A DNA stretch of 64,000 bases. Origin: Myxococcota bacterium (lineage in GTDB: Bacteria; Myxococcota_A; UBA796; CAJQPC01). The notes beneath the pieces were generated by a model. The model worked only from the letters and a program-made list of their open reading frames with translations. It was not told the origin of the DNA and did no database searches. The stretch spans positions 32,001-96,000 of the forward strand of contig DASCPX010000127.1 in NCBI GenBank assembly GCA_036012755.1, written 5' to 3'. Positions within the stretch are counted from its first letter, which is position 1. The number at the start of each line of letters is the position of its first letter. This document shows positions 1 through 64,000 of this stretch, in pieces. The position numbers and the translations under genes are program-made.

Positions 1-246
1 ACTGACCACCGCACCAGGGATGTCGACGATGATCGTGAGGCCCTCGTCCATCGTGAAGTGGCTCGCGGATGCGGCGACGGCGGCGGGGACCACGAAGGTC
101 ACCTCGGCGCCGCTGGTGGTCGCATCGACCTGGACGGACTTGATCGCGCCCTCGGGATCCTGCGCCGCCAGCGGGCCAGCCGCGAGCGCCAGGGTGGTGA
201 CGAGTGCCAGGGTCGCGACGCGACCTACGATCTTTCGGATAGTCAT
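1..246 (-). CDS. pilQ: Type IV pilus secretin PilQ, N-terminal part (runs off the window edge)
   Basis: Not in the ORF track. Read by hand from ATG at 246 with AGGAGG upstream: MTIRKIVGRVATLALVTTLALAAGPLAAQDPEGAIKSVQV...LTIIVDIPGA, i.e. signal peptide plus AMIN-like repeat. Follows pilMNOP. Confidence 0.75.
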   Translation of the reverse strand, partial: MTIRKIVGRVATLALVTTLALAAGPLAAQDPEGAIKSVQVDATTSGAEVTFVVPAAVAASASHFTMDEGLTIIVDIPGAVVS

Positions 247-273
247 GGGAACCTCCTGCTGCCTCGGCGAGGC

Positions 274-831
274 CTACTGCTCGACATCATCGAAGGGAAG
301 CTCCATCACGATCTGGTTCGTGACGAGCTCACCGTCGATGGTCTGGTACTCCTCGGTGATGACGACCGAGTCGCTGTTGATCTGGGTGACCTTTCCCCAG
401 TTCTTGCCAATGTACGTGCCAACCTCGATGACGTGCCCTACCTGTGAGGGATCCTGCACCATCGCCCGGGCGTTGGTGATCCCCCACACGATGCCGACCA
501 GCTGGTACTGGTCGACCTCGAAACGCTGGAGGGCTGTCGGCGAGCTGATGGACTCTGGTCCAGCAGTCTTGAAGAACGAGCGGAAGGGGTCTCGCTTTCC
601 GATCGGGTTGTAGGCGTAGGAGACACCGTCATCGATGGGGATGAAGATGTCACCGGACTCCTCCTCCTCCTCGCTGGGCTCTTCCTCGACTTCGGCGACT
701 TCGGTGCCCTTCTTGCCCTTCCGGCCCTTTCGTTCCGTCTTCTCCGTAGCGCCGCCGCCATCGTCGCCGCACGCAACCATGCCGAGGCCCAACAGTCCGA
801 ACACGAGGGGGATCAACAGGAATCGCTTCAT
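274..831 (-). CDS. pilP: Type IV pilus lipoprotein PilP
   Basis: Lipobox MVAC, YNPIGKRDPF motif, LVGIVW...AMVQDP...YIGKNWGKV; position after pilO. Confidence 0.93.
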   Translation of the reverse strand: MKRFLLIPLVFGLLGLGMVACGDDGGGATEKTERKGRKGKKGTEVAEVEEEPSEEEEESGDIFIPIDDGVSYAYNPIGKRDPFRSFFKTAGPESISSPTALQRFEVDQYQLVGIVWGITNARAMVQDPSQVGHVIEVGTYIGKNWGKVTQINSDSVVITEEYQTIDGELVTNQIVMELPFDDVEQ

Positions 832-1484
832 GAACCCTTCTTCCTCTTGTTCGCACTCTTGCCACCCCGGCCGCGCCGGCTTTCCTGGGCGTCGGCGTCA
901 CCGACCTCGGTGTCCGTGAGGAAGCGGAACGTGACGGCCTTGCCCCTGACGAGCAGGTAGACCTTGCCAGCCCGGTCCTCCGGATCGGAGAACTCGATGT
1001 CGCGTACGTACACGATCCGGCCGAGCTTGCTCAGCCGGTCGAAGAACATCGCGACCTCGTGGTAGCTGCCGTAGACCTCGATGGAGACCGGGACCTCGGC
1101 GTAGTACTCGCGCCTGACCTCCGGCAGCGGCTGGAAGGCCCGGATCTCGAGGCCCGCCTTCTTGCCGATGGCGCTGACGCGCTTGAGGAGCTCCGGGATC
1201 TCCCGGTCGTTGGGCAGCTCGCGGAGTGCCTGCTTGAGATCGTTGGTCAGCTGGGCCAGCTCACGCTCGAACTCCTCCCGGTTCTCCGCGCGCGCCTTGA
1301 CCTGCGCCTTCTTGGCGACCAGCTCGGCGTTCTCTGCGTCCAGCGCGAGGGACTCCTCGTGCGCCGGGGTGTAGATCATGAACCAGAAGACCGCGGCGAT
1401 GACCGCGTAGACCAGCACGAACAGCGCGATCCGCTGCGAGCGCGGGAGGGCAGCCAGGCGATCGAGGAGGTCGGAAGCGTGCAT
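828..1484 (-). CDS. pilO: Type IV pilus protein PilO
   Basis: N-terminal TM, coiled coil, LPNDREIPELL and YYAEVPVSIEVYGSYHEV motifs. Confidence 0.93.
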   Translation of the reverse strand: MHASDLLDRLAALPRSQRIALFVLVYAVIAAVFWFMIYTPAHEESLALDAENAELVAKKAQVKARAENREEFERELAQLTNDLKQALRELPNDREIPELLKRVSAIGKKAGLEIRAFQPLPEVRREYYAEVPVSIEVYGSYHEVAMFFDRLSKLGRIVYVRDIEFSDPEDRAGKVYLLVRGKAVTFRFLTDTEVGDADAQESRRGRGGKSANKRKKGS

Positions 1485-2066
1485 CTAGTCCTCCTCCTCG
1501 TCCGTGGTCGCGGGCTTCTTGGCGGAGGGGATGATGGCGCGTGCCGTCACCTGGAACTCCTTGAGCTTGTACCCCTCCTCTTCGACCTGATCGATGCCGA
1601 CCAGGTACACGTCCGTGAACCAGTCGGAGCGCTCCAGGTTCGACAGGAACTGGGAGATGACCTCGTTGGAGACCGCCAGACCGGTGAGGTTGAGCTGCTT
1701 GTTGCTCTCCTTGAGCCCGACCAGCTGCAGCTTCTCCGGCGTGGCGTCGGAGAGCTCGTCGAGCATCCGCACCGGACCCTGCTTGTTGGACTTGAGCTGG
1801 CCGATGACGTCCAGCTTCTTCTGCAGGTCCTGCTTGAGCTTGTCGACCTCGTCGACCCGAGCGACGATGGCCTTGAGGTTGTCGATGTCCTTCTTGAACT
1901 GGGCGTTCTCGGCCTTGAGGTCGGAGACCCGGGCCCCGACGATGACGTAGGCGATGCCGCAGACTACGAGCACCACGGCCATGCCCACGCCGCCGAGGAC
2001 GAGCTCGCGCTTGACCGCGTCCTGCCGCCGTGTGGCTTTGACCGGGAGGAGGTTGACCTTGATCAT
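1485..2066 (-). CDS. pilN: Type IV pilus protein PilN
   Basis: N-terminal IKVNLLP PilM-binding motif, TM, coiled coil. Confidence 0.93.
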   Translation of the reverse strand: MIKVNLLPVKATRRQDAVKRELVLGGVGMAVVLVVCGIAYVIVGARVSDLKAENAQFKKDIDNLKAIVARVDEVDKLKQDLQKKLDVIGQLKSNKQGPVRMLDELSDATPEKLQLVGLKESNKQLNLTGLAVSNEVISQFLSNLERSDWFTDVYLVGIDQVEEEGYKLKEFQVTARAIIPSAKKPATTDEEED

Positions 2067-3136
2067 GAATCGCCGATCCTCCGCATCGCCAAGCCGACCG
2101 CGACGGCCGCCTGGAGCGAGACATCGTGCAGGTAGCGGGGGTTGAAGGCGCGCTCGTCGATCTCGATGCGCCGGAAGGGGTCCATGATCTCGATCGGAGC
2201 CCCGGTCTTCTCAGCGATCGCTCTCGCGAGGCCGGGGGTCTTCGCAGCCCCACCGCTGAGGTAGATGCGCGCGAGAGACACGCCGGGCGTCGCGCTGAGG
2301 TGGAAGTCGAGCGAGCGATGGATCTCGGTCGCGAGGTTGTCCGAGACGTGACTGAGGATGGTCTCGATCTCCTCTGGGATGACCGCGTCCGCGTCGCCCT
2401 CGCTGCCGCCGACCTTGAGCATCTCCGCCTCTTCGTAGGAGATGTTGAGGTTCCGCTGGATCTCTTCGGTGAACTGGCGACCGCCCATGCCCACATCGCG
2501 GGTGAAGGCGGTCACGCCGTTCTGCAGCACGTTGATGTTGACGGTGCTAGCGCCGACGTTGACGAGGCCGACGAGATCCCGTGGCGCGTCGTAGTTCATG
2601 CAGAACATGTTCTCGACCGCGAAGGCGTCCACGTCGATGATGGCTGGCTTGAGCCCTGCTTCCTGGATCAGCGACTGGTACTCGTTGACGAGCTCTTTGC
2701 GGGCCGCGACGAGGAGCACCTCCATCTGGCCCGCCTCGTCTCCCTGCTCGTCGAGGATCTGGAAGGAGATGTTGACGTCGTTGATGTCGAAGGGAATGTA
2801 CTGCTCCGCCTCCCACTGGATGGACTCCTCGAGCTCTTCGAAGGTCATCTGGGGGAGGTTGATGCGCTTGATGATCACCGAGTGGCCCGAGATCGAGACC
2901 GTCGTGTCGCGTGTCTTGATCTTGTGGCGGTCGACGAGCTCGCGGATGGCGTCGACGATGACGTTCGTGTTCATCACCGCCCCATCGACGATGGCTTCGG
3001 GCGGAAGCTTGACCATCCCGAAGGTCTTCAGCCGCCAGCCCCCCGACTTCTTGTCATGGAGCAATTCCATGACTTTCACCGAACTCGATCCGATGTCCAG
3101 TCCGATGGTCTGGGTGCTCCTCGAAAAGAGGCCCAT
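2063..3136 (-). CDS. pilM: Type IV pilus assembly protein PilM
   Basis: IGLDIGSSSVK actin-like fold, WEAEQYIPFDI, LSGGAAK, AVGLAMR. Start moved to ATG 3136, which has GGGAG upstream. Confidence 0.95.
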   Translation of the reverse strand: MGLFSRSTQTIGLDIGSSSVKVMELLHDKKSGGWRLKTFGMVKLPPEAIVDGAVMNTNVIVDAIRELVDRHKIKTRDTTVSISGHSVIIKRINLPQMTFEELEESIQWEAEQYIPFDINDVNISFQILDEQGDEAGQMEVLLVAARKELVNEYQSLIQEAGLKPAIIDVDAFAVENMFCMNYDAPRDLVGLVNVGASTVNINVLQNGVTAFTRDVGMGGRQFTEEIQRNLNISYEEAEMLKVGGSEGDADAVIPEEIETILSHVSDNLATEIHRSLDFHLSATPGVSLARIYLSGGAAKTPGLARAIAEKTGAPIEIMDPFRRIEIDERAFNPRYLHDVSLQAAVAVGLAMRRIGDS

Positions 3137-3199
3137 TTTGTGACTCCCGCTTCTGCTACCTACTGCGTCCAGCGTCGACCCCGACGGGGGCCTCACCGC

Positions 3200-3208
3200 A
3201 TTTTACCA
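3200..3208 (-). promoter_or_regulatory. Candidate extended -10 promoter for pilMNOPQ
   Basis: TG-G-TAAAAT on the minus strand about 65 nt upstream of the pilM ATG. Confidence 0.4.
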
Positions 3209-3449
3209 CGGCTGCGCCGGAAGGTCCCCAAGAGGACCTTGGCGTTCTACCGCATCCGCTACTGCTAATACAGACGTGCCAGTCGGTATCTGTTCCTCCG
3301 ATGGTCTTGACGTGGCAAGCTAGGAATAGCAGAAACCCAGCAATCGCGTCAACATCCACGCGCGCTGGGCGCGCATCCGGGCTTGCAGGCGATTTCGTGG
3401 AATCCTCGTGCAGACGTGCCTGCTTCGGCAGGCGCGCTATCCTCTCGTC

Positions 3450-6401
3450 GTGAGCGTGAACGCCGCACGACTCGCGGGTTCGACGTCCGCGCTGAGCCTC
3501 GGAGTCGCCCTGGGAATCGGGCTTCGGATGGGGCACGACCGCTACGGTGCCGCGCCCTTGGTGCTGGTCTCCGCGATGGGCCTCGTGGCGATGGGGATCG
3601 GCCTGGCAAGGGTGATTCCGGAGTTCGGCCCCTGGGCCCGTCGGGCCGCGCCGTGGCTCGGCGGCGGGGTCCTCGCCCTCACCCTTCAGGCCGACTCGGT
3701 CGCCCTGTGCGCGGTGGGGCCGCTCGCGCTCGGGCTCACCTGGGGATTCGCGGCCCGGTCGAGGCGCCACGCGGCCCTGTCGGTCATCGGCGCTCTCGGC
3801 CTCGTGATGGGATTCGCGCTCCCCGTCTACCTCTTCGTCCTCGCGGCGACGGCGCTGACCGTCCTGGACCTGCGACCCGACGACGACCTCCGACGGCCAC
3901 CGCTGCGACTCGGCGGAGTCCTACCGACGCTGGTCATCGCTGGCGGCGCATTCCTCGTCGTCGGGTGCTGGAACGCAGCGCGCGCTGCGCTCGACCCGAC
4001 CGCCGGCGGCTTGGTGATGGTCTTGCTGGTCGCCGCGGTCGTGGCCGCGGTAGCCGCGCTCGTCCCGACCGCCGCTCGACGCTGGTGCGATCCCACCGGA
4101 CTGGGCCTGGCTTGCCTTGCCGTCCTGGCAGCCCTCGCGGCTCTCCCCTACCGTGCGGAGGTCCACGTCGTCCCCCTCGCCGGTGTCGAGGACCCCCGGC
4201 CCTATCTCCTGGCCCTGCTGGGACTGGCGGGCGTCCCTGGAGGCCTGGCCATCGGTCTGGGCGCTCGGCGGCTGCAGGAGACAGGCGCCTCGCAGACGTT
4301 GATGTGGTTGGCCCTCGCGGCTGGCGCGCTCCTTGGCGTCCACAGCGGACCCGAGACCCGAGACCACGCGCTCGGCATCGCCTGCCTGGCGGGCCTGGCG
4401 ACGATTCTCGTCGCGCGTCAGTGGCTCGCGAAGGCGACGGGAGTCCTCGTGTGGGTTGGCGCCGCCGCGGTGATCCTCGGCCCCCTGCCCTGGCCGGAGA
4501 AGGAGTTCCTGCAGAGCCGCGCATACATCCTTCGGACTTCGGAGGCACCGGAGCTGGAGGCCGCACGCCGCGAGCGGCTGGAGGTAGCAGCCGGCGGCTG
4601 GGGACCCGCCGGCGCGATCTCCGTGGAGACACGGGGCGAGCGCTTCGACAGGCTCTCCATGGACGGCTTCACGGTCTCCTCGGAGGGGCGTGCCGAGGCC
4701 GCGACCCGACTCGCAGGACACCTGGGCCCGGCCCTGTCCTCACGCTCGGAGAGCGCCCTGGTGCTGTCCGACGGCGTCGCCTCCGTGACGCCGGGCCTCA
4801 TCGCCCAGGGCGTGGCCTCGATCACCGTCGCGGTCTCGGACACCGGGGGGCTCCGCGCGCTCCACGAGGTGGCCCCGGAGAGGACGGGCGAGCTCCTCCA
4901 CCCCTCGATCCGCCTGGAGGCCGGGCCTCCAGAGCGCGTCCTCGAGCGCGTGGGCGAGGTCGACGTCCTCGTAGAGGTGAGCCGGACGCCGTGGAGCGAC
5001 GCCTGGCAGGGCTTGCCAGCGGCAGGAGCCCTCGAGCGCCGTCGGGACCGGCTTGCCCCAGGTGGGGTGTACGTCCTCGTCGTGCCGCTGTCGTGGATGA
5101 CCGAGGGCGACCTCCTCGGGCTGTTCGCGGACCTCGTCGAGGTCTTTCCCGACGTGCGGGTCTTCCGATCACCCGAAGGGGCCGACAACGTCCTAGTGGC
5201 TGGCTGGGCCGAGGAGGGAGTGGCGACGTGGGACCGTGTCGTGCAGGCCGCCATGTTCGGCCTCGACGAGCTCATCCTGTTGGACATCCGCTCTCCCCTG
5301 GACCTGGCAGACCGCGCTCTCGCAGGCCGAGAGGCGCTGGCGGAGCTGAGCGCCGGCGCCGCTCGGGAACCGACCTGGCGACTCGGTCCCGTCCTCCACA
5401 CGCGCCCGCAGATGCTGCTGCCGGTCCTTCGCGATCACGTGGAAGGCGGTGACTGGCTCCTCGGAGTCGACGAGGCGACCCTCGAAGAGCTCGAGCTGCG
5501 CGCGGAGACCAACAGCTGCTGGCTCGAGGTCCTCGCCAGCGCCGCCGTCGGCGACTTCCCGGCCATCTTCGAGGGCGGGCGATGCCTGGATCGGCGCAAC
5601 CTCGACCCGCTGGTGGAGCCCCACCTCCAGGCAGCGCGCGAGGCCCTCGATCAGGCCACCATCGAAGGGCCGGGCTCGATGAAATGGCGGGACTGTCTCA
5701 CCCACGTCTCGACGGTGACGATGCTCCACCCGACCTCTGCGGAGGCATGGGCCATCGCGGGACGCTGCCGCCTCGTCGTAGACCGGACGCACGCCCGACG
5801 GGACTTCGAGAGGGCCCTCGAGTACGACCCCGCGCACCTCGACGCGCTGCTCGGACTGGCACTGGCACAGGTGAGAGGTGGCGAGCTCGGCGCCGCCGAA
5901 ACGACCCTCCGCAACGCGACGCGTCACCACAACCTGGAGTGGCGGCCCCACTACCACCTCGGCGCCCTGCTCATCGATCTCGGCCGCTACGACGAGGCCG
6001 AGGACGAGCTGGCTCGCGCCAAGGCCTTCGCCAAGGACGAGTCGTCCTTGCCGCTGGTCGCGCTCGCCCACGTCTACCTGCTCCAGGACCGACCCAACGA
6101 CGCCATCTTCTGGGCCGAGGCAGCCGTCGACCAGGACGAGACCGCGAAGAGCCTCGACATGCTCGGTCGCACCTGGCTCGAGCTGGACCAGGTCCAGGTC
6201 GCGGAGCGCAACTTCCGCAAGGCCATCCTGCAGGACCCCGACTACTGGCCCGCCCACGGCGGCCTGGGCCGCGCGCTGGCGATGCAAGGGGACTACGAGG
6301 GTGCCATCGAGTCCTTCGAGCGGGTCCTGTCACTCGACCCGAGGAACCCCATCGCGCTGGAGTCCCTGGCCAGGGCGAAGGCGATGGCCGAGCAGCCCTA
6401 G
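3450..6401 (+). CDS. Multi-pass membrane protein with spermidine-synthase-like domain and C-terminal TPR repeats
   Basis: Many hydrophobic segments, then WGPAGAISVE...LSMDG...LAGHLG...RLAPGGVYV (fused MFS/spermidine synthase pattern), then several TPRs. Start placed at GTG 3450 (TATCCT-N6-GTG). Confidence 0.7.
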   Translation: MSVNAARLAGSTSALSLGVALGIGLRMGHDRYGAAPLVLVSAMGLVAMGIGLARVIPEFGPWARRAAPWLGGGVLALTLQADSVALCAVGPLALGLTWGFAARSRRHAALSVIGALGLVMGFALPVYLFVLAATALTVLDLRPDDDLRRPPLRLGGVLPTLVIAGGAFLVVGCWNAARAALDPTAGGLVMVLLVAAVVAAVAALVPTAARRWCDPTGLGLACLAVLAALAALPYRAEVHVVPLAGVEDPRPYLLALLGLAGVPGGLAIGLGARRLQETGASQTLMWLALAAGALLGVHSGPETRDHALGIACLAGLATILVARQWLAKATGVLVWVGAAAVILGPLPWPEKEFLQSRAYILRTSEAPELEAARRERLEVAAGGWGPAGAISVETRGERFDRLSMDGFTVSSEGRAEAATRLAGHLGPALSSRSESALVLSDGVASVTPGLIAQGVASITVAVSDTGGLRALHEVAPERTGELLHPSIRLEAGPPERVLERVGEVDVLVEVSRTPWSDAWQGLPAAGALERRRDRLAPGGVYVLVVPLSWMTEGDLLGLFADLVEVFPDVRVFRSPEGADNVLVAGWAEEGVATWDRVVQAAMFGLDELILLDIRSPLDLADRALAGREALAELSAGAAREPTWRLGPVLHTRPQMLLPVLRDHVEGGDWLLGVDEATLEELELRAETNSCWLEVLASAAVGDFPAIFEGGRCLDRRNLDPLVEPHLQAAREALDQATIEGPGSMKWRDCLTHVSTVTMLHPTSAEAWAIAGRCRLVVDRTHARRDFERALEYDPAHLDALLGLALAQVRGGELGAAETTLRNATRHHNLEWRPHYHLGALLIDLGRYDEAEDELARAKAFAKDESSLPLVALAHVYLLQDRPNDAIFWAEAAVDQDETAKSLDMLGRTWLELDQVQVAERNFRKAILQDPDYWPAHGGLGRALAMQGDYEGAIESFERVLSLDPRNPIALESLARAKAMAEQP

Positions 6402-6403
6402 AC

Positions 6404-9400
6404 CTAGAAGACGTCCCGCATACCCAGGGTGATGACCGCACCGAAGGGGTCCGTGGCGCCGGTGAGCTCGCCGATGAGCTCGCTGTCCGAGGCGCCGTAG
6501 TACACGGTACCGGTGTCGGAGATGGTGATGGCGCTGGGGTACCCGTCGATGCTCACGTACTCATCGGTGACGCCGTCACCGTCGAGGTCCGTCGTGCCCT
6601 CGCAGTCCTCGAAGGAGAGGCCGTAGATGCGGCCAGTGCCGCCATCGCAGCGGTCCTCTGCGGGCTCGTAGGTCGAGAAGTACACCGTGCCCGCGTAGAC
6701 CACCGGGTTCCCCGTCAGGCCCTCGCCCGAGCGCAGCTTGTAGTAGCCGTCGTTGCCCTGGCAGTCCAGCGTGGTGGCGACGCTGCAGCTGGACGGCGTC
6801 TCGTCCGTCACCGCGAAGAAGTAGCCGTAGTCGCTGGACTCACGGTCGTAGGGAGAGCCCGTGCCCCAGTAGACACCGAGGCTGCCGTCGGTGTGCCACG
6901 CGGTCGTCGCCGAGTAGTAGACCTCCGGGCGGACGCCCAGATCATCGTTCGGATCGTAGAACTCGCACCACTCCGGATTGTCGGGCTCGCTGATGTCGAT
7001 GATGGCCTTGTACATCCACGTGAAGCCGGGATCGGCGAGGTCGTCCACGCCGTTGTCGCCGTCGCCGTCGACGTCGCCCATGTCCGTCGGTTCGTAGGCC
7101 GTCGTCACCGGGAAGTAGATCACGTCGACATCACCGTCGCTGTTCAAGTCGACCGCTGCCAGGGCGCCGGAGATGTAGGCGTACTCGTAGGTGGCGTCGC
7201 TGTCGACGCCTGACTTCAGCGTGCTCGTGTCGCCCGAGACGCCGCCGTCCTCTGGGTGGCCGTTGCTGCCGTAGTCGTTGTAGTTCACCGCACCGAGCTT
7301 GGTGTCGCCCGAGGTGGCCCAGTGGTCGTCAGCGATGTGCCAGAAGTAGAGGTTGGCCTCTGAGCTCTTGTAGTAATCGGCGTCGGTCGAGTAGGGCACC
7401 GCTCGTCCGCCACCCCAGATGGCGGACCAGGAGTCACCGGGGTTGTTGGTGTCCTCTTGGTTGTAGAGGTTCGCGATGACCGGACGCGAGGTCGTGTAGC
7501 CCATCGCGGCCGGATCGGTCTCGTTGGTCTGCTCCCACAGGTACTCGGGCGCGGTGGGATCAGTGATGTCGAGGGCCAGCGTGACCGGACCACCCTTGCC
7601 CTGCTGCACGACGATCACACGCCGCCACTCGGAGCCATCAGGGGCCTTCTTTCCGTCGCCGTCGTCGTCGATCCAGACGTCCTCGACCACCGGTGAGCCG
7701 TCGAAGAGGAAGGTCCGGCCGTACCACATCATGTCCGTGAGGTTGCCGGCCCAGTCGGCGTTGCTGTGGTCCTCGTACAGGAGGTAGGCGGGAATCCAGG
7801 CCCAGAGCTCCTCGCCAGCCTCGTCGGCGTCTGCCGAGGTGCCGGAGGAGGTGGTCGAGGTGTCGTCGTAGAGCCTGAAGGCATGCAGCATGCCGTCGTT
7901 GGCGGCAATGAACACGACCTGTGGCTGGTCGTCCAGATCCGTCAGGAACGCACGGTAGCTGCTGTCCGCAGTGTAGATGTCGTCACGGTTTCCGGCGATC
8001 ACGGGGATCGAGTGCGGCGAGTCGCCCAGCTTCCACGTCCCGCGCGCCTGGTCGATGTAGCGGTACTCCGAGGTGGGCAGGCCACGCGTGAAGTCCACCA
8101 GCGCCTGCATGTCGTCCTCGTCGACGAGGCCCGCCGAGTCCTTGTCGAGGTTGTAGGCGGAGTCGCTGGTGTCGAAGAAGAGGTCCAGGAAGGTGGTCCC
8201 CAACTTGACCACCGAGTCCGCCATGTCGGCGTCGAAGTCCATGCGCCGCTCGGACTTGCCGTCCGTCTTGAGCGCTGAGGATCCGAGGGACATGGCCTCT
8301 GGGATGAATGTGTAGATGTCCCGCTTGCCGAAGCCGTCCCGGTCCTGCTCGTTGCTCTCTGAGGTGGCGACCGGTCGAGAGACCAGCAGGTCACCGGCGT
8401 CCCACTGGGCCCCGCCGAACTGGGTGTCGCCGTCGTAGACCACCGTGCCGTAGTCCGAAGAGGTCGGGTCGGTGTCGATCTTGTAGGCCCTGACGTGACC
8501 CTCGGCGAGGGGGTTGTCGCCGGAGATCTCGTAGAAGCTGTAGACGATGCGCTCACCGTCGACCGAGAGCGTCGGCGCCGAGCGGCTGTAGTAGCCGCTG
8601 CGGATGTAGCTCATCACCGTGGTGATCCTGCCGAGGATCTCGTCACCGGAGTTGGCGACGGTGTAGATGCCTTCGTTGCTGATCTGGTCGACCGAGTTGC
8701 CGAAGACGGCCTCTGCGATGCTGGAGCCGTCGACCTTGATGGCGATCGTGTGGGTGATGATGTTCTGGTCGCCGTCGAGGTCGGAGCGGTAGTCCCCGTC
8801 ATAGACCTCTGTGACGATGTTGTCGTAGATGCAGTCCGTGTCCGAGCCGGTGGTGATGCCTGTGATCCAGGTGCACTTGATGTCCGGGCTGATGGTCGAG
8901 CCGCCGACGCCACCGTTGTAGTCATCCTTCGGGCGCTGGGCGGTGATGGTGATGATGTGGGTCTCCTGACAGGCCCACTGCACCGGGACGCCGCAGAAGT
9001 CCTCGCCGGTGACGTACGAGGTGGAGGCCCAGGAAGGGCAGGAGTCGGAGGCGTCCTCGCGGTCGATGTAGTCGTTGGCGAGGTCATAGACGACCTCGCC
9101 GAGGTTCCGCGTGTCCGTGCCCGAGCCGGAGACCAGGTCGAGCGCTGCGCTGATCTCCGAGTGTGAGGAGCCCAGGGGTGCGATGGCGACGGGCCAGTTG
9201 TTGCTCGCCCCATCAGAGGTCCCGACGACAGCGAAGTAGGCCCAGTCGTAGTGCTGTGTGAGCTGGTCGATGGCGTCGAGGGCGTCCTCGAGGCAGGTGT
9301 CGGCGGAGCTGGAGGCGCTGTCCCCGCCCGTGTCACCGGAGTCCTCCGCCTCTCCGCAGGCCTCCTCCATCTCGTCGGAGAGATCCAGGACGAAGATGAT

Positions 9401-9550
9401 GTTCGGAGGCGCCGCCTCTGCGTTCGAGAGGAACTCGGAGCCAGCCGAAGACGACGACGCCTGAGCGTGACCCGAGAAGACCAGCGGGATCGCCGCCACC
9501 CCAGCGAGGGACAGGAGGCGAAGCACGGTGTTGTTGCAGGTGTTGTTCAT
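6404..9550 (-). CDS. pilY1: PilY1/PilC-family pilus tip adhesin
   Basis: Signal peptide, vWA-like NIIFVLDLS, KLGDSPHS, AANDGMLHAF, ELWAWIP, DGSPVVEDV, ALDITDP, YWGTG, VYFSTYEP motifs. Start ATG 9550 with GGGAG. Confidence 0.9.
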   Translation of the reverse strand: MNNTCNNTVLRLLSLAGVAAIPLVFSGHAQASSSSAGSEFLSNAEAAPPNIIFVLDLSDEMEEACGEAEDSGDTGGDSASSSADTCLEDALDAIDQLTQHYDWAYFAVVGTSDGASNNWPVAIAPLGSSHSEISAALDLVSGSGTDTRNLGEVVYDLANDYIDREDASDSCPSWASTSYVTGEDFCGVPVQWACQETHIITITAQRPKDDYNGGVGGSTISPDIKCTWITGITTGSDTDCIYDNIVTEVYDGDYRSDLDGDQNIITHTIAIKVDGSSIAEAVFGNSVDQISNEGIYTVANSGDEILGRITTVMSYIRSGYYSRSAPTLSVDGERIVYSFYEISGDNPLAEGHVRAYKIDTDPTSSDYGTVVYDGDTQFGGAQWDAGDLLVSRPVATSESNEQDRDGFGKRDIYTFIPEAMSLGSSALKTDGKSERRMDFDADMADSVVKLGTTFLDLFFDTSDSAYNLDKDSAGLVDEDDMQALVDFTRGLPTSEYRYIDQARGTWKLGDSPHSIPVIAGNRDDIYTADSSYRAFLTDLDDQPQVVFIAANDGMLHAFRLYDDTSTTSSGTSADADEAGEELWAWIPAYLLYEDHSNADWAGNLTDMMWYGRTFLFDGSPVVEDVWIDDDGDGKKAPDGSEWRRVIVVQQGKGGPVTLALDITDPTAPEYLWEQTNETDPAAMGYTTSRPVIANLYNQEDTNNPGDSWSAIWGGGRAVPYSTDADYYKSSEANLYFWHIADDHWATSGDTKLGAVNYNDYGSNGHPEDGGVSGDTSTLKSGVDSDATYEYAYISGALAAVDLNSDGDVDVIYFPVTTAYEPTDMGDVDGDGDNGVDDLADPGFTWMYKAIIDISEPDNPEWCEFYDPNDDLGVRPEVYYSATTAWHTDGSLGVYWGTGSPYDRESSDYGYFFAVTDETPSSCSVATTLDCQGNDGYYKLRSGEGLTGNPVVYAGTVYFSTYEPAEDRCDGGTGRIYGLSFEDCEGTTDLDGDGVTDEYVSIDGYPSAITISDTGTVYYGASDSELIGELTGATDPFGAVITLGMRDVF

Positions 9551-9564
9551 CGTGATCTCCCGAC

Positions 9565-10089
9565 TCATCGGAACTTGCACGGGCCGCTCTCGAGCTTCCT
9601 GTGCGTGGCGACCGACGTCGTGATGGTCTGGTTCTGGTTGGTGCCGCTGCCGTCCACCTGGCGGGCATAGGCCCACATCGCCCAGTAGTCCGAGTGGAAG
9701 CCCTGGTTGCCCTGCTCGGTCGAGTAGCCAGGGGGCGGGTTTCCACACTTCTCGAAGATCGCGTCCACCCAGTAGACGCCCAGGTTCTGGTCGAAGCCGA
9801 TGCCGTCGAACTGGTTGTCGCCCTCGCTCTTCGTCAGCCAGCCAGTGTCAATCTCAGAAGCGGGCATGGTCGAATCGACCGTGAGCTTGAGGCGGGCGTG
9901 GTCCGCGCCGGCGTGAGAGGTCGTGATGAGCATCATGTACTTCTGGTTGTGGTGCGCGATGCGGTGATCGATGCCCGCGGCCGACAGCGTCGATGCTCCG
10001 ATGATGCCGATGATGCCCATCAACAGGAGCGCGACGAGCATGACGTAGCCGCGCCGATCAGAGAGGAGTGGGGACAGTCGCTTGCTCAT
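9565..10089 (-). CDS. pilX: PilX-like minor pilin
   Basis: RRG|YVMLVALLLM prepilin leader lacking Glu5, the PilX hallmark; directly upstream of pilY1. Confidence 0.75.
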   Translation of the reverse strand: MSKRLSPLLSDRRGYVMLVALLLMGIIGIIGASTLSAAGIDHRIAHHNQKYMMLITTSHAGADHARLKLTVDSTMPASEIDTGWLTKSEGDNQFDGIGFDQNLGVYWVDAIFEKCGNPPPGYSTEQGNQGFHSDYWAMWAYARQVDGSGTNQNQTITTSVATHRKLESGPCKFR

Positions 10090-11171
10090 GGGGCGTACAT
10101 CACTCGAAGGTTGGCGAAGGTGACGGAGGTCGTGATGGCCCGGCGCCAGAAGTAGTCCTCGGCTTCACCGGAGCGGTTGGCGTTGGCGATGCTGGGAGGC
10201 TGCATCAGGTGGATGGCCTGCGTGTCTTCCTTTCGCGACCGCGCGACCACCGTGTACCGCATCATCCAGACGCTCATGCCCTCCGTGAGGGTCACGTCGT
10301 CGACCCAGACGGTGTCGTCCGTGCAGTCGGTACCCTCGAGGCAGTACTCGATCTGGAGGTCCTCGATGTCATCGACGAGGGGGATGTCGTCCGCGTCGGG
10401 CGTCCCGTCGGCGAAGTCGAAGTCGAGGTCCATCATCAGCACCGGGTGCTCCGGTGAGCCCGGCCCGGTGCCGTTGTCGGTGTTGTCGATGTAGAAGGTG
10501 ACGAGGTTGGCCCGCGAGCAGTGCATGATCGGCGGGAGGTTGCCGTCGCAGCTGTTGGTGTAGTCGGTGTAGGCGGCGTTGCTGGCGACGCCGATGGTGC
10601 CGGCGGTGCCGTCGCCGTCGGCGTTGATGACCCACATCCAGGAGTCCGTACCCACGAGGGACGCGTAGTCCCAGCAGATCAAGAGCTCGCCGGTGGCGTA
10701 CTGCTCGAGCGCGGTCGCGTTGTCCGCGTCATCGACGTCGAACGAGATCTCGCTGGCGGAGCAGTCCTCGAGGACGCCTCCGTCAGTCATCATCTCGACT
10801 GCGGGATCTGCGTAGAGGAAGGTGACGGCGTCCGTCTCGTAGCTGGTGTCCCAAGCGTCCCAGGAGATGACGGCAGGGAAGGAGTCGCCGTTGGAGCTGC
10901 TGCTGCCATCCCACCCCAGCGCGCCGTCGGTGGAGCCGCCCGTGCCGTAGCCGGCCATGCGACCGCTGCGGCTGAGCACGTCAGCGCCGAAGCGCGCGTT
11001 CTGGTTCATGCTCTGCTGCAGGTCCTGGAGCAGGAAGGCCCGAGACTGACTGAAGAACAGCGCGTAGAGGCCCACGACGACGATGACGGAGAGGACGACG
11101 GCGACCATCAACTCGACCATCGTGAAGGCCCTGCGCAGTCCGAAGCCGGTTTCCCGCTGTCGTCCGTTCAT
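10086..11171 (-). CDS. pilW: PilW-like minor pilin
   Basis: RRA|FTMVELMVAV leader, QNAR...RMAGYG, LVDDIEDLQIEY. Start ATG 11171 overlaps the pilV stop (ATGA). Confidence 0.85.
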   Translation of the reverse strand: MNGRQRETGFGLRRAFTMVELMVAVVLSVIVVVGLYALFFSQSRAFLLQDLQQSMNQNARFGADVLSRSGRMAGYGTGGSTDGALGWDGSSSSNGDSFPAVISWDAWDTSYETDAVTFLYADPAVEMMTDGGVLEDCSASEISFDVDDADNATALEQYATGELLICWDYASLVGTDSWMWVINADGDGTAGTIGVASNAAYTDYTNSCDGNLPPIMHCSRANLVTFYIDNTDNGTGPGSPEHPVLMMDLDFDFADGTPDADDIPLVDDIEDLQIEYCLEGTDCTDDTVWVDDVTLTEGMSVWMMRYTVVARSRKEDTQAIHLMQPPSIANANRSGEAEDYFWRRAITTSVTFANLRVMYAP

Positions 11172-11692
11172 CCCTGGTCCTTGAACTTGTAGGCGGAGAT
11201 GGTCTGGCCGTGCCAGTTGCCGAAGGCGCTGTCCTCGAAGCTGCACCGGACCCAGACCTGGAGCCACTCATCATCGCCGGTGCTGTCCACGACCTGCCAG
11301 GTCACGTAGTAGGAGGCAGTGGGCATTCCCGCCGTGGTGGACCCATCGTCCTCGTTCAGCGAGTTCACGGCGGTGGGCTGCCCGCCGCCGGACATGGGGT
11401 GGTAGAGCGGCAGCCAGTCGTTCGAGCCCGAAGACGTGGTCGAAAGGCCGTCGGCCAGCCCCGTCCCGATGCGTGAGTTGTCGTCGTCCCAGAGGTGCGC
11501 CATCAGGAGGTCCATCCGGTCCTTCGCCAGGAAGGAGCAGTCCGTGATCTTGCGCGCCATGACGTTGGACCGGATCGCCTGAGCGTGAAAGCCGAACATC
11601 ACGACGAGGGAGAAGCCGAGCAACGCGGTCGCGACGAGCACCTCGACGAGCGTGAAGCCGCGGCGGCTCTGGTGGAAGGGGGCTGTCGTCAT
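11168..11692 (-). CDS. pilV: PilV-like minor pilin
   Basis: RRG|FTLVEVLVA leader; position in the fimU-pilV-pilW-pilX-pilY1 order. Confidence 0.78.
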   Translation of the reverse strand: MTTAPFHQSRRGFTLVEVLVATALLGFSLVVMFGFHAQAIRSNVMARKITDCSFLAKDRMDLLMAHLWDDDNSRIGTGLADGLSTTSSGSNDWLPLYHPMSGGGQPTAVNSLNEDDGSTTAGMPTASYYVTWQVVDSTGDDEWLQVWVRCSFEDSAFGNWHGQTISAYKFKDQG

Positions 11693-12361
11693 TCAGTTGC
11701 TCGTGGAGGTGGAGGCGGTGCCTGCGGTGCCGGCGTCGCGTCTCCCGAGTGAAGAGGTCATCGTCGGATTGCCCGACCGCGCGATGCTGAGGACGACCGT
11801 GTCCTCGACATCGTCGTTCAGCGCGTGCTTGTTGATGAGCGTGAGCTCGAGGTAGCCGTTCGGACCGAAGTCGGAGCTCGGGTTCGTGACGGAGCCGAAG
11901 GGAGAAAAGACGATCGCGTCACCGGTGATGCCGCTCCACGGCACCAGCGACACGTCGAGCGCCTCGTCCTGGCCCCCAGCGCTGATCTCGACGGTGCCGA
12001 GCCCGACCTCGTCGTCGGTACCGTCGTCCATCGCGTCGGCGGGGAAGGTCTCCCAGGAGGTGGAGCCGTGGGACTTGTCTCCGACCTGCAGCTTCCACTG
12101 GCCCACGTTGCGGGTCTCCGGGTCCTTCCAGTTCGAGTCCGCGTCCACCAGCAACAGGCGCGTCTCGAGGCCGGTCTCGGCGGCCGTGACACCGAGCTCC
12201 ACGAGGTCCTGGCGGAGGTCCTTGCCCGTCTTGACCATCCGGAACCGCGGCATCATGTCGCGCACGCTCCCGAACCCGATCGCCGCGACCACGCTGACGA
12301 TCACGAGGACGAAGAGGACTTCGACCAGGGTGAAGGCTCGGCGGGGGCGGCTCATCGACAA
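11693..12361 (-). CDS. fimU: FimT/FimU (GspH-like) minor pilin
   Basis: RRA|FTLVEVLFV leader, IVFSPFG motif, first gene of the operon, GGAGGA RBS (start 12361 TTG or 12355 ATG). Confidence 0.75.
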   Translation of the reverse strand: MSMSRPRRAFTLVEVLFVLVIVSVVAAIGFGSVRDMMPRFRMVKTGKDLRQDLVELGVTAAETGLETRLLLVDADSNWKDPETRNVGQWKLQVGDKSHGSTSWETFPADAMDDGTDDEVGLGTVEISAGGQDEALDVSLVPWSGITGDAIVFSPFGSVTNPSSDFGPNGYLELTLINKHALNDDVEDTVVLSIARSGNPTMTSSLGRRDAGTAGTASTSTSN

Positions 12362-12401
12362 GGGGTGTCCTCCGGGCGTAGATCGGGGCTCAGCTTTCTA
12401 A

Positions 12402-12417
12402 TGCAAGATCCGATCCA
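12402..12417 (-). promoter_or_regulatory. Sigma54 -24/-12 promoter of the minor pilin operon
   Basis: Minus strand TGGATCGGATCTTGCA = GG-N10-GC with TTGCA, about 40 nt upstream of fimU. Confidence 0.7.
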
Positions 12418-12458
12418 CCTGCTGAGGCCGCAAAACCGCGCGAATCGTGCGATCCGAT

Positions 12459-12492
12459 AGGAAAAGATTTCCTGTCTGGGAAAAGATTTCCC
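12459..12492. promoter_or_regulatory. Two tandem palindromes, candidate enhancer-binding-protein sites
   Basis: AGGAAA-AGA-TTTCCT (12459-12473) and GGGAAA-AGA-TTTCCC (12478-12492), centres 19 bp apart; AT-rich in a GC-rich background. Confidence 0.65.
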
Positions 12493-12504
12493 ATCGATCG
12501 TGCG

Positions 12505-13317
12505 TCATCGAGGCCCCGCGGCAGGGCACCACTCCGTGACGACCGAGCGTCTCCTGTGGACCTGCCGCCTCGTCGACGCGGACACGGTCGCGTCGATGCC
12601 CTCCGTATCGGCCTGGTCCAGGGCTCGGTCCGCGGCGGCGAGCCAGGTGAGCACTGGAGGTGCCGTCGCCTCGCAGTCGTTGGCGTCGACGCGTCCAGCG
12701 GTCATCCCGACGAGCACCCGCGCGCGCAGCTCCAGCAACAGCCCACGGAAGCGCAGCTCCTCGATGTCGCCGGAGAGGGCGGCGTCGACCGTGACGAGTG
12801 CGGTGTCCAGGTCTCCGCGCTGCACCTGCACCTCGGCCACGTTGTAGCCGAACTCGCCGGAGCTCGGCTTGCCCGCGAGTGCCTCTTCGAAGCGCCGCAA
12901 GGCGGCCTCCTCGTCGCCCTCCGCGAGGTGCGCGAGCCCGAGCGAGTTGAGCACGCGAGGTTCGCCCGGGGCCTTCTCGAGGGCGTCGTCCAGGTGAGTG
13001 CGGGCGAGCATCGGGTTGCCGTCGGACAAGGCGATGGCGCCCAGTCCGCGGTGGCCCCGAAAGTCATCTGGCGCGAGCCGGACGCAGCGCTTGAAGTACT
13101 CCCGTGCCCGGTCGCGCTGCCCGACCAGGTGGTAGGTCCAGCCGAGGCCGTAGAGGGCGTCGACGTTGTCGGGGTCGTCGTCGAGCACCTCGCGGAAGTC
13201 TGCCTCCGCGCCGGAGTAGTCCCCCGCGCGAAGGGCCACCTCTGCGCGCTCGACGCGGGCCTCGTCGGAACAGACCGGGAGGCACCCGAGCACAGCGAGG
13301 AACCAAAGGCGTCGCAT
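12505..13317 (-). CDS. TPR-repeat protein, probable lipoprotein
   Basis: MRRLWFLAVLGC signal and several TPR units. Confidence 0.8.
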   Translation of the reverse strand: MRRLWFLAVLGCLPVCSDEARVERAEVALRAGDYSGAEADFREVLDDDPDNVDALYGLGWTYHLVGQRDRAREYFKRCVRLAPDDFRGHRGLGAIALSDGNPMLARTHLDDALEKAPGEPRVLNSLGLAHLAEGDEEAALRRFEEALAGKPSSGEFGYNVAEVQVQRGDLDTALVTVDAALSGDIEELRFRGLLLELRARVLVGMTAGRVDANDCEATAPPVLTWLAAADRALDQADTEGIDATVSASTRRQVHRRRSVVTEWCPAAGPR

Positions 13318-13332
13318 GGATCTCCCTGGCCC

Positions 13333-14703
13333 CTACTCGCCGAGGCCATAGTCACGGATCTTGTACACCAGCGCCTTGTAGGAGATCTCCAGGAGCTTCG
13401 CAGCCTGCGTGCGGTTTCCGCTGGTGCGCTGCAGCGCCCTGCCGATGAGCTCGCGCTCGAGCTCGGAGGTGCGCCGCTTGATGGAGAGGTCGTCGTCATC
13501 GACCGGGCTACCGCTCGAGACGCCGCGGAGGTGCCCGGGCAGATCCGTGAGATCGAGCGTGTCCCCCTCCGCGAGGAGCACGGCGCGCTCGATCACGTTC
13601 TCCAGCTGCCGCACGTTCCCTGGCCACTCGTTCCGCATGAGCGCCTTCATGGCCGCGGGGTCGATGCGGAGCACGCGCTTGTCGAAGCGCTCGCCGAAGG
13701 CCTCGATGAAGTGGCTCGCGAGGAGCGGAATGTCCGCTGCTCGCTCACGCAGCGGCGGTATGCGCAGGTGGACGACGTTGAGTCGGTAGTAGAGGTCGTC
13801 GCGGAATCGCCCGGCTGCGACCTCGGCCCGGAGGTCCCGCGCGGTCGCCGCGACGACCCGGACCGACACGCTGACGTCCTTGCTCCCCCCTACCCGCCTC
13901 AAGACCTGCTCCTGGAGCACGCGCAGGAGCTTGACCTGGAGCTCGCGGGGCATCTCGCCGACCTCGTCGAGGAGCAGCGTGCCGCCGTCGGCCTGCTCGA
14001 AGAGCCCCGCGTGCTCACGCACGGCGCCGGTGAAGGCACCCCTGACGTGACCGAAGAGCTCGCTCTCGAGGAGGTTGTCGGGGATCGCGCCGCAGTTCAC
14101 GGCGACGAAGGGCTGGTCATGACGGTCGGACAGCGCGTGCACGCTTCGAGCGAGGAGCTCCTTGCCGGAGCCGCTCTCGCCGGTCACGAGCACGGTGCTG
14201 GGGTAGCGCGCCACCTTTCGCACCATCTTCGAGAGATCCTGCATGGCGCGGGACTCGCCGACCATGCCCTCCAGTGTCCGCCCTGCCATGCGGGCTCGAA
14301 GCCGCTGGTTCTCGAGCGCCAGCCGCTCGCGCTCCTCGACCTTCTTCAGGGTGAGCAGGATCTCGTCGGGCTTGAAGGGCTTGTTGATGTAGTCGTAGGC
14401 GCCCTTCTTCATGGCTTCCAGGGCGAGGTCGTTGCTGCCATAGGCTGACATCATGATGGTGTGGACGTGGCGACGGCGCTGTCCGAGCCGCTCCAGGAAG
14501 CCGAGGCCGTCCAGCTTGGGCATGCGCACGTCGCAGAGCACCAGTGAGAGCTCCGACTCGCGCTCCAGGACTTCGAGGGCCTCCGCACCGTTGGTCGCGG
14601 TGATGACGTCGTACCCGCCGCGCCGCAGGATGACGGTCAGCAGGTGCCTCAGCGACTCCTCGTCGTCGACGACCAGCACGCGGCGTTGAGCTTCTGAGCT
14701 CAT
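13333..14703 (-). CDS. Sigma54-dependent response regulator (NtrC/PilR family)
   Basis: Receiver (VVDDE, DVRMP), Walker [15 protein letters not shown] loop, [12 protein letters not shown]-terminal Fis-type HTH. Confidence 0.96.
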
Positions 14704-14734
14704 GCATCGATTCTACTCGCGGGTAGATTCAGCC

Positions 14735-15958
14735 ATGCCTCGCCTGGTCCAACTCGTGCACGGTTACCCCCCCCGAGAGCTCGCCGGGACCGAGATCTAC
14801 ACCCGGCGCGTGACGGAAGGCCTGCGCCGCCGTGGATGGGAGGTGCTGGTCATCGCCTCGACCCGCGCGCCGGGGCGAGACCACGGAACGGTCCACGCGG
14901 AGGGCGGGGTCGCCCGCGTCGTGAACAACCTCCCCTGGCGCCCCCTCGCCCAGATCGAAAGGGACACGCTCGTCGAGGGGCGCGTGCACGGGTTGATGCG
15001 GGACTTCGGCCCCGACCTCGTGCACGTCCAGCACCTGCTCTTCCTCTCCGCACACCTCGAGATGCCCTGTCCCTCCATCGCGACGCTCCACGACGCCTGG
15101 GGCTGGTGCCCGAGGAGCAACCTGCTCTTCGGGGGCCGGGAGCTGTGCCCGGGTCCATCCGAGGAGCGCTGCCCGGACTGCTACGCGCCTCTCTGCAACA
15201 CCTCGTCCGGAGACGAGCGCTTGAGCCGACTCGCTGGGGCAGCGTCCCGCCTGGTCGAGCCCGAGACCCTGCACGCGGCGTGGCGGCGGGTGCCCGCGGT
15301 GTTCAAGGCGATGCGTCCCGGCCACGAGGTCCCCGTCGGCGCGCTGGGACCACGCCAGGAGGCGGTGGCCGGAGCCTTCCAGCGCCTCGACCGACGCCTC
15401 GCGCCCAGTCGCTACCTCGCCGATCTCGCAGCTGACGAGGGCCTGGGCGAGGTCCTCCTCCTCCCCCACGGGGTCGACCCGGGGGCACCGCGCCGCGGTG
15501 GCGAGCCGCCGGTCTTCCTCGGCAGCCTGGTACCTCACAAGGGGGCGCACCTGGTGAACGAGGCGGTCCCGGAGGCCCTGATCTTCGGACCCGCGACCGA
15601 CGCGAGCTACGTCGCCGGGCTGTCCAACCTCCGGGGCCCGGTCCCGAACGAGGAGGTGCCCGACCTGCTCGCCGCGGCCGAGGCGCTGGTCCTCGGGAGC
15701 ACCTGGCCCGAGAACGCGCCGTTGGTCGTCCTCGAAGCTCGGGCCTCGGGTTGCCCGGTGGTCGCGCCGCGCATCGGCGGACTGCCGGAGTCGATCGAAG
15801 ACGGCGTCGACGGCGTGCTCTACGAACCTGGAGACGTAGAGGACCTCCGCCGGGCGATGCGGAGCCTTCGGGAGCGGCCGCACTCCCCTCGCCCGCCGAT
15901 GACCTTCGAGTCCCACCTGGACGGGCTGCTCGAGCACTACGAGGCGGTCCTGACGTGA
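14735..15958 (+). CDS. Glycosyltransferase family 4
   Basis: HGYPP...AGTEIYT, TLHDAW, STWPENAPLVVLEA, IGGLPE. Confidence 0.9.
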   Translation: MPRLVQLVHGYPPRELAGTEIYTRRVTEGLRRRGWEVLVIASTRAPGRDHGTVHAEGGVARVVNNLPWRPLAQIERDTLVEGRVHGLMRDFGPDLVHVQHLLFLSAHLEMPCPSIATLHDAWGWCPRSNLLFGGRELCPGPSEERCPDCYAPLCNTSSGDERLSRLAGAASRLVEPETLHAAWRRVPAVFKAMRPGHEVPVGALGPRQEAVAGAFQRLDRRLAPSRYLADLAADEGLGEVLLLPHGVDPGAPRRGGEPPVFLGSLVPHKGAHLVNEAVPEALIFGPATDASYVAGLSNLRGPVPNEEVPDLLAAAEALVLGSTWPENAPLVVLEARASGCPVVAPRIGGLPESIEDGVDGVLYEPGDVEDLRRAMRSLRERPHSPRPPMTFESHLDGLLEHYEAVLT

Positions 15959-16974
15959 GGGCACTTCACATCGTGCACGGCAGTCCCCACGACGGCGATG
16001 TCGGAGGGACCGAGCTCTACGTCGACGCCCTTGCACGGGCGACCGGAGACTCGGTGCTCGTTCCCGGCGAGGACCTCGTGGAGCGTGACGTCGGCTACCC
16101 GTTGTGGCGCGGAGGGGTCCCGGCGGTGGTCGAGGCCAGCGGCGCCGACCTCCTCCACGTCCATCACCTCGCGAAGAGGGGCATCCGGCTCCCGCGAGTC
16201 CCAACCGTCGTGACGCTGCACGACTACAACCTCGCGTGCCTCCGTGGTCAGCTGGTCGACCTCGCGGGGCAGCTCTGCGAGGGACCCCGGGTGATCAAGT
16301 GCAGCCGCTGCGTGGGCTGGTTCCCCACCCACATCGCCCTGCGGGAGCTCCTGGTGAAGCGCCTCCTGGCACGATCTCGGCTGATCTCTCCGAGCGCCGA
16401 TCTCGCTCGCCGCATGGAGCGTCTCGGGTGGGCGGAGACCGTCCACGTCCTCGACCTCCCCCTGGTCGACCCGGTGCGGCCCGCCCCCGAGCCCGGCGAG
16501 GGTCCCGTCCGCTTCCTCTTCGTCGGGAGCCTGATCGCGACGAAGGGCATCGGCATACTGCTGGCCGCCTTCGAGGGCCTCGACGCCGTCCTCGATGTCT
16601 GGGGTCCCACTCCGGACGCAGGCTTCGCGGAGCGTCTCGACCTCCGCCACCACCGCGGCGTGTTCTCGGCGGCCAGACGGGAGGAGGTGCTGCACGCGGC
16701 GGACGTGCTCGTGGTGCCATCGACCTGGCACGAGAACAGCCCCCTGGTGGTGCGCGAAGCGGTCGCCGCGGGCCTGCGCGTCGTCGCGTCGGACGTCGGG
16801 GGCATCGCCGAGATCGATCCGGACGCGCGGCTCGTGCAACCGGGTGACGTCGCAGCCCTACGCGGTGCCCTGCTGGCCGAGATCGCCACCGGGCGGGGGC
16901 GGAGGCCGCCCCGTGAATACCCGATGGAACCCCACCTCGAGGCCCTGCGCCTACACTACGAAGCATGCTGTTGA
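15955..16974 (+). CDS. Glycosyltransferase family 4
   Basis: GGTELY, TLHDY, PSTWHENSPLVVREA. GTG start overlaps the upstream stop (GTGA). Confidence 0.9.
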   Translation: MRALHIVHGSPHDGDVGGTELYVDALARATGDSVLVPGEDLVERDVGYPLWRGGVPAVVEASGADLLHVHHLAKRGIRLPRVPTVVTLHDYNLACLRGQLVDLAGQLCEGPRVIKCSRCVGWFPTHIALRELLVKRLLARSRLISPSADLARRMERLGWAETVHVLDLPLVDPVRPAPEPGEGPVRFLFVGSLIATKGIGILLAAFEGLDAVLDVWGPTPDAGFAERLDLRHHRGVFSAARREEVLHAADVLVVPSTWHENSPLVVREAVAAGLRVVASDVGGIAEIDPDARLVQPGDVAALRGALLAEIATGRGRRPPREYPMEPHLEALRLHYEACC

Positions 16975-17867
16975 TGACGGGCCTCTCGGCCCTCGCCTTC
17001 GCCGGGGCCGCCGACTGCCGCGCCTGCTGCAACGAAGCCGGTGTCTCACCTTGCGAGCCTGCAATCCGGCTCGTCGGCGAGGGTTCACTCGTGATCGGCA
17101 CCGCAGGCAGCTGGAGCGTGAACGGCCTCTGGGTCGTCGAGTGTGATGGCACGGCCAGCTGGGACGACTCAGCCTCTCTGGCCTTCGACCACGCCCCCAA
17201 CGTCGGCGAGGTCGCGACCGATGGAGCGTCGGCGGCATTCCTCAAGTGCTTCGTGGAGAACTGCCACTTTCCCGAGGGTTTCTGCCCCCGTGCAGAAGGC
17301 GCCTACCCGGCGCTGAAGACCTGCAACGACGGATGGGCGTTGTCCGACGCCGACCTCGAAGCGCCGGCCGAGCCCCAGCTCGACCCGCCCCCGTCGCCGA
17401 CTCGGGTGGTGATGGGAGCCCAGACGCTGCCCCGCTCCGCGCCCCGCCTCGAGCTGACACCGCCTCCAGGACCGATTCCCCCCTGCCGGACCTCCGAGCA
17501 GCTCGTCGCCGAGTCCCAGCTCCAGGTCGACACCGGCAACGACGAGGAGATCGCCGGCAACGACGCCGCGGCTGCCGGCGCGTACAAGGCGGCGCTGTCC
17601 CTGGATGCATGCAACACGGCTGCCTGGGTGGCGCTGGGGAACATGACGCTCCGCCACGATGAGCCTGGCTCGGCAGCGCACGCCTTCGACGCGGCGTTGT
17701 TGCTGAACCCAAACCACTACGGCGCCGCCGCAGGTCTGGGCACCGCCCGCGAGGTCCTCGGCGACGACTCGGGCGCTGCGGAGGCCTACCAGCAGGCTCT
17801 CGACGCCCGACCCGGGCTCCCTGAAGCCATCGATGGGCTGCAGCGCCTCGGCGTCGCCCCTCGTTGA
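16965..17867 (+). CDS. Exported protein, Cys-rich N-terminal domain plus TPR repeats
   Basis: Short signal ending AFA, many Cys in the N-terminal half, Pro-rich linker, TPRs. Confidence 0.7.
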   Translation: MLLMTGLSALAFAGAADCRACCNEAGVSPCEPAIRLVGEGSLVIGTAGSWSVNGLWVVECDGTASWDDSASLAFDHAPNVGEVATDGASAAFLKCFVENCHFPEGFCPRAEGAYPALKTCNDGWALSDADLEAPAEPQLDPPPSPTRVVMGAQTLPRSAPRLELTPPPGPIPPCRTSEQLVAESQLQVDTGNDEEIAGNDAAAAGAYKAALSLDACNTAAWVALGNMTLRHDEPGSAAHAFDAALLLNPNHYGAAAGLGTAREVLGDDSGAAEAYQQALDARPGLPEAIDGLQRLGVAPR

Positions 17868-17893
17868 CGTGCCAAGAGGGCCACAAGTAGCAT
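17864..17893 (+). promoter_or_regulatory. Candidate sigma70 promoter
   Basis: TTGACG-N18-TAGCAT upstream of the gene at 17920. Confidence 0.4.
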
Positions 17894-17919
17894 CGGCAAC
17901 CGCGTCTCGAGGACCGTGA

Positions 17920-19191
17920 GTGAGCAAGAAACGTCCCAGCCCTGGCATGGTCATTCCGGCAGGCGCCGCCTTGGAGATCGTCGATGGCGGCGTCGTGATC
18001 ACCTACGCTGGCGACATCACGCTCGAGGGCCTGGACGGAGGCCCCTTCCGGCGCCTGGTCAGCACGGCCGGGACCATCACGCTCAGGGGTGAGCACATCT
18101 TCGGAGAGGTCATCGCCGAGCACGGCTCGATCGTCGTGGAGGGCACTCTCCAGGCGAAGCAGCTCCTCGCCGAGCGTGGAGACATCACCGTGACCGGCGA
18201 CCTGCTCGCCGACGAGGTCGCCGCACCGGGCGGCTCGGTCTCGGTCAAGGGCGAGATCGAGGTCCGCCGCATCGAGGCCAGGGACGAACTCGTCGTCGAG
18301 GGGCGCGTCAAGGCCGTCTCCCTGTGCGGCGGCACTGTCCGGCTCGCCGCCGATCCCTGCGAGGTCAAGGGCGTGGAGGGCACCTCCTGCGTCCACCTCG
18401 GCGCCGCGTCCTACGCGATCGAGGTCGTCATCTCCCCGACTGTGAGCAGCGACGGGGCAGCCACCGGGCGCATCAACGTGCTCGAGTGCGACAACCAGCC
18501 GAGCCAGAACAACCTCAAGGGCAAGTTCCGCCTCGCGGAGTACGCCCAGTTCACGGGAGTCGACCCGGCAGGCTTCCTCGCCGAGCGTGGGGTACGGGCG
18601 CTGGAGGCGCTCGACGCCAGCGTCGACGACGTGGAGCTCGGCGAACCGGTGGAGGAGGTCCCGAGCGAGGGGACCGGGATCATCCCCGACGTCGTCCAGG
18701 AGCCTCAGGAGGGGCCGTCCACGCCCCGACGGGTGGTCTCCACCGACAGGAGCACCCGCGTCGTCGCCGCCCCAGCCGCAGAGAACACGGCCGACCTCCC
18801 GGACCTCGAGGGCGATGAGCTGACGGACGAGCTGATCGAAGAGCTCCAGCCAGAAGCCATCGAGCAGATCGTGGACGAGGACTCCCTCATCGAGATCATG
18901 GACGGTGAGGACAGCGAGGTGCAGGTTCCGCCCCTGGTGCTGACACCTGCAGCTCACGACCAGCTGGTCGCGTCAGTGGACGAGATGGCCCGGACCTACC
19001 CCGACCGGATCCCGCAGCAGCTCTCCTGCCTCCGCACGCTGGTGGACGGCAAGCAATACCGGGTCCTGCAGATCGAGCTCGCCGAGCTCTTCAACGCGCT
19101 GGTGATGAAGCACATGAAGGCCAGGACCAGCCCCCACCACCAGGTCTACTCGAGCTTCAAGACCATCCGCGCCATCGTGGGTGACCACTGA
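17920..19191 (+). CDS. Bactofilin-like (polymer-forming beta-helix) protein with acidic linker and C-terminal helical domain
   Basis: Repeating GxIxVxG beta-solenoid units (GTITLRG, GSIVVEG, GDITVTG, GSVSVKG). Confidence 0.55.
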   Translation: MSKKRPSPGMVIPAGAALEIVDGGVVITYAGDITLEGLDGGPFRRLVSTAGTITLRGEHIFGEVIAEHGSIVVEGTLQAKQLLAERGDITVTGDLLADEVAAPGGSVSVKGEIEVRRIEARDELVVEGRVKAVSLCGGTVRLAADPCEVKGVEGTSCVHLGAASYAIEVVISPTVSSDGAATGRINVLECDNQPSQNNLKGKFRLAEYAQFTGVDPAGFLAERGVRALEALDASVDDVELGEPVEEVPSEGTGIIPDVVQEPQEGPSTPRRVVSTDRSTRVVAAPAAENTADLPDLEGDELTDELIEELQPEAIEQIVDEDSLIEIMDGEDSEVQVPPLVLTPAAHDQLVASVDEMARTYPDRIPQQLSCLRTLVDGKQYRVLQIELAELFNALVMKHMKARTSPHHQVYSSFKTIRAIVGDH

Positions 19192-20402
19192 TGCTCCTCG
19201 TGCTCCTGGCCGGAGCACGGCCCCCCGAAGCGCGCATCCTCGAGTACCGACGGCTCGCCGACGAAGGGGGGGTCGAGGCCGCCGAGACCCTCAGCGGGGC
19301 CCTGGTCTCAGAGGACGACCCGGCCGCCCGAATCGCGGCGCGGGATGCGCTCTCCCGTGTGGACCTCACCCAGGACGAGCTCCTCGGCGTGCTCGAAGAC
19401 TCTGCGACGTCGGAGGCTCGGGCCTGGGCAGCCCACAGCCTCGGGCACTATGGCGGACTGACAGCCGCCGAGGGCCTGCTCGCGGCGGTCGACGACCCTG
19501 ACGACCGGGTCCGGGCCGAGGTCTACGAGGCCCTCGGTCGGAACAAGGACCCGCGGGCCGTGGCGGTGCTCCAGCGGGCAGCGGTGCAGGACCCCAGCTC
19601 CGACAACCGAGAGACGGCGATAGTCGCGGCGAAGCGCTCCCTCCAGGACGAGAGCGTGGACGTGCCGATCGAGCTGGCGCGCCTGGCGGGTTCCGACCCC
19701 GGCGCGCGCATCCAGGCAGCCCAGGCCCTCGGCGGGAGCGAGGACTGGCGAGCCGTGACCCCGCTGGTAGCGGCCGCGGAGTCCGGGGACGTCGAGCTGC
19801 GAAAGGCCTCCTTGCTCGCGCTCGGACACCTCGGCGACCAGCGCGCCGTGGACCCTGTTCGCGAGATCGCCGCCTCCTCGACCGGTCATGTGCGCTACGC
19901 CGCAGTCGCGGCGCTCGCCTACCTCGCCGACGAGTCGGCCATCCCCACCCTGGTGGAGCTCTGCGGCGACTCGGACCCTTCGACCAGGCAGCTGGCGGTC
20001 CGCGCGCTGGCCTGGACGGACGCACCCGGGACCGCGGCGATCATCCAACCGCTGTTGTCGGACCCCAGCGAGAACGTCCGAGCGGAGGTCGTGCTGGGCC
20101 TCGGGGAGATCGCGGACCCCGAGCGCACGGCTGGCCTGGCCGAGGCGCTGGGGGACCCCTCCCCATTCGTGAGGGCGGAGGCCGCTCGACTACTCGGGAT
20201 CTCCGGCGACACGGCGGGAGGCACGGCGCTGGTCGCGTTGCTGTCCGACCGCGACGCCCTCGTCCGCATCTCCACAGCGGGGGCAGTCGCTGACCTGGGG
20301 CTGACCGACGCGATCTCGCCGCTGGAGAAGCTGGTCTCCAAGACGAAGGACGAGGACGAGCGCGGCTACTACGAAGCGGCCTTGAAGAAGCTCGGGGGCT
20401 AA
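19191..20402 (+). CDS. HEAT/PBS-lyase repeat protein
   Basis: Repeated VRxxAxxALG / LxDxxxxVR units throughout. Confidence 0.9.
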   Translation: MLLVLLAGARPPEARILEYRRLADEGGVEAAETLSGALVSEDDPAARIAARDALSRVDLTQDELLGVLEDSATSEARAWAAHSLGHYGGLTAAEGLLAAVDDPDDRVRAEVYEALGRNKDPRAVAVLQRAAVQDPSSDNRETAIVAAKRSLQDESVDVPIELARLAGSDPGARIQAAQALGGSEDWRAVTPLVAAAESGDVELRKASLLALGHLGDQRAVDPVREIAASSTGHVRYAAVAALAYLADESAIPTLVELCGDSDPSTRQLAVRALAWTDAPGTAAIIQPLLSDPSENVRAEVVLGLGEIADPERTAGLAEALGDPSPFVRAEAARLLGISGDTAGGTALVALLSDRDALVRISTAGAVADLGLTDAISPLEKLVSKTKDEDERGYYEAALKKLGG

Positions 20403-20448
20403 CCCGCATCGTTCATGAGACGCCGTGAGTCGGCTCTCGGGAGCGGAA

Positions 20449-20637
20449 TCGAGATCGAGAGTCGATGCTCGTGCTCGGTCCTCGGTGCTCGTGCTCGGTC
20501 CTCGATGGCTCGATGGCTCGATGGCTCGATGATCGATGCTCGATGCTCGATGCTCGATGCTCGATGCTCGATGGCTCGATGGCTCGATGTCTCGATGATC
20601 GATGGCTCGACGGCTCGACGGCTCGACGGCTCGACGG
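20449..20637. repeat. Intergenic simple tandem repeat of 7/8-bp units CTCGAYG(G)
   Basis: 18 consecutive units at 20501-20637, preceded by degenerate units and a duplicated GCTCGTGCTCGGTCCTCG; lies between convergent genes. Confidence 0.95.
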
Positions 20638-20646
20638 AGGTACCAG

Positions 20647-21012
20647 CTAGACCAGCTGCGGCCCTGCCTCGAACTCCCCGATCATCTCTCTCACGCAGCG
20701 GGCGTCTCCCGGAGACAGGGCATCGAACTGCACGCCCATGCCGGGTGACATCGGGCCGGCCGTCTCGGAAGGTATGCTCCAGCGGACCTCGGCATAGGTC
20801 TCGATCGGGCGCTTCCGGCCCGGGACCTGGAAGCGGAGCCTGAAGCGGGTGCCGATGTCCAAGGGCTTGTCCGTCTGGATGAACATCCCGCCGACGGAGA
20901 TGTTCGCCGTGTAGTCGTGGAGGAAGTCCTCGAGGAGCTCGTACTCGATGAGCACGCGTATCGGCAGACGGCGCAGCGTGCGGCGCTCCATCATCTTCAG
21001 GGCAGCACCCAT
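20647..21012 (-). CDS. PilZ domain protein (myxobacterial TIGR02266-like)
   Basis: RxxxR (RRTLRR) and NISVGG c-di-GMP motifs, PGMGVQF. Confidence 0.92.
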   Translation of the reverse strand: MGAALKMMERRTLRRLPIRVLIEYELLEDFLHDYTANISVGGMFIQTDKPLDIGTRFRLRFQVPGRKRPIETYAEVRWSIPSETAGPMSPGMGVQFDALSPGDARCVREMIGEFEAGPQLV

Positions 21013-21156
21013 CGTGACCTCCTGGATGCCTGTCCCTTCGGCACATCGAGCGGTGCCTTGAAGCCCGAGTCAAGGCGGCGTCAGGCGCTGTCCGGGTACG
21101 TTGCGCAGCCAACGCCGCACCCCTATGCTGTCCGCTGCTTCGGAGGAGCCCACGCC

Positions 21157-22437
21157 ATGGGTGCATTTGCACTTCTCGCCCTGGCTGGTTGCAACCAGTA
21201 CGAGATGTTCCGGCTGGCCGGCTACGAGCAGGCGAGCTTCTCCAACGACGCCGACATCATCTTCGTGATCGACAACTCTTCGTCGATGACGGACGAGGTC
21301 GAGGATCTCGCCCTGAACTTCGCGGTCTTCATCGATCTGCTGACCTCGACCGAGGGCGGCAAGCTGCCGGAGGGCAGCGTCTCGGACGCGGTGGACGCCT
21401 ACATCCTCTACACCCGCGAGCGTGGCCGTTTCCTGGACTACAACCTGGGCATCACGACGACCTCGGTCGAGGACCCGGGCACCGACCCTCCAGGGCTCTA
21501 TGGCGAGCTCGTCGGTGACAACCAGGTCGTCGACGACAGCTTCGAGGACATCTCGGGCGAGTTCTCGAAGAACCTGTTGTGCGAGGCCACCTGCTGGCAG
21601 TCCTCGACGGTGCCGAGCGACCCGACCTACGAGTGCGGCGACGAGCCGGATCAGATCACGCTCCAGTACCTCGACTGTGTCTGCGGGCTGGAGGCCTGGG
21701 AGGGCAACTGCGGGAGCGGCGACGAGGAGCCCCTCGAGGGAGCGTTCCTGAGCCTCTGCCGCTCCGTCGAGTACCCCCCGGACGAGTGCTACGACAACAC
21801 GCCGTTCACCAACGGCGACGTCATGACGAACCCGAACATGCTGCGGGACGGGGCGACGATCATCTTCGTCGTGGTCACCGACGAGGGAGACGGCAGCCGC
21901 CGCCTGGGTCAGGGGGAGTACGACGCGACGCCCTACCTGGAGCTCCTCGATCTCTTCGACAAGACCTACCGGTTCGCCGTCATCGGCCCCAACTACGACC
22001 AGGAGGTGGGGACGCTCACCTGCAACTCGGGCGGCGCGACCACCTGGGGCACGGAGCGTCTCCAGCAAGTGGCCGAGGAGACCGGCGGTTTCTACAACAC
22101 CATCTCCCAGGAAGCGGCCGGTGGAGACTGCGAGAACACGGACTTCGCGAAGCACCTCGAAGACCTCGGGGCGCTCCTGAACCAGCTGTTGGTCTCATTC
22201 CCGCTCCAGTCGGTGCCGGACATCGAGACGCTGCTGGTCTACGTCGACGGCGAGGAGATCCGGCTCGCGGACGAGGCCGACTACACAGAAGACGGCGAAG
22301 TCATCTGCGACTGCTGGACCTACGACCCGGCCGAGAACGCCGTGATGTTCCACGGCGCAGCAATCCCCGACTACAACCAGACCGTCGAGATCTACTACAA
22401 GCCCCTCGAGGGCATGCCGCGCACGCTGCCGTTCTGA
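21157..22437 (+). CDS. Cys-rich vWA-domain lipoprotein (CglB-like)
   Basis: GGAGGA RBS, lipobox LAGC, DIIFVIDNSSSM MIDAS, GITTTS, EEPLE, VVTDEGD, many Cys. Confidence 0.7.
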   Translation: MGAFALLALAGCNQYEMFRLAGYEQASFSNDADIIFVIDNSSSMTDEVEDLALNFAVFIDLLTSTEGGKLPEGSVSDAVDAYILYTRERGRFLDYNLGITTTSVEDPGTDPPGLYGELVGDNQVVDDSFEDISGEFSKNLLCEATCWQSSTVPSDPTYECGDEPDQITLQYLDCVCGLEAWEGNCGSGDEEPLEGAFLSLCRSVEYPPDECYDNTPFTNGDVMTNPNMLRDGATIIFVVVTDEGDGSRRLGQGEYDATPYLELLDLFDKTYRFAVIGPNYDQEVGTLTCNSGGATTWGTERLQQVAEETGGFYNTISQEAAGGDCENTDFAKHLEDLGALLNQLLVSFPLQSVPDIETLLVYVDGEEIRLADEADYTEDGEVICDCWTYDPAENAVMFHGAAIPDYNQTVEIYYKPLEGMPRTLPF

Positions 22438-22445
22438 GGTCCCTG

Positions 22446-23120
22446 ATGAAGCTCGCGTTCGCACTCCTGTTCGGAGTGACCTTCCTCTTCTCCTCCACCG
22501 CCCTCGCCCAGGACACCCTGGACCTGGGGACGCTCAAGAACGAGGAGATCGTCGTCGTCCAGAAGCTCCTGTACCCGAAGACGGACAAGAGCGAGATCGC
22601 CTTCCAGCTGGGCGCAATCGCCTTCGACCCGTACATGCTCGCGCCGAAGGTCCAGCTCTCCTTCGAGAGGCACCGGAGCGAGACGATGTCCTTCGGCGCC
22701 CAGCTCGGGGCCGGCTACGGACTCGGCAAGCGCTCCTACCGCGAGCTCGGCGGCACGGCCTACGGCGTGCGCCCAGAGGCCTACCGCTACGTCGCCAGCC
22801 TGACCGGCGGCGCGAACTGGTCGCCCATCTACGCCAAGCTCAACTGGCAAGGTGTGAAGGTCCACCACTTCGACATCTACTTCCCCTTCGTGGTCGGAGC
22901 GACGCTGGAGCGCCTGGCCTGGGGCGAGGAGTACTTCACGGTCGCACCGGGCGTGGGAGTCGGCGTGGGCTTCCGGGTCTTCCAGGGTGACAACGGCGTC
23001 ATCAAGCTGGAGCTGAGGGACGACCTCATCGTCGAGTCCCGCAAGCAGTCCGGCACCGTCGTGCCCAAGCAGAACATCGGCATCCACCTTGGCTTCGGCC
23101 GGATGACGGGGGGCAAGTGA
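22446..23120 (+). CDS. Outer-membrane beta-barrel protein, GltA/GltB/GltH-like
   Basis: Signal peptide, VVQKLLYPK, WSPIYAK, HFDIYF, KLELRD pattern of myxobacterial barrels; directly upstream of the gltC-like gene. Confidence 0.7.
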   Translation: MKLAFALLFGVTFLFSSTALAQDTLDLGTLKNEEIVVVQKLLYPKTDKSEIAFQLGAIAFDPYMLAPKVQLSFERHRSETMSFGAQLGAGYGLGKRSYRELGGTAYGVRPEAYRYVASLTGGANWSPIYAKLNWQGVKVHHFDIYFPFVVGATLERLAWGEEYFTVAPGVGVGVGFRVFQGDNGVIKLELRDDLIVESRKQSGTVVPKQNIGIHLGFGRMTGGK

Positions 23121-24607
23121 CCCTCCTCCTCCTCCTGAGCCTGGCCTTCGCGGAGGACCCGGTCGAACAACCGGCCTACACCGAAGAAGAACGCGTCGAG
23201 GCCTTCACGCCCTTCACGGAAGCAGTCGTCCAGGGTGACACCAACACGGCCCTGGACGCCCTGGTGGAAATCCTCGACGACGACGAGCAGGTCCACTTCC
23301 ACGGCCTCGCCTATGGCTCGATGGGCGGCCTGCTGGAGTCGAAGGAGCTGCCCTATGCGGCGCTCGCCGCCTGGTCGAAGGGCATCGAGCTGGACCCGGA
23401 CAACAACGGCTCCTCCGTCAAGCCAGCGCTGGCGGTCGCGGAGAAGGTAGGAGACACGGCCTTCCTCGAGAAGGTCTTCGCCACCAACGTCGGCCTCGAC
23501 GTCGACAAGGAGACCCGTGGTCGGCTCGCCTACCTCGCGGCGCGAGGCAGCTACGACCAGGGCAACTACGCCACCACGCTGGGCATCCTGACGCTCGTCG
23601 CCAAGGACGATCCGCACTTCGCAAGGGCCCAGTCCCTGAAGGGCATCGTGCTCGCCCAGCAGGGCAAGTACAACGAGGCCATGGCTGCCTTCCTCACTGC
23701 CCAGGCCCTCGTACAGGAGGATCCGGAGACCCTCGACGTCGTCAACCTGAACCTCGCGCGGACCTACTACGCGGCCGGGAACTACGCGAAGAGCATCGAG
23801 TTCTACGCGAAGGTCAGGCGCGATTCCCACTGGTGGCCAGAGGCGCAGTTCGAGCGGGCCTGGGCACACTTCATGATCGAGGACATCAACGGCGCCCTCG
23901 GCCTGCTGCACAACCACGTCTCGCCCTACTACCAGGACTGGTACTTCCCGGAAGCCCAGCTGCTGCGGACCTACTCGCTCTTCCTGATCTGCAAGTTCCC
24001 CGAAGCGAGCAAGCAGATCGACGCCTTCCAGGACCAGTGGACGCCAGTCCGCGACGAGATGGACGACGTTCTCGGACCGATGTCGAACCAGGACACCTTC
24101 GAGGACGCCCGGGCCTATGTCGAGGGAGACCACCACCAGCTCCCCGAGATGATCTGGCGGGATCTGCCCGAGAACGAGCGCTTCCTCTCCGCGATCCAGG
24201 CCGTCGACGCCGCACAGGTCGAGCTCGACCGGCTGCAAGGCGAGCGGGCGAGCTGGGCCCAGGTGGCCTTCAACCTCGTGCGCGAGCGCCGAAAGGAGAT
24301 CGTTCTGGGCGAGGGCGAGCGTCTCAAGGACCAGGCGCAGCTGAGCGTCGACGAGCTGACCAGCATGCTCAACGACACGGAGATCGCCAAGCTCGACATG
24401 CTGAAGCTCGAGACGCGGCTCTACGAGCAGGCCTCGATGACGGGCAAGCTCGCGGACATCGAGAGGACCGCGATGCGCAGGGAGCGCGTCCGCCGGGGCT
24501 TCGTCGCCTGGCCCTACGAAGGCGAGTACTGGGTGGACGAGGTCGGCTACTACAAGGTCAACGCCCGCCCCGAGTGCCCCGAGGGGTTGATGACCGGCAG
24601 CGACTGA
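23117..24607 (+). CDS. gltC: GltC-like TPR protein of the gliding machinery
   Basis: TPRs, LNLARTYY, WPEAQFERAWAHF, ALGLLH...SPYY, C-terminal WPYEGEYWVDEVGYY...C. Confidence 0.7.
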   Translation: MTLLLLLSLAFAEDPVEQPAYTEEERVEAFTPFTEAVVQGDTNTALDALVEILDDDEQVHFHGLAYGSMGGLLESKELPYAALAAWSKGIELDPDNNGSSVKPALAVAEKVGDTAFLEKVFATNVGLDVDKETRGRLAYLAARGSYDQGNYATTLGILTLVAKDDPHFARAQSLKGIVLAQQGKYNEAMAAFLTAQALVQEDPETLDVVNLNLARTYYAAGNYAKSIEFYAKVRRDSHWWPEAQFERAWAHFMIEDINGALGLLHNHVSPYYQDWYFPEAQLLRTYSLFLICKFPEASKQIDAFQDQWTPVRDEMDDVLGPMSNQDTFEDARAYVEGDHHQLPEMIWRDLPENERFLSAIQAVDAAQVELDRLQGERASWAQVAFNLVRERRKEIVLGEGERLKDQAQLSVDELTSMLNDTEIAKLDMLKLETRLYEQASMTGKLADIERTAMRRERVRRGFVAWPYEGEYWVDEVGYYKVNARPECPEGLMTGSD

Positions 24608-24651
24608 GTCCCCGGTTGACTGGTTCACCGATTCACTGATTCACTGCGCGG

Positions 24652-25389
24652 ATGCTCCGAGTCCTCCACAGAAAAGCGGCGCTCACGCGAGCACAGGAGC
24701 GCCTGGAGACCCTGTTCCGCGAAGGGAGCGACGGGCCGAGGCAGCTGGACCTGGGCATCGGGCCGAGACGGGACGTCTGCTACGTCGAGGCCTGGGATCT
24801 GTGGGCCGGCTTCGGCAAGGACACCCGCCACTACCTGAACCTCTTCGGGCTGGGCTACCCCTTCGAGAAGAAGCCCGTCGAGGTGGTCGAGATCAACTCG
24901 CCCTTCTCGAACGTGGACCGCCGCATGGGTGGAGCCTTCGCGCGCAGCGAGGAGGGCGAGCTGTGGCTTGTCCACCGAGGCATCGTGAGCCGCGGCAAGA
25001 CGGCCATGGTGCAGTGGCACCGCGGCCAGCTCATCCCCGTCCACGACGGCAAGAAGGTCAGCAAGGTCATCCCGGTCGCCAGGCTCGACGGCCCCTCGCC
25101 GATCGCCGAGGTGGCGGGCTTCGTACAGGGGGTGGCCGCATTCAAGGCCGGAGAGCAGGCCCCGCGACCGAGGCTGCGCGCCGCGCTGGAGGAGGCCTTT
25201 CGGCGAGGCCGCCCCGGGGTCGCCTTCGAGGTCGTGACCACCGACCTCGCCGCCGCCTTCGGACGCCTCGTTCTCGCAGGAGGAGCCGTGCTCGTCGCAC
25301 CCGAAGACGTCGACATCGAGAGGGTGGTCGAGCTCGGCTACGAGGTCGTCCGCTACCGCTTCGAGGACGGCGAGGCACGGTTCTCCTGA
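24652..25389 (+). CDS. Hypothetical protein, possibly restriction-nuclease related
   Basis: Good codon bias; VEINSP...RRMGGAFAR...LVHRG segment. Confidence 0.6.
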   Translation: MLRVLHRKAALTRAQERLETLFREGSDGPRQLDLGIGPRRDVCYVEAWDLWAGFGKDTRHYLNLFGLGYPFEKKPVEVVEINSPFSNVDRRMGGAFARSEEGELWLVHRGIVSRGKTAMVQWHRGQLIPVHDGKKVSKVIPVARLDGPSPIAEVAGFVQGVAAFKAGEQAPRPRLRAALEEAFRRGRPGVAFEVVTTDLAAAFGRLVLAGGAVLVAPEDVDIERVVELGYEVVRYRFEDGEARFS

Positions 25390-26820
25390 ATGGTGAGCTG
25401 GCTCGCGGTCCCGCTGGTCGAGTGGCTCTTTGGCCTCGGCGCCTGGTCCCGCCCCGACACGCACGCCTTCCTCGTAGAGTCCCTCGGCTGGCTCGCCCTC
25501 GGTCTGCTCCATCGACGCGTCGCCAAGGAAGGCTGGGCCGCCTCGTTGGCCTGGGCCCCGGTGTTGTTGGTGTGGGCCTTCGTCGCTCGCTGGTCGTGGG
25601 TCGCCGGGGCCATCGGGCTTCCGGTGATGGTCGTGTTGGTGCGCGTGCTCGACGACGGCCTCCGTCGCTGGCCGGTCCTGCTGGTCCCGCTCCTGCTCGT
25701 CTCCGGCGGGACCGCGCGGCTCGTCGAGCTTGCCGCTGCGCCGGTGGCCGATCCTCTCGGAGAGCTGTGGCACCAGCTGCCTGATCGCAGGGTGGAGTCG
25801 ATCTCGGCCCCGCCGATCGTCCTGATCACCGTCGACACCCTGAGGGCGGACTCCCAGGCGACGATGGCGGCGTACAAGCGCTTCCCCGTGCGCTGGGACC
25901 ACGCCCTGTCGACCTCGTCGTGGACCGTGCCCGCCTTGGCGTCGGCACACACGGGCCTCCTCCCCGACGAGCACGGTTCCGGACGAGGAGCGTCGGGCTT
26001 CACCGCGATCCGGGCCGATGTGCCCACCCTCGCCGAGCTCCTGGAGGGCGAGGGCTACACGACGGCCGCCTTCGTCGCCAACCCCTTCGCCTCACGGCAG
26101 CTGGGCCTCGCCCGGGGGTTCGCGCGCTGGGACAACCCCGACGAGAACGCCCCCCACGGCTACGCGCTCATCGGCGGGGTCGAGGGTGACCCGCGGGACG
26201 CGACGCAGGTGGTCGACCGCGCCCTGACCTGGCTCGAGACGGACGCCCCGGAGCGCGGCTTCTTCCTGTGGGTCCACCTCATGGACCCACACTGGCCCTA
26301 CCTCGACCTCGGCCCCGAGGAGCTGCCTCGCCTGGTTCGGAAGGGAGAGACCCAGCTCTCCAAAAAGGACCGCCAGCGCTTCCGGCTCTTCTACGACGCG
26401 GAGGTCGAGCACGCCGACGCGGAGCTCCTGCGCCTGGTCCGGGGGCTGGAGGGCCACGGAGTCTTCGAAGGCGGCGTGCTGGTCCTGACCAGTGATCACG
26501 GCGAGGAGTTCTGGGAGCGCGGCGGCTGGGAGCACGGCCACGGCCACCAGCCAGAGGTCGTGGACATCGCCATCGGACTGTCCGCCCCGGGCTGGGAGCC
26601 CGCAGCGCGCACTGACACGGCGTCGCTGATCGACATCTTCGCCTGGGTGCGCGGCACGCCAACTCGGCCGGAGCGGGTCGTACAGGGGACCCTCTACGGG
26701 CCACAGCTCGAGACCCGGGTGGAGGGCTCGGTCCGCACGACAACCGGGTGGTCAGGAGTGGACGGCTCGGCGGTGGACGTGAACGAGGAGGCCCTGAGGA
26801 GGCTCGGCTACCTGGACTGA
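25390..26820 (+). CDS. Membrane-anchored sulfatase-like (alkaline phosphatase superfamily) hydrolase
   Basis: N-terminal TMs, ITVDTLRAD, SSWTVP, HLMDPH, TSDHGEE, HGH. Confidence 0.88.
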   Translation: MVSWLAVPLVEWLFGLGAWSRPDTHAFLVESLGWLALGLLHRRVAKEGWAASLAWAPVLLVWAFVARWSWVAGAIGLPVMVVLVRVLDDGLRRWPVLLVPLLLVSGGTARLVELAAAPVADPLGELWHQLPDRRVESISAPPIVLITVDTLRADSQATMAAYKRFPVRWDHALSTSSWTVPALASAHTGLLPDEHGSGRGASGFTAIRADVPTLAELLEGEGYTTAAFVANPFASRQLGLARGFARWDNPDENAPHGYALIGGVEGDPRDATQVVDRALTWLETDAPERGFFLWVHLMDPHWPYLDLGPEELPRLVRKGETQLSKKDRQRFRLFYDAEVEHADAELLRLVRGLEGHGVFEGGVLVLTSDHGEEFWERGGWEHGHGHQPEVVDIAIGLSAPGWEPAARTDTASLIDIFAWVRGTPTRPERVVQGTLYGPQLETRVEGSVRTTTGWSGVDGSAVDVNEEALRRLGYLD

Positions 26821-26826
26821 GCAAGG

Positions 26827-27180
26827 TCAGCATCGAGCACTCCTGCTGTGGTGGGCGACCGTGTCGACGAGGCCCCCGACGCAGACGCAGGGCAGCAAGC
26901 TGAGGATCGCAGCGACCAAGCCGAGCAGCGGATGGAACGCGATGGCCGCGAGGGTGCCGGCGAGGATGGGGGCGCCGACGACACAGAGGGTCACGGCGAG
27001 CCCCCGGTTCCGTCCGGCGGCGCAGCCCATCGCCAGGCCCAACAACGGCACGACGAGCACGCAGACGCCGAAGAAGAGGACCGCGTTCCCCAGGAAGTCG
27101 GAGAAGCCGGGGTAGGAGCAGCCGGCGAAGGCGGTGGAAGGGATGACCAACAAGGGGAGCAGGAGCGTCAGGCGTTTCAT
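26827..27180 (-). CDS. Small membrane protein, unknown function
   Basis: Signal peptide plus about three TM segments; start at ATG 27180. Confidence 0.6.
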   Translation of the reverse strand: MKRLTLLLPLLVIPSTAFAGCSYPGFSDFLGNAVLFFGVCVLVVPLLGLAMGCAAGRNRGLAVTLCVVGAPILAGTLAAIAFHPLLGLVAAILSLLPCVCVGGLVDTVAHHSRSARC

Positions 27181-27221
27181 GCCTCGAGCCTCGCCGGGCC
27201 CCTTGAACACGACGCGACCTC

Positions 27222-30200
27222 TCAGTTGAATCCTGGTTGAACTCCCGCCTTCACCCCCAACATCACTGTCAGCGGCGCCACCGGCCGGGCACCGTAGGGG
27301 CGCCAGGAGCTCGCAGAGGTCCGGGAGCTCAGGTTCGACCCGGTGGCGTAGAGCGTGAAGCGACCCAGCGGCACGTGCAGACCGGCGTCGATCAGCAACA
27401 GGGCAGGGATGTCGGTGTCCGTGACCGGGAAGGTCCCCGCCGTGTCCAACATCCCGCTGCGAGCCGAGGCTCCGAGGGTGAGCGCCGCGCGCGGGTGATC
27501 CAGGGTGAGGCGAGCAGCCCCTGAGTGCTCGGGCACGTAGGGCAGGGAGTCTCCGATCTCGACGACTCCGAACTGGGGGAACTCGGAGGAGAAGCCCGTC
27601 ATGAAGCTCGAGCGGGTCCAGGCGTAGCTCGCGGAGAGCGGGATCTTCAGCTCGATGGGCAGGTTGATGACGAAGCCGCCCGTGAGCTCGGCGCCGTAGA
27701 TGCGCACCTCGCCGCCGTTGAACTCGAGGCCGACCTGGTCGCCGTTGCAGCCGCCCGAGAGCGTGCAGGGGCCGGTCAGGTTGTCGTAGTCGTTGTAGAA
27801 GCCGACGACTTCGAGCTCGCGCTCGGCGCCGTCGAGCCGAGCACCCGCCTCGTAGTTCCAGCTCGTCTCTGCCTCTACCTCCTCAGGCTGGCCGGGAGCC
27901 ACTGGAGAGAAACCACGGTGGACACCAGCGAAGACGTGGAGCTGATCGCCGACGCCATAGAGCGCCCCGAAGCCCGGCAGGACCGTGGTCCGGGTGAGGG
28001 CGGGGGCGGCCTCCGCGCCGACATCCAAGCGCTCACCGCGCACGACCTCGACGCGGGCGCCGGGCAACAGGTGGAGCTCGCCGATGCGCAGGTCTTCGTG
28101 GGCGTGCAGCGCCAGCGCCTGGGCGGTGGCGACGGAGTCCAGGGTCGTCTCCTGGCCGAGGCCGGACTCGACGAGCTCGCCCGAGGCCATGCCGTGAGGG
28201 ACCTCTGTGTGGAGGCGCCGCACGTTGTCGCCGTGAAGACGGGCGCCCAGCTCCAATCGGGAGCTGACGAGATCACCGGGGACGCTCCACGCCGCGGTGC
28301 TCTGGATCCCGAAGGCGTGGAAGGTCCGGTCGTTGGTGCCGATGAGCAGGACCTGGCCGTTGGTGTCCTCCTCGCCGCGCAGGATGGCCATGTAGACCGC
28401 CGCCTGGCCGCTGGTGGGGTCCGCCTCGATCAGGTCGTGCAGCTCCGGCCCGTCCTCGAAGCCGTTGAGCTTCGTCCACGACCGGGTCAGGTAGTGGTGG
28501 TAGGCGACGGTGCGCACCTCGAATGCAGAGGAGGGCTCCGCGTGCCAGGCGAGCTCGACCTGGGTCCGGGACAGGTCCATGAGCCCGGCCCCGCTGGCGG
28601 CATAGCGCCGGTAGGGCGAGGCCTCCAGATCGCTCGCCGTCAAGCCCAGGTAGGTCTCGTGGGAGACCTCGTCGGAGTAGCCCAGCTTCAGCTCCAGGCG
28701 ATGACTCGCCGAGGGCTCGAAGAAGCCCTTGACCATCGCCTCGTTCTTGTCGAAGCCGGTCGGCCCGCCGCCGTCGAGCTCCTTGAAGCCCTCGCTGCGC
28801 AGGTTCACGGCCTCTACCAGCAGCCCGGCGCGCCCTGACGAGAAGCCTCCGTAGGCGTGCACCTTGGTCGTTCCGTAGAGCCCCGCGGCAAGGTCGACCC
28901 GGGCATCGACGTCATCTGGCACGGCTCGTGTGCGCAGGTTGATGGCGCCACCCACGGTGTTCGGACCGTGGCGCGTCGCGGCAGGACCCTTGAAGACCTC
29001 GACCCCGACCAGCCGTGTGCTCATCGGGAAGTAGTAGGCGGATGGGGCGGCGTAGGGCGCTGGCGCGAAGAGCACGCCGTCCTCCATCAGCGTGACCTTC
29101 GCCGAGCGATCCGAGTTCGCGCCGCGCATGCCGATGTTGGGGCGGAGTCCGAAGCCGTCCTCGCTGCGGGTGGTGACCCCGGGCACGCCCTCGAGCACCC
29201 GCTCGATGTTGTCCTGCTCGAGGGCCTCGAGGTCCTCTTCTCCGACGACGTGGGCGCTGCCAGCGACCCGGGGCGTGCCGCGCTCGCCCTCGACGATGAT
29301 CGTCAGGCCGAACTCCTCGTCGTGGTCCTCGTCAGCTCGAGCGAGGCCCGGGACCAGCATCGCCAGGAGCAACAGGGGCAACAGCGCTCGGAAGGGGCCG
29401 AGCCAGGCCGAGATGAGGTTGTCGCCGTGGTTGCGCTCACCCTCTGGCAGGCCGAAGCGCTCACGCGGCTCACCGCTCAGCACCAGGGTGCCGGCGAGAC
29501 GATCCCAGATCGCCAGCCAGGTCCCCATGTTCTTGTGGGCGTCCTCTGGCGTGTGGTGGATCTGGTGCTGGGCCGGGCTGAGGAACCACCGCTCCACCGC
29601 GGGCGGAAAGCGCAGCCAGACGTGGCTGTGGCGCAGGTTGCCGAGGATGATGTTGAGGAAGAGCCCGATGGCCGGAATACCCAGGAGCTGCCAGGGCTCG
29701 GCGCGCTCGCGGAAGACGTAGAAGAAGACCGCCGTGATGCTGCCCGTGGCCAGAACGCCGCGGAGCTCGTAGAGCGCGGACTCCACCGGGTGGTTGCGGT
29801 GGAAGGTGAGCGGGGTGAGCACCTCCGCGCTGTGATGGACCTGGTGGAAGGCCCAGATCCATCCCACCCGATGCGCCAGGTAGTGCAGCACGAAGCGGCT
29901 GAAGTCCCAGCCCACGAACAACACGGCGGTGTAGAGCCCGACCACCAGCCAGGCAGGCCAGTCCGGGGCCTCCAGCACGCCGAAGCGGGCATCGAGCCCC
30001 CGCACGGCGTGGGTAGCCAACAGCCAGGCACCGCCAAGGCCCATGGCGCCGCGCAGCGTCCACAGCAGGCGCCGACCCAGGTAGAGCTGGACATCGAGCC
30101 GGGTGGAAGGGTGCTTCAGCGCAACGAGCAAGGGCGTCCGGTTGAAGACCGCGATGACGACCAGGCTCGCCAGGAGCGCCGGCCACCAGATCCGGCTGGC

Positions 30201-30263
30201 CGGATCGGTCAGCGGAACGAGCAGGCTGGTCCCTACCGAGGAGAGGGCCTCAGTCGTTGTCAC
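27222..30263 (-). CDS. Fusion of sterol desaturase/fatty-acid hydroxylase domain and FecA-like TonB-dependent receptor
   Basis: aa 1-290 with HYLAH, HQVHH, HSH, HQIHH boxes; then a signal-like stretch ending ARA; then plug (EDGFGLRPNIGMRG, EVFKGP, GGAINL) and barrel. No stop between. Confidence 0.9.
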   Translation of the reverse strand: MTTTEALSSVGTSLLVPLTDPASRIWWPALLASLVVIAVFNRTPLLVALKHPSTRLDVQLYLGRRLLWTLRGAMGLGGAWLLATHAVRGLDARFGVLEAPDWPAWLVVGLYTAVLFVGWDFSRFVLHYLAHRVGWIWAFHQVHHSAEVLTPLTFHRNHPVESALYELRGVLATGSITAVFFYVFRERAEPWQLLGIPAIGLFLNIILGNLRHSHVWLRFPPAVERWFLSPAQHQIHHTPEDAHKNMGTWLAIWDRLAGTLVLSGEPRERFGLPEGERNHGDNLISAWLGPFRALLPLLLLAMLVPGLARADEDHDEEFGLTIIVEGERGTPRVAGSAHVVGEEDLEALEQDNIERVLEGVPGVTTRSEDGFGLRPNIGMRGANSDRSAKVTLMEDGVLFAPAPYAAPSAYYFPMSTRLVGVEVFKGPAATRHGPNTVGGAINLRTRAVPDDVDARVDLAAGLYGTTKVHAYGGFSSGRAGLLVEAVNLRSEGFKELDGGGPTGFDKNEAMVKGFFEPSASHRLELKLGYSDEVSHETYLGLTASDLEASPYRRYAASGAGLMDLSRTQVELAWHAEPSSAFEVRTVAYHHYLTRSWTKLNGFEDGPELHDLIEADPTSGQAAVYMAILRGEEDTNGQVLLIGTNDRTFHAFGIQSTAAWSVPGDLVSSRLELGARLHGDNVRRLHTEVPHGMASGELVESGLGQETTLDSVATAQALALHAHEDLRIGELHLLPGARVEVVRGERLDVGAEAAPALTRTTVLPGFGALYGVGDQLHVFAGVHRGFSPVAPGQPEEVEAETSWNYEAGARLDGAERELEVVGFYNDYDNLTGPCTLSGGCNGDQVGLEFNGGEVRIYGAELTGGFVINLPIELKIPLSASYAWTRSSFMTGFSSEFPQFGVVEIGDSLPYVPEHSGAARLTLDHPRAALTLGASARSGMLDTAGTFPVTDTDIPALLLIDAGLHVPLGRFTLYATGSNLSSRTSASSWRPYGARPVAPLTVMLGVKAGVQPGFN

Positions 30264-31362
30264 CGCTGGCTTCCCCGGGGACGGTCAGGACCAGGACGGT
30301 CACGAGGTCCCCCTTCAGGATGTCGGTGACGCCCTTCAAGGCCGCGTGCAGCGCCTCGACCTGTTCGGGCTGGGACTCGATGAGCTCGTCGAGGGGACCC
30401 TCGAGCCCCGCGGCGACGGCGATGGCGGCGTCGGTGTTGGCGAGGACCTCGTCGGAGAGGTCCCCGTGACCGATCTCTGCGAGGAGGTCGTCCATGCCGG
30501 CGCCCTCCCCTCCCGAGAAGAGCTCGCGGAAGCCGTCGAGGTTGGCCTCGATGGCGTCCACGCCGATGCCCGAGGCGAGGAGCTCGACGTCCTCGGCGCA
30601 GGTCGCCTCGCCGCAGTCGGAGAGACCCAGTGGCTTGGCCAGCTTCTCGTCCTTTGAGACCAGCTCGAGGTAGAAGAGCGCCGCGAAGACCTCGTCGAGG
30701 GCAGCTGGCTCGTAGCCAGCGGCCCAGCGCCCATCGAGCGCGGCTGCCTGCTGTCGAACACCGCCAGCGAGGGCGACGGCGAAGGCCGCGCGGTTTTCGT
30801 CCACCCCCTCGGACCCCAGCGCAGCCCAGTCCTCGTCGATGCCGACCTGGCTCGGACAGACCGTCTCCTCACCGGCGTAGAGCAGGTGCTCGAGCGCGTC
30901 CATGCCGTAGCTGTTCACGAGGTTCGCCTCGTAGAAGTCCCCCGCGTCCCACTCCTCTTCGACGGTCTCCTGGTCGACCCGGCAACCGTTCACGGTCGGC
31001 CAGGAGTAGATCTCGTCTCGGAGATCCTCGCCCCCGACCACCGTGACCGAGCTCCCCGCCGGTCCGACCTGCTGGACCTCCAGCTCCTCCCAGACGAGCA
31101 TCGCCGCGGTCCACGCGGGTCGGGCGTCCTCGCGAGCCCCGCCCGCCTGCCAGGAGGCCAGCGCCGAGTCGAGCTCGTCGAGCGAGGAGTCGAAGTCCGC
31201 CAGCGAAGGACGGACCACCTCTGGTCCCACAGCAGCGAGCGCCTCCGCCAGAAGGACATCAAGCGCGCCGCTGTCATCCCCACCCCTGGTGCAGGCCTGG
31301 GCTACCGCCAGGGCGCCCAGGATCCCGAGGAGCAGCCAGGAGCTACCAGCCGCCCTGGCCAC
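30250..31362 (-). CDS. Imelysin-family lipoprotein
   Basis: Lipobox AQAC, IYSWP, YGMDALEHLL, KLAKPLG, C-terminal SGDND. Start GTG 31362 with GGAG. Confidence 0.88.
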   Translation of the reverse strand: MARAAGSSWLLLGILGALAVAQACTRGGDDSGALDVLLAEALAAVGPEVVRPSLADFDSSLDELDSALASWQAGGAREDARPAWTAAMLVWEELEVQQVGPAGSSVTVVGGEDLRDEIYSWPTVNGCRVDQETVEEEWDAGDFYEANLVNSYGMDALEHLLYAGEETVCPSQVGIDEDWAALGSEGVDENRAAFAVALAGGVRQQAAALDGRWAAGYEPAALDEVFAALFYLELVSKDEKLAKPLGLSDCGEATCAEDVELLASGIGVDAIEANLDGFRELFSGGEGAGMDDLLAEIGHGDLSDEVLANTDAAIAVAAGLEGPLDELIESQPEQVEALHAALKGVTDILKGDLVTVLVLTVPGEASGDND

Positions 31363-32722
31363 TGTCGTCTCCGAGGTTGGCAGGATCGAAGCCGTAGGCA
31401 TCGGCGATCAGCCCGCGGGCCTCCAGCAGATCCGCGACGTAGGCCTCGCGGACCTCGACCGGGGAGTCGGAGAGCACCGGAGCGATCCCCACCAGCTCGT
31501 GCAGGGCGGCGATGTCCGGATCGGTGATCTGGGAGCGTGGGTTGAACTGCAGCGAGAGCGCGAAGCCCTTCATCTCCGACCAGTGCTTGGCGTGGTCCTC
31601 GAAGGAGTAGTCGTCGCTGCCGATGCTCTCTGTGTCGACGATCACCTCGTTGACGTAGTGGACGACCGTAGAGGAGACCGACCTCTCCCAGGCGTCGATG
31701 GCCTCGTCGCGATGGCCCCGCAGCTCCTCCAGCTCATCCGCCGTCAGCTGGCGCCCGGAGCTCTCGGACAGCAGGGCACGTCCGGCGACGAAGCTCTCGA
31801 AGGCCTGGGCGCTGTAGTCCGTGCCGGAGACGCTGCCGAGGTCCCGCTTGGCGGCGTTGACGGAGTAGCCCCAGTTGTACTCGGCGGTCAGGTCGATGAA
31901 GCCGTCACCGTCGACGTCCTTGTAGCCAGGAGACTTGATCTCCTCGTCACTCCAGTCGCCGTAGGTCCGGGCCGCGCCGAAGTAGCCGAAGCCCTCGTCC
32001 CAGCCGTGCTCCAGCGCCGAGTAGTCAGTGCCGTCCTCATAGGTGGTGTGGTCCGCGAGCAGGCCCTTGCCTTCGACGTCGTCGTCCAGGTAGTCGTCGG
32101 TCCCCTGCGAGTAGGCGATGCCGCCGCGGAGGAACTTGTCGAGGAGCTGGCGGTAGTCCCTCCCCTCCGGGCTCACGAACACGCTGGCGATGGGCTCGCC
32201 GTCCGGGTCGAGGGGGATGGCACCGGCCGTCCGATCGGCAGCGAGGGCGTCGATCTCGGTGAACCAGAGCCTCACGAGGCTCTCTGGGGTGGTCACGCCA
32301 TCGGCGTCCCAGCCGACGAAGGCGGTGCTCCAGTCCTCGTGCTGACCGGTGGCGTCGTTGCCTGCGAGCTTCCCGACGAGATCCTTGTCACCAGAGATGT
32401 CGTCGTAGGTGGTCTGCAGCGTCGCCGGGTCGGTGCTCCGGCCGTGCGTGAGCGAGCCCGAGGTGCTGCTGTCGAACTCGAAGTAGAAGGCCAGGTCTGC
32501 CTCGATGTCACCCTGGGCTGGGTAGATCTCGCCGTTGTCGATGCGCTCGGTGAGGCCGTCGAGGTAGAGCTTCGTGTCGTCGATCAACAGCTGGCGGAGG
32601 ACCTGGCCGCTGTAGCTCGCGTTGTCGAAGCCGTAGCCCTCGACCTGGGCAATGCCCGTGTCGTCGAGGGTGGCGGAGTCGTCGATGGGGGTCTCACCGA
32701 CACACGCCAGAACAAAGAGCAT
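31343..32722 (-). CDS. DUF4856-like lipoprotein (iron-regulated, imelysin associated)
   Basis: SYSGQVLRQ, LEHGWDEGFGYFG, HWSEMKGFALSLQFNP; MLFVLAC signal. Confidence 0.8.
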   Translation of the reverse strand: MLFVLACVGETPIDDSATLDDTGIAQVEGYGFDNASYSGQVLRQLLIDDTKLYLDGLTERIDNGEIYPAQGDIEADLAFYFEFDSSTSGSLTHGRSTDPATLQTTYDDISGDKDLVGKLAGNDATGQHEDWSTAFVGWDADGVTTPESLVRLWFTEIDALAADRTAGAIPLDPDGEPIASVFVSPEGRDYRQLLDKFLRGGIAYSQGTDDYLDDDVEGKGLLADHTTYEDGTDYSALEHGWDEGFGYFGAARTYGDWSDEEIKSPGYKDVDGDGFIDLTAEYNWGYSVNAAKRDLGSVSGTDYSAQAFESFVAGRALLSESSGRQLTADELEELRGHRDEAIDAWERSVSSTVVHYVNEVIVDTESIGSDDYSFEDHAKHWSEMKGFALSLQFNPRSQITDPDIAALHELVGIAPVLSDSPVEVREAYVADLLEARGLIADAYGFDPANLGDDSGQGGW

Positions 32723-32738
32723 CGCTGCCTCTCTTGAT

Positions 32739-32757
32739 ATTGATATTCGTTTTCAAT
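32739..32757. promoter_or_regulatory. Fur-box-like 19-bp inverted repeat
   Basis: ATTGATATTCGTTTTCAAT (ATTGA-N9-TCAAT), 16 nt upstream of the first gene of the iron-uptake operon. Confidence 0.75.
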
Positions 32758-32891
32758 TAGGGCACGGAACCTATCTCCGTGCGGCCCACCTCGCACGAAA
32801 AAAACAAGCAAGGCGCCCGCGTGACGACCTGCGTGTCACCGATAGGCGACACTTTGTGCTCCAAGTGCCTGAGATCCCGTGCACTCGGAGT

Positions 32892-32907
32892 CGGCACGGG
32901 CGGTGCA
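32892..32907 (+). promoter_or_regulatory. Sigma54 promoter candidate
   Basis: CGGCACGGGCGGTGCA = GG-N10-GC with GGCACG, about 40 nt before ATG 32947. Confidence 0.6.
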
Positions 32908-32946
32908 ACAGCAGTGGGCAGCCCAACAACGACCCGGAGCCCACAG

Positions 32947-33438
32947 ATGTCCCTTCTCATCGCAATCCTGTCCGCGAACGACGCCTCCGCCGCAGAGAGC
33001 TCACCCTACGTCTCGACCCGAGCCACCACAGCCGCATCCGCTGGTGGCGAGGGGCTGGCCTTCCTCGGCTCCGTCGGCTTCGGCGCCGAGTGGGACAACG
33101 GCCAGAGCCTGGGCATGCGCTTCATCGGCGTGCCGAATCCCCCTGACACCCTCTGGCTGAAGCCTGGCCCCTATGCCGCCGGGCCCGCCATCGACTGGCG
33201 CTGGTACATCCCGGTCACCGACCACTTCGACATGTACCCGGCTGCGTCCTTCGGAGTGCTCTATGCACCCGAGCGGGGCACGAACCGCAACCTCCTTCTG
33301 CCGGTGGCGGAGGGTGGCTTCGGCACCCGCTTCAAGCTGACTGGCGAGCAAGGCTCCGTGTGGTTCGCCCCCGAGTTCGACATCGTCCCGCTCGCCGCGG
33401 CCGCGGCGGTGAGCGCCAACTTCGGCATGACCTTCTGA
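32947..33438 (+). CDS. Small exported protein, probable outer-membrane beta-barrel
   Basis: Signal ending ASA, amphipathic strands, terminal Phe (ANFGMTF). Confidence 0.6.
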   Translation: MSLLIAILSANDASAAESSPYVSTRATTAASAGGEGLAFLGSVGFGAEWDNGQSLGMRFIGVPNPPDTLWLKPGPYAAGPAIDWRWYIPVTDHFDMYPAASFGVLYAPERGTNRNLLLPVAEGGFGTRFKLTGEQGSVWFAPEFDIVPLAAAAAVSANFGMTF

Positions 33439-33460
33439 GGCGCTCGGTTACCCGGGGTCG

Positions 33461-34558
33461 ATGGACCTCCACTCCCTGCGCGAGGAGCTCGACGACCTCG
33501 ACGCCCGGCTGATGGCAACCGCCGCCCGACGCATCGCCGTCGTGCGGCGGATCGGCGCCCTGAAGGCGGGCGAGGACCGGCCCGTCTTCGACCGCGGCCG
33601 CGAACAAGACGTCTACCTGCGGGCTCGAGCCACCGCCGAGACTGTCGGGCTCGACCCCAAGGTCGGCGAGGCGCTGCTCCAGACCCTCGTCGACGCCGGC
33701 CATGGCCTGCAGGAGGAGCTCCAACCAGAGAGCGACAGCCAGCACTTCTGCATCGTCGGCGGGGGCGGCCGCATGGGCTCGCGCATCCGCCGAGAGCTGG
33801 AGGGACGTGGCCACCGGGTGGACTCCGTCGAGCGCGGCGACCCCCTGTCCGACCTCGGCGAGGCGGACATCGTGATGCTCGCCGTGCCCATGTCCGCCGC
33901 CGCGGTGGTGGCTCGCGAGGTCGGCACCTTCATGCGCCCGGACGCCCTGCTCTGCGACATCAACTCGCTGAAGTCCGAGGTCTGCGCGGCGATGTCCGAG
34001 TCCTTCGCCGGCGAGGTGCTCGGGCTCCACCCGATGTTCGGCCCCTCGGTCCACACCTTCCGCCGCCAGAAGGTGGTCGTGTGTCGGGTCCGCACCGGCC
34101 CTCGGGCCCGCTGGCTGATCGCAGAGCTCGGCCGCCTCGGCATGGAGCGCATCGAAGCGGAGCCCACCGAGCACGACCGAATGATGGCGAACGTGCAGGT
34201 GCTGACTCACTTCTCGACGATCGTGATGGGCGATGCGCTGCGGCGCACGGGGGTCTCTGTGCGGCGCTCCCTGGCCTTCACATCGCCGATCTACAGGCTC
34301 GAGCTCGCCTTCGTCGGGCGGCTCTTCGCCCAGAACCCGGACCTCTACGCCGAGATCGAGATGTCGAACCCCCACGGCGACGAGGTCCGCGCCGGATTCC
34401 GGGAGGCCGCAGCCGAGCTGATGGAGATCCTGGCCCGCGGCGACCGCGAGGCCTTCCGAGCGCGCTTCTCCGAGATCGGCGAGCACTTCGAGGGCTTCGA
34501 CGAGGAGGCCATGCGCCTCTCTGATCTGCTGATCGACACCCTGGCCGCCCGCCCCTGA
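33461..34558 (+). CDS. tyrA: Bifunctional chorismate mutase/prephenate dehydrogenase
   Basis: AroQ domain, VGGGGRMG, DINSLK, HPMFGP, EHDRMMANVQVLTHF. Confidence 0.93.
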   Translation: MDLHSLREELDDLDARLMATAARRIAVVRRIGALKAGEDRPVFDRGREQDVYLRARATAETVGLDPKVGEALLQTLVDAGHGLQEELQPESDSQHFCIVGGGGRMGSRIRRELEGRGHRVDSVERGDPLSDLGEADIVMLAVPMSAAAVVAREVGTFMRPDALLCDINSLKSEVCAAMSESFAGEVLGLHPMFGPSVHTFRRQKVVVCRVRTGPRARWLIAELGRLGMERIEAEPTEHDRMMANVQVLTHFSTIVMGDALRRTGVSVRRSLAFTSPIYRLELAFVGRLFAQNPDLYAEIEMSNPHGDEVRAGFREAAAELMEILARGDREAFRARFSEIGEHFEGFDEEAMRLSDLLIDTLAARP

Positions 34559-34562
34559 ACCC

Positions 34563-35279
34563 CTACGGCTCGTCTTTCTTCTTCCGAGGGATGCGAATGC
34601 GCCCCTCGTCCGCGAAGCCGAAGAGGTCGTCGGGCCCAGCTGCAGGGCCCGGCGGCGTCCTGCGGATGGGCGGCTTCGGCGGGGCCTCGGGCGCCGCCTC
34701 CGGTGTCTCCTCCGGGGGGGTCTCCACCGGCCGGCTCTTGGGACCCGTCGCGCTGGTCCGACGCATGCGAAAGCGACCGCCCTGGCCCCGGGTGCCGGTG
34801 CTCTTCCGCTCTTCGGCTTCCACCCGACCACGCTCTTCGACCGCCTCTTGCGCCTTCTTCTGGGCTTCCAGCCGATGCTGGATGGCCGGGTCGATGGCCG
34901 GCGCGGGCTCGCTCGGAGCAGGTTTCGCTGCGGCCGCTGGCTTAGGAGGCGGCTTGGGCGGCGCCTTTGGCACGCCGCTCGGTTTGAAGCTGCCTGCCCC
35001 CTCTCGCTTGCGATTGGGGTCACGCACCCGCGAGTGCGGCGCCGGACGCCGTCGCTCGGAGAGCTTCAGGGAGACCGGCCCGAGACCGGGACCCGGGTCC
35101 GAGCTTGCCTTTGGTTCGTAGGGATCCGGCAGCCCGAGTCGAGCGAAGAGCCTGCGCCTCCTGGCAGCTCCGGGAGCATCGTCGCGGCGCGCACCTACTC
35201 GCTCCAGCAGGCGCTCGCCGAGCAGCTTGCGGGGGGTGAGCGTTGCGAGGACGTCCTTGGCTTTGTCGTCTTCAGCCAC
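34563..35279 (-). CDS. Hypothetical Pro/Arg-rich, largely disordered protein
   Basis: Fills the gap between convergent tyrA and the START gene; TAGATT-N6-GTG start. Confidence 0.6.
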   Translation of the reverse strand: MAEDDKAKDVLATLTPRKLLGERLLERVGARRDDAPGAARRRRLFARLGLPDPYEPKASSDPGPGLGPVSLKLSERRRPAPHSRVRDPNRKREGAGSFKPSGVPKAPPKPPPKPAAAAKPAPSEPAPAIDPAIQHRLEAQKKAQEAVEERGRVEAEERKSTGTRGQGGRFRMRRTSATGPKSRPVETPPEETPEAAPEAPPKPPIRRTPPGPAAGPDDLFGFADEGRIRIPRKKKDEP

Positions 35280-35838
35280 CAGGGGAATCTACCGCGCGAG
35301 CCGCCACCAGCCGAACCATTGCGGGGAGCCCGGCATCAGCGGCCTTGCGATGGACGAAGACCGGGATCCACCACGCCGTGTCCGCCTGGGCGCGGTAGAT
35401 CAACAGAACACGGTCCGCGTCCCAGGCCCTCACCTCCCAGCTGCCCGCCGACCGCCGCATCGGCGATGAGCCCTCGGGTTGCATCTCCCAGGTCATCACG
35501 TCGCCGTCGCGCCGAGCGTCCGTGACGTACCGCGTGACGACCCCCTTCGCCGTGAGCTCCATGCCCCAGCGCCACGTGCCCTCGCCGAGCTCGTCGGGAC
35601 TCGCGAGCACGTAGGAGGCCGTGACGTAGGGCAGGAACTCCACGTAGGCCCCGAAGCCCTCGATGACGGCCCAGACCTCCGCGGACGAAGCCTCCACCAG
35701 GATCATGCTCGTGCCCTCCGAGGCGCCGCGAGCGCTCTCCTGGCGAAGGACGACCTCGCCCCGCTCCAGGGCCGCGCGCTCGGTCGACGTCGGCTCGGCG
35801 GAGGCGCTGGCGCCCAGGAGGAGAGCAAGCCAGCGCAT
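35272..35838 (-). CDS. Exported SRPBCC/START (polyketide cyclase-like) protein
   Basis: EVWAVI...YVEFLPYV, GSWEV, WWIPVFV. True start ATG 35838 coupled to the upstream stop (TGATG). Confidence 0.82.
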   Translation of the reverse strand: MRWLALLLGASASAEPTSTERAALERGEVVLRQESARGASEGTSMILVEASSAEVWAVIEGFGAYVEFLPYVTASYVLASPDELGEGTWRWGMELTAKGVVTRYVTDARRDGDVMTWEMQPEGSSPMRRSAGSWEVRAWDADRVLLIYRAQADTAWWIPVFVHRKAADAGLPAMVRLVAARAVDSPGG

Positions 35839-38333
35839 CAGGCGACCACGACCTCGACGCCCGCATGCAGGCGCTCCGACAACGCTCGTCGCACGTCCTC
35901 TGCGCTGAGGGCCCGAATCTCGGCGGCGACCTGTTCGCGCGCGGCCACCGCGTCGAGGCCGTAGCGCTCCCAGTACGCCAGCTCCATGGCCCTGCTCTCC
36001 GAGCGCTGGCGGTACATGTCCATGCCGCCGAGGACCACCCTCTTGCTCCGCGCGAGCTCCTCGGCCGTCGGCCCGACCTCGCTGAGCTCGCCGATGACCT
36101 GGCGCAAGCCGCTCACGCCCTCGTCGACACGCCGCGGGTCCAGTCCCATCCCGGCACAGAACAGCCCGGTGTCGATGCCGTCGACCGAGTCGGCGTGGAC
36201 CCCATAGGCGAGCCCGCGCCGATCGCGGAGCTCCAGGAAGAGCCGTCCCCCCTGACCCGCGAGGATCGACGCCGCCAGGTTCAGCGCCGCCGCATCGGGG
36301 GTGCCGAAGCACGCGCCGCGCCAGGCGAGCACGATCGCGGCCTGCTCCCGGTCCGACTCGATGTCTTCTGCCTCGTCCGCGCTCGGCCACACCGGAGCAC
36401 AGCGATCCGGCAGCGCGGCAGGTCCACTCGCCAGCCCCCGCAACCCCTTGTTCAGCAGCCGCATCACCTCGGCCGGCTCTACCGTGCCGACCACCGCGAA
36501 GACGAGGTTCTCCCCCGAGACGAGCTCGCGATGCATGCGCCGGACGCTCGCGACGCCGAGGCGGGCGAGCCCCTCGAGCGAGCCCCCTTCTGGCAGGGCG
36601 TAGGGGTGGCCGCCGAAGAGAAGTCGGCACGCAGCGTGCCAGGCCAGGGTGCCCGGCTCGTCGACGACCAGCGCGGCGGCCTCGCGCAGCTCCGCCCGAG
36701 CCCGAACGACCTCGTCCCGGGGAAACGTCGGAGCCCGGAGCAGCCCACAGCACACCCGCGCGGCGTCATCGAAGCGCTCGGCGGGGAACTCGGTGCGGAG
36801 TCCGAAGCTGTTCATGCCGGCGACTCCACCGAGCGCACCGCCCCGAGCATCGAGGAACGCCGCCAGCTCCGCCACGTCGAGGTCCTCCAGGCCGACGCTG
36901 CGGGCCCAGAGCGAGGTGAGCCCGCAAGTCGTGGGGCCCTCGGCCAGCAGACCTCCGAGCCCGCAGACCCTGAGCGCCACGACCCCGGAGTGCTCCAGCG
37001 GCTCGATGAGCACGGTGGCCCCGCAGTCCAGGGTCTCGCGGAGAATGCTCGGAGGGCGCTTGGGTGGCGCAATGCGGGGGAAGGCGAGCGCCTGCCGGAA
37101 GCTGGCTGCGTCCAGCTCCCCCGATGGCACCAGGCCCCCAGCGACCATCGAGCCAGGCCGGATTCGCTCCGCGGCGACGCGCCGCAGGTCCCGGGTGGTG
37201 ACGGCCTCGAGCTTCGCTTGTGCCCGGGTGTGGCCTTCCGGATCTCCGCTCCGCATCGTGTGCCAGGCCCGTGAGTGGGCGCGGCCATCGACGGTCTCCT
37301 GCACGAAGACGCGCCCGCTCAGGAGCTGGGTCCGGGAACGATGGAGGTTCCCGAAGCCCAGGTGTCGACCCCCGGCGACCTCGGCGAGGACCCTGGCCGC
37401 CTCGCGCAGACAGGCCTCCGTCTGTCCCCTGAGCGGCGAGAAGCCCACCAGGAAGGAGCCATCGTCGGGCTCCTGCTCGCTGGCGCACCAGGTCTCGGTG
37501 GCCAGGCTGGCGAGCTGCAGACGCTGGCCGAGCAGCGACCCCGGCGAGCCGGCCAGGATGCCCACCAGCAGGTCCAGGACCGGTGCGTCCGGGTGATCCC
37601 GCGGGACCCCTCGAAAGGCGAGCTCGATCATCGGCTCGTCGAAGCGGCCGAAGAGCAGGACCGTGCGCCGCCGCCGCTGCTCGGGCTCGACCGGACGAGG
37701 GGGCTTGTCGATCGCGGACACGGCCCCAGGGAACAGGCGCCCGGCGGTCTCCAGGACGTCCTCTTCCGAGACAGGCCCCGCCACGCTCAGGAGCATGTTC
37801 GCGGGGCGGTACCACCGGGCGTGGAAGGCCCGGGCGTCCGCAGAGCGCAGGCGCCTGAGCTCTGCCACCTTGCCGATGACCGGTCGCCCGTATGGATGGA
37901 CCCTGAACAACGCAGCGCTGACCCCATCGGCCAGCGCCCGGGCGGCGTCGTCGTCGCCGCCGCGGATCTCGTCGAGGATCACCTCCCGCTCCAGCTCGAA
38001 CTCGTCGTCGTCGAAGAGCGGCTCGACGGCCATGTCGGCGAGCACATCGATGGTCTCGGCCCAGGCGCTCGCAGGCACCGTCGCGTGGACCACCGTGTGA
38101 TCGTGCCCGGTGTAGGCGTTGACATGCCCCCCGTGGCCCTCGATCTCCAGCGCGACCTCGCCGACGGAACGACGCGCGGTCCCCTTGAAGAGCATGTGCT
38201 CGACGAAGTGCGCAGCGCCACGCTCGTTGTCGCGCTCGTCCGCACTGCCCGCGTCGATCCACAAGTAGATCGCCGCGACCGGCGACGGGACGGTCTCGAC
38301 GAGGACGCGCAAGCCGGAGGGGGTCTCGAGCAC
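35838..38333 (-). CDS. M16 family zinc peptidase (pitrilysin-like)
   Basis: GAAHFVEHMLFKGT (HxxEH), NAYT, HPYGRPVIG, RLFLELRDRRGLAY. Confidence 0.95.
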   Translation of the reverse strand: MLETPSGLRVLVETVPSPVAAIYLWIDAGSADERDNERGAAHFVEHMLFKGTARRSVGEVALEIEGHGGHVNAYTGHDHTVVHATVPASAWAETIDVLADMAVEPLFDDDEFELEREVILDEIRGGDDDAARALADGVSAALFRVHPYGRPVIGKVAELRRLRSADARAFHARWYRPANMLLSVAGPVSEEDVLETAGRLFPGAVSAIDKPPRPVEPEQRRRRTVLLFGRFDEPMIELAFRGVPRDHPDAPVLDLLVGILAGSPGSLLGQRLQLASLATETWCASEQEPDDGSFLVGFSPLRGQTEACLREAARVLAEVAGGRHLGFGNLHRSRTQLLSGRVFVQETVDGRAHSRAWHTMRSGDPEGHTRAQAKLEAVTTRDLRRVAAERIRPGSMVAGGLVPSGELDAASFRQALAFPRIAPPKRPPSILRETLDCGATVLIEPLEHSGVVALRVCGLGGLLAEGPTTCGLTSLWARSVGLEDLDVAELAAFLDARGGALGGVAGMNSFGLRTEFPAERFDDAARVCCGLLRAPTFPRDEVVRARAELREAAALVVDEPGTLAWHAACRLLFGGHPYALPEGGSLEGLARLGVASVRRMHRELVSGENLVFAVVGTVEPAEVMRLLNKGLRGLASGPAALPDRCAPVWPSADEAEDIESDREQAAIVLAWRGACFGTPDAAALNLAASILAGQGGRLFLELRDRRGLAYGVHADSVDGIDTGLFCAGMGLDPRRVDEGVSGLRQVIGELSEVGPTAEELARSKRVVLGGMDMYRQRSESRAMELAYWERYGLDAVAAREQVAAEIRALSAEDVRRALSERLHAGVEVVVA

Positions 38334-38356
38334 AGCCCGCCGCTATAACCAAGCGG

Positions 38357-39424
38357 ATGAGCCGATACGGCGTCTACGTCCACCTCCCCTGGTGCGCTCG
38401 GCGCTGCCACTACTGCAGCTTCAACGTCCACGTCGACCCCAGTAGGGACGAGGAGGCCTACACCGAGGCGGTCCTGAGGCAGTGGGAGACGCTCCGTGAG
38501 CACTTCTCCGGGCCCCCCGAGACCCTCGCCTTCGGTGGGGGAACCCCGAGCCTCCATCCGCCGCGGCTCCTCGGGCGGCTGGTGGACGCCATCGCACCTG
38601 CCGGCGAGATCAGCCTGGAGGCCAACCCCGAGTCGATGAACACCGATGCGTGGCTGGCGCTCGGGATCACGCGGGTCTCGCTGGGGGTGCAGACCTTCGA
38701 CCCGCGGCAGGTGCGCTTCCTGAACCGCCACCGCCCCGAACATGCACAGCGGGCGCTGGAGGCGGTCAAGCGCTTCCCGACCTGGTCGGTGGACCTCATC
38801 TTCGGGCTCCCCGACCAGGAACTCGGCGATCTCGACGTGGAGCTCGACAGGTTGCTGGCGCACGATCCACCGCACGCGAGCCTCTACGGCCTGACGGTGC
38901 ACCCCGGGACCGCGTTCTCCGCCGCCGTCGCCCGGGGCCAGCTCCAGCCGGCCGGAGACGATCGCTACGTCGACCTCTATGAGCGAGCCGCAGAGCGCCT
39001 CGAGGACGCGGGGCTCGCTCGGTACGAGGTCTCCAACTTCGCTCGGGTGGGCCACCGCTCCGCGCACAACCTCCACTACTGGACGATGAGGCCCTACGCG
39101 GGGCTGGGGGCTGGAGCCCACGGTCTCCTCCCAGACGGCAGGCGCACGGTGGGCACGGCGGACCCACGGGCCTTCATCGCGGACCCGTTGGACATGCTCG
39201 TCGAGACGCCCACACCGGACCAGGTCGCCGTCGATCAGCTGCTGTCCTGCATTCGCCTCAGGGAAGGCACCTCGAGCGCAAACTTCGACGAGGCGGTCCT
39301 CGCCGAGCTCGCGGCGGCTGGACTGGTGGCTGTGGACTCCCACGTCCGGCTGGTCGGCCCCGGCTGGGCTCTCGCGGACGCCGTGACGAGGCGATTGGCG
39401 TCCGCAATAGTGGAGCCGTCTTGA
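38357..39424 (+). CDS. hemW: Radical SAM heme chaperone HemW
   Basis: YVHLPWCARRCHYCSF, GGGTPS, YEVSNFA, HNLHYW; upstream of grpE-dnaK-dnaJ. Confidence 0.9.
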   Translation: MSRYGVYVHLPWCARRCHYCSFNVHVDPSRDEEAYTEAVLRQWETLREHFSGPPETLAFGGGTPSLHPPRLLGRLVDAIAPAGEISLEANPESMNTDAWLALGITRVSLGVQTFDPRQVRFLNRHRPEHAQRALEAVKRFPTWSVDLIFGLPDQELGDLDVELDRLLAHDPPHASLYGLTVHPGTAFSAAVARGQLQPAGDDRYVDLYERAAERLEDAGLARYEVSNFARVGHRSAHNLHYWTMRPYAGLGAGAHGLLPDGRRTVGTADPRAFIADPLDMLVETPTPDQVAVDQLLSCIRLREGTSSANFDEAVLAELAAAGLVAVDSHVRLVGPGWALADAVTRRLASAIVEPS

Positions 39425-39477
39425 CCTGATCGTGCCTGCCCGCAATCATTCGGTCTTCGCGGAGAGTTCGACGAGCC

Positions 39478-40557
39478 GTGTCCGGCGACGACAAGCAAGA
39501 AAAGGCGGAGGACTTCTCGCTGAACCTCAGCGAGAACCTGCTCGCAGCAGCTGTGGAAGCCGTCGAGAAACGAATGGGCAAGGAAGGCGACGACGAAGAC
39601 GGGGAGACCCTCGACGTCGAACTCACCGAGAGCGAGGGCGATGACGAAGTCGACATCGACATCGACATCGACGCGGAGGACTCCCTGGATCTGGAGGCCG
39701 CCGTGAGCGCGGCAGCCACGAGCGCAGAGACCTTCGAGGAAGAAGAGGACGAGGACGTCGAGGACGTCGAGGACGAGGACTCCGAGCACCTCGTCGACGC
39801 AGAGCGGCTCCAGATGCTCGCACAGCTGGAGAGCCTCGAGGCCGGAAGGGACAGCGCCGTCGCCGCCCTCGAGCACAAGGAAAAGGAGGTCGAGCACCTC
39901 CGCAGCGTCGCCGAGAAGCTGCAGGCCGAGATCGGCCGCGTCAAGGAGCTCAACCTCAAGATGAGCGTCCGCAGGAAGCGGATGAAGGAGGGCTACGAGC
40001 GCCAACGGATACGCCACGAGGACGCCCTGGCGACGGTCCGAAAGTGGGAGGAGCTGCTGGGAGCCGCCCGCGGGACCATTCGCGCCCAGGAGGACGAGCA
40101 GCATCGAACGCGCCTCAGGCATCAGCGCGAGATCGAGGAGACGAAGATCTTCGGAAACGAGGGCTTCTTCCGCGAGCTCCTGCCCGTGCTCGATCACATG
40201 GACCTCGCGCTGGCCCATGCCGACGACACGCCTCCTCAGAAGATGGTCGAGGGCGTGAACATGATCTACGCCCAACTGAAGGGCATGCTGCACCGAATGG
40301 GCCTCCAGAAGGTCGATCCGAAGCGCGGCGACCCCTTCGATCCGAAGGTGCACGAAGCGATGACGCACCTGGTGTGCGAGGATCTCGAGGCTGGAGCGGT
40401 CGTCGAGGCCCTCCAGACCGGGTTCCTCCTGCGGGACCGACTCATCCGCGCAGCCAGGGTCAGTGTGTCCAGCGGAACCGGTCTGGATGAAGAGCCGGTC
40501 GTACTTCAGAGCGAGGTCTCAGACACGGATGTCGAAGCCCACGCGAACGAGGAGTAG
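39478..40557 (+). CDS. grpE: Nucleotide exchange factor GrpE with long acidic/coiled-coil N-terminus
   Basis: LLPVLDHMDLAL, FDPKVHEAM, GFLLRDRLIRAARVSVS. Confidence 0.9.
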   Translation: MSGDDKQEKAEDFSLNLSENLLAAAVEAVEKRMGKEGDDEDGETLDVELTESEGDDEVDIDIDIDAEDSLDLEAAVSAAATSAETFEEEEDEDVEDVEDEDSEHLVDAERLQMLAQLESLEAGRDSAVAALEHKEKEVEHLRSVAEKLQAEIGRVKELNLKMSVRRKRMKEGYERQRIRHEDALATVRKWEELLGAARGTIRAQEDEQHRTRLRHQREIEETKIFGNEGFFRELLPVLDHMDLALAHADDTPPQKMVEGVNMIYAQLKGMLHRMGLQKVDPKRGDPFDPKVHEAMTHLVCEDLEAGAVVEALQTGFLLRDRLIRAARVSVSSGTGLDEEPVVLQSEVSDTDVEAHANEE

Positions 40558-40604
40558 GGCCGGGCGATCTGGTAGTCTCCGGGGCGTTTCACATCGGGGA
40601 GAAC

Positions 40605-42500
40605 ATGTCCAAGGTCATCGGGATCGATCTCGGTACCACCAACTCCTGCGTCGCCATCATGGAGGACGGCGAGCCGCTCGTCATCCCGAACGAGGAGGGT
40701 TCCCGGACCACTCCATCGGTGGTGGCGTTCACCCGCGACGGTGAGCGGCTCGTGGGCCAGGTGGCCCGTCGCCAGGCGGTGACCAACCCGGAGCGCACCT
40801 TCTTCGCGGCGAAGCGCCTCATCGGACGACGCTTCGACGACGACAGCATCGCCCACTCATCCGGCCTGGTCCCCTACACCATCGTCGAGGCCGAAAACGG
40901 CGACGCCTGGGTGTCGACGGGTGACCAGAGCCTCTCCCCTCCCCAGATCTCCGCGATCGTGCTGGAGAAGATGAAGGCGACAGCGGAGGCCTACCTCGGA
41001 GAGCGCGTCGAGCGCGCCATCATCACCGTCCCCGCCTACTTCAACGACTCCCAGCGACAGGCCACCAAAGACGCCGGGCGAATCGCCGGCCTGGAGGTCG
41101 AGCGGATCATCAACGAGCCCACAGCCGCAGCGCTGGCCTACGGACTGGACAAGGACCAGGACCTGACCATCGCCGTCTTCGACCTCGGCGGGGGCACATT
41201 CGATATCTCGATCCTGCAGATCGAAGGAGGCGTCTTCGAGGTCAAGGCGACCAACGGCGACACCTTCCTCGGCGGCGAGGACTGGGACAACAACATCGTC
41301 GAGGCCCTGCTGGAGGCTTTCGAAGAGCGCAACGGCATCGACCTGTCAGAGGACGTCGTCGCCATGCAGCGCCTCAAGGAGGCAGCGGAGAAGGCCAAGT
41401 GCGAGCTGTCCTCGTCAGAGGACACAGACGTCAACCTCCCCTTCATCGCGACCGGCCCCAACGGCCCGGTCCACCTCATGTACAACCTCACGAGAGGGAA
41501 GCTGGAGGAGATCTGCGAGCAGCTCGTCGAGCGCCTCGACGCTCCGGTCAAGATGGCGATGCAGGACGCCAACTTCGACACCACCGACCTCGACGCCGTC
41601 GTGCTCGTCGGCGGTATGACGCGGATGCCTCGGGTCCGCAGCAAGGTCGAGGAGCTCCTCGGCAGGCCCCCAGAAGAGGGTGTCAACGCGGACGAAGTCG
41701 TCGCCGTCGGAGCGGCCATCCAGGCCTCCGTGCTCACGGGCGAGGTCAAGGACATCCTGCTCCTCGACGTCACCCCGCTCACGCTGGGCATCGAAGTCGC
41801 CGGCGGCCTGGTCGAGCCGATCATCGAGCGGAACACGACGATCCCATGCCGCAAGTCGAAGATCTTCACGACCGCCATGGACAACCAGGACCTCGTGCGT
41901 GTCCACGTCACCCAGGGCGAGCGCGACATGGCGGAGGACAACCGCTCCCTCGGTCGGATGGAGATGTTCGGCATCCCGCCTTCGCCCCGCGGGCTCCCCG
42001 AGATCGAGGTCAGCTTCGAGATCGACGCCAACGGCATCATGAGTGTGCGCGCCAAGGACCTCGGCACGGGACAAGCCCAGTCGATGCGCATCGTCAGCTC
42101 CTCGGGGCTGTCCGACACCGAGATCCAGAAGACGCTCTCGGAGGCGGACACCTACAGGGAGCAAGACGCCGAGCGGCGCGACATCGCGGAAGCGAAGAAC
42201 ACCCTCGACGGGCTCATCTACACGACCCGCAGATCCCTCGACGAGTACGGTGGCGGCCTCTCTGTCGAGGACCGGGACCACATCAAGGAGACCATCGCAT
42301 ACGCCGAGCAGTGCATAGACGCGAGCGACATCGAGGTCGTGCAGGACGCCCATGACCGCCTGGCTCTCGCGGCCCAGCGCCTCGCGGAGTCCATCTACGA
42401 GGCTGCCCACGAGGGCCTCGACGAGGAGCTCAGCGAATCCTTCGACGAATCCTGGGACGAGGACGAGGACGATCTGTTCGACGAGGACCTCGGCCTGTAG
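40605..42500 (+). CDS. dnaK: Chaperone DnaK
   Basis: [43 protein letters not shown], intact lid. Confidence 0.97.
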
Positions 42501-42543
42501 TCCCGAAATGGTCGGCCGTGCTCAGGGGTATTAGCTCCAGGAC

Positions 42544-43617
42544 ATGGCCAGATCCGACTACTACAACGTCCTCGGCGTCCGGAAGACCGCCGACCAGGAC
42601 GAGCTGAAGCGGGCGTACCGCGCGCTCGCGATGAAATACCACCCGGACCGCAACCCCGACGACGTCGAGGCGGAGCGGCGCTTCCACCAGATCTCGGAAG
42701 CCTGGGAGGTGCTCGGCGATCCCCAGAAGCGGGCCCAGTACGACCGCTTGGGGCCGTTCTACAAACCCAACGGCCAGCCCCCGACACCCGACGAGCTGGG
42801 CGAGTACCTCTCCGACGCCATCGGCGGGATCTTCGGCCGAAGCAAGAACAACCAGCCTGGCGACGACCTTCGCTTCACGCTCGTCGTAGAGCTCGAAGAG
42901 GTGCTCACCGGCGTCGAGAAAGAGATCAACGTCCCCCGCCAGGCCACCTGCACCCGCTGCGGCGGAGTTGGAGCCGACCCGGACGGCGGGCGTCGGGACT
43001 GCGAGCCCTGCGAGGGCACGGGAAAGGCCACCGGACGCCGGCTGTTCCGCCAGAGCTGCGCCCGCTGCGATGGACGTGGCTGGGTGATCGTGAAGAAGTG
43101 CACGGCCTGTGCCGGGACCTGCCGCGCCGGCAGCGAGGAGCGCCTCAAGGTGAAGGTGCCAAGGGGAGTCGCGACCGGCCAGAAGCTGAAGGTGCGCGCG
43201 AAGGGCAACGATGGCCTCGGGGACGGCGCTCCGGGGGACCTCTACGTGATCGTGAACGTGGCCGATCATCCCCTCTTCGGTCGCCGCGGTCCCGATCTCA
43301 CGTGCGAGCTCCCGATCACCTTCAACGAGGCTGCCCTCGGCGCCGAGGTCAGGGTGCCCACGATCGAGGGCACCACGACCATCCGCATCCCGCCGGGGAC
43401 CTCCAGCGGGAAGATCCTGCGCCTGTCGGGCCAGGGACTCCCGCTGCCGAAGAAGAAGGAGGGGCGCGGGGACCTGCATCTGCAGGTCGTCGTGGAGATC
43501 CCCGCCGCCTTGTCGCCGGAGCAGAAGGCCGCTCTGGAGCGCTTCGCCGAGCTGACCGGCGCAGAGGCCCACCCTCGCCGCGCAGACTTCGACCGAGCCG
43601 TCGACTCGAGGGGTTAG
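42544..43617 (+). CDS. dnaJ: Chaperone DnaJ
   Basis: J domain with HPD, four CxxCxG repeats, C-terminal domain. Confidence 0.93.
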
Positions 43618-43626
43618 GTCCCCATC

Positions 43627-45555
43627 ATGACGCTGCTATTGCTGGTGTTGTTGTCCGCCCACGCAGGCCTCTTGAAGGGCCGCGACGCGCCCCCGCCGGA
43701 CCCGGCCATCGTGCTCCAGGCGCGCACCCTGGCCCAGGACGACAGGGTCGAGGCCATCGCCATCCTGGAGGACTACCTGGCCCAGGGAGCCGACCCGGCC
43801 ATCCTGCCCAACGTGGCACTGGAAGCTGGCGAGCAGCGTCGCCTCGCCGGGGATCCCAACGCCGCGCGCGAACACTTCGAGCGCATCGGTCGCACCTGGC
43901 CCAACACGCCCTCCCACGAAGGCGCCAGGCTCGGGCTCGCCCTGTTGGCCTACGAGACCGGCAAGGCCAGCGGAAACAGCGCGGCGACGCTGGAGCTGAC
44001 CGCAGACAGCGCAGCCCCGGCCACGATGAACGCGGACCGCTACCGGCTGCGCGCGCTCGCTGCATCGAGCGAAGGCGCCGACCCCGCCCTCGTCGAGGAC
44101 ATGGTGTTCAGGGCGGTCGAGTATGCCCGAGACGACAAGGCGGTGCTGGGGCGGGTGAACCGGACGCTGGCTCACCTGCTGCCGGAGGACACACCGCAGA
44201 TCGAGGGCGCAGACGATGCTGCCGATGTCGCCGCGCTGGACCGAGCCCGGGCGGCGCTCGACGCAGATGACTACGACCTGGCCATCGAGACAGCGGAGGC
44301 CGTGCTCGCGACCTTCCCAGACAGCGAGTTCGTGAAGGACGCGGAGTGGATAGAGAAGCGAGCGCGAGCGCGCGACCCCTACCAGCCGCTGAAGATCGGC
44401 GTCCTGTTGCCCTTGACCGGGACCTACGCCCCCCCAGGAAAGCAGGTCAAGCAGTCGCTCGAGCTCAGCGTGGGCCGTGGCGGAGGAGGCGTCGTCCTCA
44501 TCTTCCGCGACACGGAGGGCGACGCCGAAAAGGCGGTCGAGGGCTTCGAGGACCTGGTCCTACGGGAGGGCTGCGCGGCGGTCATCGGCCCACTGCTGGC
44601 CGACACCAGCTTCCCTGTCGCCATCGAAGCGCAGGCCGCGGGGGTTCCGCTGATCACGATGACCCAGTCCCCCGGGGTCACGGAGACCGGCACCTGGATC
44701 TACCGCGGCATGGTCACGATCGAGCAACAGGTCGACTCCCTGCTCGACGAGGTCATGAGCGAGCAGGGCATGACCAGCTTCGCCATCCTCGCCCCCGACA
44801 GCGACTACGGGCGGCTGGCGCGGGACGAGTTCTTGAAGCAGGCGATGGAGCGAGGCGGGACCGTCCACGTCGTCCAGCTCTACGACCCCGCCGCGACGGA
44901 CTTCCGCAAGGACGCCTCGGCGCTCGGAGCGAAGGACTACGAGGCCCGGAAGGGTGAGCTCTACCGCCTGCGGCGACAGGCCGAGGAGCGAGGCGAGGAT
45001 CCTTCCAAGGTCGTGCTGCCACCGAAGATGGACTACGACGCCATCTTCGTCCCCGACAGCTACGGACGGGTGGCGCTGGTGGCCTCTGCGCTGGCCTACG
45101 AGGAGTTCCCGGTCGGGAACTTCCAGCCCAGACGCGGCATGGAGAACATCCCGCTGTTGGGCCTGTCCGGCTGGCACAACGATGAGCTCTTCACCCGCGG
45201 CGGCCTCTACGTGCAGAGCTCGGTCTTCGTCGACGCCTACACCCTGCGGGATCCGGCGCTCCAGGGTTTCCACCTCGAGTTCCGAGCGGACACGGGTCGC
45301 TCACCCAACGTGCTCGACGCCATCGCCTACGACACCGGCCGGCTCGTGAGCGTGGCGTCTCGAAGCCAGCCCGACAGTCGCGAGGCCTTCCGCAACACGC
45401 TCTCGGGCGCCGCGCTGTCAGCGCCGGTATCCGCCGGGGGCCGCTTCGACGCCAACCGGGAGATCGTGCGTGACCTCTACGTGCTGACGATCAAGCGGGA
45501 CGCGGGCATCCGCCTGGTGCACCCGATCGAGGAGGAGGTCACTCCCCCAGGTTGA
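43627..45555 (+). CDS. LppC/LpoA-like penicillin-binding protein activator (TPR plus periplasmic binding fold)
   Basis: KIGVLLPLTG, AVIGPL, DYDAIFVPD, LLGLSGW, AIAYDTG. Confidence 0.85.
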   Translation: MTLLLLVLLSAHAGLLKGRDAPPPDPAIVLQARTLAQDDRVEAIAILEDYLAQGADPAILPNVALEAGEQRRLAGDPNAAREHFERIGRTWPNTPSHEGARLGLALLAYETGKASGNSAATLELTADSAAPATMNADRYRLRALAASSEGADPALVEDMVFRAVEYARDDKAVLGRVNRTLAHLLPEDTPQIEGADDAADVAALDRARAALDADDYDLAIETAEAVLATFPDSEFVKDAEWIEKRARARDPYQPLKIGVLLPLTGTYAPPGKQVKQSLELSVGRGGGGVVLIFRDTEGDAEKAVEGFEDLVLREGCAAVIGPLLADTSFPVAIEAQAAGVPLITMTQSPGVTETGTWIYRGMVTIEQQVDSLLDEVMSEQGMTSFAILAPDSDYGRLARDEFLKQAMERGGTVHVVQLYDPAATDFRKDASALGAKDYEARKGELYRLRRQAEERGEDPSKVVLPPKMDYDAIFVPDSYGRVALVASALAYEEFPVGNFQPRRGMENIPLLGLSGWHNDELFTRGGLYVQSSVFVDAYTLRDPALQGFHLEFRADTGRSPNVLDAIAYDTGRLVSVASRSQPDSREAFRNTLSGAALSAPVSAGGRFDANREIVRDLYVLTIKRDAGIRLVHPIEEEVTPPG

Positions 45556-45566
45556 TTCCCGGTAGA

Positions 45567-46472
45567 ATGGCCCTGCAAATGCCCGACGAAGTAGGCGAAT
45601 CCTCAGCCTTGAGTCCAGAGACCGCCGTCATCCGCGCGCTGACGCGGGCGACCGACCAACACGAAGTGGTCGCCGTGGGTCCCGGCGACGACGCCGCCGT
45701 CCTGCAGGATGGGACGGTGCTCTGCGTCGACGCCATGGTCGAGGGGGTCCACTGGGACGAGCGCTTCTCGGCCTCCGACGTTGGCTGGCGGCTCGTGATG
45801 GTGAACGCCTCCGATGTCGCTGCGATGGGGGCGACTCCGACCTGGGCCCTGCTCGCGATCAGCCTGCCTCGGGTCGAGAGGGCCTGGGTCGAGGGCTTCG
45901 GGGACGGCCTGCACGCTGCCCTGGAGGTGCTCGGAGTCCCCCTGCTCGGCGGGGACACGACTCGAGGCGCGACCCCCACCGTCTCGTTGTCCATGGGCGG
46001 CCGCCTCGTCGGGAAGCCCCTGCTGCGCAGCGCCGCCCGCCCCGGCGACCGCATCTGGGTCAGCGGGCGCCTGGGTGATGCCGCAGGGGGCTTTCACGAC
46101 CTCACGGACAAGGCCGCGCTTCTGCGCCCCTCCCCTCCCCTCCACCTGGGCCCGGCGCTGGCCCGGCGCGGCGTCCGCTGCGCCATGGACATCAGCGACG
46201 GCCTCGTAGAGGACCTTGGCCGCCTCTGCACGGCCAGCGATGTGGGAGCCCACCTCGACGCCGCGGCCATTCCTCGCCGGACAGAGGTGCCCCTGGAGCT
46301 CGCCCTCGGCTTCGGCGACGACTACCAGCTGCTCGCCACGAGCGAGCTCGACCTCTCGGACGAGATGAGGTGCATCGGGGAGATCGTGGCGGAGCCCGGC
46401 ATCCGCATGGACGGCGCGGACTGGCCGAAGCCGGCGTGGACGCACTTCGACCAAGCCGGAGCGGCGCGATGA
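45567..46472 (+). CDS. thiL: Thiamine-monophosphate kinase
   Basis: GPGDDAAV, EGVHW, NASDVAAMG, GGDT, MDISDGL, GDDYQL. Start uncertain. Confidence 0.93.
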   Translation: MALQMPDEVGESSALSPETAVIRALTRATDQHEVVAVGPGDDAAVLQDGTVLCVDAMVEGVHWDERFSASDVGWRLVMVNASDVAAMGATPTWALLAISLPRVERAWVEGFGDGLHAALEVLGVPLLGGDTTRGATPTVSLSMGGRLVGKPLLRSAARPGDRIWVSGRLGDAAGGFHDLTDKAALLRPSPPLHLGPALARRGVRCAMDISDGLVEDLGRLCTASDVGAHLDAAAIPRRTEVPLELALGFGDDYQLLATSELDLSDEMRCIGEIVAEPGIRMDGADWPKPAWTHFDQAGAAR

Positions 46473-47731
46473 CGCTCTCCCTGGTTCTGCTGGTGATCCT
46501 CATCCTGCTGTCCGGTTTCTTCTCCGGAAGCGAGACCGCGCTCTTCAGCCTCCAAGCCATCGACAGGGAGCGCCTGAAGGAGGAAGGCGGAGCGGCGCTG
46601 ACGGTGCTCCGACTGCTGGAGCACCCTCGCAGGACCCTCGCCTCGGTCCTCATGGGCAACGAGCTGGTCAACATCAGCCTGTCCATCGTCTGCGCCGGAC
46701 TGGTCATGTCGGTCTTCCCGGAGCGGCCTTACCTGAACCTGCTGGTCGCGACCCCGTTGCTCATCATCTTCGGCGAGGTCACGCCCAAGACCCTCGCGCT
46801 GCGAAACAACCGGCGCTTCGCGATGTCCATCGCCCGACCCCTGGCGTTGTGGGCGCAGCTCATCACGCCGCTGCGCTGGCTGCTCCAGTCCCTGGCCAAC
46901 CTGGCGATCCGGGTGCTCGGCGGGAGCCAGGCCAGGTCAGAGGACCGGATCGAGGAGGAGGAGGTCCAGCGCCTCATCGAAGAAGCCCACCAGGCCGGGC
47001 AGATCAACGCTCACGAGCACGAGCTCCTGCAGTCCGTGTTCGACTTCGGAGACATGTCCGTCGGGCGCCTCATGACCCCCGCTCCGGACATGGTGCGCTT
47101 CTCGGTCCACACCTCGTTCTCGCGCCTGGTCGAGCAGCTCGCGAAGCGCCGGTTCAGCCGCATCCCGATGTACGAGGGCACCCCCGACAACGTGGTCGGC
47201 ATCCTGCTGGTGAAGGACCTGCTGGCCTACAAGGGCAAGACGCCGCCGTCGCCCAGCGAGCTCCGGAAGCACCTCAAGGGCGCCTGGTTCGTGCCCTCGA
47301 GCAAGCCGGCCGACGACATGCTCCGCGAGTTCCAGGGGCGCCGCGAGCACCTCGCGCTGGTCGTGGACGAGCACGGTGGCATCGACGGGCTCATCACCCT
47401 CGACGACCTCCTCGACGAGCTCGTCGGCCCCAACCTCGACGTCCACGACGATCCGGAGATCAGCGTCGTCCAGCCAGGTCAGTGGACCGTCGCCGGGGGC
47501 ATGGACCTCGAGGATCTCGCCGAGCTCACCGGGGTCTCCCTGCAGCGTGAGGAGGTCCACACCGTCGGAGGTTTCGTCATGGCCGAGCTGGGCGAGGTCC
47601 CCCGCGAAGGCCAGGAGCTCGCGCTGGAGGGCATCCGCATCGTGGTGAAGCAGATGGACGGCCGCCGCATCGCCGAGGTCGAGCTCTGGCGTCTCGGCAC
47701 CCAGGGACAAGAGCAGGCGGCGGGCAAGTGA
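46469..47731 (+). CDS. CNNM/CorB hemolysin-family protein (DUF21-CBS-CorC)
   Basis: FFSGSETALFS, GNELVN, FGEVTPK, SRIPMY, VDEHGG. Confidence 0.93.
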   Translation: MTLSLVLLVILILLSGFFSGSETALFSLQAIDRERLKEEGGAALTVLRLLEHPRRTLASVLMGNELVNISLSIVCAGLVMSVFPERPYLNLLVATPLLIIFGEVTPKTLALRNNRRFAMSIARPLALWAQLITPLRWLLQSLANLAIRVLGGSQARSEDRIEEEEVQRLIEEAHQAGQINAHEHELLQSVFDFGDMSVGRLMTPAPDMVRFSVHTSFSRLVEQLAKRRFSRIPMYEGTPDNVVGILLVKDLLAYKGKTPPSPSELRKHLKGAWFVPSSKPADDMLREFQGRREHLALVVDEHGGIDGLITLDDLLDELVGPNLDVHDDPEISVVQPGQWTVAGGMDLEDLAELTGVSLQREEVHTVGGFVMAELGEVPREGQELALEGIRIVVKQMDGRRIAEVELWRLGTQGQEQAAGK

Positions 47732-48963
47732 GCATCGGCCTCGCCATCGGCATCGTCCTCTGCTGCCTGGTGTCGGAGGGCTTCTTCTCCGGCTCGGAGA
47801 TCGCGGTGGTCAGCGCGGATCGACTCAAGCTGAAAGCCAAGACCGAGGAGGGCTCCCGGGGCGCCCGGACCGTGCTGGCCCTCCTGGAGCGCCCCGAGTT
47901 CCTCCTCGGGACCTGCCTGATGGGCACCAACCTCTCCACCGTCACGGCCTCTACCGCCGCCGCCGCCGCGCTGGTCACCGTATGGCCAGACGCCGGCCAG
48001 GTCGCGGCAGTCGCGCTGTTGTTCCCGCTCATCCTGCTCTTCGGCGAGCTCATCCCCAAGTCGCTGTTCCAGCACTACGCGGACCGCCTCGCGCCGCTGA
48101 TCGGACCGCCCCTTCGCTTGTTCTCGATCCTGTTCTCGCCGGCCCTGTTCCTGATCGAGCGAGCCACGCGGCTCTTGTTCCAACTCACCGGCGGCGAGGG
48201 CGACATCCACCGCACCGCCAGCCGCGAGGACATCATCCTGCTCCTCGAAGCGAGCGACCAGGTGGCGATCGACGAGGAGGATCGTGAGCTCATCCAGCGT
48301 GTCTTCGAGTTCGGTGAGGCCCGCGTGGAAGAGGTCATGGTGCCGCTGATCGAGGTCCAGTCCGTCAGCGACGAGCTCACGGCGCGGGAGGCGATCGCGA
48401 TGATGGTGGAGAGCGGACACTCCCGCATGCCGGTCTACGCCGAGCGGGTCGACAACGTCATCGGCATCGTCCACCACCACGACCTGCTCTACCTGGAGAA
48501 CCTCGACATCCCCGTGGCCGAGATCGCCAGCGCGCCGGTCTTCGTGCCAGAGAGCAAGCGCATCGAGAGCCTCTTCCACGAGTTCCAGAGGGACCGCATA
48601 GGCATCGCGGTCCCGGTCGACGAGTACGGCGGAGCGGTCGGGCTGATCACGGTCGAGGACATCCTCGAAGAGATCGTGGGGGACATCGCGGACGAGCACG
48701 ACGACGACGAGGCCCTCGTCGTGCAGCTACAGGACCGCGTCTGGCTCGCGAGCGCGCGCATCGAGGCGGACGCCCTCGAGGAGGCCACCGGCTTCGAGAT
48801 CCCAGAGGGCGACTACGAGACCCTGGCGGGCTTCGTGCTGCGAAGGCTGGGCCGGGTGCCGGTGAAGGGAGCGCAGGTGCGTGAGGGTCTCTTCCGCCTG
48901 GTCGTCACCGAAGCCAGCGACCGGGCGGTCCTCGAGGTGCGGATAGAGCGCATCGGCGGATAG
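47728..48963 (+). CDS. Second CNNM/CorB hemolysin-family protein
   Basis: FFSGSEIAVVS, FGELIPK, HSRMPVY, VDEYGG, LEEIVGDIADEHD. Confidence 0.93.
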   Translation: MSIGLAIGIVLCCLVSEGFFSGSEIAVVSADRLKLKAKTEEGSRGARTVLALLERPEFLLGTCLMGTNLSTVTASTAAAAALVTVWPDAGQVAAVALLFPLILLFGELIPKSLFQHYADRLAPLIGPPLRLFSILFSPALFLIERATRLLFQLTGGEGDIHRTASREDIILLLEASDQVAIDEEDRELIQRVFEFGEARVEEVMVPLIEVQSVSDELTAREAIAMMVESGHSRMPVYAERVDNVIGIVHHHDLLYLENLDIPVAEIASAPVFVPESKRIESLFHEFQRDRIGIAVPVDEYGGAVGLITVEDILEEIVGDIADEHDDDEALVVQLQDRVWLASARIEADALEEATGFEIPEGDYETLAGFVLRRLGRVPVKGAQVREGLFRLVVTEASDRAVLEVRIERIGG

Positions 48964-48971
48964 GAGCCCCA

Positions 48972-50123
48972 ATGCGCGCCATCGTCCTCCAAGCTGACTG
49001 GGCCCCACGCGAGGGCTTCACCCCGAGCGCCGCGGAGCTCGCGGCGAGAAAGGCCACCGGCTCCGCCGTCTGGAGGAACCCGCGCTTTGTAGCCACGACG
49101 CTGGAGGACCCCACGCCGGGGCCGACCGAGGTCGTCGTCGAGGTGCGGGCCTGCGGGGTCTGCGGCTCCGACACCCACTGCTACGAGACCGACGACGAGG
49201 GCTACATCATCTTCTCCGGTCCGGTCTCGCTCCCGGTGGTGCCAGGGCACGAGTACACGGGTGAGATCGTCGCGGTGGGCTCGGAGGTCCGCGCGCTGCG
49301 CGTGGGGGACCTCGTCGCCGCTGAGGGCATGCTCAACTGCGGGGTCTGCGAGTCCTGCCGGGTGGGAAGACCCAACCAGTGCCCGCACCTCGAGATGGTC
49401 GGCTTCTCCGCGCCGGGCGCCTACGCCGGGTACATCGCTGTGCAGGAGCGCTTCTGCTGGAAGCTCGACGGCCTCGCCGAACACTACGGCGACGCCGAGG
49501 CCGCCTTGCAGATCGGCGCCCTCGTGGAGCCAATCGCCTGCTCGTACAACGGCATCTACGTCGCTGGGAGGGGGCTGCGCCCGGGAGACCACGTGGTCGT
49601 ACACGGCGCGGGGCCGATCGGTCTCGGCGCGATCGCCCTCGCTCGGGCGGGCGGAGCGGCCAGCATCACAGCCTTCGACATCGCCCCGGAACGCGTGGCG
49701 CTGGCAAGGGCATGTGGCGCAGACACCGCCTGGGATCCGCGCGAGGTCGACACCGCCGAGGTGGTGCGAGAGGCCACGCGCGGCTGGGGCGCGGACATCC
49801 AGGTCGAGGCCGCGGGCGCCGCACTCCACACGATGCCGTCCATCGAGGACAGCTTCGCGCCTGGTGGCCAGATGATCTACCTCGGGCGCACCGGTGAACG
49901 AGCGCCCGTCATGCTGGATGTCCTGGTCACCGGGGCTGCCTCGATCACGGGCTCGCGCGGCCACGTGGGCGGGGGCTGCTTCCCGCGGGTGATTCGACTG
50001 CTCGAGCGCGGGCTCCTCGTCGCCGATCCCATGATCACCAGTCGCGTACCCTTCTCGGACTTCATGGAGGCGCTGCGGCGGTCCTGCCTGCGCACGGACG
50101 GCAAGATCATGCTCGTCTACTGA
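48972..50123 (+). CDS. Zn-dependent dehydrogenase, scyllo-inosose 3-dehydrogenase (IolM)-like
   Basis: CGVCGSD, GHE, CxxCxxC-x7-C, GAGPIG; N-terminal ADWAPR...GSAVWRNP and ETDDEGYI insert recall IolM. Confidence 0.75.
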   Translation: MRAIVLQADWAPREGFTPSAAELAARKATGSAVWRNPRFVATTLEDPTPGPTEVVVEVRACGVCGSDTHCYETDDEGYIIFSGPVSLPVVPGHEYTGEIVAVGSEVRALRVGDLVAAEGMLNCGVCESCRVGRPNQCPHLEMVGFSAPGAYAGYIAVQERFCWKLDGLAEHYGDAEAALQIGALVEPIACSYNGIYVAGRGLRPGDHVVVHGAGPIGLGAIALARAGGAASITAFDIAPERVALARACGADTAWDPREVDTAEVVREATRGWGADIQVEAAGAALHTMPSIEDSFAPGGQMIYLGRTGERAPVMLDVLVTGAASITGSRGHVGGGCFPRVIRLLERGLLVADPMITSRVPFSDFMEALRRSCLRTDGKIMLVY

Positions 50124-50201
50124 CTACCCGGTCGCTTTTTCCCAATCAGGGGTAATGCGCGGGCGTGGAGGGTCCGTTGTCTAGAGCAGACGGAGGACTC
50201 G

Positions 50202-50672
50202 ATGTTCACGCTATCCGCCCACCGGCTCGGCCCGGAGGCCCCCATCCCCGATGAACTCCCCGAGTCCTCGCTCGAGTTCATCGACGGCGTGGACCACGGC
50301 ATGGAGCTGCCCAGGTGCGTGCTGAGCGACCACGTCAACCTCCATGGGTGGCGCGAACACCGCGACGCCCTCGCGGGCCCCGCCTTCGATCCTGTCCACC
50401 TCTACCTCCGCAGCACAATCCCGACCGGGGCGATTCGCGGCGAGGAGGAGTGCGTCGCCGCCATCATCAAGGCGCGGCACGACCTCGCCTTCTGGAGCCC
50501 GATGGTCGGACATGGCCTCGGCGGCAGCTTCAGCGGCCACATGCGGGACCTCTACGACGACATCGATCTGCTCGAGCGCTTCCCGCCTCGGCGCCCCATC
50601 CTGCGGGCCCACTGGGAGCAAGCTCGCGCTACCCTGATCGACGCCCTTCCCGCCGCGCACAAGGCCGCCTGA
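50202..50672 (+). CDS. Hypothetical protein
   Basis: GGAGGA RBS, strong codon bias. Confidence 0.7.
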   Translation: MFTLSAHRLGPEAPIPDELPESSLEFIDGVDHGMELPRCVLSDHVNLHGWREHRDALAGPAFDPVHLYLRSTIPTGAIRGEEECVAAIIKARHDLAFWSPMVGHGLGGSFSGHMRDLYDDIDLLERFPPRRPILRAHWEQARATLIDALPAAHKAA

Positions 50673-50758
50673 GATCAGTCTCCAGGGGGGGGCACGCGTT
50701 GACGCCCGAAGCCGTCGCGTGGTACCTCTCCCTGAGTTTCCAGTATCCGAGGAAGGCG

Positions 50759-52541
<1,783 letters not shown>

Positions 52542-52555
<14 letters not shown>

Positions 52556-53366
52556 GCCTGGCGCCGTCCTCTCGGACGGCATCGTCATCGTCCTCGTACA
52601 CCCACTCCATCCCGGCAACGTCGGTGCCGTCGCGCGGGCGATGGCCAACCTCGGCCTGTCCCGCCTCGTCCTCGTCGATCCGCCATGCTTCGACATGGAG
52701 AGGGCTCGCTGGATGTCCTCTGGTGGCCGCGACATCTTGGAGTCCGCTCGCTTCGTCTCCACGGTCGAGGAGGCGGTCGAGGGCTGCACGTGGGCGGTCG
52801 GCGCCACCTCTCGCAAGCGCCGCTGGCAGTGGCCCGTGCTGACCCCCAGGACACTCGCGAGCGCTGCCTTCGAGCGCGACGGGCCCCTAGCTCTGCTCTT
52901 CGGACGCGAGGACCACGGCCTGGACAACGAGTCACTGACCTGGTGCCAGGCGGCCCTGCGCATCCCGACCTCGGGCGAGCCCAGCCTGAACCTGGCCCAG
53001 GCCGTGCTGATGACCTGCTCCGCCCTCTTCAACGCTGCCGTGGACCGGGGTCTCGAGCCAGAGGACAGCGTCGTGCGACAAGGGAGACGCTCGGGAGGCG
53101 GGCCGCTCTCTTCCGTGCCCCTGCCACCGCAGCCCAAGGGGGATCTGCGGGTGCAGCGGCATGTCGTCGACACCGCCGTCGAGCTCCTCTCGGAGACGCC
53201 CTATCTGCTCGGGCGCAACCCAGAGCAGGTCACCATCACGCTCGGTCAGCTGCTCGGGCGCGTGGAGCCCACCAAGGTCGAGCTCGAGATCCTGCTGGGG
53301 ATGCTCAAGAAGACCCGGTGGGCGCTGTCCTCAGTCGCGACGGCGGAGGGCGAGGAACCCGAGTAG
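52542..53366 (+). CDS. trmJ: SPOUT RNA methyltransferase, TrmJ/LasT family
   Basis: PGNVGAVARAMANLG, FGREDHGLDNE, SLNLAQAV. Confidence 0.88.
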
Positions 53367-54620
53367 GGCCAGGCCCAGGGCCGGGGCGACAGGCACGCCA
53401 CAGCCGTTTCGAGGCTCGGCGGGCTGATCCCAGTCGGTACCACCAGGGTCGTCGGTGCCCGGATCAGTGCCTGGGTCCGTGCCTCCGTCCTCGCAGGTGC
53501 CGGGGTCGGTGGCCCAGCCCAGCCCACAGTTCGGGAAGCGATCCTCTAGCTGGCGGTCGTACTCGATGTACCGGATCTGCGTGGTGCTGTAGAGCCCGCT
53601 GGCGTAGAACACGAGGTCCTGGTCGACCGCCTCGGGCCCGTAGCGCATGTGGATGCGGGAGAAGTACGCGTCCCACGCTTCACCCTCCCAGCCGAGCGCC
53701 TGGACGTCCTCGTCGGCGAGGGGGTCGTCGGCGCAGGGGTCACAGCCGCTCGCTGTCCAGCCGTACTCCAGCGCCCAGCCCGGACGCTCGGCGGTGGCCA
53801 GCGCGTTCTTGAAGCGGTCGTCGACGAAGGCGCCGAGGCTGTCCCACTCGCCGAGATCGACCATGCAGCCGGTCTCCACCTCGACCTCCGGGTAGTTCGA
53901 GATGTGGGTCTGGCCGGAGTCCGACAGCATGTAGAGGATCAGGTCCTGCTCGCCGCCGGAGTTGAGCGTGCCGAGACGAATCGGGAGGCTGAAGACGTCG
54001 CTGTCGTAGCCGAACTGGAGCGGAGAGAGGTAGCTGGCTCCCTCGGGCACGTTCGCCAGGTTCACCTTGGCCGCGAAGAACTTCGAGCCCGAGGCGAGGT
54101 ACTCGCCCAGCAGGTCCTCCGCTTCGGTGCCGACCCCGTAGCCGTTGTCGTTGAGCCAGGTGATGAGCGCCGCGCTCTCCTCTGCGGAGAGGATGACGAT
54201 GTCGTACTCGCCGACCGAGAACTCGGCCTCGACCGTGACGCTGTCGTCAGCGTTGCCGCCACCTCCACCCTCGGAGGTCAATCCGCTGTCCATGGCCTCG
54301 GCGTCGTACTCCCACTGGAAGTCCTCGCACTCGTAGCGCACCAGCCGCGGAGCCGAGTAGGCGTCCACCCTGGTGACGACATCGGGCTCGACCACCGCGA
54401 CGTCTTCTGCGCCAAGGACCTCCGGAACAGGCACCACGATGGCGAACTCCGAGGCGTCTCCCTCGAAGTCGTTGACCAGGGTCAGCGTCGTACGCGTACC
54501 CTGCCGGGCCACGGCGATCTGGCTCGCGTTGTTGTAGAGATCCGCGCCGACCTGGCCCACATAGGTGCCACAGAAGGCCTGCGCGTCGTTCGCTCCGAGG
54601 AGCGAAAGGGTGAGCAGCAT
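53331..54620 (-). CDS. DUF2330-family exported protein with MYXO-CTERM-like anchor
   Basis: AQA|FCGTYV, VVPVP, YSAPRLV, LPIRLG, CDPC; C-terminal GCG...LLGFLALRRRD. Start ATG 54620 with GAGGAG. Confidence 0.88.
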   Translation of the reverse strand: MLLTLSLLGANDAQAFCGTYVGQVGADLYNNASQIAVARQGTRTTLTLVNDFEGDASEFAIVVPVPEVLGAEDVAVVEPDVVTRVDAYSAPRLVRYECEDFQWEYDAEAMDSGLTSEGGGGGNADDSVTVEAEFSVGEYDIVILSAEESAALITWLNDNGYGVGTEAEDLLGEYLASGSKFFAAKVNLANVPEGASYLSPLQFGYDSDVFSLPIRLGTLNSGGEQDLILYMLSDSGQTHISNYPEVEVETGCMVDLGEWDSLGAFVDDRFKNALATAERPGWALEYGWTASGCDPCADDPLADEDVQALGWEGEAWDAYFSRIHMRYGPEAVDQDLVFYASGLYSTTQIRYIEYDRQLEDRFPNCGLGWATDPGTCEDGGTDPGTDPGTDDPGGTDWDQPAEPRNGCGVPVAPALGLALLGFLALRRRD

Positions 54621-54656
54621 GATGGACTCCTCACGCCCTGCGAACGCGAGGGTAGC

Positions 54657-54672
54657 GGCAACGCGCACGCCG
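54657..54672 (-). promoter_or_regulatory. Sigma54 promoter candidate for the DUF2330 gene
   Basis: Minus strand CGGCGTGCGCGTTGCC = GG-N10-GC with TTGC. Confidence 0.45.
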
Positions 54673-54693
54673 AGCAAGCGGTATGCTCATGGC

Positions 54694-56073
54694 GTGCTGA
54701 CGTCGGTCCTGTTGGCCTGTGGGAATGACGAGCCGCCAGCCCAGGCCAGGCCGGACATCCTCGTGGTCGTGATGGACACGGTACGAGCAGACCACCTCGG
54801 GGCATACGGCAGCGACAACGCGACCCCGATCTTCGACGCCTTCGCACAGAGCGCGGTCGTCTTCGAGGACGTCACGGGCTCCAGCTGGACCTGGCCGTCG
54901 CACGCATCCCTGTTCACGGGGGAGCCGCCGTGGGTCCACGGCGCCCACTTCACCGACGCAGAGGGGATCGACCTCGCGGAGGGCTGGCTCCACGTGAGCC
55001 CGATGCGAGCGGACCTCCCCACCCTCGCCGAGCGCCTGACCGCGGCGGGCTACCGCACCGTGGCGCTCTCCGGGAACAAGCTGCTCAGCCCGGAGTTCGG
55101 CCTCACGCGAGGCTTCGAGACGGTCGAGGTCTTCTACAACCGCGATGACAAGGTGCTCCAGCGCGCCAACGCAGTCCTCGGCGAGGAGGACCCCCGACCC
55201 CTGTTGTTGTTCGTGAACCTCTACGCCGCGCACGCACCCTGGGAGGCCCGCCAGGACACCCAGTACCTGCGCGAGGAGTTGGCCGGAGCCGAGTGGGCCC
55301 ACCCCTGGGTCGTCCAAGACATGGCGATCGCTCCTCACATGGGCCGCGGAGGCAGCGGTGGCGACCTCGCGGAGATGTGGCTGAACGGCGAGCTGGAGAT
55401 CCCTCCGGAGGGCTGGGACCTCGTCAACCAGCTCTACGACGGCGAGGTCCGGCACGTCGACCGCGAGCTCGGCGCCCTCCTGGGCAGCTGGGCGGGCACG
55501 GGCCACACGGGCGTCGTCGCCGTGACGAGCGACCACGGCGAGTACCTCTCCGAGCGAGACATGATCCTCCACTGCCGGACGCTCTACCCGGAGGTCACGC
55601 GAGTCCCCCTGGCGCTCCGAGCTCAGCCGGAGCTGCCCGCGGCGCTGCGGGTCTCCATGCCCGTGAACCTGCGCGAGCTGCACGACGCCCTGTTGTTGCT
55701 CGCCGGAGTGGAAGACCGGAGCCGGCTCATCGCGAGCGTCCACGGTGAGGCCCGACCCGAGCCGATCACAGCGCGCGCCTGGAGGGACCGCACCTGGGCC
55801 GAGCACATCGGCGGCGTCTACGCGCAGGGCTACAGGCTCTTCCGGGACCAGGACGACGTCCTGATCCTGGCCGATGACGGCACCGCCGAGCTCTACGACC
55901 TGGGCTCCGATCCGGGCATGGGCGCCGACCTCGCGGCGGAGCTTCCCCATCGCGTGACGCGCCTGGCGACAGAAGCAACGGGCGCTTTCCCGGAGAGCGA
56001 GACGGGCCTGCTCCAGGTCGACGAAGCGACCAGGAAGCAGCTGCAACAGATGGGCTACCTCTCGGAGGAGTAG
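54694..56073 (+). CDS. Sulfatase-like lipoprotein
   Basis: (V)LTSVLLAC signal, VVMDTVRADHL, SWTWPSHASLFTG, TSDHGEY, ELYDL..DP. Confidence 0.88.
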   Translation: MLTSVLLACGNDEPPAQARPDILVVVMDTVRADHLGAYGSDNATPIFDAFAQSAVVFEDVTGSSWTWPSHASLFTGEPPWVHGAHFTDAEGIDLAEGWLHVSPMRADLPTLAERLTAAGYRTVALSGNKLLSPEFGLTRGFETVEVFYNRDDKVLQRANAVLGEEDPRPLLLFVNLYAAHAPWEARQDTQYLREELAGAEWAHPWVVQDMAIAPHMGRGGSGGDLAEMWLNGELEIPPEGWDLVNQLYDGEVRHVDRELGALLGSWAGTGHTGVVAVTSDHGEYLSERDMILHCRTLYPEVTRVPLALRAQPELPAALRVSMPVNLRELHDALLLLAGVEDRSRLIASVHGEARPEPITARAWRDRTWAEHIGGVYAQGYRLFRDQDDVLILADDGTAELYDLGSDPGMGADLAAELPHRVTRLATEATGAFPESETGLLQVDEATRKQLQQMGYLSEE

Positions 56074-56074
56074 G

Positions 56075-56607
56075 TCAGCCGACCCAGCCGTCGAAGGTTG
56101 CCTGGGCGGTGAGCAGCTCGCGGTCGATCGCCTCCGTGTCGCAGTCCTCGAAGGCGGGGAGCAGCAGCTGGCGGAGCTCGGCGTTGCCCCCGGCGAGTTG
56201 GCGACTCATGCCCGCGATGAGGACGCGCCGGAAGATGTCGCCGGCGTCACCGACATCTCGCATCAGGGAGTCGAAGCGGTCCCGGGACAGCACGAGCACC
56301 CGGGCCTCGCCCTCGGCCACGCAGGAAGCGCTCCTGAGCCCGCCGCCAGCGAGCGTCATGTGACCGAGCATCGCGGGCGCACGGATCCGCGCCAGGTGGC
56401 GCTCGGCGCCCGAGAGATCGGACTTCTTCACCGCGATGCAGCCCTCACCAGGACCCACATCTCGCCGCCTTCATCGCCCTCTGAGCAGAGGGCCTCGCCA
56501 GGGGCGAAGCCGCGTCCGGGCAGCGCGTCGAGGATCTCGGCGAGGTGACTTGCACCCCCGGAGTCCACGCCTCGCTGGTCAAGCAGGGCCCGAGCCGTCT
56601 CGATCAT
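56075..56607 (-). pseudogene. Cyclic-nucleotide-binding domain protein, frameshifted near 56446
   Basis: MIETARALL...FAPGEALCSEGDEGGEMWVLV continues as EGCIAVKK...LGHM...RSASCVA in another frame; adding one base restores it. Confidence 0.8.
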
Positions 56608-57100
56608 CGAATGGACTCCAGGATTGCGGCCTTCAGATCCTCCGGATCCTCGGCGTGCTCCTCCCACATGGACCGGAGGTTCGCGTTGGTGCGACGGATG
56701 CGCTCCGCCAGCACGCGCACGGTGTGGGCCTGCATCGCGGCGAGCACCCGAGTGCCGCGAGCGTTGGTGAGGAGCTGCTGCGTGATGACCAGGACCTTCG
56801 TGGGCTCGACCGCGAGGACCTTGACCGTGTGGAGCGCGCCAGTGTCGAAGAAGGCTGCCTCTCCCGCGACCTCACCGACACCGTCCGCCCCACCTCGCGA
56901 GTCTCGGTGGCACCGACGACGTGGACCGACAGGCTGCCGCGCACCACGAGGAGTCCCGAGAAGGCCCAGCTACCAGGCTCGAAGACGATCGCCCCGGCGC
57001 TGTACTCGCGCCCGTAGCCGTGCTCGATGAGGCGTTCGAGGTCTTCGACGGGCACGCCCTGCATGGGCTCGAGGGTCTGGAGTTCGGCGACGGTGACCAC
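56604..57100 (-). pseudogene. Cyclic-nucleotide-binding domain protein, frameshifted near 56881
   Basis: YSAGAIVFEPG...LVVRGSLSV...EVGR continues as GVGEVAGEAAFF...LAERIRRTN to TGA at 56604 in another frame; that stop overlaps the next ATG (ATGA). Confidence 0.8.
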
Positions 57101-57109
57101 GGCCCGATC

Positions 57110-59074
57110 CTACATGTCGTCTTCGGCGAGGACGACCAGGCCGTCTCCGCGGTTCAACGTGACCGGCGTGTCCTTGAACGGAATGAGCTTCACTCCGAAG
57201 TTCTCGCTGGCTTCCGACTCCAACTCGGCGAGCTTGTACCCGAGGCAGATCTCCGTGTCGCGCTTGCGGACAAGCGCCATCAGATCCCCGAAGTTCACCG
57301 TGACCGGGAACTCGTCGAAGTAGAGCCAGGCAGGCTTCACGTAGATCTCCGAGCCGTCTTCCTGGAACAGATCGTCGTAGACGTCCTGGATGTCCGGCTC
57401 CTCGGAGATCTGGGCGAACATCATCGAGACCATGCGGTTGCTGATGATGAAGTCGTTGACCCCAGCGCGGCTGATGAGCTCCTGGTTCGCCGAGTCCAGG
57501 ACCTCGGTGATGAGGTTCGTGGTGACGTCGCGGCCCGCGCTCCTGGCCGCGCGCTGGAGCTTGCGGAGGTGGAGCAGCACGATGATGGTCTCGGAGTCGA
57601 CCCGCTCGGCGTCGATGTCGTCCATCGACTGCTTGAGGATGATGACGGTGTCGTAGGCGAAGGGGTCGACGCTGGCGAGATCCTCGCTGGCCATCGGGTC
57701 CAGTCGCAGCAACTTCGTGCCGACGTTGTCCAACTCGCCGTTGAGATCGTCCAGCGCCTTGGTGACGTGCTCTGGAGGGTCCTTCAGCATGACGTGGACC
57801 TCTGAGCCCTCCAGCACGTAGTCGCTGTACTCGGAGATCAGGATGGAGACCTTGGGCGACCAGCCGAGGATCAGCATGCGCTCCTTGCCCGGCTCGATGC
57901 GCACGTCCTTTCCGACGAGGTCCTTCGGCGAGTAGACCGGGTCCTTCTGGAAGTCGATCGTGGAGTCGTCGTCCGCCACGATCAGGATCTCGTCGCTGTC
58001 GTTCATCTGGTAGTCGGGATCGGTCCGCATCTCGATGGTGCCGTCAGAGGTCCGGATGCCGAGCGGGACGCCGTCAGGGAAGTGGAACTGGAGCGCGCCG
58101 AAGGTGATCCCGCCCCACGCCGCGTTGTGGAAGTACATCTCGCAACCCTCGAAGGAGAGAAGCTCGGCGTAGACGACGGACAGGCCGCTGGTCCGCGAGG
58201 TCTGGACCATGATCTTGGCGAGGATCTCCTGTGCGTCGATGACGCTGATGCGATCCGGGGCGAGGTCCTGGACGACCCGGCGGTTCCGCGGGTCGAAGAC
58301 CTCTGCGACGATGACGATCTCGCTGTCCTCGCCCACGTGGGCGATGAGGGCCAGGACCGTCTTGATGACCTTCGCGTCGCTGGAGAGCTTCTCCTCGGCG
58401 GTCGCGGCCTCACCGCAGGTCGCCAGCACGATGGCGCTCTTGGCGCGCTCGGCGTTGACCTTGCCGAGGTTCAAAAGCGACGCTGTGGGGCCGGAGCGGG
58501 TCACCAGGCGCAGGTTCCGCCGGTCGGTCCAGACGTTCCGGAGGTACTCGTCCATCTCCTCCTTCTCCTCCTCCGAGAGCACGACGGCGACCGGGTCGTC
58601 GTCGCTCTCCTGGGCCTCGACCAGCTCGCGGAGGATCTCGGGGACGCGCGGGCCCCAGCCGACGATGAGCGTGTGGTCGCTCTCGAGGACCCGGGAGTGT
58701 CCCTTCTTCAGCTGGTCGATGGCCTGGTCGAGCGCGGTCGTGAGGAAGGCGATGAGCGCGGAGAAGATGACCACACCGGTCATGCCGGAGATGATCGCGG
58801 TGACCTTGTAGGCGCCGAAGGTGGTGTTGTCCTGGGCCATGTTGCCGGGGTCGGTCAGCTGGAGCCAGGTGAACCACACGCCCTGGGCCAGCTCGTGGGC
58901 CGTGTCGTTGAAGGCGCCGTCGAGGCCCCAGAGGGCAAGGCGCAGCACGACGATGACCAGGAACGAGACGATGAAGGCGACCGTCAGGGCGATGAAGAGC
59001 GCGCGGCTCCCCTTCGCCAGGAAGGTGTCGACCTGGTAGCGGAGCTTCTCGCCCAAGGTGGCTTCGATGGACAT
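57110..59074 (-). CDS. CASTOR/POLLUX-like cation channel with tandem RCK domains
   Basis: Two TMs around LTDPGN filter, LKKGHSRVLESDHTLIVGW, ELLSFEGCEMY, EDGSEIYVKP, LVVLAED. Confidence 0.88.
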   Translation of the reverse strand: MSIEATLGEKLRYQVDTFLAKGSRALFIALTVAFIVSFLVIVVLRLALWGLDGAFNDTAHELAQGVWFTWLQLTDPGNMAQDNTTFGAYKVTAIISGMTGVVIFSALIAFLTTALDQAIDQLKKGHSRVLESDHTLIVGWGPRVPEILRELVEAQESDDDPVAVVLSEEEKEEMDEYLRNVWTDRRNLRLVTRSGPTASLLNLGKVNAERAKSAIVLATCGEAATAEEKLSSDAKVIKTVLALIAHVGEDSEIVIVAEVFDPRNRRVVQDLAPDRISVIDAQEILAKIMVQTSRTSGLSVVYAELLSFEGCEMYFHNAAWGGITFGALQFHFPDGVPLGIRTSDGTIEMRTDPDYQMNDSDEILIVADDDSTIDFQKDPVYSPKDLVGKDVRIEPGKERMLILGWSPKVSILISEYSDYVLEGSEVHVMLKDPPEHVTKALDDLNGELDNVGTKLLRLDPMASEDLASVDPFAYDTVIILKQSMDDIDAERVDSETIIVLLHLRKLQRAARSAGRDVTTNLITEVLDSANQELISRAGVNDFIISNRMVSMMFAQISEEPDIQDVYDDLFQEDGSEIYVKPAWLYFDEFPVTVNFGDLMALVRKRDTEICLGYKLAELESEASENFGVKLIPFKDTPVTLNRGDGLVVLAEDDM

Positions 59075-59136
59075 TGCTTCTCCTCCGGGCGAGGGCGTAT
59101 CACCGGAACGAGGCAGCGTACGTACCCAGCGCCCGC

Positions 59137-59775
59137 TCAGAGCTCAGCGCAGGACTCCGGCTCCCGAGCGCAGCGCTTCATCGAGCCCTGGCAGGACTTC
59201 AGGTTCCTGGGCGAAGGCTGGAGATCCCCCGGGGGATCCTCGCAGCTGCCCTCTCCGAGCCGGTGCAGGGCCACGCCAGCCCAGAACCCGAGCGTGTCCC
59301 CGGCGCTGCTGTCCAGAGCCAGCAGCCGGCCGATGTCCTCTGGCGGCGGGCCCTCGGCGAGCCACCGCTCGGCGGCGTGCCCAGAGCAGTCCGAGGCGTA
59401 GAAGCCCGCGCTGGAGCACAGCTCGATCTGCTGGAACAGGTCGTCTGACGGGCAGAGGTCCAACATGCCGAAGCGACAGGCAGGGCCGCTGCAGAGTGCC
59501 AGCAGATGCTCTATGCCCGCGTCGCAGTGGTCCTCTGCCGCGGCGACCACGCAGGCATCCCGCCAGCGCCCGGCCAGCTCGCAGGTCCGCTCGGCGGCGC
59601 CCATGTCCCCTGCGCTCTCCGCCTGGGAGAAGGCACAGTAGGCGAAGGTCTCCGCGTCGTAGGCGTAGTCCGCGCACTCCGGAAGGGCGGCGACGGCCGT
59701 GGGGTCCGCCGCGGTGACCTCCGGGGTCGACTCCGTGCCACCTGCACAGCCGAGCCCGAGCACCATCAGCGTCAT
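59137..59775 (-). CDS. Cys-rich lipoprotein, unknown function
   Basis: MTLMVLGLGC signal, repeated C..AG.(W/F)...C units; ATG overlaps the upstream stop. Confidence 0.7.
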   Translation of the reverse strand: MTLMVLGLGCAGGTESTPEVTAADPTAVAALPECADYAYDAETFAYCAFSQAESAGDMGAAERTCELAGRWRDACVVAAAEDHCDAGIEHLLALCSGPACRFGMLDLCPSDDLFQQIELCSSAGFYASDCSGHAAERWLAEGPPPEDIGRLLALDSSAGDTLGFWAGVALHRLGEGSCEDPPGDLQPSPRNLKSCQGSMKRCAREPESCAEL

Positions 59776-60086
59776 CTGTTCAGGTGCGCCGCGTCGATGC
59801 GCTGGATGCACATCCGCCGCGCGTGGCGGTCCAGGACCTCGCAGATCTCCATCCCTCGCTCCCTGGCGATGGCCTGTCCGTGCTCCCGCATCCACCCGTC
59901 GACGGCAGCTCCACGGACCACGGGGTCCTCGATTCCAGCGGTGAGCTCCAGCAACCTCGCTGAGTCCTCTGCGCCCAGGCGCGCGATCTCCCCGGCCCGG
60001 CAGGCGTCCCGCTCCAGCTCCTGCAGCTCCGAGCAGTCGGGCTGCTCCTCTGGGCCGCAAGCGAGTGTCAGGAGCAGTGAGAACAC
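59772..60086 (-). CDS. Small lipoprotein, unknown function
   Basis: (V)FSLLLTLAC signal; TATCGT-N7-GTG start. Confidence 0.65.
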   Translation of the reverse strand: MFSLLLTLACGPEEQPDCSELQELERDACRAGEIARLGAEDSARLLELTAGIEDPVVRGAAVDGWMREHGQAIARERGMEICEVLDRHARRMCIQRIDAAHLNR

Positions 60087-60176
60087 GCCGGAGACGATAC
60101 CGCGGTGGTCGGACACAGGCCTGGATGCGCCCTGGGGGGCTTGCGGTGCCGCCCCGACCGGTGTGGGACTGTGCCC

Positions 60177-60230
60177 ATGAGTCACCTCGTCAGCTGTTGT
60201 TGTTGTCCCACCTCGGCCGAGGTGCGTTGA
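60177..60230 (+). CDS. Putative poly-cysteine leader peptide MSHLVSCCCCPTSAEVR
   Basis: ATG 60177, four tandem TGT codons (60195-60206), TGA 60228-60230, immediately upstream of cysH. Confidence 0.75.
   Translation: MSHLVSCCCCPTSAEVR
60209..60224 (+). promoter_or_regulatory. Hairpin masking a Shine-Dalgarno-like sequence upstream of cysH
   Basis: Perfect palindrome CACCTCGG-CCGAGGTG containing GAGGTG. Confidence 0.6.
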
Positions 60231-60240
60231 CGACTGCTGA

Positions 60241-60930
60241 CTGACGCAGACGACACGCCAACCACAGCTCTGCCGCCCCGGAACCGAGGACGCCCTCGAG
60301 GTCCTCGACTGGGCCACGCGCCGCTTCGCCGGTCGCCTGGTGCTCAGCACGTCCCTGGGACCTCAGAGCATCGTCGTGCTCGACCTGCTCACCCGCCTCG
60401 GGCGCGAGGTCGACACGGTCATGCTCGACACGGGCCTGCTGTTCAACGAGACCTACGCGCTGCGGCAGGAAGTCCAGGAGCGCTTCGGCGGCGAGGTGAA
60501 GCGCGCGACCGGCTGGTCGTTGAGGGAGCAGGAGGCCTCGATGGGCCCGCGGCTGTGGGAGCGCGACCCCGATCGCTGCTGCGCCCTCCGCAAGGTCGCT
60601 CCGCTGCGAGAGCTGCTCGGCGGCTACGAGGCCTGGATCTCCGGCATCCGCCGCGACCAGTCACCCGCCCGCGCCAACGCAGAGGTCGTCGAGTGGGACG
60701 AGAGCTTCGGCCTCGTGAAGATCAACCCGCTGGTGGCCTGGACTCGCGACGAGGTCCAGGCCTACATCCGGCTCCAGGGCCTCCCGGTGAACCCCCTGCT
60801 GTCCCAGGGCTTCGGCAGCGTCGGCTGCTGGCCCTGCACCCACCCGAGCGCCGACGAGCGCGGCGGACGTTGGGTCGGCCGCGCCAAGACCGAGTGCGGC
60901 ATCCATCTCTGCCCGAAGGAGACCACGTGA
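60241..60930 (+). CDS. cysH: APS/PAPS reductase, Fe-S (APS) type; start uncertain
   Basis: EVLDWA...STSLG, LDTGLLFNET, CCALRKV, GIRRDQS, SVGCWPCT, ECGIH. Frame open from CTG 60241. Confidence 0.9.
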   Translation: MTQTTRQPQLCRPGTEDALEVLDWATRRFAGRLVLSTSLGPQSIVVLDLLTRLGREVDTVMLDTGLLFNETYALRQEVQERFGGEVKRATGWSLREQEASMGPRLWERDPDRCCALRKVAPLRELLGGYEAWISGIRRDQSPARANAEVVEWDESFGLVKINPLVAWTRDEVQAYIRLQGLPVNPLLSQGFGSVGCWPCTHPSADERGGRWVGRAKTECGIHLCPKETT

Positions 60931-61688
60931 ACCGCTCCCACATCGGAACCCAGCGCCGCATCGCCGGGACGGTCGAGGCCGTCCGCGCCGAGCTCGACAC
61001 CTTCGAGACCGAGATCGCAGCGATCTCGCCAGAGGGACCCCTCCTGGTAGCGATGAAGCTCGACCTGGCGCACGTGCTGGTGGTCGGCGGCGGCGCGGTC
61101 GCCACCCAGCGGGCCCGCTCACTCCTGTACGCCGGCGCCCAGGTGCGGGTGGTCGCTCCGCGGGTGTCGCCAGAGCTTCGCAGGCGCATCGCCTGGGGGG
61201 AGATCGCGTGGTCACAGAGGCGCTTCGAGGACAACGATCTCGACCACATGCAGCTGGTGATGGTGGCCATCGACGACAGGGACGAGAGCCGTCGCGTAGC
61301 CTCGGCGGCCCGGTCGAGGTGCATCGCGGTGAACGTGGCGGATGTGCCCACGTTGTGCGACTTCTACATGCCGGCGAGCCACCGGGAGGGCCCGGTGCAG
61401 GTCGCCGTCTCGACCGGCGGAGTAGGCCCGGCGATCGCCGCGCGGGTCCGCGACCTGGTCGCGGCGGCCTTGCCCCCGGAGCTGGCGGAGGCCACACGGC
61501 GATTCGGCCAACTACGCAAGATCGTTCGCGAGCTCGAGCCATCACGAACCCGTCGCATGGAGCTCCTGGCGAGGATCGGGCGCAAGACGCCCTGGAGCGA
61601 GCTGGCCTGCCTGGAGAGCCGGAGCTCACTCGGAGCGGACGAGGCGCCTGCGGCGGCAGACCAGGAGCACCGCGAGGCCAGCGGCTGA
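60927..61688 (+). CDS. cysG: Precorrin-2 dehydrogenase/sirohydrochlorin ferrochelatase (CysG N-terminal, SirC/Met8 type)
   Basis: VVGGGAVA, VNVADVPTLCDFYMPA, AVSTGG. GTG 60927 after AAGGAG. No methyltransferase domain. Confidence 0.85.
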   Translation: MNRSHIGTQRRIAGTVEAVRAELDTFETEIAAISPEGPLLVAMKLDLAHVLVVGGGAVATQRARSLLYAGAQVRVVAPRVSPELRRRIAWGEIAWSQRRFEDNDLDHMQLVMVAIDDRDESRRVASAARSRCIAVNVADVPTLCDFYMPASHREGPVQVAVSTGGVGPAIAARVRDLVAAALPPELAEATRRFGQLRKIVRELEPSRTRRMELLARIGRKTPWSELACLESRSSLGADEAPAAADQEHREASG

Positions 61689-62426
61689 CAGCGCGCCACC
61701 CGCGGCGGAGTGACAGCCGCAAGCCACGTCGAAGCGCGGCGCGTCGTCGTCAGCATCGCCGAGGAGCTCCGGGAGCACCAGGCAGTCGCCGCCGTAGGTG
61801 GCCTGGACCTCGTGAAAGGGATCGAGGACACGCACGACCGGACAGCTCTGCTCCTTCATCCAGTGCACGTACCAGGTCAGGACGACCTCGCCGCCGAACT
61901 CCGGCATCCCGACCCAGGTCTCGATCTGCTCCCTCTCCACACCCTCGATCAGCCAGCCGTTTCCTGGCGCCTCGGGAGACTCGAGTGTGACCGTGACGAT
62001 GTGCCAGGCCGGCTCACCCTCCTCGGCGCAGAGGTCCGGGTTGAAGTTGGTCGGGCTGATGTCGGTGTTCGTCCAGACGAGGTCACTTGCGAGCTCGCCG
62101 ACCTCTGCGAACTGGAAGACGGTGAAGAGCTCTGTGCCGACGATGTCCGCGCCGTCGTAGACGACGAGGTCGTAGTCGTCGTCGTAGATCTCCTCGGGGA
62201 TCTGGAAGCCGAGCCAGCCCACGGGGTGATCTGTCGCCGGGAGCCGCTCGCTCATCTGGTAGATCCGCTCCGGGTCCTCGACCAGGACCAGCTCGGCGTC
62301 AGGGCTGGACAGGCCCGTCCGGATGCGCACCCAGGAGGTCTTGCGCAGCTCGCCACCAAGGGGGATGAGGTCCTCGACGATGGGGGCCTCGCAGGCGGCC
62401 TGGGCGAGGGAGATCAGGGTCCACAC
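61626..62426 (-). CDS. Exported acidic protein with MYXO-CTERM-like anchor
   Basis: MWTLISLAQA signal; C-terminal CGC...GLAVLLVCRRRR. Confidence 0.72.
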   Translation of the reverse strand: MWTLISLAQAACEAPIVEDLIPLGGELRKTSWVRIRTGLSSPDAELVLVEDPERIYQMSERLPATDHPVGWLGFQIPEEIYDDDYDLVVYDGADIVGTELFTVFQFAEVGELASDLVWTNTDISPTNFNPDLCAEEGEPAWHIVTVTLESPEAPGNGWLIEGVEREQIETWVGMPEFGGEVVLTWYVHWMKEQSCPVVRVLDPFHEVQATYGGDCLVLPELLGDADDDAPRFDVACGCHSAAGGALSAAGLAVLLVCRRRRLVRSE

Positions 62427-62448
62427 ACCAGCAGGATAGAGCCCCGGA

Positions 62449-63228
62449 GTGCAGGGCGTTCACGAGTTCCGGCTCCAGCTGCCGCGTCACGCCTTCGGTC
62501 CGGACCAGTACGCCCGACCGGGAGAGATCTGGCGGCTGTTCCAGGAGGCGGCGGTGCGGGCCTCGACCGAGTGCGGGTGGCCGCCCCAGCGCTACGCCGC
62601 GACCGAGACGGCCTTCGTCGTGACGGCCATGACCACCCGCCACGAGGGACGGATCCGATACGGCGACGATCTGCTCGTCGTCACCTGGCTCCGCGACTTC
62701 CGGCGCCGCATCCTCACGAAGCGGGAGATCCGCCTCTACCGGGGCGACGAGCTGGCCGCCGAGACGACCCAGCAGTGGGCTCATGTCGCGAAGACACCCT
62801 CTGGGATGGCGCCAGCGCCGGCGACGGACGCGCTCATCGACGCCTTCCATGCTCGGGACGATCTCGGGCCGGTCGTCGACCTGCCGGCCCTGGAGACGCG
62901 CGAGGAGCACGAGCCCCACACCTTCTCCTTCCAGTGCTGGCGGACCTGGATGGACCCCCTCGGCCACGCCAACCACCCCGCGTACCTCGACTGGTGCGAC
63001 GAGGCGGTCGCTCGCATGGCCCTGGCCAGGGGCGCATCAGAGGTCATCGCTTATGCGGAGCGCGTGCACTGGAAGGGCGCGGTGGTGGCGGGCGAGCAGG
63101 TGCACATAGAGACGACACCGGTGGGCAAGACCCGGTGCGGGGCATCGGTGCTGCGTCACGTCATCCGCACCGACGCCGAGCTCAAGGCCCGCGCTACGAC
63201 GATTCGGCGCTTCTTGCACGACGGCTGA
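62449..63228 (+). CDS. Acyl-ACP thioesterase family (double hotdog)
   Basis: LFQEAA, VTWL, MDPLGHANHPAYLDWCDEA. Confidence 0.85.
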   Translation: MQGVHEFRLQLPRHAFGPDQYARPGEIWRLFQEAAVRASTECGWPPQRYAATETAFVVTAMTTRHEGRIRYGDDLLVVTWLRDFRRRILTKREIRLYRGDELAAETTQQWAHVAKTPSGMAPAPATDALIDAFHARDDLGPVVDLPALETREEHEPHTFSFQCWRTWMDPLGHANHPAYLDWCDEAVARMALARGASEVIAYAERVHWKGAVVAGEQVHIETTPVGKTRCGASVLRHVIRTDAELKARATTIRRFLHDG

Positions 63229-64000
63229 GAGTCGCCAGCCCGACGCCGAGGAGGATCAGCAGGCCGCCCGAGAGCTCGATGACCGTCGGGACCTCTGCCA
63301 GCACGACCAGGGCGAGCAGCGTGGCGCCCACGGGTTCGAGCAACAACAAGGCCGCGACGACAGTGGCCCGCACGTACCTGACAGAGAAGTTGAAGCCGAT
63401 GTGGCCGACGAGCTGTGGCAGCAGGGCCAGGCCGACCAGCGCCCCCCAGACCTTCGGCTCCCAGCCGGACAGCGGCAGCCCACGACAGAGCGCCACGAGC
63501 AAGAGCGCCAGCGCCGCGAAGCCGCAGACCAGGGCGCCATAGGGGGCGAACTCCACGCGCTGGCGCACACTCCGGCCGACGAGCAGGTAGGCGGAGCTGA
63601 GCATGCCGCCGACCAGCGCCAGCCCGTCGCCGAGCAGGGAGCCCGAGCCGGAGGTGTCATGGGCCATCCAGCCGACACCCATCAGCGCGACGAGGATGCC
63701 GAACCAGAAACGCCGAGAGGGCGGCTGGCGGAACACGGCCCACTCGGCGAGGCCGACCCAGATCGGCGCGAGGGTCACGAGCACGACGCTGCGCATCACC
63801 GAGATGTGGTGGAGCGATGCGAACCAGACCCAGAAGTGCAGGGCCAGCGCGACGCCGGCCAGGGCGCTCAGCGCGAGGTCCCTGGCCCCGACGCGCGCCC
63901 GGAAGAGGGTCGGCGCGAGCAGCGCGGCGCAGATCCCCGTGCGCCAGAAGGCGACGACCACCGGGTCGGCCGCGTCGGCGAGGACAGCGAGCACACCACC
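63194..64000 (-). CDS. DMT/EamA family transporter (5' end outside the window)
   Basis: AFWR, ALHFWVWFASL, GDGLAL, PQLVGH, LLEPVGA; frame stays open to the window edge. Confidence 0.9.
   Translation of the reverse strand, partial: GGVLAVLADAADPVVVAFWRTGICAALLAPTLFRARVGARDLALSALAGVALALHFWVWFASLHHISVMRSVVLVTLAPIWVGLAEWAVFRQPPSRRFWFGILVALMGVGWMAHDTSGSGSLLGDGLALVGGMLSSAYLLVGRSVRQRVEFAPYGALVCGFAALALLLVALCRGLPLSGWEPKVWGALVGLALLPQLVGHIGFNFSVRYVRATVVAALLLLEPVGATLLALVVLAEVPTVIELSGGLLILLGVGLATLSRRARSAESS

Follow-up and report, generated by a model that had tools for sequence, protein, structure and literature searches.

What does a run of four cysteine codons, in a 17-codon reading frame just upstream of a cysH gene, do for that gene, and does it still do it? 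The question is raised by a locus in the window, the whole stretch of 64,000 nucleotides of Myxococcota DNA that was analysed. The original prediction held that the small frame encodes a cysteine-sensing leader peptide, and that a ribosome stalled on the cysteine run frees a Shine-Dalgarno (SD) sequence concealed in a hairpin, so that cysH is switched on at the level of translation or through Rho. The analysis given here points to another kind of switch: the leader is probably a true sensor of cysteine, part of a transcription attenuator of the classical ribosome-mediated sort, which in one class of Myxococcota serves an operon of cysH, sulfite reductase and sirC, with the window's copy having lost the switch half by deletion and being most likely a relic. 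The features on which the argument turns, which include a comparison with a sister contig termed L162, are as follows.

59772..60119, minus strand: divergent lipoprotein-like ORF, with an LLLTLAC lipobox and without a Pfam match
60139..60176, plus strand: 5' flank conserved with L162, the likeness stopping upstream of about 60139
60177..60230, plus strand: leader peptide ORF, MSHLVSCCCCPTSAEVR and stop, ATG start, 17 codons, from translation and from conservation in relatives
60195..60206, plus strand: cysteine-sensing site, four consecutive TGT codons, from codon reading
60209..60224, plus strand: hairpin CACCTCGG/CCGAGGTG, a perfect inverted repeat matching segments 1 and 2 of the L162 attenuator
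60227..60244, plus strand: TTG-initiated 5-codon ORF (TTG ACG ACT GCT GAC TGA), overlapping the leader stop (TTGA)
60231..60257, plus strand: conserved leader spacer RNA, from the leader stop to the deletion junction, from alignment to L162
60258..60263, plus strand: CCAACC, the single copy left of a 6-nt direct repeat and the deletion junction, from alignment to L162
60259..60930, plus strand: cysH (APS/PAPS reductase, PF01507), running from the counterpart of the L162 protein's Gln6 codon to the stop
60927..61688, plus strand: chimeric gene SiR'-'SirC, the N-terminus of a sulfite reductase (SiR) fused to a SirC-like protein

The leader ORF reads as originally described: four successive TGT codons stand in frame, in a run that ends seven codons before the stop of the predicted peptide, and the stop itself (TGA 60228-30) overlaps TTG 60227. 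The remark that cysteine is mostly TGC here also stands, TGT making up only 13.4% (2246/16768) of the Cys codons in 3137 crude high-GC3 ORFs of the window's genome, so that four in a row are unusual. Runs of at least four TGY codons number 128 in this 6.73 Mb genome (68.4% GC; both strands, any frame), lying mostly off-frame within genes, and the exact fourfold TGT occurs five times. A second poly-Cys run of the same contig (C127 99460) sits within a minus-strand gene. Eight nucleotides ahead of the leader ATG is a GGGA (60165-68), matched by AGGA in the same place in L162; this is likely the leader ORF's own weak ribosome-binding site (RBS), and its presence points mildly to a leadered rather than a leaderless transcript. 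Only ~57 nt separate the leader ATG from the start of the divergent lipoprotein-like ORF. The promoter scan of 59950-60400 returned no sigma-70 match, no RNA run was found to contain the stretch, and a search against Rfam gave no matches at E up to 10.

A difficulty that the original prediction overlooked lies at the beginning of cysH. Its frame opens no earlier than 60241, and no ATG, GTG or TTG occurs in it before GTG 60340, which is codon 34 and lies downstream of the point, near 60283, at which similarity to orthologues begins. TGA codons occur in each of the three frames, at 60228, 60238 and 60242. TTG 60227, noted in the original prediction as overlapping the leader stop, is out of the cysH frame and opens the 5-codon ORF only, which ends on TGA 60242-44 and there overlaps an in-frame CTG at 60241. 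CTG is a very weak initiator, and this one has no RBS at a usable distance, as GAGGTG ends 16 nt upstream. The rest of the gene is well preserved, with CysH retaining 41 of the 42 columns invariant across 16 orthologues, the CC...CxxC and ECGIH motifs among them, and a GC3 of 0.93.

Three ways of explaining the frame break were tried and set aside. Assembly error was ruled out by contigs of four runs from four studies in which 59900-60408 or more is identical (0 differences, 0 gaps); two of these runs, covering 59900-60408, are not possible sources. Frameshifting (prfB-like +1 at CGT TGA C), -1 slippage and hopping were rejected from the sequence, the stops at 60228, 60238 and 60242 blocking all routes. 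The GACGAC repeats at 60229-34 and 60249-54 suggested a 20-nt indel between them, but this carries little weight when such 6-mer repeats occur at 2.3% of positions, and was discarded once L162 showed the stretch to be conserved leader RNA, the real event being an 89-nt deletion.

L162, a metagenome contig from a sister species with 79% CysH identity, was the sole close relative returned by a metagenome scan, and it carries the locus in what appears to be its complete form. The leader homologue, VITHICMCCCCATSAEVR and stop, begins with GTG where the window has ATG, and is followed by the matching hairpin CCACCTCGGC/GCCGAGGTG and, in the matching place, by a 5-codon TTG ORF. Beyond these lies an intrinsic terminator found by the scan tool at 1113-1138, with 10 pairs and a TTTTCGTTTG tail, and only then the cysH start, TTG 1186, with AGGAG 5 nt ahead of it. 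GCCGAGG of L162 is complementary both to CCTCGGC beside the Cys run and to CCTCGGC of the terminator's 5' arm; pairing with either identifies the GAGG arm as segment 2 of an attenuator and not as a Shine-Dalgarno sequence. The 1:2, 2:3 and 3:4 duplexes have calculated energies of -17.8, -13.8 and -18.7 kcal/mol, respectively, and the leader region folds at -54.2 kcal/mol (z -3.48; 0/200 shuffles as good). Judged by its anatomy, the L162 leader would be a classical, trp-type transcription attenuator.

The mechanism suggested by this anatomy follows the textbook scheme. Segment 1 (CCACCTCGGC), immediately after the Cys codons, would pair with segment 2 (GCCGAGGTG), which could alternatively pair with segment 3 (CCTCGGC); otherwise segment 3 would pair with segment 4 (GCCGAGGG plus the U tract) to make the intrinsic terminator. 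With Cys-tRNA scarce, a ribosome held on the Cys codons would cover segment 1, allowing 2:3 to form and transcription to read through. With ample cysteine, the ribosome would reach the stop just past segment 2 and cover that segment, so that 3:4 forms and transcription terminates. For L162, folding at equilibrium predicts that the terminator survives whichever Cys codon the ribosome occupies, which means that the switch would have to be kinetic, as in textbook cases.

Alignment of the window to L162 leaves one gap of 89 columns, between 60257 and 60258. The block present only in L162 (1111-1199) comprises segments 3 and 4 together with the U tract, the AGGAG, the TTG start and cysH codons 1-5 (MLLEN), and is bounded by CCAACC at 1111-16 and 1200-05. 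On this alignment, a deletion between the CCAACC repeats took the terminator, RBS, start and first five cysH codons from the window in a single step, and the spacer, which reads LTQTTR in the cysH frame, is former non-coding leader rather than ancestral cysH. The four run assemblies show no allele other than the deleted one. Identity to L162 is 61/67 in the leader core and 524/672 in the cysH coding DNA; with conservation of leader core and CysH this high, either the deletions are recent or the sequences are still under selection.

Seen against L162, the switch that was originally proposed for cysH loses its footing, although most of its parts are real. The hairpin is a perfect repeat and does bury GAGGTG, but that arm is the antiterminator strand, and in L162 the same hairpin lies ~100 nt upstream of the real AGGAG RBS and TTG start, with the terminator in between. 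A second anti-SD copy, CACCTCG, is present at 60183-60189 and has no counterpart in L162. The alternative pairing of GTGGGAC (60163-69) with GTCCCAC (60205-11), an exact complement in the window, has lost two of its seven pairs in L162, and its GGGA makes more sense as the leader's weak RBS. Translational or Rho control had been argued from the lack of a U-tailed terminator; the scan tool indeed found no intrinsic terminator-like sites in 59950-60400, but this absence is attributable to the 89-nt deletion and not to a translational design. Of the mutually exclusive 1:2, 2:3 and 3:4 hairpins, the window retains 1:2 alone.

That the leader itself is genuine is argued by its conservation. Relatives were searched with a detector that requires at least three Cys in eight residues, an upstream start and a stop within 30 codons, and that accepts small ORFs (sORFs) ending no more than 500 nt upstream of cysH. 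At E up to 1e-45, 19 of 154 genomes from the order carry an orthologue of this cysH, and in 16 of the 19 the gene is preceded by a Cys-rich sORF, the misses being L036, L038 and L046; in a sister family (f8) this is so for all four orthologues. Across 3000 random windows of the genome the detector fires 110 times (3.7%), and in 0.5% with a CCC run. Loss of the in-frame Cys run upstream of cysH orthologues had been named as what would refute the leader, and the run is kept in these two groups and in L162, which upholds the small frame as a cysteine-sensing leader of the cysH operon. Among more distant phylum-level orthologues only 3/19 are flagged, weakly, and among wider CysH relatives 5/80 loci are flagged within 500 nt; in 15 of these wider loci that were checked, a long same-strand (uncurated) frame ends just 5' of cysH, making the detector uninformative there.

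The leaders vary in sequence outside the Cys cluster and the RNA-pairing tail. A C-terminal motif is common, the window's peptide ending in CCCCPTSAEVR and those of relatives in CCACLWTGVR or CCACPATGVWTV, each followed by the stop, and TGT accounts for 62 of the 126 Cys codons across 23 leader ORFs. The f8 orthologues have sORF, hairpin and U tract in a layout like that of L162. Eight loci carry two Cys sORFs in tandem, and several of the distal ones are followed by hairpins with U tracts. Extending the scan to other cysteine genes of the window's genome, as had been suggested, gave no support for a wider Cys regulon: none of the four genes inspected (two cysK-like genes, cysS and a second cysH) has such a leader. 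A crude genome-wide screen for Cys sORFs returned 33 candidates, of which most were off-frame overlaps.

The proximal leaders of the order's orthologues end differently, in a conserved GC hairpin (CCCCCGGC...GCCGGGGG) followed by an anti-SD/SD hairpin (CCTCCGG...CCGGAGG) that lies 4-7 nt before the start. The alternating complementary segments of these leaders suggest a relay, with partial support. Tried as a six-segment scheme (A:B, C:D and E:F against B:C and D:E), it was not borne out at equilibrium and would have to be kinetic: the ribosome footprint hardly alters SD accessibility at equilibrium, opening of the SD is cheaper with a stalled than with a terminating ribosome in 11/14 loci and dearer in three (L035, L037 and L004), and RNAalifold yields only 11 pairs, two of them compensatory.

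Further decay is visible downstream. The chimeric gene starts at a GTG that overlaps the cysH stop (GTGA), with the SD sequence AAGGAG (60916-21) ahead of it. Its residues 1-30 match the N-terminus of the L162 sulfite reductase (57% identity, E 2e-7), from about residue 36 it aligns with the N-termini of SirC proteins (NAD_binding_7, Sirohm_synth_M), and the junction falls near 61017-61035. The L162 gene that follows cysH encodes a sulfite reductase (NIR_SIR_ferr), and at 4/5 orthologue loci examined the order is cysH, a gene for a NIR_SIR protein of ~700 aa, and a SirC-like gene. A second deletion has thus taken the body of the reductase, joining its first ~30 codons to sirC. The downstream genes had been described as sulfate-assimilation enzymes, cysH and cysG; the first is borne out by its PAPS_reduct domain, while the second corresponds to the SirC-like N-terminal part of CysG only (NAD_binding_7 plus Sirohm_synth_M). 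Searches of the 95.95%-complete genome with PF01077 and with an orthologue's SiR protein found no match to a sulfite reductase or siroheme-dependent enzyme, and PF01077 is present in only 2/22 genomes of the window's family.

The window's cysH is a second, atypical copy in its genome, and no orthologue occurs in the family's 21 other genomes. Genomes of the same genus keep the flanking genes (a channel, an ORF of unknown function, a thioesterase and EamA) with no cysH or sirC between them, so the cassette looks acquired, by horizontal transfer of the operon. With the reductase lost and cysH left without a canonical start, the operon is in decay.

What remains in the window, the leader and its 1:2 hairpin, is thus most likely a non-regulating remnant. 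cysH would be translated poorly or not at all, and transcription would run on into the SiR'-'SirC gene. Several observations count against a relic: the leader core and CysH columns are as conserved as described above, and the high GC3 is retained; the stop of the TTG mini-ORF, which has a plausible RBS, overlaps the in-frame CTG 60241, from which some reinitiation could follow; the deleted allele alone turns up in the run assemblies; and the long form is known from one close relative only.

Among the alternatives, it is unlikely that the remnant leader acts through Rho-dependent termination or mRNA decay on untranslated cysH, tuning the SiR'-'SirC gene and not cysH. The window does lack an intrinsic terminator, ~690 nt of RNA lacking a canonical start would go unprotected, the fusion gene starts at a GTG behind a strong RBS, and conservation of the leader core is strong; Rho has also been proposed for the terminator-less Cys leaders of actinobacteria (PMC1262725). 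Nothing in this locus links leader translation to Rho loading, however, and a ribosome paused ~30 nt 5' of a long stretch of naked RNA is not an obvious block to Rho. A sulfur-linked role for the SirC-like product is also hard to place in a genome whose searches returned no siroheme-dependent enzyme.

An equally doubtful reading retains a working translational attenuator. A pause on the Cys run would melt the hairpin over GAGG and TTG 60227, a 30S subunit would start at that TTG and stop at TGA 60242-44, and reinitiation at CTG 60241 would yield CysH. Folding lends this some support. The CACCTCGG/CCGAGGTG hairpin on its own folds at -8.0 kcal/mol and 60160-60260 at -41.8 kcal/mol (z -1.99); in the free RNA GAGGTG..TTG is buried, its forced opening costing 12.0 kcal/mol, which drops to 5.4-7.5 kcal/mol once a ribosome occupies Cys codon three or four of the run, and when folded with the ribosome footprint the site's unpaired probability rises from 0.15 to 0.69. 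The 4-nt spacer from GAGG to TTG makes a plausible RBS, the cysH coding sequence is intact, and RBS-hiding is found both in the anti-SD/SD hairpins of orthologue proximal leaders and in the mycobacterial poly-Cys sORFs (10.1101/834739). Against this, hairpin and TTG mini-ORF pre-exist in L162, whose cysH start is far downstream behind a terminator, and so were not built for a relay in the window. TTG 60227 is out of the cysH frame, and the CTG is a poor initiator lacking a usable RBS. Moreover, reinitiation after normal reading of the leader would give expression at plentiful cysteine, which is the wrong sign, and the genome searches found no sulfite reductase to use the product.

A related proposal, which seems decidedly improbable, credits the deletion itself with converting a transcription attenuator into a translational one. 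GAGGUG and UUG would have become a start site within a hairpin that has the Cys codons as its lower stem, a paused ribosome would open it, and the UGA of the 5-codon ORF would pass the ribosome to the in-frame CUG of the start-less but otherwise intact cysH. The outcome, if true, would be a naturally occurring relay of three ORFs, working by termination and reinitiation and still responsive to cysteine. The reverse history, with an ancestral short form and a gain of the 89 nt in L162, which would make the window the original compact design, draws on the single long-form close relative and is very unlikely: the 89 nt comprise exactly the parts seen in orthologues further away (first the terminator that follows the sORF, and after it SD and start), they contain the only canonical start of cysH, and the L162 stretch is bounded by the 6-nt direct repeat of which the window has one copy left. 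Least probable of all is that the ORF arose by chance, or that it encodes a Cys-rich micropeptide acting in its own right (metal binding, modified peptide), since, common as runs of at least three TGY are off-frame in this 68% GC genome (981), the frame is conserved, always upstream of cysH, with residues variable outside the Cys cluster and pairing tail, at a low detector background, and has no like before the genome's cysK-like, cysS or second cysH genes.

As a mechanism, then, the preferred reading of a transcription attenuator decayed to a relic involves nothing new. Attenuators of the trpL, hisL and leuL type have a short ORF with tandem codons of the regulated amino acid near its stop, segments pairing as 1:2, 2:3 and 3:4, a U-tract terminator and a position upstream of biosynthetic genes. 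L162 has all of these features, with cysteine as the amino acid sensed and Myxococcota as the host phylum; the window has the tandem codons and the biosynthetic target (cysH), and is without segments 3 and 4 and the terminator. The family is therefore a known type of mechanism, present in Myxococcota, and the window copy a truncated remnant of it.

Cysteine has been implicated as the signal in other phyla. In mycobacteria, leaderless polycysteine sORFs (Ms5788A, the 'Cys ribulon') have been shown experimentally to act by attenuation, with unmasking of the RBS of the next gene (Canestrari et al., 10.1101/834739). The present family resembles Ms5788A in having a poly-Cys sORF upstream of cysteine or sulfur genes and a paused ribosome that remodels downstream pairing (here predicted), and the orthologue proximal leaders share the terminal anti-SD/SD hairpins. 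It differs from the leaderless mycobacterial sORFs in the weak RBS-like GGGA/AGGA ahead of the leader and in the intrinsic terminator of the intact L162 form, and from the 'Cys ribulon' in that the leader is confined to one of the cysteine-related loci inspected in the window's genome. No RBS-sequestering duplex of the mycobacterial type is found in the window, where the SD-like GAGG leads to an out-of-frame TTG.

Cys leader peptides have also been predicted by comparative genomics upstream of cys/cbs operons in Actinobacteria (Seliverstov et al. 2005, PMC1262725); those leaders have no visible terminator by design, whereas in the window the absence results from a deletion. In Rhodobacterales, uORFC-8-2 (Brewer et al. 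2021, PMC8632094), a motif that precedes cysS, is a predicted Cys uORF with tandem Cys codons within the stem, followed by a U-run terminator. Both cases concern other phyla and other target genes (cys/cbs and cysS). Literature searches for Cys leader attenuation in Myxococcota found no relevant description, in agreement with the statement in the original prediction that no such system was known from that phylum.

The locus extends cysteine sensing by leader peptides to Myxococcota, with experimental evidence elsewhere coming from mycobacteria only. Within this lineage one Cys sensor appears to be coupled to two outputs, intrinsic terminators and RBS-hiding hairpins, often in tandem before one operon. 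It also carries a caution for the reading of single genomes, as the leader ORF and hairpin in isolation suggested a translational switch, and a single close relative reveals them as the front half of an attenuator. The window's genome is myxobacterial, with 21 MYXO-CTERM matches as against 0/14 control genomes. Finally, the locus offers a view of a sulfate-assimilation operon in the course of being dismantled, the host family being one of marine myxobacteria that mostly lack sulfite reductase.

The gene immediately downstream of cysH is a fusion of two parts that, in the operons of cysH orthologues elsewhere (cysH, sulfite reductase, sirC), belong to separate genes:

60927-61688: chimeric gene, directly after cysH, with an N-terminal sulfite reductase segment and a SirC-like remainder

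Over residues 1-30 it matches the N-terminal end of the sulfite reductase located after cysH in relatives, and from approximately residue 36 onward it is a SirC-like siroheme-synthesis protein. The chimera was apparently left behind by a deletion of around 2 kb that removed the body of the reductase. No sulfite/nitrite reductase domain (NIR_SIR, PF01077) was found in the genome to which the window belongs, which is 95.95% complete, and the domain was detected in only two of the 22 genomes of the family. The search of 21 other family genomes gave a cysH-like match in 19 of them; in the window's own genome, in which no siroheme reductase was detected, the best cysH-like match is a paralogue that is 41% identical.

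Upstream, two successive small Cys-rich lipoprotein-like ORFs occupy the minus strand at 59137-60119, divergent to the leader. Their lipoboxes are LGLGC and LTLAC, and neither has a Pfam match, or a homologue in the same-genus genomes. In L162, a sister-species metagenome contig, the leader ORF is preceded on the same strand by a TetR-family regulator gene (428-1015) that ends 11 nt before it, and similarity between the window and this contig ceases at ~60139, within the tail of the regulator gene. When 59075-61625 was compared with the corresponding loci of two genomes of the same genus (L136 from G002 and L137 from G001), both were found to keep the order of four genes (channel, unknown ORF, thioesterase, EamA), with no lipoprotein-like ORF, leader, cysH or sirC between them. 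This cassette is specific to the species of the window.

Several orthologue loci (L003, L004, L031, L033, L037, L042, L045 and L139) carry two tandem Cys-rich leader ORFs before a single cysH operon. A hairpin and U tract follow the sORF distal to cysH in L003, L004, L031, L037 and L139, and the proximal sORF ends in a hairpin that hides the RBS in seven tandem loci, an arrangement of sequence elements which suggests that cysteine would be sensed in series, at the levels of both transcription and translation. Beyond Myxococcota, related cysH loci in MAGs of Chloroflexota (L114, with two in tandem) and Acidobacteriota (L062, and L047, where the sORF lies 2.4 kb upstream, before a 753-codon ORF that precedes cysH) likewise have Cys-rich sORFs on their upstream side.

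TGT accounts for 62 of the 126 Cys codons in leader ORFs from 16 loci, versus 13.4% in coding ORFs of the window's genome, the sole source of this baseline. A possible reason for such usage is selection that favours wobble-decoded codons or the pairing of UGU runs.

A five-codon TTG ORF is situated at the equivalent position in both species (60227-60244 in the window; 1079-1096 in L162), overlapping the leader stop (TTGA) and ending in TGA, with internal codons that differ between the two. This shared mini-ORF may be due to chance, or may be a device that holds the ribosome on the RNA slightly longer past the leader stop.
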